Origin: an uncultured delta proteobacterium
GTDB taxonomy: Bacteria; Desulfobacterota; Syntrophia; Syntrophales; UBA2185
Reading direction: 5' to 3'
DNA: 64,000 nt
NCBI GenBank assembly: GCA_963729715.1
Contig: CAVSPA010000007.1
Span: 1-64,000 of the forward strand
A program made the position numbers and the translations under genes. Position 1 is the stretch's first letter; each line of letters starts with the position of its first letter. Below are positions 1 through 64,000 of the stretch, in pieces. A model generated the notes under the pieces. That model saw only the letters and a program-made list of their open reading frames with translations, was not told the DNA's origin and made no database searches.

Positions 1-577
1 AAGCCTCTTCTGCCCCAAGGGTAGAATAGTGATCGATTTTCAGGAGAATACTGCTGAGCTTGCTTTCCGTAAAATGTTCGATCGGAACGTCCAGTGCCTC
101 GATAGATCCCTTCACTTCTATGGCCTCGTGAACTGTGGCTGCTGTCATGTGACCGAGATTCTTTTGAAAAAGTCTGATGATTTGGTCCGGCCACCACCCA
201 GCATGCCGGATCCATCGCCCCTGGAAAAAATTTTTTCGCGGGAAACTGTAGCCGGCCGTTTTGAAGTCTGTGTTTGAGATAATTTGCTTGATTTTTGAGG
301 CCGTCTCCGGAGGAATAAGCTCATCAGCATCGAGAACAAGAATCCAGGGTTGCAGGCATTGATCAATGGCTAACTGCTTTTGCGCCCCAAAACCTCCCCG
401 CCAGGATTCAACAAACACATTACAGCCGAAGTCAGATGCAATTTTAACAGTATCATCTGTACTGCCGGAATCGACGACGACAATTTGCGCTGCAAAGTAA
501 AGGCTTTTGAGGCAATTAGGTAGATTGGCTGCCTCATCTTTCGTGATGATAGCTACCGAAAGGGGGATTTTATTCAT
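1..577 (-). CDS. Glycosyltransferase family 2, LPS core beta-1,4-glucosyltransferase (WaaE/KdtX-like); runs off the window edge
   Basis: Not in the ORF track. Manual translation from ATG at 577 gives MNKIPLSVAIITKDEAANLPNCL...VVVDSGSTDDT...WILVLDADE...VHE, typical of this family. Start overlaps the stop of the upstream gene. Confidence 0.88.
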   Translation of the reverse strand, partial: MNKIPLSVAIITKDEAANLPNCLKSLYFAAQIVVVDSGSTDDTVKIASDFGCNVFVESWRGGFGAQKQLAIDQCLQPWILVLDADELIPPETASKIKQIISNTDFKTAGYSFPRKNFFQGRWIRHAGWWPDQIIRLFQKNLGHMTAATVHEAIEVKGSIEALDVPIEHFTESKLSSILLKIDHYSTLGAEEA

Positions 578-1250
578 GATAGCGATCCAATATCATCAAT
601 CCGTTGCAATGGGTGTAATGCCTGATCAGCCATCCCTTTTTATAGTCGATAAAATCTGTTTCTTCAGCGAAGGACTGGTCAAAATAGTTTTCAATCGCCC
701 TTATCACACCCCGCTCATTGTTCCATCCTTTGCCACGGCTGCCATCCTTCCTTATAAAGACTTTCCTTAGATTGGTATCGTGAAAGATGGCCTTTGATCG
801 TGCTGATAAGAAGGGAAACCAAGCCTTAATCTCACGTAAGGTATGTTCATATAAGTGGCTGGTATCTATGAAAAGGATATCGATGTGGGGCTCGATACCG
901 TTTTCTTTACACCAATCCTTGAAATATCTCGCAAATTCAATATCATCCATTTTAAGAAAATGGCGATTTTTATACGAAGCTACTTCTTTGCGATCTTCGA
1001 TATCTACACTTACCAATTTAGCGTTCCAGAGCTTTGCCACTCGTTCTAACACAAAAGTCGATTCACCATCCCCGGCTCCCAGTTCAACAATTAACCGGGG
1101 TTCGAGTCCGAGACACTCGAAGAAAAGTGTCGCCAGATGGTCACAGATGTCTGTTTTAAATTCTGCGCGTTTCCTGATGACCTTGAGCGTCTTCTGAAGA
1201 ACTCCCATCGGTGTTTCCAGCAAAAGAATACGATTTCGTAATTTACTCAT
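570..1250 (-). CDS. Class I SAM-dependent methyltransferase (Methyltransf_24-like)
   Basis: IVELGAGDGEST motif I, SVDI, ILFIDTSHLYEHT and IFHD motifs. Confidence 0.8.
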   Translation of the reverse strand: MSKLRNRILLLETPMGVLQKTLKVIRKRAEFKTDICDHLATLFFECLGLEPRLIVELGAGDGESTFVLERVAKLWNAKLVSVDIEDRKEVASYKNRHFLKMDDIEFARYFKDWCKENGIEPHIDILFIDTSHLYEHTLREIKAWFPFLSARSKAIFHDTNLRKVFIRKDGSRGKGWNNERGVIRAIENYFDQSFAEETDFIDYKKGWLIRHYTHCNGLMILDRYHE

Positions 1251-1267
1251 ATATGCTTGTTGACCCG

Positions 1268-2191
1268 TTAGAAGTAGTCGATGGCCTGTTCATATGGCAA
1301 ATAGGTATTGTGTTTGAACGTCTCATAAAACTTCGGATAGTTTGCAATTGATTTGTTTTTTAATGGTTTATATATACTGATATATGAATCTATTTGAGGC
1401 CATTTGCGGTCCCATATCTTTTTTGTTTCCATTGGCCAGTTATCCAGATACCCCTCATGACTCCTATCTTTTGATTGATTCTTCTCCGTCACCTTGTGGT
1501 AATGCCACAGAAAGGAATCCATACTAATACCGGTGCAGCCGCCAGCCATAAAACACCTGAGGGAAAAGTCATTATTTTCGTAGGAGGCTTTCCACTGTTC
1601 GTCGAAATAGCCGACCTTTTCAAAAATAGATTTTCTCCAGAACATGACATTCAATTCAACCCCGATGCAGCGTAGATAATTTTTCGATTTGCCGTTAAAA
1701 AGCGGTTCTAACAAGGAGGTCTTTTCTGCCCTGAGTTGGCCCAGATCGACACGATCAGATCCATAAGGTTCGGATGGCAGCCATGTCTGATAATCAATAT
1801 CACTTTTATCTGTAAAGGATGTCGCCTGATAAACTTCCGGAATTTGCACCTTTTCGTATAAATCTTCATCCATTCCGGTGGTGATCACAACATCGGAGGT
1901 GATTAATCCTATGACAGGCGACTTGCATGTCCTGACGAACAGATTTATGGCCCGGCTGATGCCGATGTTACGATTGAGGAAAATCGTGGAAAACCCGAAC
2001 TGGTTCTGTTTTTCAATCAACCAACTCCTGTGATTGAATGTTGAACCCTGGTCTAACAGAAAAACGTCGCATCTCAAATGTTTACTCTTCCGCTGGTAGA
2101 AAGTGTCTATGGCGTCATTCAAGACGTCCGTTGCCTTCTGTTCGCCGGCCGGGTTGTAGTTCAAGATCAAATAAGCAATGTCGGGAATCAT
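1268..2191 (-). CDS. Glycosyltransferase family 2 (GT-A fold)
   Basis: ILNYN, LLDQGS, RNIGISRAIN, KVGYFDE...YENNDFSLR, LWHY. Confidence 0.8.
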   Translation of the reverse strand: MIPDIAYLILNYNPAGEQKATDVLNDAIDTFYQRKSKHLRCDVFLLDQGSTFNHRSWLIEKQNQFGFSTIFLNRNIGISRAINLFVRTCKSPVIGLITSDVVITTGMDEDLYEKVQIPEVYQATSFTDKSDIDYQTWLPSEPYGSDRVDLGQLRAEKTSLLEPLFNGKSKNYLRCIGVELNVMFWRKSIFEKVGYFDEQWKASYENNDFSLRCFMAGGCTGISMDSFLWHYHKVTEKNQSKDRSHEGYLDNWPMETKKIWDRKWPQIDSYISIYKPLKNKSIANYPKFYETFKHNTYLPYEQAIDYF

Positions 2192-2314
2192 ATAACTCCG
2201 CCTTAATCAGGAAATGATTTAAAATCAAATGCATTGAGGTTTATAATTACATTTTACAATGTTTTTTATAGCACAGTTGCCTGATGATTAATATGATGAA
2301 ATTAATAAGAAGTT

Positions 2315-3094
2315 GTGTTAATAGCGCTTATGCGTTTCATGATATCTGTTAAAGGGATGCCTTTTTTTGTTTTCTTAAAGAAGTTCCCCACCTTTCTGCG
2401 TGAATACGCGGAGATCAGGGCCCAAGCGGAAAAGATGGGGAAAGATTTCCCCTTCGCCAAGCTTTATCCCTGTCTCGAAGAAAGGGATGAAGAAAGCGGC
2501 GCCATCGCTGAGCATTATTTCCTCCAGGATCTCCTTGTCGCCCAGAAGATTTTTAAGATGAAACGCCCATCAAGGCATGTGGACATCGGTTCCCGTATCG
2601 ACGGGTTCGTGGGACATTTAGCTTCTTTCCGGGAAGTAGAGGTTTTTGATGTCCGCGGCCAAAATCTCGATATTGCCAACATCCACTTTACCCGGGCAGA
2701 CCTCACGGCTACAGATTTTTCTTTCGTCGATTACTGCGACTCCCTTTCGTGCCTGCACGCCATGGAACACTTCGGCCTCGGACGCTACGGGGATCGTTTG
2801 AACTATCGAGGCCATCTCGTCGGCTGGGACAATATGTTCAGAATGCTAAAACAGGGCGGTAAATTCTATTTTTCCGTTCCCATCGGCGAACAGCGGATCG
2901 AGTTCAATGCCCACCGGGTCTTTTCTGTTGCCTACTTGCTTCGTCTCATGGAGGGACGCTACGACATAGATTCTTTCTCTTATATAAACGACGAAAATCG
3001 ACTTATCACCCATGCGGTTCTTGACGAGAAATCCGTGGTAAACAACTTTGGCTGTCATTATGGTTGCGGTATCTTCGAACTTACGAAGCGCTGA
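2315..3094 (+). CDS. DUF268-family protein (SAM methyltransferase-like fold); start uncertain
   Basis: HVDIGSRIDGFV, SLSCLHAMEHFGLGRYGD and FNAHRVF signatures. Confidence 0.8.
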   Translation: MLIALMRFMISVKGMPFFVFLKKFPTFLREYAEIRAQAEKMGKDFPFAKLYPCLEERDEESGAIAEHYFLQDLLVAQKIFKMKRPSRHVDIGSRIDGFVGHLASFREVEVFDVRGQNLDIANIHFTRADLTATDFSFVDYCDSLSCLHAMEHFGLGRYGDRLNYRGHLVGWDNMFRMLKQGGKFYFSVPIGEQRIEFNAHRVFSVAYLLRLMEGRYDIDSFSYINDENRLITHAVLDEKSVVNNFGCHYGCGIFELTKR

Positions 3095-3378
3095 TGGGCC
3101 GAAACGCATTCATGAGATGCCGCTTTTCAGTTGGATTTTAGATTTCAGAAAAATAATAGAAAATATTCATGAAGAGTTTTTGTGCGATTGAACGTTTGTT
3201 CACCATTTTAAATAAAACGTTACCTGTGCTATTGGGAACCATCGTTTTTTCAACCCATTTTCTAACCTGACAACCATGGCAGAAATCTAACTCTAAATGT
3301 GGCACAAGTTTTAAGGACAGGTCTGGGGCAAAATGGATTTTCGTTCACAACAGCAGAAACGGAGAAAATTACAACAGT

Positions 3379-4662
3379 ATGAACCAACTCTCCATTTTTA
3401 ACTTCCAGAATAGATATCAGCGGGTATTTGCATTTCTTAATCAGTGCATTCCCGTATTGATTTGTATATTCATTTTTTGCAATCCTTTCCCGCATACAAC
3501 TGCAATCACGAATATAAGTTTTTATCTTACAATTTTAATTGTACTGGTTTTAATTGTTTTCAAACGAAATCGATTTATATTCAAAACACCCCTAACATAC
3601 CCCTTGATGCTTTTTTTGTTATGGTCATTTCTAAGTATTTTCTGGGCGCTGAATATAGAAAATAGCCTCCATGATGTATGGGGGCATTTGGTAAATCATA
3701 TCATCCTCTTTTTTTTATTGATCAATTTTTTCAACTCGAGGAAGAGGCTTGCCATACTGTCATGGACGGTTGTAATTTCAGCCGCTGCTTTTTCGTTAGT
3801 GGGAATGTTTTATTACTATGTGATCATTGGTGATTCGATCCATGCAACGAGGTTTGGATTTTTATTGAGCAACTCGGTTAACTGGTCAACGGAACTTCCT
3901 GTAAATTTTATCGGAACAATTACGGTCTTTGCCATCATCTTATGTTTGCACTTATCTTATCAGGAGTTTCGTTTGTATCGCCATGTGGCTATCATCACCT
4001 GCATGATTCCAACATTAATCGCTACGATCTTGACTCAGTGCAGGGGGACTTTTGTTGCTCTGATTATTGCAATAATCATCCAATTATTTATCAAGGCAAA
4101 AAAGATCCTGCTGCTTTTCGTGCTGGCCATAGCAGTAATTCTCATGTGGTTCCCCTCGCAAGATAGAATGATTGCCAACTCTTTCAAGGAACGTCTGAAA
4201 ATCAATTATTTCACCTATGAAGTGATCAAGGATTATCCATTAACGGGAATCGGCTTCGGCATGCAAACATTTGTCAATGATATTGATAAAAATTTGTATA
4301 TGAAAAGACTACCAGAAGAATATAGACCTGCAACAGTTTACACACCCCATAATCTGTTGTTGGACATTGCGGTAAGGCTCGGCGTGATTGGTCTGATATT
4401 ATTTTTATCCATAATTTTCGCCTTCGGAAAAATATGTTGGAAAACCATGAAATATGCAAGAGATGAAGAAATCAAAGGCTATGCGGAGTGCATGGCCATT
4501 TCATTCAGCGCTTACTTCACAATCGGAGTAGCGGAACCTGTTTTTCTGTTTAGTGCCTCGGCAATCGTGTTTTACATCATACTTGCAATCATGACTATTT
4601 TATGGCGCCTCAATAGAAATGAGGATACATCACCATTTTGTTCCGGCCGAAACCTAGCTTGA
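3379..4662 (+). CDS. O-antigen ligase family membrane protein (Wzy_C/WaaL-like)
   Basis: Many TM segments; LTQCRG, YPLTGIGFG, TPHNLLLDIAVRLGVIGL. Confidence 0.85.
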   Translation: MNQLSIFNFQNRYQRVFAFLNQCIPVLICIFIFCNPFPHTTAITNISFYLTILIVLVLIVFKRNRFIFKTPLTYPLMLFLLWSFLSIFWALNIENSLHDVWGHLVNHIILFFLLINFFNSRKRLAILSWTVVISAAAFSLVGMFYYYVIIGDSIHATRFGFLLSNSVNWSTELPVNFIGTITVFAIILCLHLSYQEFRLYRHVAIITCMIPTLIATILTQCRGTFVALIIAIIIQLFIKAKKILLLFVLAIAVILMWFPSQDRMIANSFKERLKINYFTYEVIKDYPLTGIGFGMQTFVNDIDKNLYMKRLPEEYRPATVYTPHNLLLDIAVRLGVIGLILFLSIIFAFGKICWKTMKYARDEEIKGYAECMAISFSAYFTIGVAEPVFLFSASAIVFYIILAIMTILWRLNRNEDTSPFCSGRNLA

Positions 4663-4704
4663 GGTGCTTGTATTTGTGTCAACTGCAAACAAATAAGGAT
4701 TAAA

Positions 4705-5673
4705 ATGGATATTCAAAAAGCCATCAAAACAGCTATTGAGCAGTTCGGTTCTGAAACAGAATCCCTGGAATTCTTGCCTGAAAATCGCTACAATAAAAAT
4801 ATGTTTCCGACGACCGGACAGTATGACTGGTTTTCCGGTCAGATCCTGTACTGCCTGATCCGTTACTTAAAACCCCGGCGCATTCTGGAGGTTTCAACAG
4901 CTTCCGGCTATGCGACCATGTTTATGGCGATGGCTTTGAAACAAAATAAATGGGGTAAGGTTGATACCTTTGAATTGGATGCCAAAGCTGCAAAAGCAGC
5001 AGTCAAACTTTTCAAACAATATGATGTGGATGCCTTTGTCGAATCCTATGTAGGAGATGCGAGGAGAATATCGGCTGCAACACCATCCGATTACAACATC
5101 TATTTTTTAGACAGTCTCCATACGGAAGATTTCGCCCGCTGGTTTATTGACAAGCATATCATGCGTTCGGACCGGATAGACGCCCTCTTCCATATGCACG
5201 ATATCCTGCCGCTGCACGCGCATGTCCGCCGCTGGAATGCTCCACCGTTCGAAAGCGATGAATTTGATGAGAAACCCAAGCAATCAATGTTCGAAAAGAT
5301 TAAAGACAAGATACATCACTTGGTCCAAATACCGCGCCTTCAGGAAGAGCAGCGAGTTCCCATCCGGATCCATCCTCCGGACAAGCCGGGTGTGTTGCAA
5401 ACCTTTGATGGGAATTGTACCACCGAAGCCATTTGGGGGAATAAACTGGCAGCCTTAATGAAGCCGGAAGACAATGTTTTTCTTTACGATATTACCGATG
5501 ATTACCCGCAGATGACACCAAGAAAATATGATCATGCCGCTATCGGCCGTTCTGACAGCAATAATATCCCGATGGAATGGAACGAGTCCTGGTGGTGTAG
5601 TGTAGCTGCCATCAAGGTGGCATACCGTCAATTTAATGAGACGCAACAAGAAGAGAGCAGCGACAATGTCTGA
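4705..5673 (+). CDS. Class I SAM-dependent methyltransferase with C-terminal extension
   Basis: LIRYLKPRRILEVSTASGYAT, TFEL, FLDSLH, HMHD. Confidence 0.75.
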   Translation: MDIQKAIKTAIEQFGSETESLEFLPENRYNKNMFPTTGQYDWFSGQILYCLIRYLKPRRILEVSTASGYATMFMAMALKQNKWGKVDTFELDAKAAKAAVKLFKQYDVDAFVESYVGDARRISAATPSDYNIYFLDSLHTEDFARWFIDKHIMRSDRIDALFHMHDILPLHAHVRRWNAPPFESDEFDEKPKQSMFEKIKDKIHHLVQIPRLQEEQRVPIRIHPPDKPGVLQTFDGNCTTEAIWGNKLAALMKPEDNVFLYDITDDYPQMTPRKYDHAAIGRSDSNNIPMEWNESWWCSVAAIKVAYRQFNETQQEESSDNV

Positions 5674-6805
5674 TGTGCGTAAAATCGCTGTCGTGATTCC
5701 CAAGTATGGTCTCATAGGCGGGGCGGAGGGATATGCTGCAGAATTGACAGAACGGCTTGCTCTCAACCCCGGATATGATATTCATGTCTTTGCCAACCAG
5801 TGGGATGCCCGGTCTGATCGGATCACCTTTCATAAAGTTCCTATTATAAGCTTTCCAAAATTTCTGACAACAATCAGTTTTGCCTGCTTCGTAAGAAACA
5901 AAATAGCGAGGATGCATTTTGATCTCATACATACCCATGAGAGAATATTTGAGGCCGATATGTATACGATGCATGGCACTCCTCACAGATTCTGGATTCA
6001 TGAGGTCCGCAAGAAACACATGAGTCTTCATGACCATGCCACAGAGTGGGTGGAAAAGATTTTAATAAAGAATATGAGATGCAGAAGATTCCTCTCCGTA
6101 TCACATTTGACGAAGGAAAAGTTTCTGCAGGTCTACAATGTTGATCCGGAAAAAATACAGGTAATTCACCCCGGCGTTGATCTGGAAAGATTTCGAAGTT
6201 TCGATCGAGAACAATGCCGTCAGGAAATAAGAAACCTGTGGGGAATAGACCAATCTGACGTTGTTATTCTTTTCGTTTCCATGAACTTTGATATCAAGGG
6301 CCTTGATCCACTAATAGCGGCAGTGGCAAAAACGAAGGCGAACTGCCCGGAAGAAAAAATAAAATTGCTCGTCGTGGGAAAAGGTGACGAAAAGAAATAC
6401 AGACGGATGGCAAAGAGCATGGGAATTGGCGACGATGTCATTTTCGCCGGCGTGCACAGAGAAAAACTCGGACCTATATATATGGCCAGTGATGTATTTT
6501 CCATTCTTTCAAAATTCGACACATTCGCCATCACCGTCCGGGAGGCAATGGCTGCTTCCCTGCCCGTCGTAGTGAGCGGCAATGTTGGTGCGAAGGACAT
6601 CGTAAAACAGGGCATCAATGGATTTGTCATAGAAGAAAGAATGGATATAGATGCAATCAGCGAAAAAATAGGCCTTCTCTTGAACAGAGAATTGAGGATA
6701 AGGATGGGAGAAGCTGCCTATGAGACGGCCATGAATAACTCTTGGGAGACTGTCGCAAGAAAATACGAACTCATCTATGATGAGTTACTGGAACGACCTT
6801 CATAA
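5666..6805 (+). CDS. Glycosyltransferase family 4 (WaaG/RfaG-like LPS core)
   Basis: YGLIGGAEGY, HPGVD, KGL, DTFAITVREAMAASLPVVVS; ATG at 5666 overlaps the upstream stop. Confidence 0.88.
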   Translation: MSDVRKIAVVIPKYGLIGGAEGYAAELTERLALNPGYDIHVFANQWDARSDRITFHKVPIISFPKFLTTISFACFVRNKIARMHFDLIHTHERIFEADMYTMHGTPHRFWIHEVRKKHMSLHDHATEWVEKILIKNMRCRRFLSVSHLTKEKFLQVYNVDPEKIQVIHPGVDLERFRSFDREQCRQEIRNLWGIDQSDVVILFVSMNFDIKGLDPLIAAVAKTKANCPEEKIKLLVVGKGDEKKYRRMAKSMGIGDDVIFAGVHREKLGPIYMASDVFSILSKFDTFAITVREAMAASLPVVVSGNVGAKDIVKQGINGFVIEERMDIDAISEKIGLLLNRELRIRMGEAAYETAMNNSWETVARKYELIYDELLERPS

Positions 6806-6810
6806 ATATC

Positions 6811-7692
6811 ATGGATTTGTCTATTGTCATCGTATCATATAACACATCAGACCTGATTGGAACTTGCCTCTCCTCGGTCACTGCGGCTGATGATGTCAGC
6901 AAAGAGGTATTTGTCATTGACAATGCATCTACAGATGGCAGTACGGCCTTGATCCGGAAAAATTTCCCTTCCGTCAGCCTCATTGTAAACACCGAAAACA
7001 GGGGATTCGCTACCGCCAACAACCAAGTCCTGCCATGGTGCAGGGGACGATACATCTTTTTCCTCAACCCGGATACCGAGGTGGTGTCAGGGGCATTCAG
7101 AGGAGCCACATCGCATATGGATGCAATGCCGCACATCGGTCTCGCGGGCACGAAATTAATCAATCCTGACGGCACGCGCCACGAATCGGTCTCTTACGGG
7201 TATCCCGGACAGAAGTATACTGGCCGTGAGCTATCGTCCCTTAAAGGTTCCATAGCCTGCGTTCAGGGCTCAAGCATGATTGTTCGTTCCGACGTGATGA
7301 AAGCTGTCGGCGGGTTCGATGAAGACTTCTTCCTTTACGGCGAGGATCAGGATCTGTGCCTGAGAATCAGGAACTCAGGGTTCGAGATCGGTTATATAGA
7401 ATCAGCGGTTGTCATCCATCTGGGGGGGCAGAGTGAGCGTCAAACTCCGCTTCCGGAATTATGGCGGAAGAAAACAAGCGCAGAGCTCCTCTTTTATGAC
7501 AAACATTATCTGCCCGACAGCATCGCACGCATCAGGAGGGCAAGCCTCCTGCAGGCACGCTGGCGGATAGCGATGCTTAATTTAACGATACCCTTTCTTA
7601 AGGACAGGGCAAAGGCCGAGGCAAAATTGATCAAATACAGGGTTACCCGCCAGGCAATGCGGGAGAACTATCAAGAACAAAAAAAGGGATGA
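6811..7692 (+). CDS. Glycosyltransferase family 2 (WbbL-like)
   Basis: SIVIVSYN, IDNASTDGS, NRGFATANN, LNPDT, GGFDEDFFLYGEDQDLCLR. Confidence 0.9.
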   Translation: MDLSIVIVSYNTSDLIGTCLSSVTAADDVSKEVFVIDNASTDGSTALIRKNFPSVSLIVNTENRGFATANNQVLPWCRGRYIFFLNPDTEVVSGAFRGATSHMDAMPHIGLAGTKLINPDGTRHESVSYGYPGQKYTGRELSSLKGSIACVQGSSMIVRSDVMKAVGGFDEDFFLYGEDQDLCLRIRNSGFEIGYIESAVVIHLGGQSERQTPLPELWRKKTSAELLFYDKHYLPDSIARIRRASLLQARWRIAMLNLTIPFLKDRAKAEAKLIKYRVTRQAMRENYQEQKKG

Positions 7693-7696
7693 ATCG

Positions 7697-8527
7697 ATGG
7701 AACGCGCCGACACAAGATGTGTTCTTTGCAACAGCGAGAAACGCACATTGTTGTACCAGCAGGGTCATTGGAGTGTTTACAGATGCTCGGATTGTGGTCT
7801 GGGTATTCTTGATCCTCGCCCTGATCAAAATGAGCGGGACGCCCTTTACCAAAGCAGTTACTTTCAGGAGCAGTATGACAAGGGTTTAGAACCGGGATCA
7901 TCGGAGATGAAACGGCGACTGTCCCACGAGGATCACCGCGTGCGCTTTTTCCGTAGTATAAAGAAGAGTGGACGGCTGCTTGATATTGGATGCGGAATGG
8001 GCTATTTCCTCCTCGCCTGCCGCAATTACGGTTACCACGTGGAAGGATTTGACATGTCTGAGGATGCAGCCGCCTACGTGAAGGGAATACTTGAGATACC
8101 GGTGAAGACCGGCGACATAGCATGTCTGCCTTATGAAAGCGAATCCTGGGATATTATTACCATGTGGCATTTTCTGGAACACACACCTGACCCGCAGTTG
8201 TATCTCAAGAAAACATGGGAGTGGCTGAAGCCGGGCGGGCTTCTGGTGGTCGACGTGCCCAACTATGCAGGAACGGATGCCCGGAAGACATGGGAACAAT
8301 GGAAGGGATGGCAGATACCCTATCACCTGTATCATTTTACTGAGCAAACCCTATGTGATATGTTATCACAATATGGATTCCGACCAATCCGTAAAAAGGA
8401 TTATCTTTCGGAATATGTAAAGGAGGCCCTTGAGAAGAACCTTTTGATGAGGCCATTTGCCCGCCTCATAGCACGATGTTATTCGGGCCACAGTATTGCC
8501 GTAGTCTCCCGAAAAGAATTATCGTAA
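7697..8527 (+). CDS. Class I SAM-dependent methyltransferase with N-terminal zinc ribbon
   Basis: CVLC...CSDCG, LLDIGCGMG, MWHFLEH, LKPGG, VPN, PYHLYHF. Confidence 0.88.
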   Translation: MERADTRCVLCNSEKRTLLYQQGHWSVYRCSDCGLGILDPRPDQNERDALYQSSYFQEQYDKGLEPGSSEMKRRLSHEDHRVRFFRSIKKSGRLLDIGCGMGYFLLACRNYGYHVEGFDMSEDAAAYVKGILEIPVKTGDIACLPYESESWDIITMWHFLEHTPDPQLYLKKTWEWLKPGGLLVVDVPNYAGTDARKTWEQWKGWQIPYHLYHFTEQTLCDMLSQYGFRPIRKKDYLSEYVKEALEKNLLMRPFARLIARCYSGHSIAVVSRKELS

Positions 8528-8603
8528 TAAGGTTGCGGTGCGTAAAGGGATCTGTTTGATAATATCATGATGAAGTGCACTTGTGCCAACCTGCAAAAAA
8601 ACC

Positions 8604-8707
8604 GTGTCCGTTCGCAGGAATGAAGTGACTGAGAGATTTTCAATATCAGTAGAAAAGATTTCTTCCAGAGTTTACCATGAGTAAAAACGAAGGGGTCGAA
8701 ATGACAC
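8604..8707. repeat. Degenerate palindromic REP/MITE-like element
   Basis: Terminal inverted repeats GTGTCCGTTCG / CGAAATGACAC (9 of 11 complementary) plus an inner imperfect hairpin. Confidence 0.5.
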
Positions 8708-8765
8708 AATGCGAACTTCCGCAGACTAGCACTATTCTTAATGATCGCAGTTAGGTATCTCATTT

Positions 8766-9701
8766 ATGGAAGACATGTCACCTCTAAATCGCTTGCTTGA
8801 TAATGGCAAATTTCGATTTGAAAAGCTCCTTCTCAAGGATATTGATAATCTCCCCGTCATAAAGATCAACGCCCCGGATATTGTAGAACAGGAAACCTGT
8901 CTGTTCCACCGGGACGTTCCTACAGGCGATGACTATTTCAGGATATTGCATCAAAAGATTTCCCGAGGATTATCAGAGCGAAGGGCAACGCCGGTTGTTC
9001 GTTTTGCCGATGGGGAATACGCATTTTATGAATACGATCTCAGCTGTAACGGCCTCTATCAGCAGGCCGAATCTGTTCGCGCCATCAGAGAGGCAATGCC
9101 GTTACATATTGGTGCCTTGAGGATACTTGCCTTATCGGGAATGCTTGCCCCTCTGATTTTCCCGGGAAATATCACCGGTAAGGCAAAAAAATCCTTCAAG
9201 CTTTTCGGCACGTCAAAAGAGGCACCATCGGCCTCCACGTTTCTTAAGTTTCTCTTTCAAAACGGGATCGTCCTGACTTCTGAGAATTACATCCCCTTCT
9301 ATGTAGTTTATGCATATCTGACGTCAGAAGATTTCATACGCCTCATCAATGGCAAAAGAGTCTGTATCCTCAATGCCGAATTCAACAGAGATTCCTGCAC
9401 AGACTGGTTTGCCAGGTTTTCGAGCCACCTTGATCTGTCGTTCGTAGAAACACCCGCCGAGTACGTTGCAACTCGATGGGATTCGATGAAGGAAGGGATT
9501 TTAAAGCAAATATCACCTGAGACCGACCTATGCATTGTTGGAGCTGGTATAGGATCGCTTCCTGTCTGCGTCGATGTGGCAATGCGGTTTTCCATCCCCG
9601 CCATCGATGCCGGGCATGTGCTCAATATGATGAACGACCGGGTGGACAAGTCCAATGGAGCGAGGCTGTATACCATCAGGAAGACTAAGAACACAGGCTG
9701 A
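8766..9701 (+). CDS. Putative GT-D fold (DUF1792-like) glycosyltransferase
   Basis: VVRFADGE near the N-terminus and IVGAG...AIDAGH near the C-terminus resemble the GT-D RFGDGE and IDIGH motifs. Confidence 0.6.
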   Translation: MEDMSPLNRLLDNGKFRFEKLLLKDIDNLPVIKINAPDIVEQETCLFHRDVPTGDDYFRILHQKISRGLSERRATPVVRFADGEYAFYEYDLSCNGLYQQAESVRAIREAMPLHIGALRILALSGMLAPLIFPGNITGKAKKSFKLFGTSKEAPSASTFLKFLFQNGIVLTSENYIPFYVVYAYLTSEDFIRLINGKRVCILNAEFNRDSCTDWFARFSSHLDLSFVETPAEYVATRWDSMKEGILKQISPETDLCIVGAGIGSLPVCVDVAMRFSIPAIDAGHVLNMMNDRVDKSNGARLYTIRKTKNTG

Positions 9702-10885
9702 TGTCTTTTAAAAATAACTCTTATGTCACGATGAATGACCCGCTGAAAAAATACCGCATCCAATTCCGGATCTGGAAAAACGATCGCAGACTGAAGCGGG
9801 AAGGCCGCTATTACGAGAGAGCGTTTGCTTTGCGCCATCTCACGATACCCGACGAAGAGACCATCCGGCAGGAGATGAGAAAAAGGTTTTCCCATATCCA
9901 CCCCAAAACCAAGGGAACCCTTAGCATCCTCGCCATATATAGTCACTACAACTGGGAAAACGAATCTTTAAAACCGTCGTTAGAAAAATTCGGTCATGTC
10001 CGGCACTATGATTGGGTCGACCAGTTTAATCACGCGAAAAAAAACTGGCATAAAACTCTAAGGCCGGAAATGAACAGATACCTCATGAAACATGTAGAGC
10101 AGTGGGTCACACAGGATACAACCGATGTCATCTTTACCTATCTTTCGGGAGAGCTCGTGTCGCCAGAGACTGTCCGGGCATTGAGGAACTTCGGCGTGCC
10201 CATAGTCAATCTTGCTTTGAACGACAAAGAACATTTTGTGGGTAAAATTAGAAATGGACAGGCGATGGGCTCCAGAGACATCTGCCGTTTTTTTGATATC
10301 TGCTGGACCAGTACCGAAGACGCTGTGAAAAAATATTGCGTGGAGGGAGCCATCCCTATCTATCTTCCCGAAGGGGCAAACCCTGAAATCCATAGACCAT
10401 ATGATACAGAAAAAACTGTCGATGTGTCCTTCGTCGGTCAATGCTATGGAAACCGATCTGAGATCATCAGAAGACTGGAATCTCACGGCATCCATGTTGA
10501 AGCCCGTGGTCTTGGCTGGCCAAACGGCCACCTGGCAACAGAAGACATGGTATGCATGTACTCGAAAAGCAGGATAAACCTAGGCTTCGGAGGCGTTATT
10601 GGCTTCAGTAAGGCATATTGCCTCAAAGGCAGGGATTTTGAAATACCCATGAGCGGAGGACTCTACCTTACCGAATACCATCCTGAGTTGGAGAAATTTT
10701 ATGACCATGGCTCGGAGATTGTCACCTATAGAGATTTTGATGACCTGGTTGAAAAGATCCGCTTTCTCCTGTCAAATCCCGAGAAGGCGGATGAGATCAG
10801 AAGAAAAGGCTACGAGCGGGCACGCCGCGAACATTCCTGGGAAATGCGTTTTGAGAATATATTCCGTCTCCTTGGGCTGATCTAA
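9701..10885 (+). CDS. CgeB-like glycosyltransferase (Glyco_trans_1_2 C-terminal domain)
   Basis: DVSFVGQCYGNR, SRINLGF, KGRDFEIPMSGGLYLTE, REHSWEMR. Confidence 0.85.
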   Translation: MSFKNNSYVTMNDPLKKYRIQFRIWKNDRRLKREGRYYERAFALRHLTIPDEETIRQEMRKRFSHIHPKTKGTLSILAIYSHYNWENESLKPSLEKFGHVRHYDWVDQFNHAKKNWHKTLRPEMNRYLMKHVEQWVTQDTTDVIFTYLSGELVSPETVRALRNFGVPIVNLALNDKEHFVGKIRNGQAMGSRDICRFFDICWTSTEDAVKKYCVEGAIPIYLPEGANPEIHRPYDTEKTVDVSFVGQCYGNRSEIIRRLESHGIHVEARGLGWPNGHLATEDMVCMYSKSRINLGFGGVIGFSKAYCLKGRDFEIPMSGGLYLTEYHPELEKFYDHGSEIVTYRDFDDLVEKIRFLLSNPEKADEIRRKGYERARREHSWEMRFENIFRLLGLI

Positions 10886-10910
10886 TCACTGAGATGGTGA
10901 TAGAGAAATC

Positions 10911-11855
10911 ATGGAATTAGATAGCAGTCGAATCAAAAAAGGCTTGCAATCGGGCCTTCGCAAAGGACTGAATGGTTTCCTCTGGATCATGAAGATCCTC
11001 ATTCCCGTCTCTCTTTTTACTGCCCTCCTTGCATGGACCGGATGGCTGGGGCACCTGGATTTTCTCCTTCAGCCCATGATGAGCATCCTCAGCCTACCTG
11101 CCATGGCCGCCCTTCCACTCCTGGTCGGCATGCTTACAGGTATCTACGGCGGTATCGCCGCTATGTCCGTGCTGCCGTTTTCTCAAGACCAAATGACTTT
11201 GATGGCTATCTTTCTTCTCATTGCCCATAATCTGATTCAAGAGGGTATTGTCCAGGCAAAATCAAAAATTCATCCCGTTAAAGCCACGCTATTTCGCCTT
11301 GTCGCTGCCACACTCACGGTCATCGCAGTGGCGCCTTTTTTAAATGTCACGACGACTTCATCAGGAAAAACGGGCTTGCCTCTGGAAATGAGTCGGCCCT
11401 TAATTGAGGCATTGCAGGAGTGGGGTTTGACCACACTCAGCCTCAGCATCAAGATATTTGTTATTATCATGTGCATCATCACCTTATTGGAAATCTTAAA
11501 GACATTTGATCTGATCAGTCCCATGGTCAAGGTGCTTAACCCTCTTTTAAAGATTATGGGGCTCAAGCAAAAGGTTGGTTTTCTCTGGCTCACCGCCGTC
11601 ATTTTCGGGATTCTTTACGGCGGTGCCGTGATCGTTGAAGAGGTTAAAGCCGGGCATTTGACTGAAGAAGAACTGGAAGAACTTCACCTTTCCATAGGTA
11701 TCAATCATGCTCTAGTGGAAGACCCAAGCCTGTTTCTGTCGCTCGGCCTCAATCCTTTCTGGCTCTGGGTGCCGCGGATGATCGTTGCCATTCTGGCAGA
11801 GAGAGTGCTCGCTCTCTCGCGTGTTCTCAAGAGAAGAAAATACGCTGCTATTTAA
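10911..11855 (+). CDS. Nucleoside-recognition (Gate) domain membrane protein
   Basis: Two-repeat hydrophobic protein; GIYGGIAA, AHNLIQE, GILYGGAVI, NHALVED. Confidence 0.75.
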   Translation: MELDSSRIKKGLQSGLRKGLNGFLWIMKILIPVSLFTALLAWTGWLGHLDFLLQPMMSILSLPAMAALPLLVGMLTGIYGGIAAMSVLPFSQDQMTLMAIFLLIAHNLIQEGIVQAKSKIHPVKATLFRLVAATLTVIAVAPFLNVTTTSSGKTGLPLEMSRPLIEALQEWGLTTLSLSIKIFVIIMCIITLLEILKTFDLISPMVKVLNPLLKIMGLKQKVGFLWLTAVIFGILYGGAVIVEEVKAGHLTEEELEELHLSIGINHALVEDPSLFLSLGLNPFWLWVPRMIVAILAERVLALSRVLKRRKYAAI

Positions 11856-11888
11856 GAGACTTATTGATGACATTAATGGGGAAACTCT

Positions 11889-12686
11889 ATGGGGGAAATA
11901 ATTTTTCAGATTGACGCATTTACAGATCAACCATTCAGAGGAAATCCGGCCGCTGTCTGCATCCTGACGCGGCATCATGATGACGCGTGGATGCAGGATG
12001 TGGCACGGGAGATGAACCTGTCTGAAACGGCATTTCTGGCAGAAAAGGAGATTGGCTATAATCTACGGTGGTTCACGCCGGCCGTGGAGGTGGAGCTCTG
12101 TGGACATGCCACCCTCGCCAGTGCTCATGCCTTATGGGAAGGAGGGTATAACCATACCAATCAACAGATCCGCTTTTATACGAGAAGCGGATTGCTGACG
12201 GCTGAACAAAATGGCGGTTGGATTGAAATGAATTTTCCTGCTGAGCCGGAGACAAGAGCGCCCGCCCCGACGGATCTCTCCAAGGCGCTGGGAGCCGGCT
12301 TAAAATACGTGGGGAAAAACCGCTTCGACTACATCGTGGAAATCGATTCGGAAGAAACACTCCGCAGGATCGATCCCGACTTTGCACTCCTCAACACAAT
12401 ACCCATGCGCGGTATCATCGTTACGAGTCCGTCGAGTTCTGGGAAATACGATTTTGTCTCCCGGTTCTTCGCACCACAGGTGGGAGTAAACGAGGACCCC
12501 GTCACCGGTTCGGCGCATTGCTGTCTTGCCCCATACTGGGCGGCACGTCTCGGCAGGAATGAGCTAGTCGGCTATCAGGCCTCACCAAGGGGCGGCTTCG
12601 TAAGAGTGCGCGTGGTTCACGACCGTGTTTACCTGGGCGGTCAAGCCGTTACCATATTGCAGGGGAAATTATCTGATTGCTGTTGA
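11889..12686 (+). CDS. PhzF-family isomerase/epimerase
   Basis: DAFTDQPFRGNPAAV, EMNLSETAF, EVELCGHATLA, EDPVTGSAHC. Confidence 0.93.
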   Translation: MGEIIFQIDAFTDQPFRGNPAAVCILTRHHDDAWMQDVAREMNLSETAFLAEKEIGYNLRWFTPAVEVELCGHATLASAHALWEGGYNHTNQQIRFYTRSGLLTAEQNGGWIEMNFPAEPETRAPAPTDLSKALGAGLKYVGKNRFDYIVEIDSEETLRRIDPDFALLNTIPMRGIIVTSPSSSGKYDFVSRFFAPQVGVNEDPVTGSAHCCLAPYWAARLGRNELVGYQASPRGGFVRVRVVHDRVYLGGQAVTILQGKLSDCC

Positions 12687-12746
12687 AGGAATTTGATTAC
12701 CGAGGCTTTTCGCGCCTCGCGAATATCTGCGACGGTTCTTAGAATT

Positions 12747-14228
12747 CTATTCTATCTTCCAGGATGTTCCGGTAGGGGTATCCTTGAGAATAATCTTCTT
12801 TTCCGCCAGGAGATGTCTGATCTCATCGGCCCTCTTCCAGTCCCTGGCCAGCCGGGATGCCCGCCGCTCTTCAATCAAACGGTCTATTTCATGCACATCC
12901 AAGCCACGCTTTCCGGCCTCCCTGTCACGATCCTTCATAAAATAATCATCAGGATCGTCGAGGAATAACCCCAAGACACTGCCGACTTCCGCAATGACCA
13001 TTCTCGCCTTATCCAGAACAAGGCGTGCCTCGGCGGATGCGGCAACTTTTTCATCCGTCATATAGCCGTTGACAAGTCTCACCGTATCGAAGATGTATCC
13101 CACCGCCCTCGGCGTGTTGAAATCATCATCCATAGCCTCTTTGAATCTATCCGGAAGCGAAGCAATTTTGTCGAGTATACCTCTATCCTTTCCGGAAAGT
13201 CTGTCCATGGTAACAGCGGAAAAATCTTCACCGGTCTCAAGCGCGTCCTTGACTGCTTTCAGCGTGGCATAAAACCGTTCCATGCCCATCCTCGCCTCGG
13301 CAAGTGACTCGCCCGAAAAGTCAACAGGCCCCTTGTAATGGCTCTGAAGCATAAAAAGTCTCACGACCTCCGGATGGTAATTCTTCAATATATCTTTAAT
13401 GGTGAAAAAATTGCCGAGTGACTTCGACATCTTCTCGCTGCTGACCTTTACAAAGCCGTTATGGATCCAAAATCTGGCGAGCGGTTTGCCGGTCGCCCCT
13501 TCCGACTGGGCAATCTCATTTTCGTGATGGGGAAATATCAAATCCTCTCCGCCGCCATGGATATCGAATGTATCTCCGAGAAACTCCTGGCTCATAATTG
13601 AACACTCGATATGCCACCCCGGTCTCCCCCTGCCCCAGGGACTCTCCCACCATGGCTCCCCTTCTTTGCTCGCTTTCCACAGGGCAAAGTCGAGGGGATA
13701 CCTTTTTTTCTCATTTACATCCACGCGGGCACCGGCCACCATTTCCTCCAGATTTCTGCCCGAAAGTTTCCCGTATCCTTTAAATTTCTCAACCGCATAA
13801 TAGATATCACCGTTGGCTTCATAGGCGAGGTCTTTGGCAAGGAGGATATTGATCAGCTTTATCATACCGGCGATGTGCTCCGTGGCCCTCGGTGCCACTG
13901 TGGGTCTCGCTATCCCGAGCGCATCCATGTCTTCGTCATGCTCTCTGATATACCTCTCCGATATTTCAGATATTGTCTTGCCCTCCGCATTGGCCTTCGT
14001 GATGATTTTATCATCCACGTCCGTAAAGTTCTTCACGTACGTGACATGATATCCCCTATACCGAAGATACCTTGTGATGACATCGAAAACTACTGCCGAA
14101 CGGGCATGGCCTACATGGCAGACATCATAAGCGGTGATGCCGCACACATACATGCTTACCTGTCCTTCAATAAGGGGGTCGAACGTCTCTTTCTTCTTTG
14201 AGAGGGTGTTGTATATTTTTATGGACAT
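12747..14228 (-). CDS. cysS: Cysteine--tRNA ligase (canonical)
   Basis: CGIT, HVGH, GRPGWHIECS, DIHGGGEDLIFPHHENEIAQS, KMSKS; all four Zn ligands intact. Confidence 0.98.
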   Translation of the reverse strand: MSIKIYNTLSKKKETFDPLIEGQVSMYVCGITAYDVCHVGHARSAVVFDVITRYLRYRGYHVTYVKNFTDVDDKIITKANAEGKTISEISERYIREHDEDMDALGIARPTVAPRATEHIAGMIKLINILLAKDLAYEANGDIYYAVEKFKGYGKLSGRNLEEMVAGARVDVNEKKRYPLDFALWKASKEGEPWWESPWGRGRPGWHIECSIMSQEFLGDTFDIHGGGEDLIFPHHENEIAQSEGATGKPLARFWIHNGFVKVSSEKMSKSLGNFFTIKDILKNYHPEVVRLFMLQSHYKGPVDFSGESLAEARMGMERFYATLKAVKDALETGEDFSAVTMDRLSGKDRGILDKIASLPDRFKEAMDDDFNTPRAVGYIFDTVRLVNGYMTDEKVAASAEARLVLDKARMVIAEVGSVLGLFLDDPDDYFMKDRDREAGKRGLDVHEIDRLIEERRASRLARDWKRADEIRHLLAEKKIILKDTPTGTSWKIE

Positions 14229-14335
14229 CTATCTCTCTTGCACACTTGGCCTTTGAAAAATTGAGCGTACCATTTCCAGGATAAGCCGCAGCCATGATTA
14301 GCCACGGGAAGTCGCAACTACAGAGGAGATATTCT

Positions 14336-15373
14336 TTATGGAAACAAGGATATCATCGTGAGTCCCGTATCTTCGCTGAGACCGCACATGAGATTCATAT
14401 TTTGTACAGCCTGGCCGGCCGCGCCTTTGACAAGATTGTCGATGGCGCATATGATGATAACCCTTCTTGTTCTGGCATCAACACAGAGCCCTATGTCACA
14501 GTAATTGGAACCCCGGACCGAAGAAATGTTGGGAAGCGCACCTGCCTTGTATACTCTGACAAACTTTTTTCCCTTATAAAATGCCCGGTAGAGATCAATC
14601 AGCTCAGCCGTTGCGGATTCCTTCTGAAGCGTCGCATATATCGTGCTGAGGATTCCCCGGGTTATGGGAAGGAGGTGGGGCGTAAACGAAATCATCACAT
14701 CGCAACCGGCGAGAATACTGATCTCCTGTTCCATCTCCGGTGTATGCCTATGCTGGCCAACTTTGTAAGCCTTAAATCCTTCGTCAACCTCGCAGAAGAG
14801 CGTCCCGACCTGGGGCTCTCTTCCCGCACCGCTCACGCCGGATTTTGAATCAGCTATAATAGAGCAATCATCGATCACTTTTGCCTTCACCAGCGGGGCA
14901 AGGCCAAGAATCACACTGGTTGGATAACAGCCGGGATTGGCAACCAACCTTGCCTTGGCAATTTCGTTTCCGTATAGTTCCGGTATTCCGTAAACTGATT
15001 CTTTTATAATATTCCGGGCCGTGTGCTTGCTATACCATTTTTCGTAGGTGGCAACATCGTGCAGACGAAAATCCGCGCTGAGATCGATCACCTTCTTCCC
15101 GGCCTTCAAGAAAAGCGGGGCCACAGTCATGGAAACCCCATGGGGCAGGGCCAAAAAAACGATATCCGCCGCGCCCGCTATATCCTCCGGAGACGCGTCA
15201 ACAAATGCCAAATCGGTCAAGCCGACAAATACAGGGTAGATATCAGAAACCGGGATCCCTGCATATCTCCGCGATGTCACCGCCACAACTTCGGCCTGCG
15301 GATGCCTGAGCAGAAGCCTGAGAAGTTCCTGGCCGGTGTATCCACTCGCTCCGTATATACCTACTTTAAGCAT
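14336..15373 (-). CDS. argC: N-acetyl-gamma-glutamyl-phosphate reductase
   Basis: [43 protein letters not shown]. Confidence 0.98.
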
Positions 15374-15524
15374 ACATATTACCTATTGTTTATTTGCGAA
15401 AAAAGACCCTTTACAAGTTTGCGCAAGAGTTATTGTGGATGTGACAGACTGTGCAATCTCAGGATATCCAAATAACTCATGAGCTTTCTTCCATCGGTCG
15501 ACATGAGGGTCTTATGTTTCATCC

Positions 15525-15552
15525 AAAAAAAAGGAGGCCGAGAAGCCTCCTT
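15525..15552 (-). terminator. Rho-independent terminator after rpsI
   Basis: Minus strand AAGGAGGC-TTCTCG-GCCTCCTT followed by a T-run. Confidence 0.85.
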
Positions 15553-15560
15553 CCGTAATA

Positions 15561-15950
15561 CTATCTCTTTGAAAATTGGAAGTGCTTCCTCGCACCCGGC
15601 TGGCCGTACTTTTTCCTTTCCTTTATGCGTGAATCCCTTGTTATGAAACCAGCTTTCTTGAGTACTGAGCGCCATTCCGCATCATATTCAACGAGCGCCT
15701 TGGTTATACCATGCTTTATAGCCCCTGCCTGCCCAGCTACGCCGCCGCCTGATACGTTAACAAAAAAATCAAACTTATTTCGCGCCCCGACGATTTCGAG
15801 CGGCTGCATGATGATCATTTTGAGGCTATCCCGCGTAAAATAATCATCAAAATTCCTTTTGTTCACAACAAGGTTTCCGCTGCCTTCCTTCATATAGACC
15901 CTGGCGATGGCGTACTTCCTTTTCCCTGTGGCATAAAAACGTTTTTCCAT
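15561..15950 (-). CDS. rpsI: 30S ribosomal protein S9
   Basis: [21 protein letters not shown]...QFSKR. Confidence 0.99.
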
Positions 15951-16031
15951 TATTTAATATCTCCCGATAATAATCGTGCTTTGCGAAATCCGGCAAGTAT
16001 CAGACGATACCAACCAATCAAACCAAAATGC

Positions 16032-16460
16032 TTACAACTTGATTACCTGAGGGCACTGGGCCTCGTGAGGGTGATCATTATTTACATAGACTTTAAGTTT
16101 TTTCAACATCTTCCTGCCTAAAGAATTCTTCGGCAGCATGCCTCTGACCGCATAGATCAGGACTTTTTCCGGACTATCCTTCAACAATTTGCCTGCATAC
16201 GTTTTTTTGATACCACCCGGGTAACCGGAATAGTGATAGTATACCTTGTCGGAGAGTTTCTTGCCGGAGAGAGAAACCTTGCCTGCATTGACAACGATCA
16301 CAAAATCACCTGCATCCATATATGGTGTATAAACGGGTTTATGTTTGCCCCTGAGACGTCTTGCAACCTCACTGGCGAGTCTGCCGAGAATATGTCCTTC
16401 TGCATCAATGACATACCAGTTTCTGACGATGTCCTCTTTTTTCGCGTTATAAGTCTTCAT
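16032..16460 (-). CDS. rplM: 50S ribosomal protein L13
   Basis: LGRLAS...LRGKHKPVYTP, AVRGMLPKN. Confidence 0.99.
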   Translation of the reverse strand: MKTYNAKKEDIVRNWYVIDAEGHILGRLASEVARRLRGKHKPVYTPYMDAGDFVIVVNAGKVSLSGKKLSDKVYYHYSGYPGGIKKTYAGKLLKDSPEKVLIYAVRGMLPKNSLGRKMLKKLKVYVNNDHPHEAQCPQVIKL

Positions 16461-16493
16461 AGATCCACCTACTTGCCGAAAATGTAAATAAGG

Positions 16494-16522
16494 AAGTTAC
16501 GAAATTTTCGGATATTTGTCAA
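16494..16522 (-). promoter_or_regulatory. Sigma70 promoter of rplM-rpsI
   Basis: TTGACA-17 nt-TAACTT on the minus strand, 33 nt upstream of the rplM ATG. Confidence 0.75.
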
Positions 16523-16549
16523 GAAAAAACCTTAGGCAGATTGACTATT

Positions 16550-18811
16550 CTATTTTCCGCCAAATTTACCGAGACCAAGAAGAGAAAAACCCACCATAAA
16601 CGTCTTATCATTCTCAGTCTCAGAGATGTATACCTCCGCACTCCAGCACTGCTTGCGATACTTGAGGCCAAATGTCCTTTCCAGTAATATGCCATCCAGT
16701 TCATCCGTTCTCTGTATATAGATAAGATCGATAGAACTCGTTAGCACGGCCTTAAGGGAAATGTCGATTTCCTCCTGCGCAGACAGGCTGTACTGGAAGG
16801 CCGCAAATGGCGTTGTTGCCATACCAGGGTCGACCGCGCTGCTAACAGTCTTGGCACTTCGATATCCCACCGTGGCCGAATCTCCGCGCCAATCGCTTAT
16901 GTTCACATCATAATTAGTCTGAAGCCATTCGCCTGAAGTCACACTGTACCTATTGCGAGCCACAAGTGAAAAATACTTAAGGGGTTTGATGTCAAGTTCC
17001 ATATCAATTTCACTAAATGGCCTGCTTGGCTCTGTGAAATCATAGGTCTGGGCCAACTTGAAGCGCAGAAACTCAACGTAGCTTTTGCCGCCGTCCTTTT
17101 CGTTCAATTTTGCCAAAAGTGAGTTAGTTAAGGAGTATGTTAATGTGTTCTGTTCAGGTATGGCAGCGACGAAGTCGGGAAGATCAGTCTGAGTTGCACC
17201 GGGAATATAGGTATACGTGAATTCGGGCCTGATGCCATGCCGTATTTTGTCGATACCTTCGCCGTCTACATCGAATATCCTGTGGATTTCCGTAGTGGCC
17301 GTTGCTCCTACGGTGTACAATCCGCGGGAGCCCTGTTTGCTTTGGCCTGTGTCAACATTGTCATCCCGGCTCCATGCTGTGCTCTTAACACCTATCTGCG
17401 GCGTAAACTGGAGAAAGTCACGCCAGCGCACGGGCAGGGTTAGGGCCGGTTGCAGGTCGAAAAGATGTCCCTTTTGCCCTTCGTTTCTGTAATCATAATC
17501 GTAAGCTGCATCGAACTGAAAATTAACAGGAGAGCCAAAAATAGGACGCTTTACTCCCGAAAGGGTGATTGCGGGATAATTCTGCAAAGTTGCGTCATTC
17601 GAGGCGCTCGTGAAATCATCGGTATAGCTGACAAGTGCTGTCAAATTGTACAATTGCCAGTTTTTGTTCAGACGGACTGTCGAATTTAGCGAGCCAAGGG
17701 ATTCGTCGCCGTAAAACTGAACTTTCTTGAATTTGTCGGCTTCGGTTGACGAATAATTATCAAGGTAATAGTTATGCGAGGAAAAATCTTTGAAGTAAAA
17801 GCTGTCTGAAACCTTGTGTATATCTGTTCTGAGGGTAAATGTAGGATCTAAAGTAGTCTGGTGATTCAGAAAGTATGACCATCTCTTGTGGTCGGACTGC
17901 CAGTCTCTGGGTATCCCTCCGTCTGTTGCACCTGTTTCAGTAATGCGTGAAGTGTCATTCATGAAGTCGCCGTAAAAGGTGCCAAATGTATCTTTGCTGA
18001 TGTAGTATCTGAATTCGACACCTTCTTTAAACCCCTTCTGATCCATATACCTCTGATAGAATGTCGCATCTGTATCTTCTGATATCGCCCAGTAATAGGG
18101 GATTTCGACATCCCAGCCTAACCTATCCGCCGAATAGCCCATATAAGGAGAAAGGAAACCTGACTGCCGTTCCGTTTTTGCAGGAAACAGTAGGTATGGA
18201 GTGTAGAGAACTGGGACGTTACTCGCCAGAAACTTGCTATCCTTCATGATTCCGTACCCACCAATGGTCACATCAAGCTCTCTTCCCGTCAAGCGCCAGT
18301 CCGGAGAATCTCCATCGCATGTAGTCGCCGTGGCATTTTCAAAATGGTATGAGGCTTCCCCTGTTTTCTCAATTATTGGACCTTTTATGTAGAAATGATT
18401 AGCGGCAAAAAACATTTTACCTTGGTGGGCAACACCAGTCTTTGATTCAATGTTAAAGTCTACGGTGTCTCCCTCGAGAACATCTTCGCCGCTTATAAGC
18501 ATCACATAGCCTTCCGCATTCGCCTCGTTCGTTGCCCTGTTGAGGACTACCGACTCGGCCAAGAGTATGCCCCCGGAAAAAACAATTAGAACATTGCCCT
18601 TTGCATGATAGGTATCTTTCTCCTTATCATATGCAACACTATCCGCCTCCAGTGTTATGGGTCCCTTGGAGATATCAGTCTCAGCAGCGGTTGATTTATA
18701 GGCAGGATTGAAACAAATAAAAATGATCAGACAAATAAAGGAGCATCGCCATCTCGCCCTCCGCAAAACAATCACTTGACCATCCCGCCTTAAGACTATT
18801 TTTGTAAACAA
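16550..18811 (-). CDS. lptD: LPS-assembly outer-membrane protein LptD; start uncertain
   Basis: Signal peptide, OstA-like domain (LEADSVAYD, TTCD..PDW), KTERQSGFL, PYYWAI, C-terminal QCW...FSLLGLG. Confidence 0.9.
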   Translation of the reverse strand: MFTKIVLRRDGQVIVLRRARWRCSFICLIIFICFNPAYKSTAAETDISKGPITLEADSVAYDKEKDTYHAKGNVLIVFSGGILLAESVVLNRATNEANAEGYVMLISGEDVLEGDTVDFNIESKTGVAHQGKMFFAANHFYIKGPIIEKTGEASYHFENATATTCDGDSPDWRLTGRELDVTIGGYGIMKDSKFLASNVPVLYTPYLLFPAKTERQSGFLSPYMGYSADRLGWDVEIPYYWAISEDTDATFYQRYMDQKGFKEGVEFRYYISKDTFGTFYGDFMNDTSRITETGATDGGIPRDWQSDHKRWSYFLNHQTTLDPTFTLRTDIHKVSDSFYFKDFSSHNYYLDNYSSTEADKFKKVQFYGDESLGSLNSTVRLNKNWQLYNLTALVSYTDDFTSASNDATLQNYPAITLSGVKRPIFGSPVNFQFDAAYDYDYRNEGQKGHLFDLQPALTLPVRWRDFLQFTPQIGVKSTAWSRDDNVDTGQSKQGSRGLYTVGATATTEIHRIFDVDGEGIDKIRHGIRPEFTYTYIPGATQTDLPDFVAAIPEQNTLTYSLTNSLLAKLNEKDGGKSYVEFLRFKLAQTYDFTEPSRPFSEIDMELDIKPLKYFSLVARNRYSVTSGEWLQTNYDVNISDWRGDSATVGYRSAKTVSSAVDPGMATTPFAAFQYSLSAQEEIDISLKAVLTSSIDLIYIQRTDELDGILLERTFGLKYRKQCWSAEVYISETENDKTFMVGFSLLGLGKFGGK

Positions 18812-18816
18812 TTACA

Positions 18817-20073
18817 TTACGAAAGTGCTGTAGAGAATGCCTTTTTAATTTCACCGACAAGATAAAGAGAACCGGTTACACAGATAAGATCATCCTTATT
18901 GGCTACTGATAATGCCCTTTTCAGGGCATCATGGGAGTTATGCACGATCTCGATTCGTCTTACGTATTTGCATGCCACCGGCAACAATGCCTCGGGAGGC
19001 ATTGCCCTTTCAACATCCGGACTCGTTAGGATCAGGCGATCCCCCAGTGGCAGCAGCTTTTTGAGCATAGTATCGTAGTCCTTGTCCTTAAGAACACCAA
19101 AGACGAATATCAACTTCTTGAAGCAAAATTCCTCCTTCAGTGCTTGGCAAAGGGCGGACGCGCCACCCGCATTGTGGGCGCCATCCAGAAGAACAGTTGG
19201 AGAATACCGGATGACTTCCAGTCTTCCTTCCCATTTAACGTCATGAATTCCTTTTAAAACGGCATCGTCATCGACACGGAACCCCTTCATGGCCAAACAT
19301 TCAATGGCACCGAGGGCCGCAGCAGCATTTACCTTCTGATGTCTCCCTCTCAGAGGACAAACAACTTTATCGTATCTATCTCCAATGCCCCGATAAGAAA
19401 ATGAGCCATCTGGGTGCGTGTAGGTCCTTATTTCCCTTCCCACACGGTACAGCATTGCACCTTTTGTGCGGCAGATTTCTTCCAGAAGCTCCTGCAAGCG
19501 CCGCTGCTTCACCGCAGTTACAAGAACCCCTCCGTCTTTAATTATGCCACCCTTCTCCCAGGCAATCTCTTCGAGGCGCCTGCCGAGGTATTCAGAATGA
19601 TCGATGGAAATATTCGACACCACAGATACGAGAGGTGAAGCCACGTTTGTTGCATCGAGTCTACCCCCCATTCCCACTTCCAGAACGGCCAAATCTACCT
19701 TTCGCGAACGAAAGTAAAGAAAGGCAACGGCGGTGAGAAATTCGAAGTAGGTCAGGTCTTCTTTTGAGTGCGCCTTTACCACTTCTATCCACGCATCCAT
19801 CTCTTTTCGTGATATTATGTCGCCGTCGACTCTTATCCTCTCCCGGACATCTACCAAATGCGGCGATGTATAAAGGCCAACGCAAAAACCGCGGGACATG
19901 ACCGATGCCACCATAGCCGCAATAGAGCCTTTCCCGTTGGTTCCGCCGACCAAAACGGTCCTGTAAGCGTCCTGAGGGTTATTCAGGCGTTCAAGGAATC
20001 GCGATATAGGATCAAGGCTGAAACGGATATCTAACCTTTTTAGTCCATCGAGATGTTCAACAGGTGACTTCAT
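18817..20073 (-). CDS. folC: Folylpolyglutamate synthase/dihydrofolate synthase
   Basis: GTNGKGS, YTSPHL..VRERI, EVGMGGRLDATN, WEGRLE, LDGAHN; start placed at MKSPVEHL. Confidence 0.95.
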   Translation of the reverse strand: MKSPVEHLDGLKRLDIRFSLDPISRFLERLNNPQDAYRTVLVGGTNGKGSIAAMVASVMSRGFCVGLYTSPHLVDVRERIRVDGDIISRKEMDAWIEVVKAHSKEDLTYFEFLTAVAFLYFRSRKVDLAVLEVGMGGRLDATNVASPLVSVVSNISIDHSEYLGRRLEEIAWEKGGIIKDGGVLVTAVKQRRLQELLEEICRTKGAMLYRVGREIRTYTHPDGSFSYRGIGDRYDKVVCPLRGRHQKVNAAAALGAIECLAMKGFRVDDDAVLKGIHDVKWEGRLEVIRYSPTVLLDGAHNAGGASALCQALKEEFCFKKLIFVFGVLKDKDYDTMLKKLLPLGDRLILTSPDVERAMPPEALLPVACKYVRRIEIVHNSHDALKRALSVANKDDLICVTGSLYLVGEIKKAFSTALS

Positions 20074-20092
20074 TTGATTCAATGAACCCCGG

Positions 20093-20164
20093 TCTCTTTC
20101 AAGGCTCAGCCGAGGAAAAAGATGTAGCTGAATTGACCCTGAGCGGGTAGTGCGCATCGAAGGG
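20093..20164. repeat. Degenerate REP-like inverted pair
   Basis: CTCTTTCAAGGCTCAG ... CCCTGAGCGGGTAG..TCGAAGGG resembles CCCTTCGAC..GCTCAGG-type palindromic units. Confidence 0.35.
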
Positions 20165-20251
20165 TATTCTGTTCTGTTTCCTGCGGCCTGATGAGAAAGG
20201 CGTGTTCAAAACTAGCCCCGGGATGTTTTTTAAGTAACCTAATCAAGAAAG

Positions 20252-21019
20252 TCAGATCTGAATGACCTCGCCGTCTTCGAGGACATGAATAGCTCTATCT
20301 CTTATCATAGCTATTTCTCTCTGAATCGCTTCGCGGTATTGGAGCTTCATGTGATAAAGATAAATATTGTGATTGGAAACTTTCAATTTCTGTAATTCTT
20401 CCTCTAAACCCGAAGGTGTCAGATGACCCGTCATGTCCGCGACATTTTTCATGCTGTCGGGGAGGGATGTCTCAATAAAGATGGCCTTCAAATTACTCAT
20501 CTTGTTTGCAGTTTTCCACACCTCTTCAGTGGGACCAGTATCTCCGATAATTATAAATGATCCCTTCTTGGATTCTATTGCATAACTGACCGTCTCTATG
20601 ACGTGATTTACTAAGATGGCGGTAATATCCACATCACCGAGCTTAATCCTTTCCCCAGGATTTATGGCCCTGAACTTTACAACCGGATTTTCGGGGCTGG
20701 GAATCATGGAAAAATCAGGCCAAACTATGTTATTGAAGAGATGTGTCTTGAGGGTGTCGATGATCTTACGGGTTCCGATAACAGTCAGGGGACGACCTTT
20801 CTGCAGATAACAAATATTATCCGCCAGAAACATTATGTCTCTGACATGATCGAGGTGAGCATGGGTGACAAGGACATAATCTATATTAACTTGTTCTTCA
20901 ATAGTTAATAAAGATGTAATAGCTCCGGCATCGACAAGGATCTTGCCGTCCAACAGAAAGCTCGTCGTATTGCATCCTGGTGTCTGTGATCCGTGGCAAC
21001 CCAGTACTCTGATCTGCAT
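20252..21019 (-). CDS. 3',5'-cyclic-nucleotide phosphodiesterase, class II / MBL-fold hydrolase
   Basis: VLGCHGS, VDAG, THAHLDH, HLFNNIVWPDF, GDTGPT, GHLTP, YHMK. Confidence 0.85.
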   Translation of the reverse strand: MQIRVLGCHGSQTPGCNTTSFLLDGKILVDAGAITSLLTIEEQVNIDYVLVTHAHLDHVRDIMFLADNICYLQKGRPLTVIGTRKIIDTLKTHLFNNIVWPDFSMIPSPENPVVKFRAINPGERIKLGDVDITAILVNHVIETVSYAIESKKGSFIIIGDTGPTEEVWKTANKMSNLKAIFIETSLPDSMKNVADMTGHLTPSGLEEELQKLKVSNHNIYLYHMKLQYREAIQREIAMIRDRAIHVLEDGEVIQI

Positions 21020-21061
21020 CTCTTTCTATCCTATACGTGGAATTCCCAATGCTAAGGGCTC

Positions 21062-21233
21062 ATGTCCTCCCTGGTCAGGAAGGTATTCATTTTGCTATGC
21101 GGCCTCAGAACAGGCTTTAACGGCATGTACCGGCTATCTACCCTCAATGTCAGAAGCCGGCGGAACGCTAACATACCTTTCCTGTTCAGGCAACAACTTT
21201 ATAGAACGGTTGTACATCTTGCAGAGAGGACAC
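21062..21233 (-). ncRNA. Candidate structured non-coding RNA or leader (unassigned)
   Basis: 12-bp closing helix plus a long internal helix (21070-21086 with 21173-21190); no credible ORF. Confidence 0.35.
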
Positions 21234-21438
21234 CGTGGTGGATAAAAGACCGGGCATCTTTGCCATAATCCTGCAAGGCGAGACAAGGAGTGCAATGTAA
21301 GACAAATTTTCTTCTTGCCGGGCAGCTGCCTTAATCGTCACCGATGATGCAAGCAAATTCCAGCCCGAATCCTTCTTAACAAAAGGGAAAGCAGAAGTTA
21401 CGATTCGCAAAAAACCGTCTTGCTAAACCAATAGACTA

Positions 21439-21696
21439 TTATGGTACAACTTTAAAAACTTCATCACCGGGGCGGACACGATCGGAGACTTTGACACCAA
21501 TATAGTCTCCCGCCACAGCCTTCTCGACTTTTTGATTCTCGATCTCCATCGATTCAAGTGTGTTTGTTATGTCCGTCGTGTGACCTGTTATCTTGATCGT
21601 ATCGCCTACTTTCACCTCACCATTTGTCACTTTTATCGCCGCAACACACGGCTTCGCAAAAAATTTTACAACTTCGCCTATCTTTTCTTCCGCCAT
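21439..21696 (-). CDS. Small translation elongation factor-like beta-barrel protein (85 aa)
   Basis: MAEEKIGEVVKFFAKPCVAAI...VGDTIKITGHTTD...SMEIE...IGVKVSDRVRPGD; strong AAGGAGG RBS before ATG 21696. Confidence 0.8.
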   Translation of the reverse strand: MAEEKIGEVVKFFAKPCVAAIKVTNGEVKVGDTIKITGHTTDITNTLESMEIENQKVEKAVAGDYIGVKVSDRVRPGDEVFKVVP

Positions 21697-21828
21697 AATG
21701 AATCCTCCTTTTCCGCTGCCCAAATAAAAATCACAATGCGACTCCGTAAAGAACCTTTGATGAGTTGAGACTGTCGGGAAAGTGATAACTTGATATGAAG
21801 TATATTTTTTCTGACAAAAAAACAAGAG

Positions 21829-21864
21829 AAAAAAGAAAAGCAGGGTCGGCAAAAACCCTGCTTT
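21829..21864 (-). terminator. Rho-independent terminator ending the alpha operon
   Basis: AAAGCAGGGT-loop-ACCCTGCTTT followed by a T-rich tail on the minus strand. Confidence 0.8.
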
Positions 21865-21897
21865 GATCTAAACGTAAGAAATCGTGCGTATAGCGTG

Positions 21898-22296
21898 CTA
21901 CTTTGGCGAAATCACCTTCTTCTTTGCCTGATCCGGCCCGATATCACGGATTAACTCAATTATAGACACGGGGGCATTGTCACCTGCGCGATTACCCATC
22001 TTCACTATCCTCGTATAACCGCCTGCACAGTCGCGATACCGCGGCGAAAGTTCATCAAAAAGTTTTCCTACAACTTCCCTGTCCCTCACGTAGGAGAGGA
22101 CCTGTCTCCTCGCATGAAGATCACCTTTCTTTCCGAGGGTGATCATTTTTTCAGCAACTTTTCTCAATTCTTTAGCTTTGGCATCGGTCGTCGTAATCTT
22201 CTCATATTTCAAAAAAGACGTTACCATGTTTCTCAACATAGCTTCCCTGTGACTTTTCGTTCTGCCCAGCCTTCTTCCTGAAATCCCGTGACGCAT
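21898..22296 (-). CDS. rplQ: 50S ribosomal protein L17
   Basis: [23 protein letters not shown]...RAGDNAP. Confidence 0.99.
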
Positions 22297-22332
22297 CTAA
22301 CTATCTCCCTTCTCCGCTAAGCATAAAACTCT

Positions 22333-23352
22333 TCATTCTTTAGAACCGAAGTCACCGGTATCTTTCCTCTCTTCCTTACTCCAGGGAGGCAAATCGAGTT
22401 TCATACCAAAGCTGAGTCCCATCTCTGCAAGAATTTCCTTTATTTCATTCAGAGATTTCCTGCCGAAATTCTTGGTCTTTAGCATCTCTGCTTCCGTTTT
22501 CTGAACAAGCTCTCCTATCAGATTAATGCCCGCATTCTTCAAGCAGTTGGCCGATCTTACGGAAAGTTCGAGATCGTCAACATGCCTCAGAAGATTTTCA
22601 TTGGCGGTCTCCTTTTCCTCGACCACTTCCTGCTGCTCTTCCTCATCCGCATCGTCGAAGTTTATGAATATATCCAGTTGCCCTTTCAATATCTTTGCCG
22701 CAAAAGCAAGGGCGTCCTCCGGAAGGACGCTGCCATCGGTCCATACTTCCATGACAAGGCGATCGTAATCAGCAACCTGCCCTACTCTTGCATGGGCAAT
22801 CGTATAATTTACTTTCTTAATAGGCGAAAAAGCTGCATCAACATTTATAGTACCTTCAGGTTGATCAGCGGCCCTTTCCCTGCGGGCCGGCACATACCCC
22901 TTGCCCGACTTCACAACAAGTTCAGCCTTAAATTTCTTGCTTGCCGAGAGGGTGGCAATATGATGCTCGGGATTGAGAACTTCTACAGTCCCGTCGGTAA
23001 TAATGTTTGCCGCAGTCAATATTCCCTCTTTTGAGGTATCGATGTGAACGACTCTCGGACCGTCCTGATTGAGTTTTAACCGAACGCCTTTGAGGTTCAG
23101 TATAATATCTGTTACATCTTCTTTGACCCCCGGAATCGTTGCATATTCATGAAGGACTCCGTCAACCTTCATTGAGACAATAGCCGCTCCCTGAATAGAC
23201 GACAGCAATACCCTTCTGAGGGCATTTCCGAGAGTAATGCCAAAACCCCGCTCTAAAGGCTGACAGGTAAATTCGCCATAAAAGCGTGTGTGTGTGCTCT
23301 CATCAATTTCAATTCGCTTCGGTCGTATTAAAGTGCGCCAGCTCTTTTGCAT
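22333..23352 (-). CDS. rpoA: RNA polymerase alpha subunit
   Basis: [42 protein letters not shown]. Confidence 0.99.
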
Positions 23353-23398
23353 TTTTTAGTTCCTTACCTTTTGGGTATGTTTTAAGTATATGACAATC

Positions 23399-24025
23399 TT
23401 ACTTTGAATAAAGCTCAACGACTAATTGTTCCTGAACGGGCATAACCAGTTCTTCACGGGAAGGCAGGGTTTTTACCAGGCCTCTGAAATTATCCTTATC
23501 CAGCTCCAACCACTGCGGTATGCCTCGTCTGGCAACTATCTCCATTGCCTCTACTATTCTTTCCACCTTCTTGCTTTTCTCTCTTACCCGGATCTCGCTG
23601 CCTGCCTTAACCAAGTAAGATGGGATATTTATAGGTTTCCCGTCTATTAAGAAGTGATTATGCCTCACAAGCTGCCTTGCCTCATTTCTCGAATTGGCAA
23701 AGCCGATTCGGAAGACCATATTATCGAGACGTCTTTCCAAGAAGAGTAAAAGATTGGTTCCTGTTATCCCTTTCTGTTTGTCGGCCTTTTCAAAATAACT
23801 CCTGAATTGTCTTTCTAACAGGCCATACATCCTCTTTAGTTTCTGCTTCTCTCTCAACTGCACGCCGTAATCGGAGTGTTTCCTGCGAAGCTGACCATGA
23901 TCTCCCGGAGCATACCCCCTCCTCTCAAACGCACATTTATCACCGTAACACCTGTCCCCCTTGAGAAAAAGTTTCAGGCCCTCTCTTCTGCATAACCGAC
24001 ACACGGATTCTTTATATCTTGCCAA
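23399..24025 (-). CDS. rpsD: 30S ribosomal protein S4 (zinc-binding type)
   Basis: [27 protein letters not shown] start. Confidence 0.99.
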
Positions 24026-24082
24026 AAAAACCTCCCCATAAAAAAATCAGAATTCTTTATGTAAACCCTAAAAAAACCTACC

Positions 24083-24475
24083 TTATACTCTTCTCCTCTT
24101 CGGAGGACGGCACCCATTATGGGGAATCGGCGTAACATCTCTGATAAGACTGATGTTCAAGCCCGCCACCTGCAATGACCTTAATGCTGATTCCCGGCCT
24201 GAACCGGGTCCCTTCACATACACTTGAACTCGCCTCATCCCATGTTCCTTCGCCTTTTTGACCGCATCCTCAGCTGCCACCTGCGCCGCAAAAGGCGTGC
24301 TCTTTCTCGAACCTTTAAATCCCTGAGTTCCGGCAGAAGACCAGGCGACAACGTTGCCACTGAGATCTGTGATTGTAATAATGGTATTGTTAAAGGTAGA
24401 TTGAATATGCACAACTCCTTCAGTTATGTTTTTCTTTTCCTTCTTTTTCCCTGTTTTTCTTACCTGTTTTGCCAT
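24083..24475 (-). CDS. rpsK: 30S ribosomal protein S11
   Basis: [31 protein letters not shown]. Confidence 0.99.
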
Positions 24476-24499
24476 CTTTCCTCCGGATTAATTCCTTCT

Positions 24500-24868
24500 C
24501 TATTTCTTCTTGCCGGCAATCGACCGTCTCGGTCCTTTCCTCGTTCGCGCATTTGTACTCGTTCTCTGTCCCCTGACGGGAAGCCCTTTCCTGTGCCTCA
24601 GTCCACGGTAAGCCCCGAGATCCATCAGTCGTTTCACCGCCATAGAGATGTCTCGTCTTAAATCGCCTTCGACCTTGTGTTCTTTATCTATGATATTTCT
24701 GATGGCTGTTATTTCTGAGTCGGCAATGTTATCCGTTTTCTTATCAAGGCTGACACCGGCCTTTTCCAGGATATCTCGCGCGTTGTTTCTGCCAATTCCA
24801 TATATATACGTTAACGCAATTTCCATTCTCTTATTCTTCGGTAAGTCAACTCCCGCAATTCTCGCCAC
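24500..24868 (-). CDS. rpsM: 30S ribosomal protein S13
   Basis: [26 protein letters not shown]. Confidence 0.99.
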
Positions 24869-24905
24869 TTGCTAACCTCCTGATGAAAGGGCACTATAGT
24901 CTAAA

Positions 24906-25019
24906 TTATCCTTGACGCTGTTTGTGTTTTGGATTCTCGCAAATAACCCTCAACACACCCCGCCTCTTGATAATTTTACATTTGTCACAAATCTTTTTAA
25001 CTGAAGACCGCACCTTCAC
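24906..25019 (-). CDS. rpmJ: 50S ribosomal protein L36 (zinc-binding)
   Basis: Below the ORF-track cutoff. Manual translation from GTG gives [46 protein letters not shown]. Confidence 0.98.
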
Positions 25020-25119
25020 AACATTCACTCCTTAACAGAGCGGCTCGGGGCTCGAAGCGCGCCAGACGATCTGCCGATGACACACTGCAATGCCGCACAT
25101 GCACTCTATTCATTTAAGT

Positions 25120-25338
25120 TTATTTTGTCCGGTATATAATCCTTCCCCGAGTAAGATCGTAGGGAGAAAGCTCGACAGTGACCTTATCACCCGGCAGTAT
25201 TTTGATAAAATGCATACGCATCTTTCCTGAAATATGAGCCAGGACGCGGTGCCCATTTTCGAGCTCAACCCGGAACATTGCGTTTGGCAAAGTTTCAACT
25301 ACTTTACCTTCAACCTCAATTGGTTCCTCTTTTGCCAT
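25120..25338 (-). CDS. infA: Translation initiation factor IF-1
   Basis: [29 protein letters not shown]. Confidence 0.99.
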
Positions 25339-25395
25339 AACAACCTATATCAATTAATTACCAACAACCTTGAAAAAATCCTTGTTGTTTCTTTC

Positions 25396-26145
25396 TTAAT
25401 TCATCCTGCTCAGTATATCCGGACCATCCTTGGTTATGGCTACTGAGTGCTCGAAGTGAGCCGATAATTTTCCGTCTTCCGTCACCACAGTCCAGCCGTT
25501 ATCAGTTACTTTGACCTTGTACGCACCTTCATTGACCATTGGTTCAATAGCCAATACCATGCCGGTTTTCAATTCTATGCCTCTACCTCTTATGCCATAG
25601 TTTGGTATCTGTGGTTCCTCGTGAAGCTTTTTTCCGATTCCATGGCCCACAAAATCTCTCACGATAGAAAACCCGGCCGTCTCAACCCGCATTTGAACGG
25701 CGGCCGATATGTCACCGAGGCGATTCCCGGCTCTTGCCTCCCTGATGCCATCGTAGAGCCCCTGTTCAGTAATGTGAATTAACCTAGCCGCTTCCTCGGA
25801 AACATCACCGACAGGCACCGTTATGGCAGCATCCCCGTAGTATCCCTTATAATATGCCCCGAAATCGAGGCTTACGATATCCCCAGCATATAAAACTCTA
25901 TTCGACGGTATTCCATGAACAACTTCCGAATTAACCGATATGCAAAGTGAATTCGGATAGCCCATATAACCCTTAAATGCTGGTACCGCCCCCTTCTTAC
26001 GAACAAGTTCTTCCGAACATATATCCAACTCACCGGTGGTCACACCGGGGCTGACCTTGTCCTTCAGCCTGTTCAATATCTCAGCAACGATATGGTTGCT
26101 CGCCCTCATCCTCTCTATCTCTGCTGGCAGCTTCAGGATAATCAT
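25396..26145 (-). CDS. map: Methionine aminopeptidase type I
   Basis: SVNSEVVHGIP, GHGIG..LHEEP, AIEPM, SAHFEH. Confidence 0.98.
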   Translation of the reverse strand: MIILKLPAEIERMRASNHIVAEILNRLKDKVSPGVTTGELDICSEELVRKKGAVPAFKGYMGYPNSLCISVNSEVVHGIPSNRVLYAGDIVSLDFGAYYKGYYGDAAITVPVGDVSEEAARLIHITEQGLYDGIREARAGNRLGDISAAVQMRVETAGFSIVRDFVGHGIGKKLHEEPQIPNYGIRGRGIELKTGMVLAIEPMVNEGAYKVKVTDNGWTVVTEDGKLSAHFEHSVAITKDGPDILSRMN

Positions 26146-26164
26146 GCTACTGAATATGGCATCA

Positions 26165-27472
26165 TCAGCGCCGTTTCGCGATGCGGCCCTTCTTCATGAA
26201 ACCTTCGTACTGTCTCGTCAGCAAATGTGTTTCGATCTGGCCCGCTGTGTCAAGTGCCACACCGACCACAATCAAAAGGGCGGTGCCCCCAAAATAAAAC
26301 GGTACACTGAAATAACTAATCAGGATGCTGGGAAGGACACAGACAGCTGATACATAAATAGCACCGCCAAATGTCAGTTTAGACAAGACGTCATCAATAT
26401 ATTCCGCAGTTTTCTTACCTGGTCTTATGCCCGGGACGTACCCGCCATATTTTTTCATGTTGTCCGAAACATCCACAGGATTGAATACAACAGCCGTATA
26501 AAAGTAACAAAAAAATACGATGAAGAAAACATACATCAATTCATAAACCATTTTCCCTGGAATCAAAGCATTTGAAATCAGCTTCATCCACGGGTGAGCT
26601 ATGAAGTTAGCGATCGTGGCCGGGAACATAATGATCGAAGACGCAAAGATCGGAGGAATGACGCCCGCGGTATTCACTTTGAGAGGCAAATGGGTTGTCT
26701 GTCCCCCATACATCTTCCGTCCGACAACACGTTTTGCATATTGTACCGGTATTCTCCTCTGTCCACTTTCCACAAAAACGATGATACCTATCACGGCAAT
26801 CATCATAACAACGAGTATTATGATGAAGAAAATGCCCATCTCGCCCGCGGCCAGCAATGAAAATGTCTGGTAGATCGCTGCCGGACCCCTGCAGACAATA
26901 CCGGCAAAGATGATGAGCGATATGCCGTTGCCTATGCCTTTTTCGGTAATCTGTTCCCCCAGCCACATGATGAATGCCGTGCCTGCAGTCAGTGTAATCA
27001 CCGTCATAAGACGGAAGCTCCAGCCAGGCTCCATAACAATGGAAACCCCAGTTGGGCCAGCCATATTTTCCAGTCCAACAGAGATGCCGAAGCCCTGTAT
27101 AAGGCTCAAGAGCACCGTGCCGTAACGAGTATACTGCGTGATCTTCCTCCGTCCCGCCTCACCTTCCTTGGAGAGCCTCTCCAGATGCGGAATAGCGATG
27201 GTCAGGAGCTGAAGAATAATCGAGGCACTGATGTACGGCATGATGCCAAGTGCAAAAACTGAAAGATTGGAAAGCGCACCGCCCGCAAACATGTCAAAAA
27301 ATCCAAGCAATGAACCTTTCGCTTGTTCAAAGTAAGCGGCTAAAGCTGCCGTATCGATGCCAGGCGTCGGCACATGCGCACCAATTCTGTAAACAGCCAA
27401 GAGCAGAAACGAGTATAGAATCCTCCTCTGGAGTTCAGGAATCTTCCCGATATTTTTTAAGCCGTCTAACAA
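26165..27472 (-). CDS. secY: Preprotein translocase SecY
   Basis: LGIMPYISASII, GIGNGISLIIF, PGIRPG. Confidence 0.99.
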   Translation of the reverse strand: MLDGLKNIGKIPELQRRILYSFLLLAVYRIGAHVPTPGIDTAALAAYFEQAKGSLLGFFDMFAGGALSNLSVFALGIMPYISASIILQLLTIAIPHLERLSKEGEAGRRKITQYTRYGTVLLSLIQGFGISVGLENMAGPTGVSIVMEPGWSFRLMTVITLTAGTAFIMWLGEQITEKGIGNGISLIIFAGIVCRGPAAIYQTFSLLAAGEMGIFFIIILVVMMIAVIGIIVFVESGQRRIPVQYAKRVVGRKMYGGQTTHLPLKVNTAGVIPPIFASSIIMFPATIANFIAHPWMKLISNALIPGKMVYELMYVFFIVFFCYFYTAVVFNPVDVSDNMKKYGGYVPGIRPGKKTAEYIDDVLSKLTFGGAIYVSAVCVLPSILISYFSVPFYFGGTALLIVVGVALDTAGQIETHLLTRQYEGFMKKGRIAKRR

Positions 27473-27473
27473 A

Positions 27474-27917
27474 TCAGATAACCTCTACTACCGAGCCGCC
27501 CGCAGCCTCAATCTTGTCTTTGGCTCCGCGACTTATCATATCAACCTTCACCGATATCGGATACTCTATATTGCCTTTGCCCAAGACTTTGATACCATCC
27601 CCTATTCTATTCACGAGACCGGCTTCTAAGAGAACATCCTTATCTATAACTGAACCCTCAGGAAATCTTTTCAATTGATCTATATTTATGATCACAATGT
27701 CTCTACGGAAGGGGTTACGAAACCCCCTCTTCGGTAATCTTCGTGAAAGGGGCATCTGTCCGCCTTCGAATCCTGGTCTGACTCTTCCTCCTGAACGGGC
27801 ATTCTGACCTTTATGCCCCTTCGTAGATGTGCCCCCATGCCCTGATCCATCGCCGCGGCCGATTCTTTTTCTTTTCTTTCTTGAACCCGCAGGCGGCTTC
27901 AATGAACTCAAATTCAT
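27474..27917 (-). CDS. rplO: 50S ribosomal protein L15
   Basis: [24 protein letters not shown]. Confidence 0.99.
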
Positions 27918-28111
27918 GCTTTGTTCCCCTTTAGTTCTTCCATAAACACCAGATGACTCACTTTACTAATCATGCCGCGAATCTCAGGTGTATCATCTAG
28001 CAAGACAGTCTTGTTCAATTTCCCCAGCCCCATCCCGCGAAGTATCTGCCGCTGTTTCTGTGGCCTGCCTATATAGCTTTTCACCATTGTTATCTTGAGC
28101 TTCTTATCCAC
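27914..28111 (-). CDS. rpmD: 50S ribosomal protein L30
   Basis: [11 protein letters not shown]...GLGKLN...[15 protein letters not shown] start after a GAGGG RBS. Confidence 0.95.
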
Positions 28112-28202
28112 AATTTGTCCCTCTATAACGCGCATACTTATTCTTCCAAGTTCATAAGAGGTCATTCATTATCAGCGATCGACGACCTTTTATGAAATCT
28201 CA

Positions 28203-28724
28203 TCAATTATCAGCGCCGGTTTTCCCTCTCAGGGTCGAGATTTCCGCCGGGTCCTTCAATTGACAAAGACCATCAATTGTAGCCTTGACTAGATTGTGCG
28301 GGTTATGTGAGCCTAAACATTTTGTCAGTATGTTATGGACTCCCGTAACTTCGAGAACCGCCCTCACAGCCCCTCCTGCAATGAGACCAGTTCCTTCGGA
28401 AGCAGGCTTCAGTAGAACCCTGCCTGCACCAAACTTTCCAATAACCTCATAGGGAACAGTCCTATTGGAAATGGCAACTTTAACCATGCTTTTCTTGGCC
28501 CTTTCCATACCCTTTCTGATCGCTTCAGGAACCTCGTGGGCCTTTCCCAGACCGGCACCGACAGACCCGTGTCCGTCTCCAACGACGACTATGGCACTGA
28601 ACCGAAATCTCCGTCCGCCTTTGACAACTTTGGCCGTTCTGTTAATTGCTATGACTCTGTCAAGAAGTTCTAATTCTTCCATATCCTCAGTAATAACCAT
28701 TCCCTTCGAGTAATGTAGACCCAA
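28203..28724 (-). CDS. rpsE: 30S ribosomal protein S5
   Basis: [25 protein letters not shown]. Confidence 0.99.
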
Positions 28725-28727
28725 AAC

Positions 28728-29093
28728 CTAGAATTTTAACCCTGACTCTCTTGCCCCCTCGGCAAGCGCCTCAACGCGCCCGTGATACAGGTAACATCCT
28801 CTGTCAAAAACGGCACGTTCTATACCCAGAGCCTTCAATTTTTTTGAAACAAGATTACCGACCTTCTTCGCTGCATCAATTTTCTTAGAACCATCAACGG
28901 TACCCTTGATTTCCTTGCTCAGTGTTGAAGCCTCAACCAGCGTTCGTCCGACATCATCTGCTATAGCCTGAACATATATATGCCTGGAACTCCTAAAAAT
29001 AGAAAGACGCGGCCGAGCTTCCGTGCCGAATATTTTTCCTCTCACCCTCTTCTTGCGTTTAATTCGTATCTTTTCTACTTTTTTCGATGCCAA
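28728..29093 (-). CDS. rplR: 50S ribosomal protein L18
   Basis: [21 protein letters not shown]. Confidence 0.99.
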
Positions 29094-29162
29094 TTCTCTA
29101 CCCCTTATGCGTTCAGCATCACACCGTTAAAGATGTTTTCAAGCCATGGACGAATCAATTCA

Positions 29163-29702
29163 TCAGGCTCCGACGGACTTACCCACTTTCCTTCTAACCT
29201 TTTCTCCTACATACCTTATCCCTTTTCCTTTGTAGGGTTCAGGTTTCTTTAGGTCTCTAATTTCAGCGGCAACTCTTCCTACGAGTTGCTTATCAATTCC
29301 ACTGACCATAATATTTATCTGTTTATCGATCTTTACATCAATCCCCTTAGGAATCCTGTATTCTAAAGGACTGGAAAATCCTAAAACTAATCTAAGAATG
29401 TCATCACTCTTCTCGGCACGGTATCCGATACCGGAGAGTTCCAGGCCCTTCTGAAAACCAACTGTAACACCCATAACCATATTCGCAATCAGCGTCCTCA
29501 CAAGGCCGTGATAGGCGTTGCCTTTTCTCGTCTCGGACGATGTTGTTACTTCTATCGTCCCGTCACTTATTGTCACCTCAACACCATGGGGCATTTCCAT
29601 AGACAGAATCCCCTTGGGGCCCTGAACTTTGACTGTCGATTTATCCCGACTGATTTTCACCCCCTGAGGAATTATAACGGGTTTCTTACCGATTCTTGAC
29701 AT
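29163..29702 (-). CDS. rplF: 50S ribosomal protein L6
   Basis: MSRIGKKP, PEPYKGKGIRY. Confidence 0.99.
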   Translation of the reverse strand: MSRIGKKPVIIPQGVKISRDKSTVKVQGPKGILSMEMPHGVEVTISDGTIEVTTSSETRKGNAYHGLVRTLIANMVMGVTVGFQKGLELSGIGYRAEKSDDILRLVLGFSSPLEYRIPKGIDVKIDKQINIMVSGIDKQLVGRVAAEIRDLKKPEPYKGKGIRYVGEKVRRKVGKSVGA

Positions 29703-29746
29703 TGAATAAATCTCCAGATACTAAATGACTTTGCCCAAGAATATTT

Positions 29747-30148
29747 CTACCACACATTGCAGAGCACTTCTCCACCCAGTTTCGACTCGCTTGCTTCTTT
29801 ATCTGTTAATATCCCCTTTGATGTGGAGAGAATCGCAATACCATAACCGTTCAATACCTTTGGTATCCTCTCACTTCTCACATAGACCCTTCTTCCGGGC
29901 TTACTGACTCTTTGAATGCTCGTAAGAACCGACCTCTTCGCGTCGGCATATCTCAGGTATATTCTCAACACCTGATGTCCGCGCGCATCTTTCTTAATAT
30001 CGTAGCCGCTTATATACCCGGATTTCTTCAATACTTTTGCGATATTGAGATTTATCCTGGATAAGAGAACATCCACGTTCTTGAATCGTACGTTATTGGC
30101 GTTCCGAATTCTTGTTAACATATCAGCGATAGGATCTGTCATCCCCAT
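29747..30148 (-). CDS. rpsH: 30S ribosomal protein S8
   Basis: DPIADMLTRIRNA, SKPGRRVY, GGEVLC. Confidence 0.99.
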   Translation of the reverse strand: MGMTDPIADMLTRIRNANNVRFKNVDVLLSRINLNIAKVLKKSGYISGYDIKKDARGHQVLRIYLRYADAKRSVLTSIQRVSKPGRRVYVRSERIPKVLNGYGIAILSTSKGILTDKEASESKLGGEVLCNVW

Positions 30149-30169
30149 AACATTACTCCTTAATATAAC

Positions 30170-30355
30170 TTACCAGCTGGACTTAATGAGCCCGGGAATT
30201 TCACCTTTCAGAGCACGATTCCTCAGGCAGATTCTGCACATGTCGAATTTTCTGAAATAAGCTCTCGGCCTACCGCATATGGGGCAACGGTTGTACGCCC
30301 TCACTGAAAATTTTGGATTCCTTCTCGCTTTTGCAATCAAGGACTTCTTTGCCAC
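30170..30355 (-). CDS. rpsZ: 30S ribosomal protein S14 type Z (zinc-binding)
   Basis: 61 aa; [17 protein letters not shown]. Confidence 0.98.
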
Positions 30356-30390
30356 ACTTATTCCTCCAGATATTTTTCCTATTTCCTTTA

Positions 30391-30930
30391 TCAGTTTCTA
30401 AATGGTAAACCCATGAGTCTAAGAAGTTGCCTCGCCTCTTCATCCGTTCTGGCAGTCGTCGCAATTACAATATTCATCCCTCTGATTTTATCAATTTTGT
30501 CATAATCTATTTCGGGAAAGATTATCTGCTCCTTCAATCCAACGGCAAAATTCCCTCTGCCGTCGAAAGATTTCTGCGATATTCCCCTGAAATCACGGAC
30601 TCTCGGAAGCGCAACATTCACAAGCCTGTCAAAAAATTCATACATCCTGTCTCCCCTTAGTGTAACGCGGCATCCTATTGACATGCCCTGGCGGAGCTTA
30701 AATGTGGCTATCGACTTCTTTGCTTTCGTTATCACGGGCTTCTGCCCTACAATCATGGAGAGATCCGCGACTGCGCTTTCCAGGGCCTTTATGTTCTGAA
30801 TTGCTTCACCGACGCCCATATTCACGACTATCTTGTCGAGTTTCGGCACCTGCATGCGGTTCTTATAATTGAACTCCTTCACCAGCAAAGGTACAACCTC
30901 TTTTATATAATAATCTCTCAGTCTCGCCAT
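30391..30930 (-). CDS. rplE: 50S ribosomal protein L5
   Basis: [24 protein letters not shown]. Confidence 0.99.
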
Positions 30931-30941
30931 TTTATCTTGAC

Positions 30942-31262
30942 CTACGTATCCAATATATCGTTACATTTTTTGCAAATTCGTGTCTTCGCCCCATCTTCCA
31001 TGACCTTGTATCCTACCCTGACACCTTCATCACATTTGTTGCACAGGAACATGACGTTGGAGATATTGATCGGCCCTTCTTTTTCCACGATTCCACCCTT
31101 CCCTTTCTGATCGGGCCTCTTATGTTTCTTAAAGATGTTCAGCTTCTCGACGACAATCTGGTCTTTATCATTTATGACCTTCAGAACCTTACCGGTTTTC
31201 CCCTTTTCTTTGCCGGCAATCACTTTCACCATATCGCCTTTTTTCAGTCGTTTGACCTGCAT
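30942..31262 (-). CDS. rplX: 50S ribosomal protein L24
   Basis: [17 protein letters not shown] motif; C-terminal CNKC/CKKC. Confidence 0.99.
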
Positions 31263-31285
31263 TTCCTATACCTCACTCCAACCCT

Positions 31286-31654
31286 TCATAAGACCTCTGG
31301 CGCCAGCGAAATGATCTTCATAAACTGCTTAGCCCGTAACTCCCTTGCAACGGGGCCAAAAATCCTCGTTCCGACAGGCTCCATTTGATTAGTAATCAGG
31401 ACAGCAGAATTGTCATCAAATTTCAGATAAGATCCGTCGGGCCTCCGCACTTCTTTTGCGGTACGCACGACAACCGCTTTCATGACATCCCCTTTCTTGA
31501 CCTTCGAGTTGGGAATGGCTTCCTTTATAGAAACGACAATAACATCGCCAACGCTGGCATACCTTCTTTTGGACCCGCCAAGAACCTTAATACATGCGAC
31601 CTTCTTGGCACCTGAATTATCTGCCACATTTAAAATCGTCTGCATCTGAATCAT
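31286..31654 (-). CDS. rplN: 50S ribosomal protein L14
   Basis: [20 protein letters not shown]. Confidence 0.99.
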
Positions 31655-31718
31655 GATATCACCATACCTGTTCAGGAATCATTTATCACCGAACAGAATT
31701 TCTTCCGTAGATTTTCAG

Positions 31719-31976
31719 TTATTTGGCCCTTTCAATTATTGTGCGCATGCGCCACCGCTTGTCCTTGCTCAATGGCCTTGACTCAACTATGAGTACTTTA
31801 TCACCAATATTGCATGCATTTCCCTCATCATGGGCTTTATACTTGACATATCGTCTCATATACTTGTGAAACACGGAATGCTTGACCAGCCTCTCCGCAC
31901 GGACTATAACTGTCTTATCCATCTTATTGCTGACCACTATACCTTGAATGATTCTCTTATTACCGCGTTCCCTCAT
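31719..31976 (-). CDS. rpsQ: 30S ribosomal protein S17
   Basis: [20 protein letters not shown]. Confidence 0.99.
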
Positions 31977-32170
31977 ATCTTCTGGACCTCCCTTTCCCTG
32001 AGCACTGTCCTAATACGTGCAATACTTTTCCGCACAGAACTCATTATGGCAGGAGATTCCAACTGACCCGTCGTATGTCGCAGGCGGAGTTTGAAAAGTT
32101 CTTCAACAAGCTCTTTGTTTTTCTGCATGAGCTCATCAGTATCAAGATCTCTTATCTCTTTAATCTTCAC
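31973..32170 (-). CDS. rpmC: 50S ribosomal protein L29
   Basis: [16 protein letters not shown]; position in the S10 operon. Confidence 0.97.
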
Positions 32171-32583
32171 CCAATCATCTCCCTCGATAGAAACTTAGTT
32201 GCAATCGAAAGCTTATGAGCAGCCAGTCTGAAGGCTTCACGGGCAACTTCCTCCGTAACCCCCTCCATTTCATAGAGGACAACACCAGGTTTAACGACTG
32301 CAACCCACCCTTCAGGTGCTCCTTTTCCTTTACCCATACGGGTTTCCGCAGGTTTTTTCGTTATTGACTTATGAGGAAAAATTCTTATCCAGATTTTACC
32401 TCCTCGCTTGACGTGGCGTGTCATGGCAACACGTGCAGCTTCAATTTGCCGGGACGTTATCCAGCCGCATTCGGCGGCCTGAAGTCCATACTCTCCAAAA
32501 GTCACTACGCTTCCCCTGGTTGCCTTGCCACTCATGCGGCCCCTCTGTACTTTTCTGTACTTAACCCTCTTTGGCATCAACAT
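32167..32583 (-). CDS. rplP: 50S ribosomal protein L16
   Basis: [18 protein letters not shown]. Confidence 0.99.
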
Positions 32584-32633
32584 AATTCAACGACCTCAGT
32601 TGTCACAGCAAAAAAACAATATCCTTTAAACAA

Positions 32634-32726
32634 AAATCCCGAGTCCTAAAAAATATTCAAAGCATGTAAAATTCAAAAAGGCGTTTTGAGTCTTGTATAG
32701 AATTGCGATATCAGGATTCAGGATTT
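32634..32726. repeat. Imperfect inverted repeat of heptamer-like units in the rpsC-rplP spacer
   Basis: AAATCCCGAGTCCTAA versus TCAGGATTCAGGATTT (13 of 16 complementary); inner hairpin ATTCAAAA-AGGCG-TTTTGAGT. Confidence 0.45.
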
Positions 32727-32733
32727 AGTCTAT

Positions 32734-33381
32734 CTATTTATCCGCCACCTTTTTACTCGGAAGCACCTCTCCGTGAAATATCCATACCTTTATGCCAATA
32801 AGTCCGTAGGCGGTATTCGCTTCTGCAAATCCCCAGTCGATATCAGCTCTCAGCGTGTGCAGGGGCACCCTTCCTTCTCTATACCATTCAGATCTCGCCA
32901 TTTCGGCTCCGCCAAGCCTGCCAGCACAATTTACTCTGATCCCCTTGGCGCCGAATTTAAGGGAAGAGGTAACACATTTTTTCATGGCCCTCCTGAAGGC
33001 AACACGTCGCTCCAGCTGAAGGGCTACATTTTCAGCAACGAGCTGTGCGTCCACTTCAGGCTTGCGCACCTCGAGTATGTTTATAATAATTTCGCTCTTC
33101 GAAACACCTTCAAGCTCTTTTTTTAGTTTCTCAATCTCCGAACCCTTCTTGCCTATGATGATTCCCGGACGTGCCGCATAAATGTTGACCTTGGCCTTGC
33201 TGGCAGCCCTCTCTATCTCTATCCTTGAAATACCCGCATGATAGAGTTTCTTCTTAAGGTATTTTCTAATATTGATATCCTCATGAACCAGCTCCGCGTA
33301 ATTCTTCTCTGAAAACCACTGCGATCGCCACGTCTTTATCCCGCCCAGCCTGAAACCGATCGGGTTAACCTTCTGCCCCAA
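32734..33381 (-). CDS. rpsC: 30S ribosomal protein S3
   Basis: [26 protein letters not shown]. Confidence 0.99.
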
Positions 33382-33399
33382 ACTTCACCTCCTCAATTC

Positions 33400-33732
33400 T
33401 CACTCTTCATCCAGAATTATCGTTATATGACTCATCCTCTTCTTTATGGATGCCGCCCTCCCTTGTGCCCTTGCTCTCCATCTTTTCAGTGAAGGACCCT
33501 GATCCACAAAAATATCCTTTACATAAAGTATGCTTTCATCGATGTTAGGGTTCTGTTTTGCATTAGCAACTGCGGATTTCAAAACTTTACTGATGATACC
33601 TGCAGAATATTTCCTCGTAAATTGCAGTATCGTCTTCGCCTCGTCAATTTTCTTCCCCCTCACTAAATCGACCACCAATCGAGCCTTCTGAGGAGAAACT
33701 CGAATATACTTGGCAACTGCCCTCGCTTCCAT
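33400..33732 (-). CDS. rplV: 50S ribosomal protein L22
   Basis: SPQKARLV.DL.RGK, RAQGRA; start placed at MEARAVAK. Confidence 0.98.
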   Translation of the reverse strand: MEARAVAKYIRVSPQKARLVVDLVRGKKIDEAKTILQFTRKYSAGIISKVLKSAVANAKQNPNIDESILYVKDIFVDQGPSLKRWRARAQGRAASIKKRMSHITIILDEE

Positions 33733-33769
33733 ATCTCTAAACTCCAACTACCGATTTCAGCTTAAGTTA

Positions 33770-34051
33770 TTATTTCCGCACCTTCGTTTTTCGATCACCC
33801 GCATGGCTGAAAAACGTTCTCGTCGGCGCAAATTCACCGAGTTTATGTCCCACCATATTTTCTGTAACAAAGATTGGAATAAACTTCTTCCCGTTATGAA
33901 CTGCAAAGGTATGCCCTATCAATTCAGGAGTAACTGTTGACCGGCGGGACCAAGTCTTTATGACACTCTTGCTTCCCGACTCTTCGGCCTTTCTGACCTT
34001 GTCGAGAAGCTTCTCATTTATATATGCCCCCTTCTTAATTGAACGCGCCAC
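33770..34051 (-). CDS. rpsS: 30S ribosomal protein S19
   Basis: [19 protein letters not shown]. Confidence 0.99.
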
Positions 34052-34054
34052 CTT

Positions 34055-34876
34055 CTAACCTCTTCTCTTGACAATGTATTTATCAGTCTTTTTATTTTTC
34101 CGCGTCTTATGCCCTTTTGTCGGAACGCCCCACGGTGTGCACGGATGTCTTCCTCCGGACGATTTGCCTTCACCTCCGCCCATAGGATGGTCGACTGGAT
34201 TCATGGCCACGCCCCTCACCTTGGGGCGTCTTCCCAGCCACCTTGACCGACCGGCTTTGCCGATGCTAATATTTTCATGATCGATATTGCCCACCTGCCC
34301 TATGGTCGCCTTGCAATCGAGCAGGATTTTTCTTACCTCTCCTGAAGGGAGTCTTACTTGCGCATACCCTTCTTCCTTGGCCATAAGCTGCCCGTATGTT
34401 CCCGCCGATCGGATCAGCTGGCCTCCACGCCCAATCTGCAGTTCCACATTGTGAACAAGGGAGCCGAGTGGTATATTTTTTATGGGCATGGTGTTTCCGG
34501 GTTTGATATCGGCCTTTTCGGAGCTTACGATAGTATCGCCTATGTCCATTCTTGACGGAGCGATGATGTACCTCTTCTCGCCATCGAGATAATGCAATAA
34601 GGCAATGCGTGAACTCCGATTGGGATCGTATTCCAGTTCCGCTACCTTGGCAGGTATTTCCATCTTGTCTCGCCTAAAATCAATTGCCCGATATCGCCTC
34701 TTATGACCGCCTCCAACGTGCCTCATCGTTATTCTTCCGTAGCAATTTCGTCCGCCCGTACGTTGCAGAGGTATGAGCAAACTCTTTTCAGGCTCCGTGC
34801 GTGTGATCTCATTAAAATCCGAGCACGTTTGGAATCTTCTACCCGGCGATGTTGGTTTATATTTCCTTATAGCCAT
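34055..34876 (-). CDS. rplB: 50S ribosomal protein L2
   Basis: [24 protein letters not shown]. Confidence 0.99.
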
Positions 34877-34897
34877 CCGACTGTATCTCTCTCCCGT

Positions 34898-35182
34898 TTA
34901 CACGCCTTCATGAATTTCAATACGATTGCCGGGAGCAAGGGTGACGATTGCCTTTTTCCATGAACGCTTTTCACCCATAATCTTCCCAACCCGCTTTTTC
35001 TTTCCGACAATATTCATAACATGAACATCCAATACTTTTACTTTGAAGATCTTTTCCACCGCCGTGGCAACCTCAATCTTGTTTGCTCTTCGATCTACTT
35101 CAAAGATATACTTGTTTTCTTCCTTCGCACTAGTGCTCTTCTCGGTAATCAGCGCCCTTCTAATAGTATGATATATATCCAT
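34898..35182 (-). CDS. rplW: 50S ribosomal protein L23
   Basis: [19 protein letters not shown]. Confidence 0.99.
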
Positions 35183-35805
35183 TATGACAATAACGCCCCT
35201 TCAATCATCTTCACCGATGGTTCAAAGAGAACCACATGATCGTAGTTCAGAAGGTCATAAACATTGATCCCCTCCGACCGAATCAATTTGATTCCCTCCA
35301 CATTTCTTGAGGATTTCTCCAAGACAGGATTAGACTTGTCTAAAACAAGCAAGGCCTTTTTCAAACCGAATCGATCAATAACCTCCTTGAACTTCTTTGT
35401 CTTAATTTCTTCCATGGGAAAATCTTTCAGTATCAACATCTTCCCTTCCCTTACCTTCATGCTCAGGGCAGACATCAAGGCCAGTTTCCTGACTTTCTTC
35501 GGTACTTTATACGCGTAACTCCGCGGATGAGGCCCGAACACAATCCCGCCACCCCGCCATAGGGGAGACCTTATAGTGCCGGCTCTCGCTCTGCCTGTGC
35601 CTTTCTGGCGCCAAGGTTTCCTGCCTCCTCCTCTGATTTCCTGCCTCCTCTTGGTTGACGCAGTGCCGGACCTTCTCCCTGCCATCTGCATTCTGACCAC
35701 ATCATGCAGTACGGTTTCATTGACCTCCACAGCAAAGACAGCATCACTTAAATCGATCTCCGATACTCTGTTATTCTCAATATCGTATACACCGGCAACT
35801 GGCAT
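35182..35805 (-). CDS. rplD: 50S ribosomal protein L4
   Basis: [22 protein letters not shown]. Confidence 0.99.
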
Positions 35806-35826
35806 TTTATCTACTCCAGATCCTGC

Positions 35827-36459
35827 TTAACCACCCATTTTAGTTGATTGCCTGATAATGACAATGCTATTTTTACAACCCGGAATAGATCCCTTAACCA
35901 AAATCAGATTCCGCTCCGGCCTTATACCCATCACCAATAAATTTTGTATTGTCTTCCTCACATCGCCCATCTGTCCAGGAAGCTTTTTCCCCTTCAGAAC
36001 TCGCGATGGCTCCGCACTCGCCCCGATAGATCCTGGCGCCCTATGAAACATCGATCCGTGCGTCGCCCTGCCGCCGCTGAAGCCGTGTCTTTTAATAACG
36101 CCGGCAAACCCTTTGCCTTTTGAGGTGCCGACGACATCTATATAATCTCCAATCTTAAACGTATCGACCTTCAGTTCCTGCCCGAGCTCATAGCTATCTG
36201 TAGCAGTTCTGAATTCCTTGAGATTACGGAAAAACCCTTTGTTTGCTTTATTAAGATGGCCCTGCAAGGCCTTCGTCACATTCTTCTGCTTAATCCGTCC
36301 GTATCCCAATTGTAGTGCATCGTAGCCATCATCTTTTTGAGTTTTTTTCTGAACGACAACAGATGGTTCCGCCTCGATGACAGTTACCGGAATAGATTCG
36401 CCGTCTTCCGCAAAAATTTGTGTCATGCCTAATTTCCTGCCGAGGAGCAACTTTTTCAT
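35827..36459 (-). CDS. rplC: 50S ribosomal protein L3
   Basis: [26 protein letters not shown]. Confidence 0.99.
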
Positions 36460-36657
36460 GTTCTTCCTACAATATTTAGCACTCGATGGGCAGTCAAAAG
36501 CTTACGTGCGCGTCAGCCTTTACAACCGCCTGATAGTTCTGCGTATGCCTGATTACTTCAGTATACGACTCTTTAAAAGGGCGCATCATTTCTAACAAAT
36601 GACATCCAATCCCTTCACACATGACAAAGAAGATGCTGATAGTATCTCGTGTATGAT

Positions 36658-36966
36658 CTATAATTTTATTTCAACGTCGACGCCCGCAGACAGGTCCAAT
36701 TTCATCAGCGCATCTACAGTAGATTGCGTCGGCTCAATAATATCAATGAGTCTCTTGTGTGTCCTGATCTCAAATTGCTCCCTTGATTTCTTGTCTACGT
36801 GAGGAGATCGATTGACGCAAAATTTGTTGATTTCCGTGGGGAGGGGTATGGGACCAGCCACACGGGCTCCCGTCCTTTTTGCCGTCTCAACAATATCTTC
36901 GACAGACCTGTCAAGGAGTTTATAATCATATGCCTTGAGGCGGATTCTTATTCTCTGATCTTTCAT
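36658..36966 (-). CDS. rpsJ: 30S ribosomal protein S10
   Basis: [30 protein letters not shown]. Confidence 0.99.
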
Positions 36967-36992
36967 AGATATATCAACCTATCGCATTCCTT

Positions 36993-38186
36993 CTATTCAA
37001 TTATCTTACTGACAACACCGGCGCCGACAGTTCGACCGCCTTCCCTGATGGCGAACCTGAGCTGTTCTTCCATGGCGATGGGGGTGATCAAATCTACTTC
37101 AACTTCGATGTTGTCACCAGGCATCACCATCTCGACACCTTCAGGCAGCGTACAGATCCCTGTGACATCCGTGGTTCTGAAATAGAACTGTGGACGGTAG
37201 CCGGGAAAGAAGGGCGTATGCCTTCCGCCTTCCTCTTTGGTCAGAACGTAGACTGCAGCTTTAAATTTCGTATGGGGCGTAATTGATCCCGGTTTTGCCA
37301 CAACTTGGCCTCTTTCAACTTCTTCTCGTTTGGTGCCTCTTAAGAGAACACCGATATCATCGCCCGCCCTGCCCTCATCAAGGGTCTTGCGAAACATCTC
37401 CACACCCGTACATACTGTCTTGAACGTAGGTCTGAAACCGACTATTTCCACTTCATCTCCCGTTCTGATGATACCTCTTTCCGCCCTGCCGGTAACCACG
37501 GTCCCACGGCCCGATATGGAGAACACATCACCAATAGGCATGAGGAAAGGCTTATCCAAATCGCGCGTAGGCTCCGGAATATAGGTATCGACGGCATCCA
37601 TCAACTCCCAGATAGACTTTGCATCAGGCGAATCAGGATCATCAGTCTCCAGAGCCTTCAGGGCTGACCCTCTGATTATGGGAACTTCATCTCCGGGAAA
37701 TTCATACTGTGTCAAGAGCTCCCGCAATTCAAGCTCTACGAGATCCAAGAGTTCCGGGTCATCTACAAGGTCGATCTTGTTCAAATAGACAACGATATAG
37801 GGAACCCGAACCTGTCTTGCAAGGAGGATGTGCTCTCTTGTCTGAGGCATGGGACCATCTGAAGCAGCCACCACCAGGATCGTTCCGTCCATGTGAGCTG
37901 CACCTGATATCATGTTCTTTATATAGTCCGCGTGGCCAGGGCAATCTACGTGGGCATAATGTCTCTTCGCTGTCTCATATTCCACGTGCGCAACGTTAAT
38001 GGTAACTCCCCTTTCTTTTTCCTCTGGTGCATTGTCTATGGAATCAAAGGGTCTGAATTCGGCCAATCCTTTTTTCTGCAAGTGTTTTGTAATTGCCGCC
38101 GTCAGGGTAGTCTTACCATGATCTACGTGCCCAATGGTGCCAATATTCACATGCGGTTTCGTCCTCTCAAATTTCTTCTTAGCCAT
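36993..38186 (-). CDS. tuf: Elongation factor Tu
   Basis: [32 protein letters not shown]; start placed at MAKKKFER. Confidence 0.99.
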
Positions 38187-38236
38187 ATCCATTACCTCCT
38201 TCAACTTTAAATGGTTCGTTTATTCACTATACTTCT

Positions 38237-40324
38237 TTATGCTTCATCGATTGTCTTTAGTCTGTCAATGACCAGCTTCGCCTGACTTTCTGACACTGCA
38301 TGGTAATTAAGAAAACGCATTGTAAAAGTTGCTCTTCCCTGAGTTTTTGATCTAAGATCAGTAGCATATCCGAACATTTCTGCCAGAGGAACCTCGGCAT
38401 TAATTGCCTCCAAAGAAGGCCTTGACTCAATACTCACTATTTTCCCCCGTCTCGAAGTGAGATTTCCAATAACATCACCCATATATTCTTTGGGGACTAT
38501 GACTTCCACAGACATTATTGGCTCCATCAAGACGGGGTGAGCTCTTCTTGCCCCGCTCTTGAATGCCATGGAGGCCGCTATCTTAAATGCCATTTCGGAA
38601 GAATCCACGTCGTGAAAAGAGCCATCCACGGCACTGACAATGACATCTACCACGGGAAAGCCTGCCAGAACACCCTCCTGTGTAGCCTCGGAGACGCCCC
38701 TTGCCACTGCCGGAATATACTCGCCGGGAATAACCCCGCCGACAATCTTATTCCTGAATTCAAATCCTCGACCTGGCTCATTAGGTTCAATCTCCAGCCA
38801 CACGTGACCATACTGTCCTCTGCCGCCGGACTGTTTAACAAACTTGCCTTCAGATCTGATTCTTTTTCTGATAGTCTCCTTGTAAGCCACCTGCGGATCA
38901 CCGATGTTGGCGCCTAATCCAAATTCTCTCGATAGTCGGTCGACGATAATTTCTAAATGCAACTCTCCCATCCCCGAGATTAAGGTTTGACCCGTATCTT
39001 TGTCGACCTTAACCCTGAAGGAAGGGTCTTCACGGGAGATCTTTCTGAGAGCCGTATCCAGTTTTTCCTCATCCGCCTTCGTTTTTGGCTCTATGGCTAT
39101 GGCAATAACGGGATCGGGAAACTCCAGAGTCTCCAATGCAAGAGGATGTTCCGTATCACAAAGAGTATCGCCTGTAGTCGTCAGGTTAAGACCCACGGCG
39201 GCAGCTATGTCACCAGTGCGTACTTCTTTGATCTCCTCCCTCTTATTGGCATGCATTTTTAGCAAGCGGCCGATGCGCTCCTTCTTTCCTTTGGACACAT
39301 TATATACATAGGAACCGGCAGAGAGTACACCTGAGTATACCCTGAAATAGGTCAACTGACCGACATAGGGATCAGTCACAATCTTAAATGCCAACGCTGA
39401 AAAAGCTTCATCATCGTCCGGCATTCTTTCTATCTTCTCCCCCTTCCTGCCAATGCCGATAACCGGAGGCATGTCCAGCGGAGAAGGAAGGTAATCGATG
39501 ACTGCATCCAAGAGAGGTTGAACACCTTTATTCTTGAAGGCAGAGCCGCACAATACCGGCGTCGCTTTCAAGGATAGTGTCGCCTTCCTCAAGGCGCTTA
39601 TAATCTCTTCTTGTGAAAGAGCTTCTTCATTGAGATATTTCTTCATCAGGTTCTCATCGTGATCGGAAAGAAACTCTATGAGCTTCTCTCGCTCCCGACG
39701 AGAGGCATCAAGAAGATCAGGCGGAATCTCACTCACGCTGAACTTAGCCCCCAGGGAATATTCATCGTAAATGATCGCCTTCATACGTATAAGATCGATT
39801 ACTCCCCGGAAGAATTCTTCCTTGCCGATGGGCATCTGAACGGGTATCGGATGCGCCCCGAGCCTGTCGCGGATCGCGGCAACAACCTTCTCAAAATCGG
39901 CCCCTACCCTATCCATCTTATTGACAAAGATAACTCGCGGGACGCGGTACTTATCCGCTTGACCCCAAACTACCTCGGACTGGGGTTCCACGCCTCCCAC
40001 TGCGCAGAAAAGGGCAACGGCACCGTCTAAAATTCTCAAAGATCTTTCCACTTCTATGGTGAAGTCAACATGGCCGGGCGTATCGATGAGGTTGATGCGG
40101 TGGTCGCTCCACGTGCATGTAGTAGCCGCAGCCGTGATGGTTATACCCCGCTCCTGCTCCTGCTCCATCCAATCCATGGTGGCCGTTCCTTCATCGACCT
40201 CACCCATCTTGTAGGAGCCGTGAGTATAATAAAGGATCCGTTCGGTTGTTGTCGTCTTGCCGGCATCAATGTGCGCCATAATGCCGATATTGCGAAGACT
40301 CTGTAAAGGAACAATGCGTGCCAA
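38237..40324 (-). CDS. fusA: Elongation factor G
   Basis: [40 protein letters not shown] start. Confidence 0.99.
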
Positions 40325-40353
40325 TTAATATTCACCCAAACCTTCAAGCAAAG

Positions 40354-40824
40354 CTAAAACCGGTAGTGGGCAAATGCCTTATTCGCCTCTGCCATCTTGT
40401 GAACGCTTTCTCTTTTCTTGACGGAAGCGCCTCTGTTATTAGCGGCATCGATCAATTCGGCAGCAAGCTTTTCTTGCATGGTTTTTTCGGCACGTTCTTT
40501 TGCATGAATAATTAACCAACGAATTGCCAGGGCAACTCTTCTCTCCGGCACAACTTCAGTTGGCACCTGATACGTAGATCCTCCGACACGTCGTGATTTT
40601 ACTTCTATCAGAGGCTTGACGTTACTTACGGCCTTTTCAAAGACTTCTACAGGCTGCTCTTTCGTTCTCTTTTCAATAATATCAAAAGCCCCGTAGAACA
40701 TCGATTCTGCAATGCTTTTTTTGCCCTTCCGCAACAGACAATTAATAAATCTTGCCACAAGCTTATTATTGTACTTTGGATCCGGTATTACTTCTCTTTT
40801 TGCAATCTCTCTTCTTCTCGGCAT
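40354..40824 (-). CDS. rpsG: 30S ribosomal protein S7
   Basis: [25 protein letters not shown]. Confidence 0.99.
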
Positions 40825-40837
40825 GACCTATTCTCAC

Positions 40838-41209
40838 TTAGCTCGGCTTCTTGGCCCCGTATTTTGATCTGCCCTGCTTTCTGTCCTGAACTCCGACGGC
40901 ATCGAGCGTGCCTCTGATAATATGATACCGTACACCCGGAAGATCTTTCACTCTGCCGCCCCTAACTAAAACAACGGAGTGCTCTTGAAGATTATGGCCC
41001 ACTCCCGGTATATAAGATGTCACTTCATATCCACTGGCGAGACGAACCCTTGCGACCTTTCTCAAAGCAGAATTTGGTTTCTTGGGTGTGGAGGTATACA
41101 CGCGAACGCAAACACCCCGTCTCTGCGGTGAACCGGCCAGAGCAGGTGTTGACGTCTTCTTCTGTATTTTCGTCCTTCCCTTGCGGACCAATTGATTCAG
41201 CGTCGGCAT
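40838..41209 (-). CDS. rpsL: 30S ribosomal protein S12
   Basis: [20 protein letters not shown]. Confidence 0.99.
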
Positions 41210-41266
41210 GATTCCTCCTAAAATTTTCTTAACTTATGCCATTCGTACATAAAAGATGATTTTCTA

Positions 41267-44200
41267 TCAACTTGTGGCCTTTATGTCAACATCTTTTTCA
41301 ATTAATTTTTCATCAGTCTCCTGACTTTCCATTTCGTCTCCGATCTCTGCATCCGCCACCTTAATGCCCAGCTTCCTGTACATAGGAAGACCGGTCCCTG
41401 CAGGAATCAGCCGCCCCATTATTACATTCTCTTTGAGCCCTCTTAAATAATCTATCTTCCCGGCGAGGCTCGCCTCCGTAAGGACACGTGTTGTCTCCTG
41501 GAACGAGGCCGCAGATATGAAACTCTGTGTGCTGAGAGATGCCTTGGTAATGCCGAGAAGCATCGGTTCTCCGATAGCGGGCTTTTCTCCCTTACCAACG
41601 ACTCGTTCGTTTTCTTCCTGGAAACGATATCTTTCCACCTGTTCATCAGCGATGAACGATGTGTCGCCCGGGTCTTTCACTTTCACCCTTCGCAACATCT
41701 GGCGAACAATTATCTCCATATGTTTGTCGTTGATCTTAACTCCCTGAAGTCTGTACACCTCCTGCACCTCATCGACCAGGTACCTGGCCAACGCTTTCTC
41801 ACCTTTGATCGCAAGAAGATCGTGAGGATTGTGTACACCGTCCATCAGCGCTTCACCGGCTTGAATCCTGTCGCCTTCCTGAACGCTGACATGTTTTCCC
41901 TTAGGAATGAGATATTCCTTGTCTTCTCCCACGTCCGGGCTAATAATTACTTTCCTTTTCCCCTTTGCATCTTTACCGTATGACACCGTCCCATCAATCT
42001 CACTTATAACGGCAAATTCCCTCGGCTTTCGAGCCTCAAAAAGCTCTGCCACTCTCGGAAGACCTCCGGTGATATCCTTGGTTTTCGTCGTCTCTCTGGG
42101 AATCTTGGCAACAATGTCGCCTGCCTTGATCTTATCGCCTTCGGAAACCACAATATTTGCACCTACGGGTAGGAGATATCTTGCTACGGCATTGGTACCC
42201 GGGATCTTTGCTGTCTTGCCTTTCTCGTCTTTGATGGAAACCCGCGTACGGAAGTTGGCACCCTTATATTCGACTATAACTTTTCTTGAAAGACCGGTCA
42301 CTTCATCGACCTGTTCCTGCATTGTCTTTCCTTCCAATATGTCGCCATACTTTACGGTCCCGTCAACCTCGGCAAGTATCGGTATGGAAAAAGGATCCCA
42401 CTCCGCAAGAAGATCCCCCGTTTTCACGACGTTGCCATTCTTGACTTTGAGATGGGCCCCATATGGGACCGGATATTTCCCGCGACTTCTGGCCTGTTCG
42501 TCAAGAACATGAACTTCTCCGTTTCTGTTCATCACGACGATATCCTTCCCATGACCCTTAACAGTGTTGAGGTGCACGTACTTCACGGTGCCGTCATGCC
42601 TCGCTTCAAGCGTGGAATGTTCCTCAAACTTAGCAGTACCGCCGATGTGAAATGTTCGCATAGTGAGCTGGGTTCCAGGTTCACCGATGGACTGAGCTGC
42701 AATGATACCCACGGCCTCACCTATATTGACGAGATGACCATGGGCCAAGTCTCTTCCATAGCACATGGCGCAAACGCCTTGCTTTGATTTGCATGTAAGG
42801 ACAGATCTTATATTTATCCTTTCTACACCGGACTTATCAATTTTCTCGGCTAAGGCTTCATCGATTGCTTCATTCGCATGTACAATAATTTCACCGGTAA
42901 AAGGATCCTTTATTTCTTCCAACGCAACTCTTCCGAGAACTCTTTCTCCGGCCGCTTCTATAATCTCCCCACCTTCCATTAGGGCTGAGACATAAATTCC
43001 ATCAATGGTGTTGCAATCATTTTCACTTATAATGCAATCTTGGGCTACATCGACAAGCCGTCTGGTTAGATATCCGGAATTGGCTGTTTTCAGGGCCGTG
43101 TCGGCCAAGCCTTTCCTTGCACCATGCGTAGAAATAAAATATTGAAGAACAGTAAGACCTTCTCGGAAATTTGCAGTGATCGGGGTTTCAATAATTTCCC
43201 CTGATGGCTTGGCCATCAGACCCCTCATACCCGCAAGTTGCCTGATCTGAACAGCGCTGCCCCTCGCACCAGAATCGGCCATCATATAGATAGGATTCAG
43301 GCTTTCTCCCGGCCTCTTCGAGCCAGTAGCTGCATCATTTTCTTCTTCCCCGATGCCGCTTAACATCTCGGCGGCAATCTTTTCTGTCGCCTGTGCCCAG
43401 ATGTCGATGACCTTATTGTAGCGCTCACCATCCGTAATAAGACCATCCATATACTGATTCTGTACTTTCAGTACCTCTTTATCAGCCAAAGCTACTATAT
43501 CTTTCTTGTTCTCGGGAACGACCATATTATGGATCGCAATAGATGTCCCCGAAGCAGTAGCATACTTAAATCCCAAATCCTTAAGTTGATCGGCAAGCAA
43601 GACTGCCGTTTTTGCGCCACACGACCGGTAACAATTATCAATAAGATTCGCCAACTCCTTCTTATTCATCACTTTATTAATGGCATCGAAGGGAATCTCC
43701 TGAGGAATAATATCATAAAGAATAACCCTGCCAACGGTTGTATCCTTCAATTCACCGTCGATGCGTACTCGCACCTTTGCGTGAAGACGAACGGCATCAG
43801 CATCGAGGGCTCTACGGACTTCTCCAGAATCTGAAAAAGTCATCCCCTCACCTTTGATGTCAGACCTGGCACGTGTCAGGTAATAAATCCCGAGCACGAT
43901 ATCCTGACTCGGATTAATGATCGGCTTTCCATTGGCTGGAGAAAGTATATTGTTCGTTGACATCATCAGGACTCTGGCCTCTGTCTGAGCCTCAATGGAT
44001 AGGGGGACATGGACGGCCATCTGGTCCCCGTCAAAATCGGCGTTAAATGCCGTGCAGACCAGGGGATGGAGCTGTATCGCCTTCCCCTCAATCAGAACCG
44101 GCTCAAAGGCCTGAATGCCAAGCCTGTGCAGGGTTGGAGCCCTGTTGAGCATTACTGGATATTCGCGCACCACTTCATCGAGTGCATCCCATACCTCGGC

Positions 44201-45421
44201 AGTCTCTTTTTCCACCATTTTCTTGGCACTTTTCACGGTGGTTACATAACCCTTCTCCTCGAGGCGGTTATAGACAAATGGTTTAAAAAGCTCGAGCGCC
44301 ATCTTCTTGGGAAGACCGCACTGATGAAGCCGGAGATCAGGCCCCACTGTAATGACCGACCGTCCTGAGTAATCGACCCTTTTGCCAAGCAGGTTCTGCC
44401 TGAACCTGCCCTGTTTCCCTTTCAGCATGTCAGACAGGGACCTGAGAGGCCTCTTATTTGAACCTGTGATGGCCCTGCCCCTTCTGCCGTTATCGAAGAG
44501 GACGTCAACTGCCTCCTGGAGCATTCTCTTTTCGTTCCTGACTATAATCTCCGGGGCGTTTAATTCCTGCAAACGCTTCAGACGGTTATTTCTATTGATC
44601 ACCCGCCTGTAAAGATCGTTGAGGTCGGATGTCGCAAAACGGCCTCCGTCCAACGGTACCAGAGGTCGTAAATCCGGCGGGATGACGGGCAATACTGTAA
44701 GAACCATCCATTCAGGTCTGTTTGTCTTGGATTTTTTCAAGGACTCGATCACTTTCAATCTCTTGACAAGCTTCTTCTTCTTTGTATCAGAAACGGTGGA
44801 TCTCAGCTCTTCACGCAGTTCTTCATCGATCTTTATCAGATCAATTTCGACAAGAAGTTTTCTGACGGCTTCGGCTCCAATCCCAACTTCAAAAGCATCT
44901 TCGCCGTACTGTTCGTGTAACTCACTTACCTCTTCCTCAGACAGAAGTTCCTTTTTTTTCAGAGGGGTGTTCTTGGGGTCGAGCACGATCCAGGACTCGA
45001 AATAAAGAACCTTTTCCAGTTCCTTAAGACTCAAATCGAGGACATTTCCTATCCGGCTCGGAAGACTCTTGAGAAACCATATGTGAGCGACCGGCGTCGC
45101 CAGGGTAATGTGGCCCATCCTTTCTCTGCGCACCTTTGATTGGATAACCTCGACACCGCATTTCTCACATATGACGCCACGATATTTCATCCTCTTATAG
45201 CGGCCACACAGACACTCGTAATCTTTTACGGGGCCGAATATTTTTGCGCAAAACAGTCCATCTCTTTCCGGCTTGAATGTCCTGTAATTAATCGTCTCAG
45301 GTTTCTTAACCTCACCGTGGGACCACGAAAGTATCTTCTCCGGCGAAGCAAGCGACATCTTGATTGCGCTGAACCTGATAGGGTCCTTCGGTTTTTCAAA
45401 ATAACTAAAAATATCTTCCAC
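41267..45421 (-). CDS. rpoC: RNA polymerase beta' subunit
   Basis: [12 protein letters not shown] catalytic motif, N-terminal Zn finger, [13 protein letters not shown]. Confidence 0.99.
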
Positions 45422-45509
45422 TATATTATATCTCCCGATTCTTAGAGGGTTATCAAGTGCAAACCCTAAATTCTAAATGCTCTCCAAAACAAAGTTATGT
45501 TTGATGTTC

Positions 45510-48500
45510 TCATTCTTCTTCCATTAAGTCCACATCAAGGCAAAGACTCTGCAGTTCCTTGACAAGAACATTGAATGATTCTGGGAGCCCCGGTTCAAAC
45601 GTATGTTCACCCTTCACGATAGCTTCGTATATCCTCGTTCTGCCTGCCACATCATCGGACTTAACCGTAAGAAATTCCTGCAGTGAGTAAGCAGCACCAT
45701 AGGCTTCCATGGCCCACACCTCCATTTCACCGAGCCGCTGACCGCCAAACTGTGCTTTTCCTCCCAGGGGTTGTTGAGTCACTAAGGAATACGGTCCAAT
45801 GGACCTTGCATGAATTTTGTCATCAACAAGATGATGTAACTTCAGCATATAAATCATGCCGACCGTGACCTCCTGATCAAAAGGGTCACCCGTCTTTCCG
45901 TCAAAAAGAATAGTTTGTCCGTTCTCAGGAAGACCCACTTTCTTCAGCATATCCCTGATTTCGCTTTCTTCTGCACCATCAAACACCGGGGTAGAAACCA
46001 AAATACCCCTCTTTAATTTACTTATGAATTCTCTGAGTTTGTCCTCGGAGATACCATCTATAAAACGATCAAAATCAGGCGAGGAATAAATGCTTCGCAA
46101 TTCCTTTTTCAACCGATCGGTACTGTGATGCTTTTCCAGCATGGCATTAATCTTCTCACCCAAGCCCTTTGCGGCCCACCCTAAATGCGTCTCGAGAATC
46201 TGCCCGACATTCATGCGTGAAGGAACCCCTAAAGGATTCAAAATGATATCAACAGGTGTTCCATCCTTAAAATACGGCATATCTTCTTCCGGAAGTATCC
46301 TCGACAATACCCCTTTATTACCGTGCCTGCCAGCCATCTTGTCGCCTACGGACAGTCCTCTTTTGATGGCGATATAGACTTTGACCATTTTGATCACTCC
46401 TGGGGGAAGTTCATCGCCTGCCTTCAGCTTGCTGATTTTTTCCTCAAAAAATGCTTCAATGATCTCCTTTTTTCTCTCATAATTTGCAATCAAAGTGCCT
46501 ATTTTTTCTTCTGTCACCTCATCGCGGACGAGAGAAATATCCTTCCATAGGCCAAACGGTATTTTTTCCAGAGCTTCTTTTTCAATTAGCTCTCCTTTTT
46601 TCAGTAACATCTTCTTTTTCTTTGGATCAATCAGCTTTGAGGCAGAAGTTTTCCCGACGAGCATGCCTGCGATATTGTTCTTGACGCTTTCCGTTATGAT
46701 TCTGATTTCGTCATCCCGGTCTTTATACAAATCACTCATAGCTTCATCTTCGATGGCTTGCGTTCTGTGGTCCCTTTCAGAACCCTTTCTGGTAAATACC
46801 TTGGCATCTATCACTGTACCATCAACACCAGGGGGAACCCGGAGAGATGTGTCTCGAACGTCGCTTGCCTTTTCACCAAATATCGCTCTGAGCAGTTTTT
46901 CTTCCGCGGATAACTGAGTCTCTCCCTTCGGAGTGATCTTCCCGACAAGAATATCACCTGATTTTACAAATTCGCCCATTCTGACAATGCCGCTTTCGTC
47001 AAGGTTCCTGAGGGCTTCCTCTCCCACGTTAGGAATATCCCTTGTGATCTCCTCCTTACCCAACTTCGTATCTCTCGCCATCGTCTCGAATTCTTCAATG
47101 TGAATCGATGTGTAAATATCATCTTTTATGAGTCTCTCGCTTACCAGTATGGAATCTTCGTAGTTGTATCCCCCCCACGACATGAAAGCGACCATCACGT
47201 TTCGCCCCAATGCAAGTTCCCCGGAATCAGTGGCGGGACCGTCAGCAATGATATCACCCTTGCTGACCCAACTTCCCTTATTCACAATCGGCTTCTGGTT
47301 AAAGCAGGTATCCTGATTTGAGCGCTGATACTTTGAGAGGTTATAGATATCAACTCCTGTATCAAGTTCATCCTCTCCATCCCCATCACACTTGAGCACA
47401 ATCCTTGAAGCGTCCACCTGCTCAACTACTCCGGAGCGCCTCGCCACAACAACTGCGCCTGAGTCTCTCGCAACAATAGATTCCATCCCCGTACCCACTA
47501 TGGGAACTTCGGGTCTTAAAAGAGGAACTGCCTGTCGTTGCATATTGGAACCCATGAGGGCCCGGTTGGCATCATCGTGCTCAAGAAACGGTATTGATGC
47601 TGCCGCAATACTTACAAGCTGATCCGGAGATACATCCATCAAATTTATCTCGGTTGGCGGAATAGAAAGGAAATCGCTCCCTTTTCTGGCAGAAACCAGT
47701 TCTCCTATAAACCTCCCCCTGCTGTCAAGGGCCATATCCGCCGGTGCGATAATGTACTTTTCCTCTTCAATAGCTGTCAGGTAGCGAACTTCGTCAAGAA
47801 CCCTTCCGTTATTGACTACTCTGTAAGGTGTTTCTATAAAACCGAATGGATTGACCCGTGCATACGTACTGAGGGAAACAATGAGACCTATATTGGGACC
47901 TTCCGGCGTTTCAACAGGACAGATGCGGCCATAATGGGTAGGATGAACATCCCTGACTTCAAATCCTGCCCTTTCACGCGTGAGACCACCAGGACCAAGG
48001 GCGGAAAGCCTTCTCTTGTGGGTAATCTCCGAGAGGGGATTGGTCTGATCCATGAACTGGGAAAGTTGGCTGCTTCCAAGAAATTCATTCACAACGGCAG
48101 AAACAGGTTTGGCGTTGATAAGCTCGTGCGGCATCATTGTTTCAATGTCCTGCAGGCTCATTCTCTCTTTGATGGCTCTCTCTATCCGAACCAGACCTAT
48201 GCGGTACTGATTTTCGATCAGTTCACCTACCGACCGGATTCTACGGTTTCCCAGGTGATCAATATCGTCGACACTGCAGTCACCAGAACCATTTTTCAGA
48301 TCAATCAGGTATTTGACGGCGGCAAGGATATCCTCATTACGAAGAACTGTTACGTCTATCGGGACATCCAGGCGAAGCTTGTAATTCATCTTGGCCCTTC
48401 CCACGTCCGAGAGATCGTAACTTGCAGGATCAAAAAAGAGACTGTTGAAAAACTTATGTGCCGTCTCTGGTGTCGGCGGATTACTCGGCCTCAACCTTCT

Positions 48501-49601
48501 GTATATCTCGATTATTGCCTCTTCTTCATTCTCAATCTTATCGATGAGCAGAGTATCCTTAATCGAAGCATTGGACCTTTCCTCGTCTAGGTAAATAAAC
48601 CTAAGCTCCTGAACCCCTTTCTCGCTGACCCGCTCCAGACCATCAAGTGTTAACTCTTCATTACATCTCAACAATACTTCGCCGGTGTTGGGATCCTTTA
48701 CATCTGAAGCAAGAATTTTTCCAACTACGTCCGAGTCCTTAATCTGTATCCTCTTGATCTTCAGATCAGTCATTCTCTTGATGTGGGCTTTTGTAAACTT
48801 CCGCATCTTCTTAACAATCACTTCGCCGGATCCTGACTCCTTTATGTCTTCGGGCGCCTTCTCACCTATGAGTGACTCATCCACAACCATATAAAACTTG
48901 TTATGGTCTACAAATACCTTTTCGACATTGTAAAAATAACCGAGGAGGAATTCCGTAGAGTTTGCCATAGCCTTAAAAAGAATCGTCACGGGCATCTTCC
49001 TTCGCCTATCGATCCTCACGTAGAGGAGGTCTTTTGAATCAAATTCAAAATCCAACCAAGATCCTCTAATGGGTATAATCCTTGCTGAATAAATCAACTT
49101 CCCACTGGCGAGGGTTTTCCCCTTATCGTGATCAAAAAATATACCCGGTGATCTGTGAAGCTGACTGACGATGACTCTTTCCGTACCATTCATGATGAAG
49201 GTGCCGTTATCCGTCATCAAGGGAATTTCTCCGAAGTATATCTCCTGCTCCTTTATATCCCGGATCGTCTTATGCCCGGAAGTACGATCAGCATCGAAGA
49301 CAACCAACCTCACCACAATCTTCAAAGGAGCGGCATACGTCATGCCTTTTTGAATGCATTCCTTCACGTCATATCTGACATCTCCGATCTTGTAACTTAC
49401 AAATTCCAGCGAGCACTTCCCGCTAAAGTCGGAAATTGGGAAGACGCTCTTGAATGCACCCTGAAGTCCAAAGCTCCCCCGGTCCAGCGGGGCCACTTCC
49501 TTCTGAAGAAACTTCTCGTAGGACTTCTTTTGAATATCAATTAGATTTGGTATTTCTAATATCTTTCTTATACGGCCAAAATTCTTTCTAAACTCGTTCA
49601 T
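45510..49601 (-). CDS. rpoB: RNA polymerase beta subunit
   Basis: [42 protein letters not shown]. Confidence 0.99.
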
Positions 49602-49708
49602 ATTATCCTTTTGTATTATTCAAATATATTTGCAAACACAGAATCAGTTATTCCCGTTGCCTTGGACTGCAAAATCTCCGAAAAATAATTTTTCTATTTT
49701 GTCTGCCC

Positions 49709-50095
49709 CTACTTAACTTCAACGGTGCCTCCAACTTCCTCTATCTTCTTTTTTATATCTGCTGCTTCTTCTTTCGGAACACCTTCCTTAATCGGCTTAG
49801 GCACACCATCTACCAAGTCTTTGGCTTCTTTAAGCCCGAGACCGGTAAGAGCCCTTACAACTTTGATAACCTGAATCTTCTGTTCGCCAAATCCCGTCAG
49901 AATAACATTAAATTCTGTTTTTTCCTCTGCCTGCGCTGCCTGTTCAGTCCCTGCAGAAGCTTGGGTCACTGCCACGGGCGCGGCTGCAGATACTCCGAAT
50001 TTTTCTTCCAGTTCCTTAACTAACTCAGAAAGTTCAAGAACCGTCATTCCTTCAATAAATTTTATGACATCATCTTTTGTAATTTTGCTGGCCAT
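49709..50095 (-). CDS. rplL: 50S ribosomal protein L7/L12
   Basis: [28 protein letters not shown]. Confidence 0.99.
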
Positions 50096-50119
50096 CTCTT
50101 TCATCCTCTCCTGTATATT

Positions 50120-50644
50120 TTAGTTTCCTAATTGTTTTTTTGCACGATAAGCGTCAAGCGCGCAAATAAAGCTTCTCGGCACCCCGCTCAATACGTTAAC
50201 CAACGAAGTTTGGACTCCTACCATAACGGAAAGGAGTTTTCCGAGAAGGACTTCTCTGCTCGGCAATTCCGACAGCGCGCTGATCTGATCCTTGCTCAAT
50301 AATTTGCCATTCAGCATGCCAACCCTTATTTCCAGTTCGGCGTTCTTTTTGGCAAATTCGACTAACACCTTTGTCGGCCGGACTACATCTCCGCGATTCA
50401 AGAGGATAGCCAATGGTCCTTTGAAATACTCTTTCAGCCCGCTAAAATCGGTATTCTCCGAGGCAATTCCGAGCAGCGTGTTCTTAACGACCCGCAGTTC
50501 AGTGCCTGACTTGCGTAAAGTATTCCTCAAGACAGTCAACTTCTCAACATTCATGCCGGTATACCCGGCAAGAACCGCCAACGTGGTGTCTTTAAGTTTT
50601 TCATGAAGCTCAGCTACAACCTTCTCCTTAGTTCTCCGATCCAA
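50120..50644 (-). CDS. rplJ: 50S ribosomal protein L10
   Basis: VVKNTL, LPSREVLL; position before rplL. Confidence 0.98.
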   Translation of the reverse strand: MDRRTKEKVVAELHEKLKDTTLAVLAGYTGMNVEKLTVLRNTLRKSGTELRVVKNTLLGIASENTDFSGLKEYFKGPLAILLNRGDVVRPTKVLVEFAKKNAELEIRVGMLNGKLLSKDQISALSELPSREVLLGKLLSVMVGVQTSLVNVLSGVPRSFICALDAYRAKKQLGN

Positions 50645-50796
50645 TCTTTAACCTCCTTTCACTACATTAAATTTGTAAAACTTCTAACTCTCGCAAACAA
50701 GAATGTCATCGGAAGTCAGAGAACTATTCATGATACAGGGGAGTTCTTAAACATGATGTACATTACCGAATCAAGTTGCTGCAACATCATCTACTG

Positions 50797-50849
50797 GTCT
50801 CGGCAGGCCGTTTCAAATCGTTTAAACCCCTGTACCTGCTGTCTCAGAC
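50797..50849 (-). promoter_or_regulatory. L10 leader (rplJL autoregulatory RNA element)
   Basis: Minus strand GTCTGAGACAGCAGG...TTTAAA...CCTGCCGAGAC matches the kink-turn core of L10 leaders; lies between rplA and rplJ. Confidence 0.8.
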
Positions 50850-51000
50850 TTCTATTATCGCATCATCAAATCCGACGGCATCGCAAGAAGGCCATATTCC
50901 GTGTATCCCTTTTGCGAAGCCGCCATTTTCAAAAACCTCTCTTACAGTAAATACAAGTTCGCCAAGTCCGCAGACACATATTACTGTGACGGTCCTGACC

Positions 51001-51699
51001 TCAAATATTTCTTACATCCAAGGGATCAACTTTTATCCCTGGCCCCATAGTGGTGGACAGCGATATGCCTTTGAGGTAAGTTCCCTTACTCGATGCCGGT
51101 TTCAGCTTGATTATAGCCTCCAAAAGGGCGCTGACGTTTTCCGTTAACTTATCCGCTCCAAAAGATACCTTTCCAACTGGACTATGCACTATACCTGTTT
51201 TTTCTACGCGAAATTCAACCTTGCCGGATTTTAGTTCATTGACAGCCTTCGCCACGTCAAAGGTTACTGTCCCGACTTTTGGATTAGGCATCAATCCGCG
51301 GGGACCTAATATCTTCCCCAGCTTACCGACATTGCCCATCATATCGGGTGTGGCAATCACTCTGTCAAATTCGAGCCATCCTCCCTTAATTTTTTCAATA
51401 ACATCGTCTGAACCGACAATATCGGCACCCGCATCAAGGGCTTCTTTCTCCTTTTCTCCTTTCGCAAAGACGAGCACTCTGACTGATTTGCCTAATCCAT
51501 TAGGCAAGACAACGCTCCCCCTTACCATCTGATCAGCGTGTTGTGGGCTTACGCCCAGCCGGATAGCCGCATCTACGGTTTCATCAAACTTTGTTCTCGC
51601 CGTACCAACAAGCAATTGTACGGACTCTTTTAAGGTGTACCGTTTCCCCGCCTCAATCTTTCTCTTCGCTTCTACGTAAGTCTTGCCTCTCTTAACCAT
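51001..51699 (-). CDS. rplA: 50S ribosomal protein L1
   Basis: [30 protein letters not shown]. Confidence 0.99.
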
Positions 51700-51815
51700 G
51701 TCAAAACCTCTGTTATTGATATTGCCAATTACACGGCTGGGCTACCCGCAATGGCAAGTGTTTAACTTTACGCACCCACCCTGATCGTGGGTTTCTTACA
51801 ATGTCCCCATTTATT

Positions 51816-52241
51816 TTATCCTGCTATTTCGATTCCCATTGACCGTGCAGTTCCCTCAATGATTCTGATTGCCCCTTCTATATCAACAGCGTTTAGGTCG
51901 TTATATTTTGAGGAGGCGATCTCCTTGATCTGTTCACGCGTCACAGTGCCGACCTTCTCCCGCCTCGGGTCCCCGGAGCCCTTCGCAATCTTGGCCGCCT
52001 GTTTGAGAAGCACAGATGCCGGCGGAGTTTTGGTCACAAAGGTGAATGATCGGTCGGCATATACTGTGATAACGACGGGAATAACCGTACCTTCCTGGTT
52101 TTGTGTCATGGCATTGTATGCCTTGCAGAACTCCATAATATTGACCCCGTGCTGTCCTAAGGCAGGCCCGATGGGGGGAGATGGAGTTGCTTTGCCTGCC
52201 TTAATCTGAAGCTTTATATTCGCTATAACCTTTTTTGCCAT
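51816..52241 (-). CDS. rplK: 50S ribosomal protein L11
   Basis: [22 protein letters not shown]. Confidence 0.99.
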
Positions 52242-52286
52242 TATGACCACCCTAATTGTGTTGTTATTGGTAACCTATCCCTATTG

Positions 52287-52817
52287 TCAATGCTGAACAA
52301 CCTGGATAAAATCCAGTTCAACCGGCGTTGACCTGCCAAATATGCTGACGATGACCCTTAACTTTCCCTTCTCCGGCTTGACCTCATCGACAACACCATC
52401 AAAGTTTGTAAATGGACCATCAATTATCCTGACGTGATCTCCGACCTCAAACCTGAATTTCGGTTTTGGTTTTAAGGTTCCTTCATTTATCCTGGTCTTG
52501 AGGTTATCCACATCCTTATCAGGGATTGGCGATGGCTTCTCCTTACCCCCGATAAAGCCCGTCACCTTCGGTGTCCCTTTGACAAGGTGCCACGTTTCGT
52601 CATTCATCTCCATCCTGACGAGGATATACCCAGGGAAGAACTTCCTTTTCGACGTCTTCTTCTCTCCTGATACTAGTTCTACAATATCTTCTTCCGGAAT
52701 AAGGATATCCGAAAAGTGCTCCTGCATTCCGGCTGCTTCAATTCTTTCCTGAAGAGAGGTTTTCACCCTATTTTCAAAGCCGGAATACGTATGAACGACA
52801 TACCATTTGAACGCCAT
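52287..52817 (-). CDS. nusG: Transcription termination/antitermination factor NusG
   Basis: WYVVHTYSG.E, FPGY, GPF..F.G KOW motif, IFGRSTPVEL. Confidence 0.99.
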   Translation of the reverse strand: MAFKWYVVHTYSGFENRVKTSLQERIEAAGMQEHFSDILIPEEDIVELVSGEKKTSKRKFFPGYILVRMEMNDETWHLVKGTPKVTGFIGGKEKPSPIPDKDVDNLKTRINEGTLKPKPKFRFEVGDHVRIIDGPFTNFDGVVDEVKPEKGKLRVIVSIFGRSTPVELDFIQVVQH

Positions 52818-52822
52818 AGACT

Positions 52823-53026
52823 CTAACCCAAAACCATCCTTATTGCCTTAGACAAACCAAAGTCCACGATACCTAGAAAGATGGACACAATTATCACCAC
52901 AATTATCACCACAGAAGTGGAAGCAAGGGTCTGCCTCGGAGTCGGCCACGTAACCTTTTTCAATTCAATCTTTGCTTCTTTTAAAAACCGTATTATTTTG
53001 TCAGCAATTATTTTAACCTTATTCAT
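52823..53026 (-). CDS. secE: Preprotein translocase SecE
   Basis: ELKKVTWP plus a single TM helix. Confidence 0.97.
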   Translation of the reverse strand: MNKVKIIADKIIRFLKEAKIELKKVTWPTPRQTLASTSVVIIVVIIVSIFLGIVDFGLSKAIRMVLG

Positions 53027-53150
53027 TAGTGCAATTCCTATAAGATCAAAGCTCAGGCCTTTCGCCCCGTTTCAATCTACACGCTCAGCTTGACCATATC
53101 TTCTTTTCGCATTACTCCAATATAAAAGACTAAACGTCATTTAAACAAAA

Positions 53151-53227
53151 TGGCAGGCCAGGAGGGACTTGAACCCCCAGCATCCGGATTTGGAGTCCGG
53201 CGCTCTATCCATTAGAGCTACTGGCCT
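53151..53227 (-). tRNA. tRNA-Trp(CCA)
   Basis: Cloverleaf AGGCCAG...CTGGCCT-G-CCA; anticodon arm CCGGA-CTCCAAA-TCCGG. Confidence 0.97.
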
Positions 53228-53262
53228 GTTCCTTCTGCTGCATATTCCCTGATAAAGGAAAT

Positions 53263-53412
53263 CTACTTAGTTTCCCTGTGAAGCTTATGAGATCGACAGA
53301 ATTTACAATACTTCATTAACTCAAGCCGATTCTGCATGGTTCGCTTATTCTTCGTCGTTGTATAATTTCTCTGCTTACAATCTGTACAGGCCAAGGTAAT
53401 AATATTTCTCAT
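53263..53412 (-). CDS. rpmG: 50S ribosomal protein L33 (zinc-binding)
   Basis: Below the ORF-track cutoff. Manual translation: [49 protein letters not shown]. Confidence 0.98.
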
Positions 53413-53434
53413 AATTAACCTACTTTTACCGTAA

Positions 53435-53510
53435 TGGAGCCCACGACCAGGATTGAACTGGTGACCTCATCCTTACCAAGGATGTGCTCTACCGACTGAG
53501 CTACGTGGGC
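53435..53510 (-). tRNA. tRNA-Thr(GGT)
   Basis: GCCCACG...CGTGGGC-T-CCA; anticodon arm CATCC-TTGGTAA-GGATG. Confidence 0.97.
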
Positions 53511-53610
53511 TTATGAATTCATCAAAAGTACTTCTTCTTCCATGCACCCCATATAATCAGCAAATCGAAACACATCTCTAAAAAAGTTTAGCAATATTAA
53601 AGATATAATA

Positions 53611-53686
53611 TGGAGCGGGAAACGGGATTCGAACCCGCGACCCTCAGCTTGGAAGGCTGACGCTCTAGCCCCTGAGCTATTCCCGC
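53611..53686 (-). tRNA. tRNA-Gly(TCC)
   Basis: GCGGGAA...TTCCCGC-T-CCA; anticodon arm TCAGC-CTTCCAA-GCTGA. Confidence 0.97.
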
Positions 53687-53750
53687 TCTTAAAAGACAGT
53701 GCACCCTGAGGTCCATCCCGCAAAAGTTACTGTCCAATTCATTTCCCTGA

Positions 53751-53832
<82 letters not shown>

Positions 53833-53850
53833 AGTTACATCACCAAAAGC

Positions 53851-53926
53851 TGGAGCTGGCGATGGGACTCGAACCCGCAACCTGCTGATTACAAATCAGC
53901 TGCTCTACCTGTTGAGCTACGCCAGC
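53851..53926 (-). tRNA. tRNA-Thr(TGT)
   Basis: GCTGGCG...CGCCAGC-T-CCA; anticodon arm GCTGA-TTTGTAA-TCAGC. Confidence 0.97.
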
Positions 53927-54006
53927 CGACTTACTCACCAGAACGGGAAACTTCATTTACTTGCTGCAAAAGAGCGGTTAAAATCTCCCAAAAACAAAAG
54001 CCTCTA

Positions 54007-54035
54007 ATGGTAATTCCATAATCAAAATTTGTCAA
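54007..54035 (-). promoter_or_regulatory. Sigma70 promoter of the tRNA-rpmG-secE-nusG operon
   Basis: TTGACA-17 nt-TACCAT on the minus strand with an AT-rich upstream tract. Confidence 0.75.
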
Positions 54036-54438
54036 CTATTATTTTTTCTAGTGTTGTGCTGAAAGATTTACGTATCGGCTCAGCATGTATAAGAAAGTAC
54101 TGTAGGGAAATGATTTCGAGTATTGATGAACACATTGCATAAACTTCACTCTATTGAACATTAGAATCCATCCATAATATCAAAATCAGCAAGGAAATGG
54201 CTCCCCGCATATCATCATTTTGCATGTCGGAGCATCCTCGATCGCTTCTATGCCTATAAAACGTAAACCTCAGTCCCCGGCACGGAAGCAACTCTATGAT
54301 CCTTCCACCCAGGAGGCAAGGGACGTAATATAGCCTCTTATTTTTTCGCGGAGATATGGAGTTGCAAACAACATTACATTTGAACACTTCTTGCCGTCAG
54401 CATTCAGACTAGTTAGCGGCTCCCTTGGCGACCGTTGA

Positions 54439-54984
54439 TTAATGTTCTCCAAAGACCTCAGCTGAAAATTTATAAACTTTGGCATCCTTATCTTTCCATG
54501 CATCCCGCTGAAGTCCGGCTTTGTAACAGGTTTCCTGAAGAAATGTCAAGCTATCCCAATTATATTCCGCGGCCACTTGCGGGAGCAGAAGGCCGGAATG
54601 AAACCCCTTAGTAATGTAAAGGCCGTGCATGCCCACTTCTATTTCATCTATGTTCTTAACCTGTTTCAGCGGGCTCATTACGGATATCTCGACGGTGATG
54701 TTCTTCAGTTCGTCCGGCTTTAATGGAGGAAAGCGTCGATCATCGAAGGCAGCGGCCAGAGCCATTTCTCCCACGGTCTTGTAAAGTGGCTTTCTCGCCT
54801 CGATATAGCCTATACAACCCCTGAGCTGACTGTGCTTTTTAAGCGTTACAAATGCTCCCTTCTTTTCATTCAGTACCTCCGAAGATAAATGAAATTCCGG
54901 GAGAGACCCGCCTGTTAGTCTGGCCTCTATTGTTTTTCTTACAACATCAAGAAGCGCCTTTTTGTCCAAGTCTGTCAACTCCAT
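54439..54984 (-). CDS. amrA: AmmeMemoRadiSam system protein A (AMMECR1 domain)
   Basis: GAFVTL, LRGCIG, AAFDDRRF, EISVMSP, GLLLPQVA, CYKAGL. Confidence 0.95.
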   Translation of the reverse strand: MELTDLDKKALLDVVRKTIEARLTGGSLPEFHLSSEVLNEKKGAFVTLKKHSQLRGCIGYIEARKPLYKTVGEMALAAAFDDRRFPPLKPDELKNITVEISVMSPLKQVKNIDEIEVGMHGLYITKGFHSGLLLPQVAAEYNWDSLTFLQETCYKAGLQRDAWKDKDAKVYKFSAEVFGEH

Positions 54985-55191
54985 AACGATACCTCCCCAT
55001 CATCCAAATAACATGCATGGGAAAACTTATTACAACTTTCAAGTAAGAGGGTGTAAGTGACTAATTCATTATTTTCTTAATTTGTGATCCGTCCATGGGT
55101 GCCTGCTTGGGGTCCATGTATTCAGGCGGCAGAACATGAGAAATCTACGGCACGATCAACTGCATGTGCAGACACCAAAGCTTTCTAAAAT

Positions 55192-56031
55192 CTAAGAATG
55201 CCGGCCCTTATAAAAGATAGCGGAAGCATAACCAACAACGCTGCTTTTATCTCCCGTTACATCTCCCGAATTGGCGTATTTCAACAATTTCGCCCTATTT
55301 GCACCCAATTTTTCTGAAACCATCATGGTCACGGCTGCCGGCCCTCCGCCGCAGGCCTCGCATAGATCTTTTTCCAAATCTTCGAGGAGACCCCTGCCAT
55401 CCATCTTTTCTATACGCTTGATCACCACCGAATCAAGCTTCACAGCCTGCTCATAAGAGTGGAAATGTGAGAGATCGGTACTTCCCACGATCAAGACATT
55501 CCTGCCATTTATCGCATTCACTATGCTCTCAGCCAGGTTTTCGCATGTTTCGCGGTCTTGCTCCCCCATAATAAGTGGCACAAAGCGAAATTCTCCGAGT
55601 GCCACTTGAAGAAAAGGGAGTTGAATCTCGAGTGAATGTTCCTGGGCATGAGCAGCCGGTATGTGGGATATCATTTCGCTTTGAGACATTATATCGTTTG
55701 CCAAGGTCACATCCACGGAGACAACGCCTAACGGGGTTTCATATCCGCCCCTGTTATATACGGAAACCCCGTGGAAAAATGCCCTATGGCTCGGGCCCAG
55801 AACCAAGACAGCATCAAAGGTTTTTCTGCGTACTATTTTGTAAGCTATTGCGGCAATCTGGCCTGAATAGACATATCCGGCGTGGGGAACAATAAGGCCT
55901 CTGATGCCGCCATCAATCACTACATCAGGCGCGTTGAGAAAAAAGTCCTCTATATCCGCCCGCAAAACCCTGGGGCTGCCAGGATACCAAGTCCCTGCGA
56001 TAACTGACTTTCTGACTTCCTTATCCATCAC
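55192..56031 (-). CDS. amrB: AmmeMemoRadiSam system protein B (MEMO1 family)
   Basis: AGTWYP, VPHAGYVYSG, GPSH, EHSLEIQLPFLQ, STDLSH, CG, YANSGD, VVGY. Confidence 0.95.
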   Translation of the reverse strand: MMDKEVRKSVIAGTWYPGSPRVLRADIEDFFLNAPDVVIDGGIRGLIVPHAGYVYSGQIAAIAYKIVRRKTFDAVLVLGPSHRAFFHGVSVYNRGGYETPLGVVSVDVTLANDIMSQSEMISHIPAAHAQEHSLEIQLPFLQVALGEFRFVPLIMGEQDRETCENLAESIVNAINGRNVLIVGSTDLSHFHSYEQAVKLDSVVIKRIEKMDGRGLLEDLEKDLCEACGGGPAAVTMMVSEKLGANRAKLLKYANSGDVTGDKSSVVGYASAIFYKGRHS

Positions 56032-56122
56032 GTTTCCTCATTGATGCGTGTCAGCCATCAATTGCGAACAGATATTCACCAATAGCATATTCACCGTATT
56101 TGCTTCACGCAACCCTTATAAA

Positions 56123-58432
56123 CTATTTTAATCTCCATGTTACTCCGTCTGCTGTGTCGGAGATCTCAATTCCCATCGCAAGAAGCTTCTTCCTGATATC
56201 ATCAGAAGCCTTCCAATCACCGATTCTTCTCGCGCGTGCTCTCTCTTCGAGAAGACGAAGCGCATCATCGCTCAATGTCTCTTCCTCAAAATTCATGACC
56301 CCGAGAACGGCATCAATCCTCTTTAGGACATCGAGTACATTGTCCCTTTCCCTTTTACTCAACTGCCCGAGAGAGAGTGGAATACTGACCTTCCCTATAA
56401 ATTCAAAAAGAGAGGCCATTGTATCGGATATGTTGAAATCATCATCCATGGTATCGGAGAATCTCTGTTTGATATCATAGACAAGTTGATCAGCGTCCGG
56501 GTATCCTTCACCTGGAGTATAACGAATCAGGCGCTGAATAAATCTATCCAACTTCTTGACCGTATTTCTCGCCGTCTCTAAGGCACCGGCGGAAAAATTT
56601 AGAGGCTTACGGTAGTGGGTGCCGAGCAGAAAAAACCTGATTTGTCTGCCTCCATATCCCATTGTCTCGAGATCTTCTATGGTCTTGACGTTGTTTAAAG
56701 AGCGGGACATTTTCTTGCCGTCCACCATGACCAGTTCCGTATTGATCCAGTAGTTGGCCATCCGTTTGCCGGTTGCAGCTCTCCCTATGGCCATGACATT
56801 TTCACAGTGCGGAAAGATGACATCGGCTCCGCTCGCATGAATATCAATATTGTCCGCCAGATATTTAAGTGAAATTGCTGCACACTCAAGGTGCCAGCTG
56901 GGCCTCACGTTCCCCCAGCGGGTCTTGAAGTAAATCCCCCTTTTCAATTCATTTAGGGAAGACCTTTTCAGAAGAGTAAAATCCACGGGGCTGTCTTTTT
57001 CATAGTCATCAGATTCAATCGTCTTGCCGGGTTTCACCTTTTTCAGGTCAATGTTGGACAGACGACCATAATCGTCTATTTTTGATATGTCAAAGTAGAC
57101 GGACCTCAATTTTTCGTAGGCGTGGCCCCTCGCCACGAGTTTTTCAACCAGGTTCACCATGGCATCGACATTTTCGCTAGCCCGGGGATAGACCTTCTCT
57201 TGTTTGATATTCAAATTTTTTATGTCGCTGAGGAACCTGCTTGTGCATCTTTCCGTATACGTAGCCAAGTCCATGCTTGCGCGCTCGGCTTCCTTAATGG
57301 ATCTGTCGTTCAAATCAATTATGTTCATAATGTGTCTAACTTTAAAGCCTTTAAAGTCGAGGTAGCGTAGGATCAGATCGGAAACGACAAAACGCCGATA
57401 GTTGCCTACGTGGGGAACTTCATGGACAGTAGGCCCGCAAGAGTGCATCAGAACTTCTTCGGTATTGATTGGTTTGAAGAACTCCTTCTCTCTCGTCGAC
57501 GTGTTGTAGAGACGTAGGGTAGATTGCTTCTTATCGGCAAAGAGTTCCGTACTCAGATACCTCTCTCCGCCGTCAGGAAAAATCACAACAATGAGCCCAT
57601 CTTCCATTTCTCTTGCCTTCTGCATAGCTACATACATGGCAGCTCCTGAACTCATTCCTACAAAAAGACCTTCCTCCCCGGCCAACCTCCGTGCGGTTTC
57701 AAATGCATCTTCGTCGAGGATATTTATTTTCTCATCCAGCCGGTTCTTGTCATAAATGCCCGGTCGGTAAGATTCCTTCATATTTTTCAGACCCTGGATT
57801 TTGTGCTGCAGGTATGGTTCAACACCCACTATCTTGATATCAGGATTATATTCCTTGAGTCGCCTCGAAATACCCATAGCAGTGCCCGTCGTCCCCAAGG
57901 TTGCCACCACCATTGTCACAGCCCCATCCGTCTGCTGCCATATTTCTTCACCAGTACCGTGATAATGAGCCAGCGTATTATCAGCATTATTAAACTGGTC
58001 GGTGCCAAAATATTTTCCTGGATCCTTGAGCATCATGTTATATGCCACTTCGATGGCGCCATCCGTGCCGAGAATTGCCGGGGTCAAGTATAACTCAGCT
58101 CCCATGGCCTTAAGAATTCTCTTTCTTTCCTCACTGGCGGATTCAGACATAGCCAGGCATAATCTGTATCCCTTGGCGGCAGCAATAAGTGCCAGACCGA
58201 TGCCGGTATTGCCGCTCGTTGCCTCGAGGATAATCTTATCGCCCGACAATTCCCCCCTCTTTTCCGCTTCGTTAACCATATAGAGGGCTATCCTGTCCTT
58301 TACGGAGCCTCCTGGGTTAAAATATTCGAGCTTTGCATATATTCTAACCTTCTTGCTCGGATTAAGCTTACGGATTTCCACGAGGGGCGTATTTCCAATA
58401 CTTTCTATAATGCTCTTATACATTCTTTTCAT
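56123..58432 (-). CDS. Fusion of CysM-type PLP cysteine synthase (aa ~1-298) and a divergent cysteinyl-tRNA synthetase (aa ~304-769)
   Basis: N-terminal IGNTPL, NPGGSVKDR, TSGNTG, QF, GTTGT, SSG, PDGGERYLST. C-terminal LYNT, CGPT, HVGN, WHLEC, FPHCEN, KMSRS, MDDDFN and the anticodon domain. One uninterrupted ORF. Confidence 0.93.
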   Translation of the reverse strand: MKRMYKSIIESIGNTPLVEIRKLNPSKKVRIYAKLEYFNPGGSVKDRIALYMVNEAEKRGELSGDKIILEATSGNTGIGLALIAAAKGYRLCLAMSESASEERKRILKAMGAELYLTPAILGTDGAIEVAYNMMLKDPGKYFGTDQFNNADNTLAHYHGTGEEIWQQTDGAVTMVVATLGTTGTAMGISRRLKEYNPDIKIVGVEPYLQHKIQGLKNMKESYRPGIYDKNRLDEKINILDEDAFETARRLAGEEGLFVGMSSGAAMYVAMQKAREMEDGLIVVIFPDGGERYLSTELFADKKQSTLRLYNTSTREKEFFKPINTEEVLMHSCGPTVHEVPHVGNYRRFVVSDLILRYLDFKGFKVRHIMNIIDLNDRSIKEAERASMDLATYTERCTSRFLSDIKNLNIKQEKVYPRASENVDAMVNLVEKLVARGHAYEKLRSVYFDISKIDDYGRLSNIDLKKVKPGKTIESDDYEKDSPVDFTLLKRSSLNELKRGIYFKTRWGNVRPSWHLECAAISLKYLADNIDIHASGADVIFPHCENVMAIGRAATGKRMANYWINTELVMVDGKKMSRSLNNVKTIEDLETMGYGGRQIRFFLLGTHYRKPLNFSAGALETARNTVKKLDRFIQRLIRYTPGEGYPDADQLVYDIKQRFSDTMDDDFNISDTMASLFEFIGKVSIPLSLGQLSKRERDNVLDVLKRIDAVLGVMNFEEETLSDDALRLLEERARARRIGDWKASDDIRKKLLAMGIEISDTADGVTWRLK

Positions 58433-58671
58433 GATGGAATTATTGATAAAAATGAATAGATATGGCAGAATTCAAAACGTAAGAGATGACTGCTCCATGA
58501 CGGTCCAAAGGAATTAATTCCCGCTTCATCCTTCTATTACTGTTGCTTTTAATTTATGTGCCAGATTCCTCCTGGAATTTGCAACCTTCGCCCCAGAACA
58601 TGAGCCAAAACCGCCCGCAGTCAACCCGCTTCCCAATTTCCTGGCGGTAATCACAAAAAGTTCCTGATCCT

Positions 58672-59088
58672 TCAACTGTCAAACTTGGGCACAGGAATTT
58701 TGAGGAATTGGACTCCTTCCTCCCTTAGCGCTTCTTCTTCGTTCTCCGTAGTGATGCCTTTGATATTCCGTCCTTCTTCCTCGCCGTGATGAATCTTCAA
58801 GGCCACTTCAGCAAACTTCTTGCCGACATCTTCGAAATTCTTGTCGAGGTATTCGCGAAACAACCTTAGAGCCTTCGGCATGGATGATTCTTCAGCATCC
58901 TTCCTGTTAGATGTCTTGATATCCTTTCCCATAATGGAAATTGTGGAGGGCACCATTCCTACGGCAGAACTTCCACACGCAGGACAGATTATCAGCTTTT
59001 GCGTCTGCTGTTCTTCAAATGAAGTTCTGTCGTTGAACCAGCCTTCGAATTTATGACCCTTTTCACATCTTAGATCGTATATGATCAT
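58672..59088 (-). CDS. DUF1178 family zinc-ribbon protein
   Basis: MIIYDLRCEKGHKFEGWF, CPACGS, FEDVGKKFAE.A.KIHHGE...IKG...L.EEG. Confidence 0.88.
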   Translation of the reverse strand: MIIYDLRCEKGHKFEGWFNDRTSFEEQQTQKLIICPACGSSAVGMVPSTISIMGKDIKTSNRKDAEESSMPKALRLFREYLDKNFEDVGKKFAEVALKIHHGEEEGRNIKGITTENEEEALREEGVQFLKIPVPKFDS

Positions 59089-59179
59089 GACCTATCTTCT
59101 CAAATTAGACATATTGAAAAAATAATGTGGACATTTAGAGTTTAATTATATATCTTCCGAGTATATTGTTACATCATGT

Positions 59180-59256
59180 CGGGATGTGGCCCAGTCCGGT
59201 AGGGCACTGCGTTCGGGACGCAGGAGTCGCGCGTTCAAATCGCGCCATCCCGACCA
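59180..59256 (+). tRNA. tRNA-Pro(CGG)
   Basis: CGGGATG...CATCCCG-A-CCA; anticodon arm CTGCG-TTCGGGA-CGCAG. Confidence 0.97.
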
Positions 59257-59323
59257 TTATTTTCCCTCGTGATAATGGAAATATCAGTTTGAATCGCAGT
59301 AGCATGCCGATGCATTGGTATTC

Positions 59324-60538
59324 CTAACCACCACCGACGACAGAGGCCATCTTGAAGATCGGTAGGTACATGCAAATGATCATTCCTCCGACAACTCCCC
59401 CAAGAAAAACCATCATGACAGGTTCCAGGAGTGCTGTCATGGCATCCACAGCCGCATCCACTTCATCGTCGTAAAAATCCGCAATTTTGGCAAGCATCAA
59501 ATCGAGGGCGCCCGTAGCTTCTCCAACAGCGATCATCTGAACCACCATGGGAGGAAATATACCGGTTTCCGAAAGGGGTTCTGCGATGGTTCTCCCCTCA
59601 CTTATACTATGTCTGGTTTTTATTATAGCATTCTCAACGATCTTGTTTCCAGCAGTTTTGCTGACGATAGTTAGCCCCTCGAGAATCGGAACACCGCTGC
59701 CTAACATGGTTGCAAGGGTTCTGGTAAATTTCGCCACTGCAACCTTGTTCAATAACGGCCCGAATACGGGCGCCTTCAAGGTCAAGGCATCAACCATAAG
59801 TCTCCCCTTTTCCGTACGATAATATCTTCTAAAGACATATATAGCGAGGGCAATACCAACGATCATGAAGAGAAAATAACTTTGCATGAACTGGCTGGCG
59901 TTGATAAGAAATTGCGTGGGCGCCGGCAGCTGACCACCCATGCCCTCGAACATCTTCTGAAATACGGGAATAACCTTGAGCAACAGAAGGGAAACGACAC
60001 CTATAGAGATGACAAGAACGCTGGCAGGGTAAGTCATAGCACCCTTGACCCTGCTCTTCAATTTCATCGCCTTTTCCATGTAAGCCGAAAGGCGGTTAAG
60101 AATGACATCGAGTGTACCACCACTCTCTCCAGCAGCCACGAGATTGACAAAAAGATCATCAAAGACCTTGGGGTACTTTCTCAAAGCTTCATGCAAAGTC
60201 GCTCCACCTTCGATCTCTTCCTTTACGGACGTGATGACTTTAGAAAAAGTCTTGTTTTGTTCTTGTTGGGCCAGCAGATCGAGACACTGGATGAGGGGCA
60301 GTCCGGCGTTGATCATGGTCGAAAAAATTCGAGCAAAGACTACTATCTCCTTTTCTTTGACCTTCTGCTTACCAAATCGCAGATAATCGGCCAGGTCCTT
60401 CGGCTTTTTCTTTACGGTGATTGATTTGAAGCCCTGACGACGAAGGAGCCCCCTGACCACACCCTCATCAGTGGCGGTCATCTCTCCTTTTTTCAACTCA
60501 CCTTTTTTTGTCGCCGCTTCCCATAAAAATTCTGCCAT
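59324..60538 (-). CDS. pilC: Type IV pilus inner-membrane platform protein PilC (T2SS F family)
   Basis: TMINAGLPL, AGESGGTLD, AMTYP, VGEATGALD, LLEP, MYLPIF. Confidence 0.93.
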   Translation of the reverse strand: MAEFLWEAATKKGELKKGEMTATDEGVVRGLLRRQGFKSITVKKKPKDLADYLRFGKQKVKEKEIVVFARIFSTMINAGLPLIQCLDLLAQQEQNKTFSKVITSVKEEIEGGATLHEALRKYPKVFDDLFVNLVAAGESGGTLDVILNRLSAYMEKAMKLKSRVKGAMTYPASVLVISIGVVSLLLLKVIPVFQKMFEGMGGQLPAPTQFLINASQFMQSYFLFMIVGIALAIYVFRRYYRTEKGRLMVDALTLKAPVFGPLLNKVAVAKFTRTLATMLGSGVPILEGLTIVSKTAGNKIVENAIIKTRHSISEGRTIAEPLSETGIFPPMVVQMIAVGEATGALDLMLAKIADFYDDEVDAAVDAMTALLEPVMMVFLGGVVGGMIICMYLPIFKMASVVGGG

Positions 60539-60561
60539 AATTGAAAACCCCTTTCGAAGAC

Positions 60562-61299
60562 TCAGACCTTTCCAAATGTTCCCAATATCTTATAGAGGAT
60601 GATCCCTGCCGCTACCGAAACATTGAGTGAGTCGATCTTGCCCATTGTGGGAACCGCGAGAAGAAAATCACATTTCTTTCTGATGAGCGGTCTCATGCCC
60701 GTTCCCTCGCTGCCCAGTACAAGGCCGATATGCCCGTCATAATCAAAAGAACCAAAATCTCTGCCTGACGCAGGGTCAGTACCATATATCCAAAATCCCT
60801 TCTCCTTCAAGTAGTCAATCGTATTGGACAGGTTAACCACCCTAGCTATGGATGTATGGTTGGCGGCTCCGGCTGATGCCTTTATCACAGTTCCTGTCAC
60901 GGATGCGGAACGATTTTCAGGTATAATGAGCCCATTAGCGCCGCAACAATGAGCTGTCCTTATCAGTGTGCCCAGATTTTGTGGATCTGTAATGCCATCA
61001 AGAATGAGAATCAAATTATATTTAAAATCAGGATGACGATTTGCGATAATATCATCCACACTTGCATACACGAACGGCTCACAGAAGCCTACAACACCCT
61101 GATGAGATCCCTGACCTGCTTTTCTGTCTAAGTAGCTTCTCTCTCTGAATTCTATATGAATTCCCTTTTGCTTCGCCAGATTCAGGACTTTCTGGCAGGC
61201 TTCGCCTCCCCTCCCCTGGGCAACAATGATTTTGCTTACCCTGCCACTCTGACTCTTGAGATCCTCCAAGAGGGGATTAATGCCAAAGATTACCTGCAC
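60562..61299 (-). CDS. rlmB: 23S rRNA (Gm2251) 2'-O-methyltransferase (SpoU/TrmH family)
   Basis: HQGVV, DGITDPQNLG.LIRTA, KASAGA, GSEGTG, SLNVSVA. Confidence 0.95.
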   Translation of the reverse strand: MQVIFGINPLLEDLKSQSGRVSKIIVAQGRGGEACQKVLNLAKQKGIHIEFRERSYLDRKAGQGSHQGVVGFCEPFVYASVDDIIANRHPDFKYNLILILDGITDPQNLGTLIRTAHCCGANGLIIPENRSASVTGTVIKASAGAANHTSIARVVNLSNTIDYLKEKGFWIYGTDPASGRDFGSFDYDGHIGLVLGSEGTGMRPLIRKKCDFLLAVPTMGKIDSLNVSVAAGIILYKILGTFGKV

Positions 61300-61378
61300 G
61301 CCCTCACTCCATCAATATACATAATTATAATGGAAACCAAATATGACAATGAGCCAATAGACCATAAATGTATTGAAT

Positions 61379-62143
61379 CTATACCACTCCTTCACGCATT
61401 GCAAGACCATCGGCAATTTCGGACACAATCTCTTCGACCTTTTGAACCGGATCTGCGGCTTGTCTGATGGGCCTCCCAACAACGACGTAGTCTGCTCCGG
61501 CCTTCGTGGCATCTCTGACTGTTGATATTCTCTTCTGATCATCATCTGCCGACATTGCCTCTCTGATACCAGGCGTTACAATGATGAAATCATTTCCACA
61601 AGCTCTGCGGATGTCGGCAATATCATGTGCAGAAGCTACTACGCCGGAAACGCCGGAATCCTTTGCGAGTCTTGCCAGACGCAGCGTAAGCTCTCTTGCA
61701 GAACAGTCAAATCCTATTTGCCTAAGATCAATATCATTAAGACTCGTCAATACCGTAACAGCAAGGATAATGGGAGGAGGCAGAGCAGTTTCTCGCGCAG
61801 CCCGACTGACAGCGGCGACGGTTTTTTCCATCATCTCCCGTCCGCCCAGGGCGTGGACATTGAACATATAAACGCCTTGTTCAACAGCCCCAAGAGCGGC
61901 TCCGGCAACTGTATTAGGAATGTCATGAAACTTCAGGTCCAGGAATACCTTCTTGCCGCCTTCTCTGATTTTTTTAACGATGCAAGGGCCATAGCGTGTA
62001 TAGGATTCTTTTCCGACCTTGAATATTTCCAAGTGATCCCTGAGACGTTTGACCCATGTCATTGCTTCTTCGATACCCTTCCCGACATCAAGGGCAAAGA
62101 TAAGCATCTCCCTTGGATTCTTATTCAAGGTATTCTTCGTCAT
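61379..62143 (-). CDS. pyrF: Orotidine-5'-phosphate decarboxylase
   Basis: [40 protein letters not shown]; start overlaps the rpoZ 3' end. Confidence 0.97.
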
Positions 62144-62393
62144 CGACAAATTCCGTATCGTCCAGTATGGGTTTGTAATCGATTTTGATGCCCTGTAAAT
62201 AGTCGGGATTGGCGTATGTCACTTTCCCTGCGGCTATTTCCCTCAGCGAGGCTACGATTTCCCTATTGTTCTTAATATCCGTAAGCGGCTTAGCGCCTTT
62301 CAGCAATTGCCTTGACCTTTTCGCAGTCAATACAACCAAAGCAAATCTGTTTTTCGCTGCCTTCAACGAGTCTTCCACCGTTATCCTTGCCAT
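62121..62393 (-). CDS. rpoZ: RNA polymerase omega subunit
   Basis: [26 protein letters not shown]. Confidence 0.97.
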
Positions 62394-62409
62394 ATTTCAA
62401 ATGACCTCC

Positions 62410-63045
62410 TCACAATGCAAGAAATTCCTTAATCTTAGAAGCTGACCTTTCCCTCTTACTCTTTTCTGCCACATATATCGATCTCAGAGTATCAATGGCA
62501 GTCTCAAGATGATCATTAAAGATTAGATAATCATACCACACAATTTCCTTGATTTCATCTAAAGCCTTCGCCAGGCGTTTATCTATGTTTTCTTTGCTAT
62601 CAGCCCCTCTCCCGCGCAGCCTTCTTTCTAATTCGCGTCTTGATGGCGGAAGGATAAAGACAAATATCCCGCCCGGGTAATTCTTTTTCAACTTTTTTGC
62701 GCCTCGCCAGTCAATGTCCAATATCAGATCGAATCCTTTCTGCAAGGAATCCAATAACTCCTTCATCGTTTTCGACGATGTCCCGTAGAGGTAGCCATAA
62801 TTCTCTTCCCACTCAGCAAATTCTCCCTGGTCCAGTTTATCCTTGAACGCCTCCTCGGTAATAAAATGATAGTCTTTTCCATCTTTCTCGCCGGGACGAC
62901 GCGGCCTTGTGGTATACGAAACAGAGAACAGCAAATTAGGGCACATCCTCAAGACCTTGCGCAGGATAGAAGTTTTGCCGGTACCTGAAGGGGCCGAAAC
63001 TACGATATACAATCCTTCAGACTTCTGCGAATCGCTCTTACTCAA
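62410..63045 (-). CDS. gmk: Guanylate kinase
   Basis: SAPSGTGKTS, SYTTRPRRPGE, YHF, YGT, FILPPS. Confidence 0.98.
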   Translation of the reverse strand: MSKSDSQKSEGLYIVVSAPSGTGKTSILRKVLRMCPNLLFSVSYTTRPRRPGEKDGKDYHFITEEAFKDKLDQGEFAEWEENYGYLYGTSSKTMKELLDSLQKGFDLILDIDWRGAKKLKKNYPGGIFVFILPPSRRELERRLRGRGADSKENIDKRLAKALDEIKEIVWYDYLIFNDHLETAIDTLRSIYVAEKSKRERSASKIKEFLAL

Positions 63046-63922
63046 TGTTCTGCACCTGCTCTCTTATTCTGGAAAGTTCACTCTTGATGTCGATTACCTT
63101 ACGCGATATCTCTGCATCGCTGCTCTTGGAGCCTATAGTATTTACTTCTCTTATCATCTCCTGAATCAGGAAATCCATGCTCCGCCCGACGGCATCGCTA
63201 CTCTTTAAGAGATCACGGAACTGTACGATGTGGCTATTCAAGCGGACAATCTCCTCGCTAATATCGCTCTTTTCGGCCATTACGGCTACCTCTTGTTGCA
63301 AGCGAAGCTCATCAAGTGCAATCCCTCCAACCAGTTCCTTCACCCTCTCAGCAAGTCTTACTTGATACTCAGAAACAACCTTAGGCGCCCGTGATGCGAT
63401 TGAATCAATGGACTTTACAATCAGGCCAAGTCTCAGGAGTAAGTCATCGCAGACGTTTTTCCCCTCCACTTCTCTCATCTCTATTAAAGCAGCCATTGCC
63501 ATATCGAGGGCCGTTCCTAACTCCCCCCATACGGCACACAGATCGAGGCCGGGTTCCTTCTGCACAAAAGCATCCCTGAATCCGGTCATCATACTCAATG
63601 TAATCTCTTCTTCAAGTTTAAGCTCCTCTCGCAATTGTACAAGTAACTCATAATAATTACGGATGAGCGGGAGATTCAACTCATACCTGTTTTCGATGAC
63701 GGAACTGCACTCGGAATCGATCCTGATGATTGTCTCTATTCTGCCGCGGGTAAATTTACTGCCAATTCTCTTCTTGATGTCGAGTTCCAGGGGAGAAAGG
63801 ATAGCAGGCACCCGCAGGGAAATCTCCAGATAACGGTGGTTGAGAGATTTCATTTCCACCGTATATTTTCTGCCATTTTGGACAGACTCGATTCTGCCAT
63901 AGCCGGTCATGCTCTGAATCAT
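63038..63922 (-). CDS. yicC: YicC/YloC family endoribonuclease
   Basis: SMTGYG, SLNHRYLE, DISEE..RL.SH, REVNTIGSK, REQVQNIE. Confidence 0.96.
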   Translation of the reverse strand: MIQSMTGYGRIESVQNGRKYTVEMKSLNHRYLEISLRVPAILSPLELDIKKRIGSKFTRGRIETIIRIDSECSSVIENRYELNLPLIRNYYELLVQLREELKLEEEITLSMMTGFRDAFVQKEPGLDLCAVWGELGTALDMAMAALIEMREVEGKNVCDDLLLRLGLIVKSIDSIASRAPKVVSEYQVRLAERVKELVGGIALDELRLQQEVAVMAEKSDISEEIVRLNSHIVQFRDLLKSSDAVGRSMDFLIQEMIREVNTIGSKSSDAEISRKVIDIKSELSRIREQVQNIE

Positions 63923-64000
63923 TACGAACTCCTAATCAATACCAAAAAATAAATGTGGCTTTAATTTGGCTGCAAAATAGGGCTTACTCAAATCCTTAAT

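Follow-up and report, generated by a model that had tools for sequence, protein, structure and literature searches.

We analysed a window of 64,000 nucleotides (positions 1 to 64,000 of the forward strand of contig CAVSPA010000007.1) from an uncultured bacterium of the order Syntrophales. A single gene, P0001, codes there for a protein that joins a CysM-type PLP cysteine synthase to a paralogue of cysteinyl-tRNA synthetase (CysRS), and a canonical cysS gene, P0002, is located elsewhere in the window (Table 1).

Table 1. Features of the fusion gene and of the canonical cysS gene in the window (residues are those of the encoded proteins)
Feature	Positions	Strand	Evidence
Whole fusion gene P0001, 769 aa	56123..58432	-	ORF listing and translation, ATG start; both halves above family cut-offs
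CysM-type PLP cysteine synthase domain, residues 1-300	57533..58432	-	PALP 231 bits (match 10-287); TIGR01136 366 bits
Short linker ADKKQST between the halves	57518..57538	-	Translation
CysRS-like Rossmann and CP domain, residues 305-622	56567..57520	-	tRNA-synt_1e 287 bits (match 319-622); alignment to E. coli CysRS 1LI5
DALR_2 helical domain, residues 657-713	56294..56464	-	Pfam PF09190 25.4 bits (cut-off 22)
C-terminal anticodon-binding domain CysS_C, residues 720-767	56132..56275	-	Pfam PF23493 32.4 bits; alignment to 1LI5
Canonical cysS P0002, 493 aa, the ordinary Cys-tRNA ligase of the cell	12747..14228	-	TIGR00435 564 bits

The earlier note, made from the sequence alone, had described this open reading frame and its linker, and both descriptions hold. 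The two halves match Pfam and NCBIfam models, and the junction reads ...ERYLSTELFADKKQSTLRLYNT... in translation. The fusion exceeds the cut-offs of the cysKM model TIGR01136 (344 bits) and of the cysS equivalog TIGR00435 (389 bits, cut-off 340). It scores just under that of the cysM model TIGR01138 (380.3 bits, cut-off 394.2) and under that of NF008735 (342 bits, cut-off 413). A chance or assembly join is ruled out because the same single open frame recurs in genome after genome. The AlphaFold2 model of the fusion (mean pLDDT 90.3, pTM 0.73) shows the CysM and CysRS-like halves each as a predicted fold and is uninformative on their relative placement. The pLDDT values are ~70-78 in the 10-residue blocks across the junction and below 50 at residues 467-481. 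Docking of one half against the other (alignment A2) gave a score of 0.24 for a mark of 0.32, which weighs neither way.

The canonical CysRS of the window has intact HVGH, KMSKS, WHIEC and FPHHENE motifs, in agreement with the earlier report of a canonical cysS beside the fusion, and it shares 32% identity with the CysRS-like half of P0001. The two genes are 38-44 kb apart in many Syntrophales genomes, according to their coordinates. A third CysRS-like gene, coding for a protein of 405 aa devoid of the anticodon-binding domain, is found on another contig of the window's genome, which also harbours a cysE of the EpsC type (152.5 bits, cut-off 150) and a separate cysK. Searches of the whole genome found neither SepRS (TIGR00470, best 26.2 bits, cut-off 380.65) nor SepCysS (TIGR02539, best 31.7 bits, cut-off 365.25); as controls, both profiles gave matches over their cut-offs in two methanogens.

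The earlier note had named uniqueness to this assembly as grounds for giving up its proposal, and the fusion proved to be widespread. It is present in ~279 of 339 genomes of the order Syntrophales and in 165 of the 401 genomes sampled from the phylum, and its cultured carriers include Solidesulfovibrio alcoholivorans and Syntrophus aciditrophicus. A split form also exists, in which cysM-like and cysRS-like sequences are two overlapping genes, and the pair stays together. At locus L130, for instance, the two genes share 4 nt, the stop codon of the cysM-like one running into the start codon (ATG) of the cysRS-like one at the point equivalent to the linker. In a FastTree phylogeny of 91 rows, the CysRS-like domains of the family group together in a single clade, separate from canonical CysRS (SH-like support 99). 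In a Nanoarchaeota metagenome-assembled genome, CysM has been fused independently to a fully canonical CysRS, which groups among canonical CysRS in the tree.

Genomic neighbourhoods were compared for 110 loci. No neighbour is shared across lineages, and none of the conserved neighbours indicates a partner or a pathway, including acceptor-pathway genes. The neighbours are lineage-specific housekeeping genes: those for PilC, DUF1178 and Memo proteins in Syntrophales, for thymidylate kinase, SurE and an HD-OB protein in Desulfobacterales, and for an MptE-like protein in Desulfovibrionales. The sole tRNA gene adjoining the fusion of the window is that of tRNA-Pro (59180-59256), and no selB-like gene was found near the fusion. 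A gene for a ThiF/MoeB-like protein follows the split pair in two of the seven split loci examined (L129 and L130) and is not a general feature.

The synthase half looks active as judged by its conserved residues. None of the nine CysM catalytic positions checked varies among the 91 family members, which come from genomes that are related to one another, so that this and the following counts do not represent independent events. The invariant residues include the PLP lysine K45, the S73-G74-N75-T76 loop, G180, T181, G183 and S261. The closest solved chains are the CysM proteins (O-acetylserine sulfhydrylase B) of E. coli (2BHS) and Salmonella (2JC3), at ~269 bits, and all catalytic motifs are common to them and the fusion. 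The fusion differs from them in carrying a 465-aa C-terminal module, in scoring below the cysM equivalog cut-off and in often occurring without cysE. Its synthase domain is thus best called CysM-like by sequence, as it falls short of a formal assignment to CysM of the E. coli type. The HKIQGLKNM loop was also considered for a resemblance to Mycobacterium tuberculosis CysM, which is specific for O-phosphoserine, but no such resemblance is claimed: a 50-residue query had no match in the PDB, and the 60 top-scoring chains for the synthase domain do not include the M. tuberculosis enzyme.

The CysRS-like half has the Rossmann, CP, DALR_2 and C-terminal anticodon-binding architecture of canonical CysRS (E. 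coli CysS, 1LI5/1U0B), and it matches solved CysRS chains at 284-316 bits, 8QHP being the best. Beyond the added cysteine synthase and its separate position in the tree, it differs from them by a family-specific signature in the CP domain, DFTLLKR..L.ELKRG..FKTRWGNVRPSW, with a 4-aa insert. This signature is basic, strongly conserved and kept in all lineages. The alignment to 1LI5 also revealed derived motifs in the fusion of the window, namely HVGN, KMSRS with Arg in place of the second KMSKS lysine, and the replacements of T68 by I, H235 by C and E238 by V (E. coli numbering). It keeps the equivalents of C28, W205, H206, C209 and H234; the zinc site thus retains C28, C209 and H234 and, with V at position 238, not the full set. 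HVGN is no defect by itself, because the majority of the 58 canonical CysRS in the comparison likewise have N as the last residue of HIGH. We take T68 to be a contact of the substrate amino group and E238 a zinc ligand in E. coli CysRS; their equivalents are replaced by I/V and V/I, respectively.

Across the family, these motifs have eroded to very different degrees. The second KMSKS lysine, which is catalytic in class I synthetases, is present in 0 of 91 members, and among standalone-size representatives every sequence with KMSRS (4/4) also has the family signature. The KMS loop is wholly lost in 58 of the 91 members, in which the domain is still kept. Of the 91, 41 still have the first His of HIGH and 50 do not, and C28 and C209 are kept in 55 and 56 members, respectively. 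Entire lineages have neither HIGH nor KMSKS nor the zinc site. Where decay is most advanced, the tRNA-synt_1e match is down to 63-88 bits and CysS_C is still detected; decayed members have hydrophobic residues in place of the pocket residues expected around the acceptor end. At the other extreme, all 30 Syntrophales members tabulated keep HxG[N/S], KMSRS, W205 and the zinc ligands C28, C209 and H234. The predicted loss of catalysis is therefore clear in most lineages and only partial in that of the window, where the Arg that replaces the KMSKS lysine may allow some activity to be retained. As the lysine is never found and the KMS loop is so often lost, ATP-dependent charging cannot be the common job of the family, and the persistence of the domain in sister lineages without catalysis implies that a non-catalytic function exists.

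In contrast with the catalytic motifs, the residues that read the anticodon are retained almost throughout. R735, W740, D744 and R747 of the fusion correspond to R427, W432, D436 and R439 of E. coli CysRS, which the accessible portion of PMC13449415 gives as its contacts to the GCA anticodon. Among the 91 members, 83 have the first Arg, 91 the aromatic residue, 91 the Asp and 90 the second Arg. Across the same nine genomes of other Syntrophales genera, identity is 59-69% for the CysRS-like half and 65-70% for canonical CysRS. The selective constraint on the CysRS-like module in Syntrophales thus matches in strength that on the essential CysRS.

We then looked at the genetic context of the fusion at the scale of whole genomes. 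A set of closed genomes comprised 10 fusion carriers from ten other families, and all 10 encode a separate canonical CysRS. In Syntrophales, 163 of 174 near-complete genomes have a canonical-level CysRS match; six lack one (best E values of 1e-78 to 1e-86), three more have intermediate matches only, and two have none. These 11 exceptions are multi-contig assemblies, and some genome may have the fusion as its only CysRS. The fusion therefore accompanies canonical CysRS and does not replace it, free cysteine is charged the ordinary way in the closed carriers, and the CysRS half looks redundant for charging. The statement of the earlier note that the fusion is dispensable for ordinary Cys-tRNA synthesis is in line with the closed genomes.

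The synthase half shows the opposite pattern. The fusion is the only cysKM-family match in seven of the 10 closed carriers, and hence its synthase half is the housekeeping enzyme there. None of these seven genomes has cysE, and in the three closed carriers with a separate cysK a cysE gene adjoins that cysK. Among the 401 sampled genomes of the phylum, cysE was found in 79 of 165 fusion carriers and in 190 of 236 non-carriers. Its absence from 86 of the 165 carriers suggests that O-acetylserine may not be the substrate of the fusion.

The explanation that we favour, if tentatively, is that of a CysE-independent cysteine synthase controlled by a CysRS-derived sensor that binds tRNA-Cys and cysteine, as HisZ does for HisG. 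The C-terminal two thirds of the protein would be a CysRS-derived module that is no longer the Cys-tRNA ligase of the cell and is presumably retained to bind tRNA-Cys. In the lineage of the window, it probably also binds cysteine through what remains of the zinc site. Such binding most likely serves control, with the module reporting the status of cysteine and/or tRNA-Cys to the synthase by a putative allosteric link. Feedback would thereby be placed at the only committed step in lineages devoid of serine acetyltransferase, an argument that is inapplicable to the organism of the window, given its cysE and separate cysK. The serine-derived substrate of the synthase would be O-phosphoserine or serine rather than O-acetylserine. 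The physical tie of the module to the committed enzyme is present, whether by fusion or by gene overlap; loss of catalysis, a further trait of a HisZ-like pseudo-synthetase, is clear in most lineages and only partial in that of the window. An active synthase and a sensor module, with the binding and regulation that this entails, are predictions to which we give somewhat less than even credence.

The main alternative is that the Syntrophales protein is a true bifunctional enzyme, whose CysM half makes cysteine and whose CysRS half still charges tRNA-Cys. Charging might then occur with altered kinetics or under particular conditions, delivering scarce or reactive cysteine straight into translation. 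We consider this reading unlikely. The retention of motifs in all 30 Syntrophales members and the TIGR00435 score would be expected of a still-active or re-specialised enzyme and thus speak against the sensor reading. All four anticodon contacts are kept and purifying selection is strong, and the independent Nanoarchaeota fusion indicates that coupling of the two activities is selectable in itself. This reading is at odds with the complete loss of the KMSKS lysine, the replacement of the T68 and E238 equivalents, the almost universal presence of canonical CysRS and the preservation of the domain in sister lineages devoid of catalysis. Residual charging in the lineage of the window, or channelling of the CysM product to tRNA, may nevertheless take place.

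It is improbable, and speculative, that the module docks tRNA-Cys for another purpose, either aminoacrylate or sulfur chemistry on the tRNA, i.e. a modification, or buffering or sequestration of tRNA-Cys. The anticodon contacts and the basic CP signature, kept in all lineages, would fit such a role, but no tRNA modification of the kind of chemistry expected is known to us.

The earlier note had proposed a one-polypeptide class I analogue of SepRS/SepCysS, in which an activated serine would be loaded onto tRNA-Cys and sulfhydrylated there. Whether the CysRS half did the loading or simply held tRNA-Cys, the PLP half would turn the residue on the tRNA into cysteine. The family-wide conservation of tRNA-reading residues is in line with this proposal, as is the absence of cysE from many carriers, because the synthase may then use O-phosphoserine, the substrate of SepRS. 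Nevertheless, the proposal is not supported by the comparison. SepRS and SepCysS are absent from the genome, and the members that have lost the KMS loop (58/91) or the first His of HIGH (50/91) would be unable to activate any amino acid. Canonical CysRS, found in 10 of 10 closed carriers, needs free cysteine, which the fusion must supply in the seven closed genomes where it is the sole cysteine synthase. Moreover, the acceptor-end pocket of decayed members is hydrophobic, and the retained ligands C28, C209 and H234 presumably select a thiol and not serine, as in E. coli CysRS. We thus regard an on-tRNA route as very improbable. The fusion shares with the SepRS/SepCysS system the link between a tRNA-Cys-binding protein and a cysteine-making PLP enzyme, but SepRS belongs to class II, SepCysS has another PLP fold, and the fusion coexists with canonical CysRS.

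A role as ligase of fresh cysteine to something other than tRNA, for instance a carrier protein or a small-molecule amine, is just as hard to sustain: MshC is a CysRS paralogue with such chemistry (accessible portions of PMC2922099 and PMC9437257) and Syntrophales members keep zinc ligands and remnants of the ATP motifs, but the MshC model TIGR03447 gives 184 bits for a cut-off of 485, conserved acceptor-pathway genes are missing from the 110 neighbourhoods, and most lineages have lost the ATP motifs. The fusion also has an anticodon-binding domain with the four contact residues, a domain that MshC presumably lacks.

The sensor reading finds its closest parallel in histidine synthesis, in which HisZ, a paralogue of HisRS, takes part (accessible portion of PMC9437257). 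In HisZ-HisG as in the fusion, an aminoacyl-tRNA synthetase paralogue is tied to the committed enzyme for synthesis of its cognate amino acid. HisZ, which is not known to catalyse aminoacylation, is the regulatory subunit of the ATP phosphoribosyltransferase HisG; it is a separate subunit, is not known to have an anticodon-binding domain, and senses histidine. In contrast, the module of the fusion is usually fused, keeps its anticodon reader and has lost the zinc site in some lineages. The likeness concerns the mode of action only, as there is no sequence relationship between HisZ and the module.

A second parallel is the eukaryotic kinase GCN2, whose dead HisRS-like domain binds uncharged tRNA, though not one specific tRNA. 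In GCN2, and by this reading in the fusion, an effector enzyme carries a synthetase domain that no longer charges tRNA and serves to bind it, but the effector of the fusion would be a biosynthetic enzyme and its reader would be specific for the GCA anticodon. It is possible, though doubtful, that a biosynthetic enzyme is here under allosteric control by tRNA-Cys, read by the anticodon reader of a retired synthetase. The CysE-independent synthase would then be switched on or off by uncharged tRNA-Cys, together with cysteine where the remnant zinc site survives. With the same reservations, such a switch might be a single-polypeptide bacterial counterpart of the GCN2/HisZ logic across much of this phylum of sulfate reducers and syntrophs.

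A second copy of CysRS in the same phylum has been described, the CysRS* of Desulfobacterales, which is devoid of an anticodon-binding domain and encoded behind the selC* and selB* genes (Mukai et al. 2017; accessible portion of PMC5389517). The fusion, unlike it, keeps the anticodon-binding domain and does not have selC* or selB* neighbours; the 405-aa third paralogue of the window's genome is closer in shape to CysRS*. In a literature search that left subscription journals and supplements outside its reach, we found no published description of the fusion, including in the accessible portions of PMC2922099, PMC5424206, PMC8762117, PMC5389517, PMC9437257 and PMC13449415. The functions of CysRS paralogues given in the available part of a 2022 review, including its Table 1, are CysRS* and MshC only (PMC9437257), so the impression of the earlier note that the fusion is biochemically uncharacterised agrees with the literature searched. 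Its guess about annotation was also right, as database records call the fusion merely 'cysteine--tRNA ligase' or 'cysteinyl-tRNA synthetase'.

Hundreds of such proteins are named 'cysteine--tRNA ligase' or 'cysteine synthase', and both names conceal their nature. The fusion is often the only cysteine synthase of its organism, in the absence of serine acetyltransferase, and its module never has the key catalytic lysine. From its conservation, a spare CysRS half seems to have been retained for gripping tRNA-Cys, which hints at an unstudied coupling of translation to the supply of cysteine. Should the module sense tRNA-Cys or cysteine, bacteria would have a new means of coupling translation to amino acid synthesis, and the HisZ principle would have a second natural example. 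For sulfate reducers and syntrophs, reconstructed pathways would then have to be corrected with respect to both the enzyme that makes cysteine and the serine derivative that it uses.

The N-terminal third of the fusion protein matches the NCBIfam cysteine synthase family TIGR01136 (366 bits vs a cut-off of 344) and scores slightly below the cut-off for cysM (TIGR01138; 380 bits vs 394), and the remainder matches cysS (TIGR00435; 389 bits, cut-off 340). The junction, ...STELFADKKQSTLRLYNT..., agrees with that described in the earlier note. The structural model of the protein (pLDDT 90.3, pTM 0.73) only predicts that both halves fold. As also claimed in that note, a canonical cysS is present separately; its product (TIGR00435, 564 bits) has intact HVGH, WHIEC, FPHHENE and KMSKS motifs and shares 32% identity with the fused CysRS copy. 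Within Syntrophales, but not beyond, the Memo-like gene is a conserved neighbour of the fusion (23 of the 31 loci examined), and the position of the DUF1178 gene is conserved in 26 Syntrophales loci. In many genomes of the order (e.g. G191, G171, G172, G176, G331, G337, G011, G014 and G016), canonical cysS and the fusion are 38-44 kb apart and flank the rpoBC and ribosomal-protein cluster.

Features of the fusion, its surroundings and related genes of the same genome
Feature	Location	Strand	Remarks
CysM-CysRS fusion ORF	window 56123-58432	minus	769 residues
PALP domain	fusion residues 10-287		Pfam
CysRS catalytic domain	fusion residues 319-622		Pfam
DALR_2	fusion residues 657-713		Pfam
CysS_C (CysRS anticodon-binding domain)	fusion residues 720-767		Pfam
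Canonical cysS	window 12747-14228		separate gene
AMMECR1 gene	window 54439-54984	minus	directly downstream of fusion, same strand
Memo-like gene	window 55192-56031	minus	directly downstream of fusion, same strand
DUF1178 zinc-ribbon protein gene	window 58672-59088	minus	directly upstream of fusion
tRNA-Pro(CGG)	window 59180-59256	plus	between DUF1178 gene and pilC, opposite strand
Third CysRS-like gene	contig C3:136266-137483 (locus L209 5267-6484)	minus	405 aa; outside window
tRNA-like gene, GCU anticodon	contig C16:17367-17439 (locus L210 1068-1139)		73 nt; outside window

The genome (3.76 Mb in 19 contigs, the window being the start of contig C7) also contains a separate cysK (467 bits), an EpsC-type cysE adjoining nifS-nifU, and one tRNA-Cys, with a GCA anticodon and U73. 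Neither SepRS nor SepCysS was found in it. The third CysRS-like gene is located ~4.4 kb from the nifU-nifS-cysE cluster, with genes for a MATE transporter, a response regulator and a glycosyltransferase intervening. Its product is devoid of the anticodon-binding domain and has HIGN and KMSKS motifs, but WNIQD replaces WHIEC, so that the C209 zinc ligand is gone; it scores 298 bits against TIGR00435, below the cut-off of 340. Within the order, such a third strong PF01406 match is sporadic. The tRNA-like gene (RF00005, 54 bits) has A73, a variable arm that is short and an anticodon stem with two U-U mismatches, and the repertoire also includes a normal long-arm tRNA-Ser(GCU).

We aligned the CysRS-like half with E. 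coli CysRS, taking the roles of C28, T68, W205, H206, C209, H234, H235 and E238 to be those assigned by structural work on that enzyme, where E238 is a zinc ligand. The equivalents of C28, W205, H206, C209 and H234 are retained. HIGH is replaced by HVGN, T68 by I, H235 by C, E238 by V and KMSKS by KMSRS. Asparagine as the fourth residue of HIGH is a normal state, shared by many canonical CysRS. The other substitutions are no random decay: the same changes occur in all 30 tabulated members of the order (HxG[N/S], I/V at T68, V/I at E238, KMSRS; C, once S, at H235). In nine genomes of other genera, identity was 59-69% for the module, 65-70% for the canonical CysRS and 73-80% for the CysM half; by this measure, conservation of the module matches that of the essential canonical CysRS encoded alongside it.

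The fusion is not unique to this assembly but is found across the order and much of the phylum. Each of the best 120 matches in the protein collection, including those of Syntrophus aciditrophicus and S. gentianae, has both domains, and as suspected these are annotated solely as 'cysteinyl-tRNA synthetase' or 'cysteine--tRNA ligase'. The Desulfovibrio ferrophilus fusion is annotated 'cysteine synthase'. Our class survey, counted by hand over 339 genomes of a single order (24 families), yielded ~279 genomes with a best E value ≤1e-168, 59 with single-domain-level matches only and one without a match; the fusion is absent from all four genomes of family f2, all five of f6 and most of f21. Across the phylum, 401 genomes were sampled evenly (completeness at least 90%); a full-length match within a single open frame was obtained for 165 of them, which represent 98 of 255 genera, and families are mostly all-or-none. 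Carriers include Solidesulfovibrio alcoholivorans, Pseudodesulfovibrio, Maridesulfovibrio, Desulfomicrobium, Desulfonatronovibrio, Desulfosudis oleivorans, Desulfatirhabdium, Desulfarculia, Desulfobacca, Thermodesulfobacteriaceae, Smithella and a few Planctomycetota MAGs.

One clade of metagenomic relatives carries the halves as two genes. At 13 loci (L129-L141), the cysM-like gene lies 6-23 nt upstream of the cysRS-like gene, and at L130 the stop codon of the former and the ATG of the latter overlap by 4 nt. In the two split-form relatives that are closest, L129 and L130, a gene (2151-2936 and 4422-5177, respectively) that follows the cysRS-like one within ~15 nt codes for an N-terminal sequence that by eye is ThiF/MoeB-like; this gene is absent from the other five split loci examined. 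A CysM-CysRS fusion of 768 aa from a Nanoarchaeota MAG (P0125) has a fully canonical CysRS half (HIGN, KMSKS, all zinc ligands) that groups among canonical CysRS in the tree. It arose independently.

An alignment of 91 family members, picked for diversity instead of randomly, shows no variation at the nine catalytic positions checked in the CysM half (91/91). The second lysine of KMSKS is never present (R in 34, gap in 48), and the first histidine of HIGH is kept in 41 members, C28 in 55, C209 in 56, and W205 and H234 in 90 each. The anticodon-contact residues of CysRS are named in PMC13449415; the four positions have R in 83 members (K in 5, Q in 3), an aromatic residue in 91, D in 91 and R in 90. 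The ATP motifs and zinc site are wholly lost in 29 proteins of a Desulfovibrionales type, 16 have the entire cysteine pocket without the KMS loop, 24 are of the Syntrophales type and 7 are near-canonical save for the missing lysine. Even in the most decayed proteins, with 63-88 bits for the catalytic domain in place of 287, Pfam still finds CysS_C. In a FastTree phylogeny (91 rows), a branch with SH-like support, a local measure, of 99 separates all modules of the family from the third paralogue, the Nanoarchaeota fusion and canonical CysRS, and the Desulfovibrionales group has a long stem (1.03).

We determined co-occurrence in ten closed, single-contig, fusion-carrying genomes from ten other families. 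Each also encodes a CysRS apart from the fusion (429-476 bits in nine, 319 in one). In seven, the fusion is the sole cysKM-family match at E ≤1e-40, and none of these has cysE (TIGR01172, E ≤1e-15); the three with a second cysKM-family gene all have cysE, adjoining the separate cysK. Over the 401-genome sample, a cross-tabulation compiled by hand from two tables gave 79 genomes with fusion and cysE, 86 with fusion without cysE, 190 with cysE only and 46 with neither; as the genomes are akin to one another, these co-occurrence counts are descriptive and do not amount to tests. A canonical-level CysRS match was obtained for 163 of 174 near-complete genomes of the order. The 11 exceptions (six with fusion-level scores only, three intermediate, two without a match) are all multi-contig assemblies.

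No description of the fusion was found in the literature searched, although papers beyond that search and supplements may hold more. The accessible parts of the 2017 Mukai papers in mBio and NAR (PMC5424206, PMC5389517) and of a 2022 follow-up (PMC8762117) treat SepRS/SepCysS and CysRS*, which lacks the anticodon-binding domain; the fusion is not their subject. In the consulted portion of a 2010 survey of aaRS-like proteins (PMC2922099), cysteine synthase appears solely as a neighbour of MetRS paralogues, and CysRS* and MshC are the sole CysRS paralogues listed in that of a 2022 review (PMC9437257).

From conservation and gene content, the synthase half looks like a real cysteine synthase, often the organism's only one, and seems independent of serine acetyltransferase, which makes O-phosphoserine or serine its probable substrate. 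The synthetase half looks redundant for charging. Judging from the alignment, it has repeatedly lost catalytic residues but never the anticodon reader and the CP-domain signature, and the function shared by these modules is therefore most likely tRNA-Cys binding. We tentatively propose that it senses cysteine and/or tRNA-Cys status and controls the fused synthase, just as HisZ, a HisRS paralogue, gives control to the ATP phosphoribosyltransferase HisG.

The Syntrophales form might instead be a bifunctional enzyme that channels cysteine to tRNA, which we consider rather unlikely. Its three zinc ligands, HxG[N/S] and KMSRS are retained under strong selection, and with these the module may have kept cysteine and ATP binding, or even a slow tRNA-charging activity. 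On-tRNA conversion to cysteine, as proposed in the earlier note, appears highly improbable: SepRS and SepCysS are missing from the genome, the second KMSKS lysine is missing throughout the 91 members and the whole KMS loop in 58 of them, a canonical CysRS accompanies the fusion in all ten closed genomes, and the retained zinc ligands are those that select a thiol and not serine.

The proposed sensor role would bear on feedback control. In the O-acetylserine pathway, the feedback target is CysE. Where CysE is missing, the committed step is that of the synthase itself, which the fused module, by sensing cysteine and/or tRNA-Cys status, would control. The argument applies less strongly to the window's organism than to the family overall, because its genome has cysE and cysK.

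Follow-up and report, generated by a model that had tools for sequence, protein, structure and literature searches.

A CysRS paralog fused to a CysM-type cysteine synthase: a candidate tRNA-Cys sensor in Syntrophales

A single reading frame in the window (the whole 64,000-nucleotide stretch of DNA that was analysed) joins a CysM-type cysteine synthase to a full-length paralog of cysteinyl-tRNA synthetase (CysRS). The CysRS half is a paralog by family and not a CysRS by function, as it scores above the TIGR00435 cut-off with five conserved active-site positions failing. Judged from sequence comparison, the family pattern appears to agree best with a domain that is coupled to the CysM half and senses tRNA-Cys without charging it, and we put the probability that the protein is an O-phosphoserine sulfhydrylase carrying a HisZ- or GCN2-like, non-charging tRNA-Cys sensor at a little over one half (about 0.55). 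Of 301 genomes sampled from the same phylum, one of sulfate reducers and syntrophs, 131 carry the fusion (frames of at least 600 aa, among the matches listed). In roughly half of these 131 no other cysteine synthase can be recognised, and databases call the fusion an ordinary cysteine--tRNA ligase, a name explained by its TIGR00435 score (389 bits, above the cut-off of 340). If our reading is true, the protein would be a class I counterpart of HisZ and GCN2, linking cysteine synthesis straight to tRNA charging, and would point to a phosphoserine route to cysteine that is widespread in sulfide-rich anaerobes. The features are as follows.

56123..58432, - strand: fusion ORF, 769 aa, CysM-type cysteine synthase plus full-length CysRS paralog in a single reading frame
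57533..58432, - strand: CysM half, aa 1-300, with PLP lysine K45, carboxylate loop TSGNT, Q146 and K216; predicted O-phosphoserine sulfhydrylase
57779..57793, - strand: GLKNM motif of the CysM half, with K216, from alignment to M. tuberculosis and E. coli CysM
56123..57520, - strand: CysRS paralog half, aa 305-769 (465 C-terminal residues)
57437..57439, - strand: C332, equivalent to Zn ligand C28, present in 159/161 clade members
57389..57412, - strand: HVGNYRRF, a HIGH variant; R346 is canonical R42 and R347 the gained family mark
57293..57325, - strand: NIIDLNDRSIK, with T68 replaced by I372 (alpha-amino contact gone, by MshC T83) and K73 by R377
56921..57115, - strand: connective-peptide region, with K441, T471, R490, L493, E495, L496, K497 and T504 family-specific
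56882..56905, - strand: RPSWHLEC, with W513, H514 and C517 (C209), each 161/161
56795..56845, - strand: DIHASGAD...FPHCENV, with H542 (H234) retained, H235 replaced by C543 and E238 by V546
56732..56749, - strand: WINTEL, with H256 replaced by N564 (N 143/161, H 11/161)
56699..56713, - strand: KMSRS, with K269 replaced by R577
56126..56275, - strand: anticodon-binding domain (PF23493), with R731, R735, W740, D744, R747 and D759
12747..14228, - strand: canonical cysS, 493 aa, housekeeping enzyme with every motif intact (TIGR00435, 564 bits)

A PLP-dependent cysteine synthase domain occupies residues 10-287 and is followed by a complete CysRS domain set; 56123-57520 (-), which an earlier note on this DNA had assigned to a CysRS domain, does correspond to residues 305-769 of the 769-aa frame. 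The predicted structure of the fusion has a pLDDT of 91 and a pTM of 0.78. Its closest homologs (the best 120 of 7667) are all fusions of like length with 70-95% identity, several of them from named Syntrophales, and among the structure matches listed there is no solved structure spanning the CysM and CysRS halves. A complex prediction for the two halves (score 0.23, mark 0.32) is counted on neither side. The connective-peptide region is a candidate coupling surface between them.

The amino-acid pocket and its conservation in Syntrophales

Substitutions were read by alignment to the canonical cysS of the window (34% identity) and, for E. coli numbering, to 1LI5. All of the motif pairs listed in the earlier note are present in the alignment with cysS (12747-14228), and the 1LI5 sequence bears out its account of the pocket: C28 (C332), C209 (C517) and H234 (H542) are kept, and E238 has become V546, H235 C543 and H256 N564, with K269 (R577) and K73 (R377) also replaced. 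Two further changes absent from that note are T68 to I372 and Y33 to H337. The anticodon residues were correctly described as intact, since the R/W/D/R set matches E. coli by alignment and PF23493 is present; R731, R735, W740, D744, R747 and D759 align with E. coli R423, R427, W432, D436, R439 and D451, which we take to be the residues that read the GCA anticodon. Two motifs presented as signs of rewiring are both there but are ordinary variants: HVGN is a common form of HIGH (N in 81/110 stand-alone-type domains, with S in 85/161 Syntrophales clade members), and PSWH is found in Borrelia CysRS 3SP1. Similarly, of the Arg residues said to be gained, R347 is a gain but R346 is canonical R42.

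In E. coli CysRS the Zn ligands are C28, C209, H234 and E238, and the persulfide lysines are K73, K76, K266 and K269 (PMC7563103, available sections). It had been suggested that these lysines are altered, which holds for K73 and K269, both now Arg, but not for K266, kept in 161/161 clade members, nor for K76, which is Lys in this domain yet Lys in just 84/161 clade relatives. From equivalences derived from the alignment offset, T68 corresponds to MshC T83, which contacts the substrate alpha-amino group, and Y33 to an MshC Tyr proposed to shield the adenylate (PMC9736012, excerpted text). The CysRS half scores 184.3 bits against the MshC model TIGR03447, below its cut-off of 485.1. The label CysRS* used for this domain in the earlier note already belongs to a different paralog without an anticodon domain (PMC9437257, parts available).

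C543 is unlikely to be the fourth Zn ligand that it had been proposed to be. It adjoins H542 rather than lying one helical turn on, the E238 position following four residues later within one helix (predicted, 536-554); in place of C543 the sister lineage L009 has Phe, and two of the 161 clade members have S or G. MshC binds cysteine via just the three ligands kept in this domain and the substrate thiol (PMC9736012, same excerpt).

Conservation was assessed in 161 distinct members of the Syntrophales clade. C517, H542, R346, R347 and K574 (K266) are present in all of them, position 546 is always V, I or L, position 372 always I or V, R577 occurs in 160, and C332 and C543 in 159 each, the exceptions at C543 being one S and one G. 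H37, G39, R42, G227, D229, K266, W205, H206 and the Zn triad are found in 159-161 of the 161, and G29 and T31 are also retained; about a quarter of all sites match the key positions in constancy. In 65 pairs with usable dS, from 41 genomic loci, dN/dS was 0.094 for CysM, 0.102 for the pocket-bearing residues 509-612, 0.161 for the whole CysRS domain and 0.274 for the anticodon domain, and the key pocket codons show synonymous variation at the 41 loci. The pocket substitutions are therefore under purifying selection in Syntrophales and are not due to drift, chance or decay; drift of a decaying domain, the outcome that the earlier note had set against its own proposal, is refuted within this order by C543, position 546 and a pocket dN/dS of about 0.10.

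The paralog across its family

Conservation among fusion homologs, which that note had proposed to check, holds in Syntrophales, but elsewhere in the family the substitutions are lineage states. We aligned 224 CysRS domains, comprising fusions, 20 of the 120 closest matches and stand-alone representatives, and compared a paralog set of 119 rows (31 from Syntrophales, with a few near-duplicates) with 104 stand-alone-type domains. The paralogs split from the stand-alone-type domains with a tree support of 0.99 and bear three family marks, namely R347 (117/119 paralogs compared to 0/104 stand-alone), loss of the second KMSKS lysine K269 (Lys in 1/119 compared to 103/104) and a connective-peptide insertion. 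Stand-alone CysRS retain T68, H235 and E238 in 104/104 each and H256 and K269 in 103/104; the full canonical catalytic residue set is present in 98/104 of them and in 0/119 paralogs.

State changes were counted by parsimony for the paralogs, the stand-alone change counts being invalid owing to rooting. H37, H40, T68, C209, D229, H235, E238 and K266 changed 4 to 13 times each on the tree (E238 7, H235 7, H37 13, D229 11), compared to zero changes for R42, D69 and the six anticodon positions, the latter being identical or occupied by a like residue in 119/119 paralogs. Losses of E238, H235, T68 and H256 recurred in different lineages, and among 83 non-Syntrophales fusions these residues are retained in 58, 57, 63 and 71 respectively. 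Position 238 turns V, I, L, S, T, Q or F over its seven changes, often where C28 and C209 (lost in 17/119 and 16/119 paralogs) are absent, and Val in such cases reads as hydrophobic filling. H234 (118/119), E236 (111/119) and N237 (118/119) are retained across the family; position 235, between them, holds at least nine different residues. Six fusions have lost C28, C209, HIGH and KMSKS together, but neither the anticodon residues nor the CysM motif. Since R347 is family-wide and many lineages that have it also retain E238, the gain of this Arg predates the loss of the acid and is independent of it.

We infer that the family ancestor had an altered ATP side (K269, the fourth residue of HIGH, G226 and the gained R347) with its Zn/cysteine pocket and tRNA contacts unchanged, and that lineages afterwards lost different parts of this domain. 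The outcome is a set of lineage mosaics, some of which hold the Zn pocket without the ATP motifs, while Syntrophales hold the ATP side better and have an altered amino-acid subsite. Syntrophales appear to have held on to the Zn triad as well as to the adenine pocket (H37, R42, G227, D229, K266) and to have remodelled the T68, H235, E238 and H256 subsite; with its ATP side kept and its amino-acid subsite changed, the Syntrophales form would be the member in which an assay could best tell a sensor from a new specificity.

Some loci depart from the common architecture. In P0124 (fused) and L002:183-2432 (adjacent), cysM is paired with a canonical-type CysRS with all motifs intact; these domains group with the stand-alone enzymes and may represent the starting state or a separate fusion. 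The L117 fusion (G198:C12:118500-123200) lies inside an open frame of 1403 codons and may have a further N-terminal domain, and three fusions (G021:C7:161332-163376, L206 in G197 and L209 in G070) are broken by a stop or frame change, which may reflect either assembly error or real decay.

The CysM half, the route to cysteine and the genomic setting

K45, S73-T76, Q146 and K216 are invariant in 111/111 fusions, even where the CysRS half is dead. K216 of the GLKNM motif aligns with R210 of E. coli CysM and with R220, a residue involved in the choice of phosphoserine, in the ALRNM loop of M. tuberculosis CysM. The CysM half scores above the TIGR01136 cut-off (365.8 bits compared to 344.15) and just below that of the CysM equivalog (380.3 compared to 394.2). 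In E. coli-type CysM, use of thiosulfate is likewise marked by a basic residue at 216, and Phe at 147 has been reported as a mark of O-acetylserine preference (PMC12800425, in the text available); the residue after Q146 is Phe in 98/111 fusions, which counts against phosphoserine use, and Tyr in 13/111. E128, Y131, R135, K219 and Y222 are constant in fusions and variable in 31 stand-alone relatives, a pattern that would be expected of a surface meeting the other half.

The distribution of cysE was compared in the genomes of 61 relatives and, separately, in the 301 sampled genomes of the phylum. The fusion is the only cysteine synthase match in 19 of the 61 relatives, 17 of which are without cysE. 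Across the phylum sample, cysE is missing in 62/64 genomes with the fusion as only cysteine synthase and found in 63/67 with the fusion and a further synthase (both among the matches listed); it occurs in 0/17 genomes with a lone stand-alone close CysM-type enzyme and in 30/33 with a lone CysK-like one, all of these being counts over related, non-independent genomes with many incomplete assemblies, for which no statistical test is claimed. Of the fusion-only genomes, five that are 97-100% complete have SerA and SerC in 5/5 cases and no HTS, MetX match or Cys/Met gamma-family enzyme. We propose that the CysM half is a predicted O-phosphoserine sulfhydrylase making free cysteine from O-phosphoserine and sulfide, and on these patterns it looks to work independently of CysE.

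The stand-alone CysM relatives noted above are the only cysteine synthase match in 17 genomes (e.g. G062, G072, G094, G106), none of which has cysE, and likely represent a wider phosphoserine route. Since they occur without the paralog, CysM catalysis should not need the CysRS half.

A full fusion-type domain occurs in 50 of the 61 relatives and a canonical cysS in 58; apparent loss of canonical cysS in the genus was rejected, as the three misses and one apparent frameshift are assembly gaps (contig gaps, an N gap). G160 and G327 have no canonical cysS match. At the level of matches, 129/131 fusion genomes (among the matches listed) have a second CysRS-family match, and no genome was found to rely on the fusion alone. 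The genome of origin carries one tRNA-Cys (GCA, U73), CysK, MetY, MetX and a CysE-like gene; SepRS was not found in it, and SepCysS was above cut-off in 0/61 relatives.

In the window, AMMECR1 and Memo-like genes lie downstream of the fusion (54439-56031) and DUF1178 upstream (58672-59088, -). DUF1178 precedes the fusion at 39/41 Syntrophales loci and a Memo-like gene follows it at 28/41, an arrangement not seen outside this order, where a scan of 32 neighbours at 16 loci revealed no conserved partner genes. An upstream RNA leader was considered and rejected, since across 41 loci the spacer can be shorter than 20 nt or as long as about 240 nt, inspection by eye revealed nothing common to them, and the spacer of the window folds worse than shuffled sequences (z +1.5). 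A third CysRS paralog of 405 aa without an anticodon domain is encoded at G000:C3:136266-137483 (-), equivalent to L191:1770-2984. It has HIGN, T68 and KMSKS intact, C209 replaced by D, H206 by N and HHENE by HHDYT, a pattern opposite to that of the fusion domain, and may be a ligase of another substrate. It adjoins a MATE-like gene, and similar matches occur in about 17/61 relatives, six of which were inspected. The same genome contains a 73-nt tRNA called Ser(GCT) without a long variable arm (G000:C16:17367-17439), possibly foreign or a pseudogene.

Mechanism, rival explanations and known systems

As a tRNA-Cys sensor, the second alternative raised in the earlier note, the CysRS half would grip tRNA-Cys by its anticodon without charging it, the former adenylate site would take up the tRNA 3' end in the manner of the E. 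coli binary complex, and the charging state would be relayed to CysM via the conserved connective-peptide surface. The phosphoserine route has no cysteine-inhibited CysE step, and tuning of CysM output by tRNA-Cys sensing would supply the feedback otherwise missing from it. Candidate directions are activation by uncharged tRNA or inhibition by cysteine or Cys-tRNA, and the remodelled subsite of Syntrophales may favour the reading of uncharged tRNA. In the E. coli complex AMP occupies the place of the terminal A of tRNA-Cys (PMC5428304, portion available), which would account for adenine-pocket residues being kept without catalysis. The strongest points against a sensor are that the near-complete ATP side and Zn triad of Syntrophales exceed the obvious needs of tRNA binding, and that E. 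coli K266A and K269A have nearly full protein-synthesis activity (PMC7563103, available sections), so that K269R need not stop charging; the near-invariance of C543 is also left unaccounted for.

The activity of K269A also bears on whether the CysRS half has kept some, perhaps slow, charging with cysteine and passes the CysM product on to tRNA-Cys by channelling. We consider this unlikely even though the Zn triad, W205, H206, G29 and T31 are kept, the three protein ligands of that triad and the substrate thiol are what MshC uses to bind cysteine (PMC9736012, excerpted text), TIGR00435 is passed (389 compared to 340) and canonical-type cysM-CysRS pairs are known (P0124, L002), because T68, H235, E238 and K269 are changed in 161/161 clade members and H256 in 150/161, positions that stand-alone CysRS almost always keep, and no genome was found to rely on the fusion alone. 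The earlier note raised a different substrate, loss of the acid and gain of Arg admitting phosphoserine or S-sulfocysteine, which the pattern of substitutions does not support. In Syntrophales this would amount to an indirect route on one polypeptide, convergent with archaeal SepRS/SepCysS, in which a class I synthetase loads tRNA-Cys with phosphoserine (or S-sulfocysteine), to be turned into Cys-tRNA by the CysM half. The apparent phosphoserine link of the CysM half, the change and subsequent fixation of T68, H235 and E238 near the Syntrophales stem, the well-kept ATP-side residues and the absence of SepRS and SepCysS from the searches described above are consistent with such a route, but we regard it as improbable: R347 is family-wide (117/119) and uncoupled from loss of E238, the T68 alpha-amino contact is gone, neither Q146 nor the carboxylate loop of CysM varies or differs from the stand-alone enzymes, which argues for a free amino acid and not a tRNA ester as substrate, the same CysM persists in lineages whose paralog is without ATP motifs, and canonical cysS is retained.

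Two further explanations seem to us to deserve little credence. The domain could use a vacant fourth Zn position to sense cysteine or sulfide as a free thiol, in the style of HisZ, or be a structural partner, with tRNA binding incidental; the Zn triad is indeed kept with E238 removed, and HisZ does sense a free amino acid (PMC9437257, parts available), but nothing in the family is more constant than the anticodon residues (119/119), whereas 17 of the 119 paralogs have lost C28 and 16 have lost C209. Equally doubtful is some other tRNA-Cys chemistry, e.g. deacylation of mischarged tRNA-Cys or cysteinyl or sulfur transfer through C543, which is nearly invariant in Syntrophales and lies at a conserved active-site His position, with H234, E236 and N237 retained family-wide; against this, position 235 takes at least nine residues across the family and no partner gene recurs across the phylum.

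No paper on a CysM-CysRS fusion was found in searches of open full text. The fusion is not mentioned in the available parts of reviews on cysteine encoding (PMC5424206, PMC8762117), synthetase paralogs (PMC9437257) and class I-like proteins (PMC2922099), nor in those of the GapMind papers (PMC7311316; 10.1101/2024.10.14.618325). Among known systems, E. coli CysS (1LI5, 1LI7, 1U0B) shares with the CysRS half its full domain set, its fold (TM-score 0.86 over the target compared to 1U0B), C28/C209/H234, W205/H206 and the anticodon residues. The fusion differs in the joined CysM, in the changed T68, H235, E238, H256, K269 and Y33, in the gained R347 and conserved connective-peptide insertion, and in having a canonical cysS alongside. 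MshC, a CysRS paralog and mycothiol ligase (3C8Z, 8HFM), has three equivalent protein Zn ligands, but keeps both alpha-amino threonines, activates cysteine and is shorter (413 aa). The O-phosphoserine sulfhydrylase CysM of M. tuberculosis (3DKI, 3DWG) resembles the CysM half in its independence of CysE and in the ALRNM-loop Arg with which K216 aligns, whereas the fusion mostly has Phe, not Tyr, after Q146 and carries a CysRS-like domain. CysRS* of Desulfobacterales (SelC*/SelB*) and SepRS-SepCysS are likewise non-canonical tRNA-Cys systems of related anaerobes; however, CysRS* has no anticodon domain, the best-kept part of the fusion domain, and SepRS is class II where the CysRS half is class I-type. 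GCN2 carries a HisRS-like domain and resembles the fusion as a proposed regulator, not a charger. HisZ, a HisRS paralog and the regulatory subunit of HisG, is similarly a synthetase paralog that belongs with the pathway making its cognate amino acid; it senses free histidine and provides a precedent for a regulatory synthetase paralog (PMC9437257, parts available). Unlike HisZ, the fusion domain is class I, covalently joined to its enzyme and has kept its anticodon domain, and its regulatory role is a proposal.
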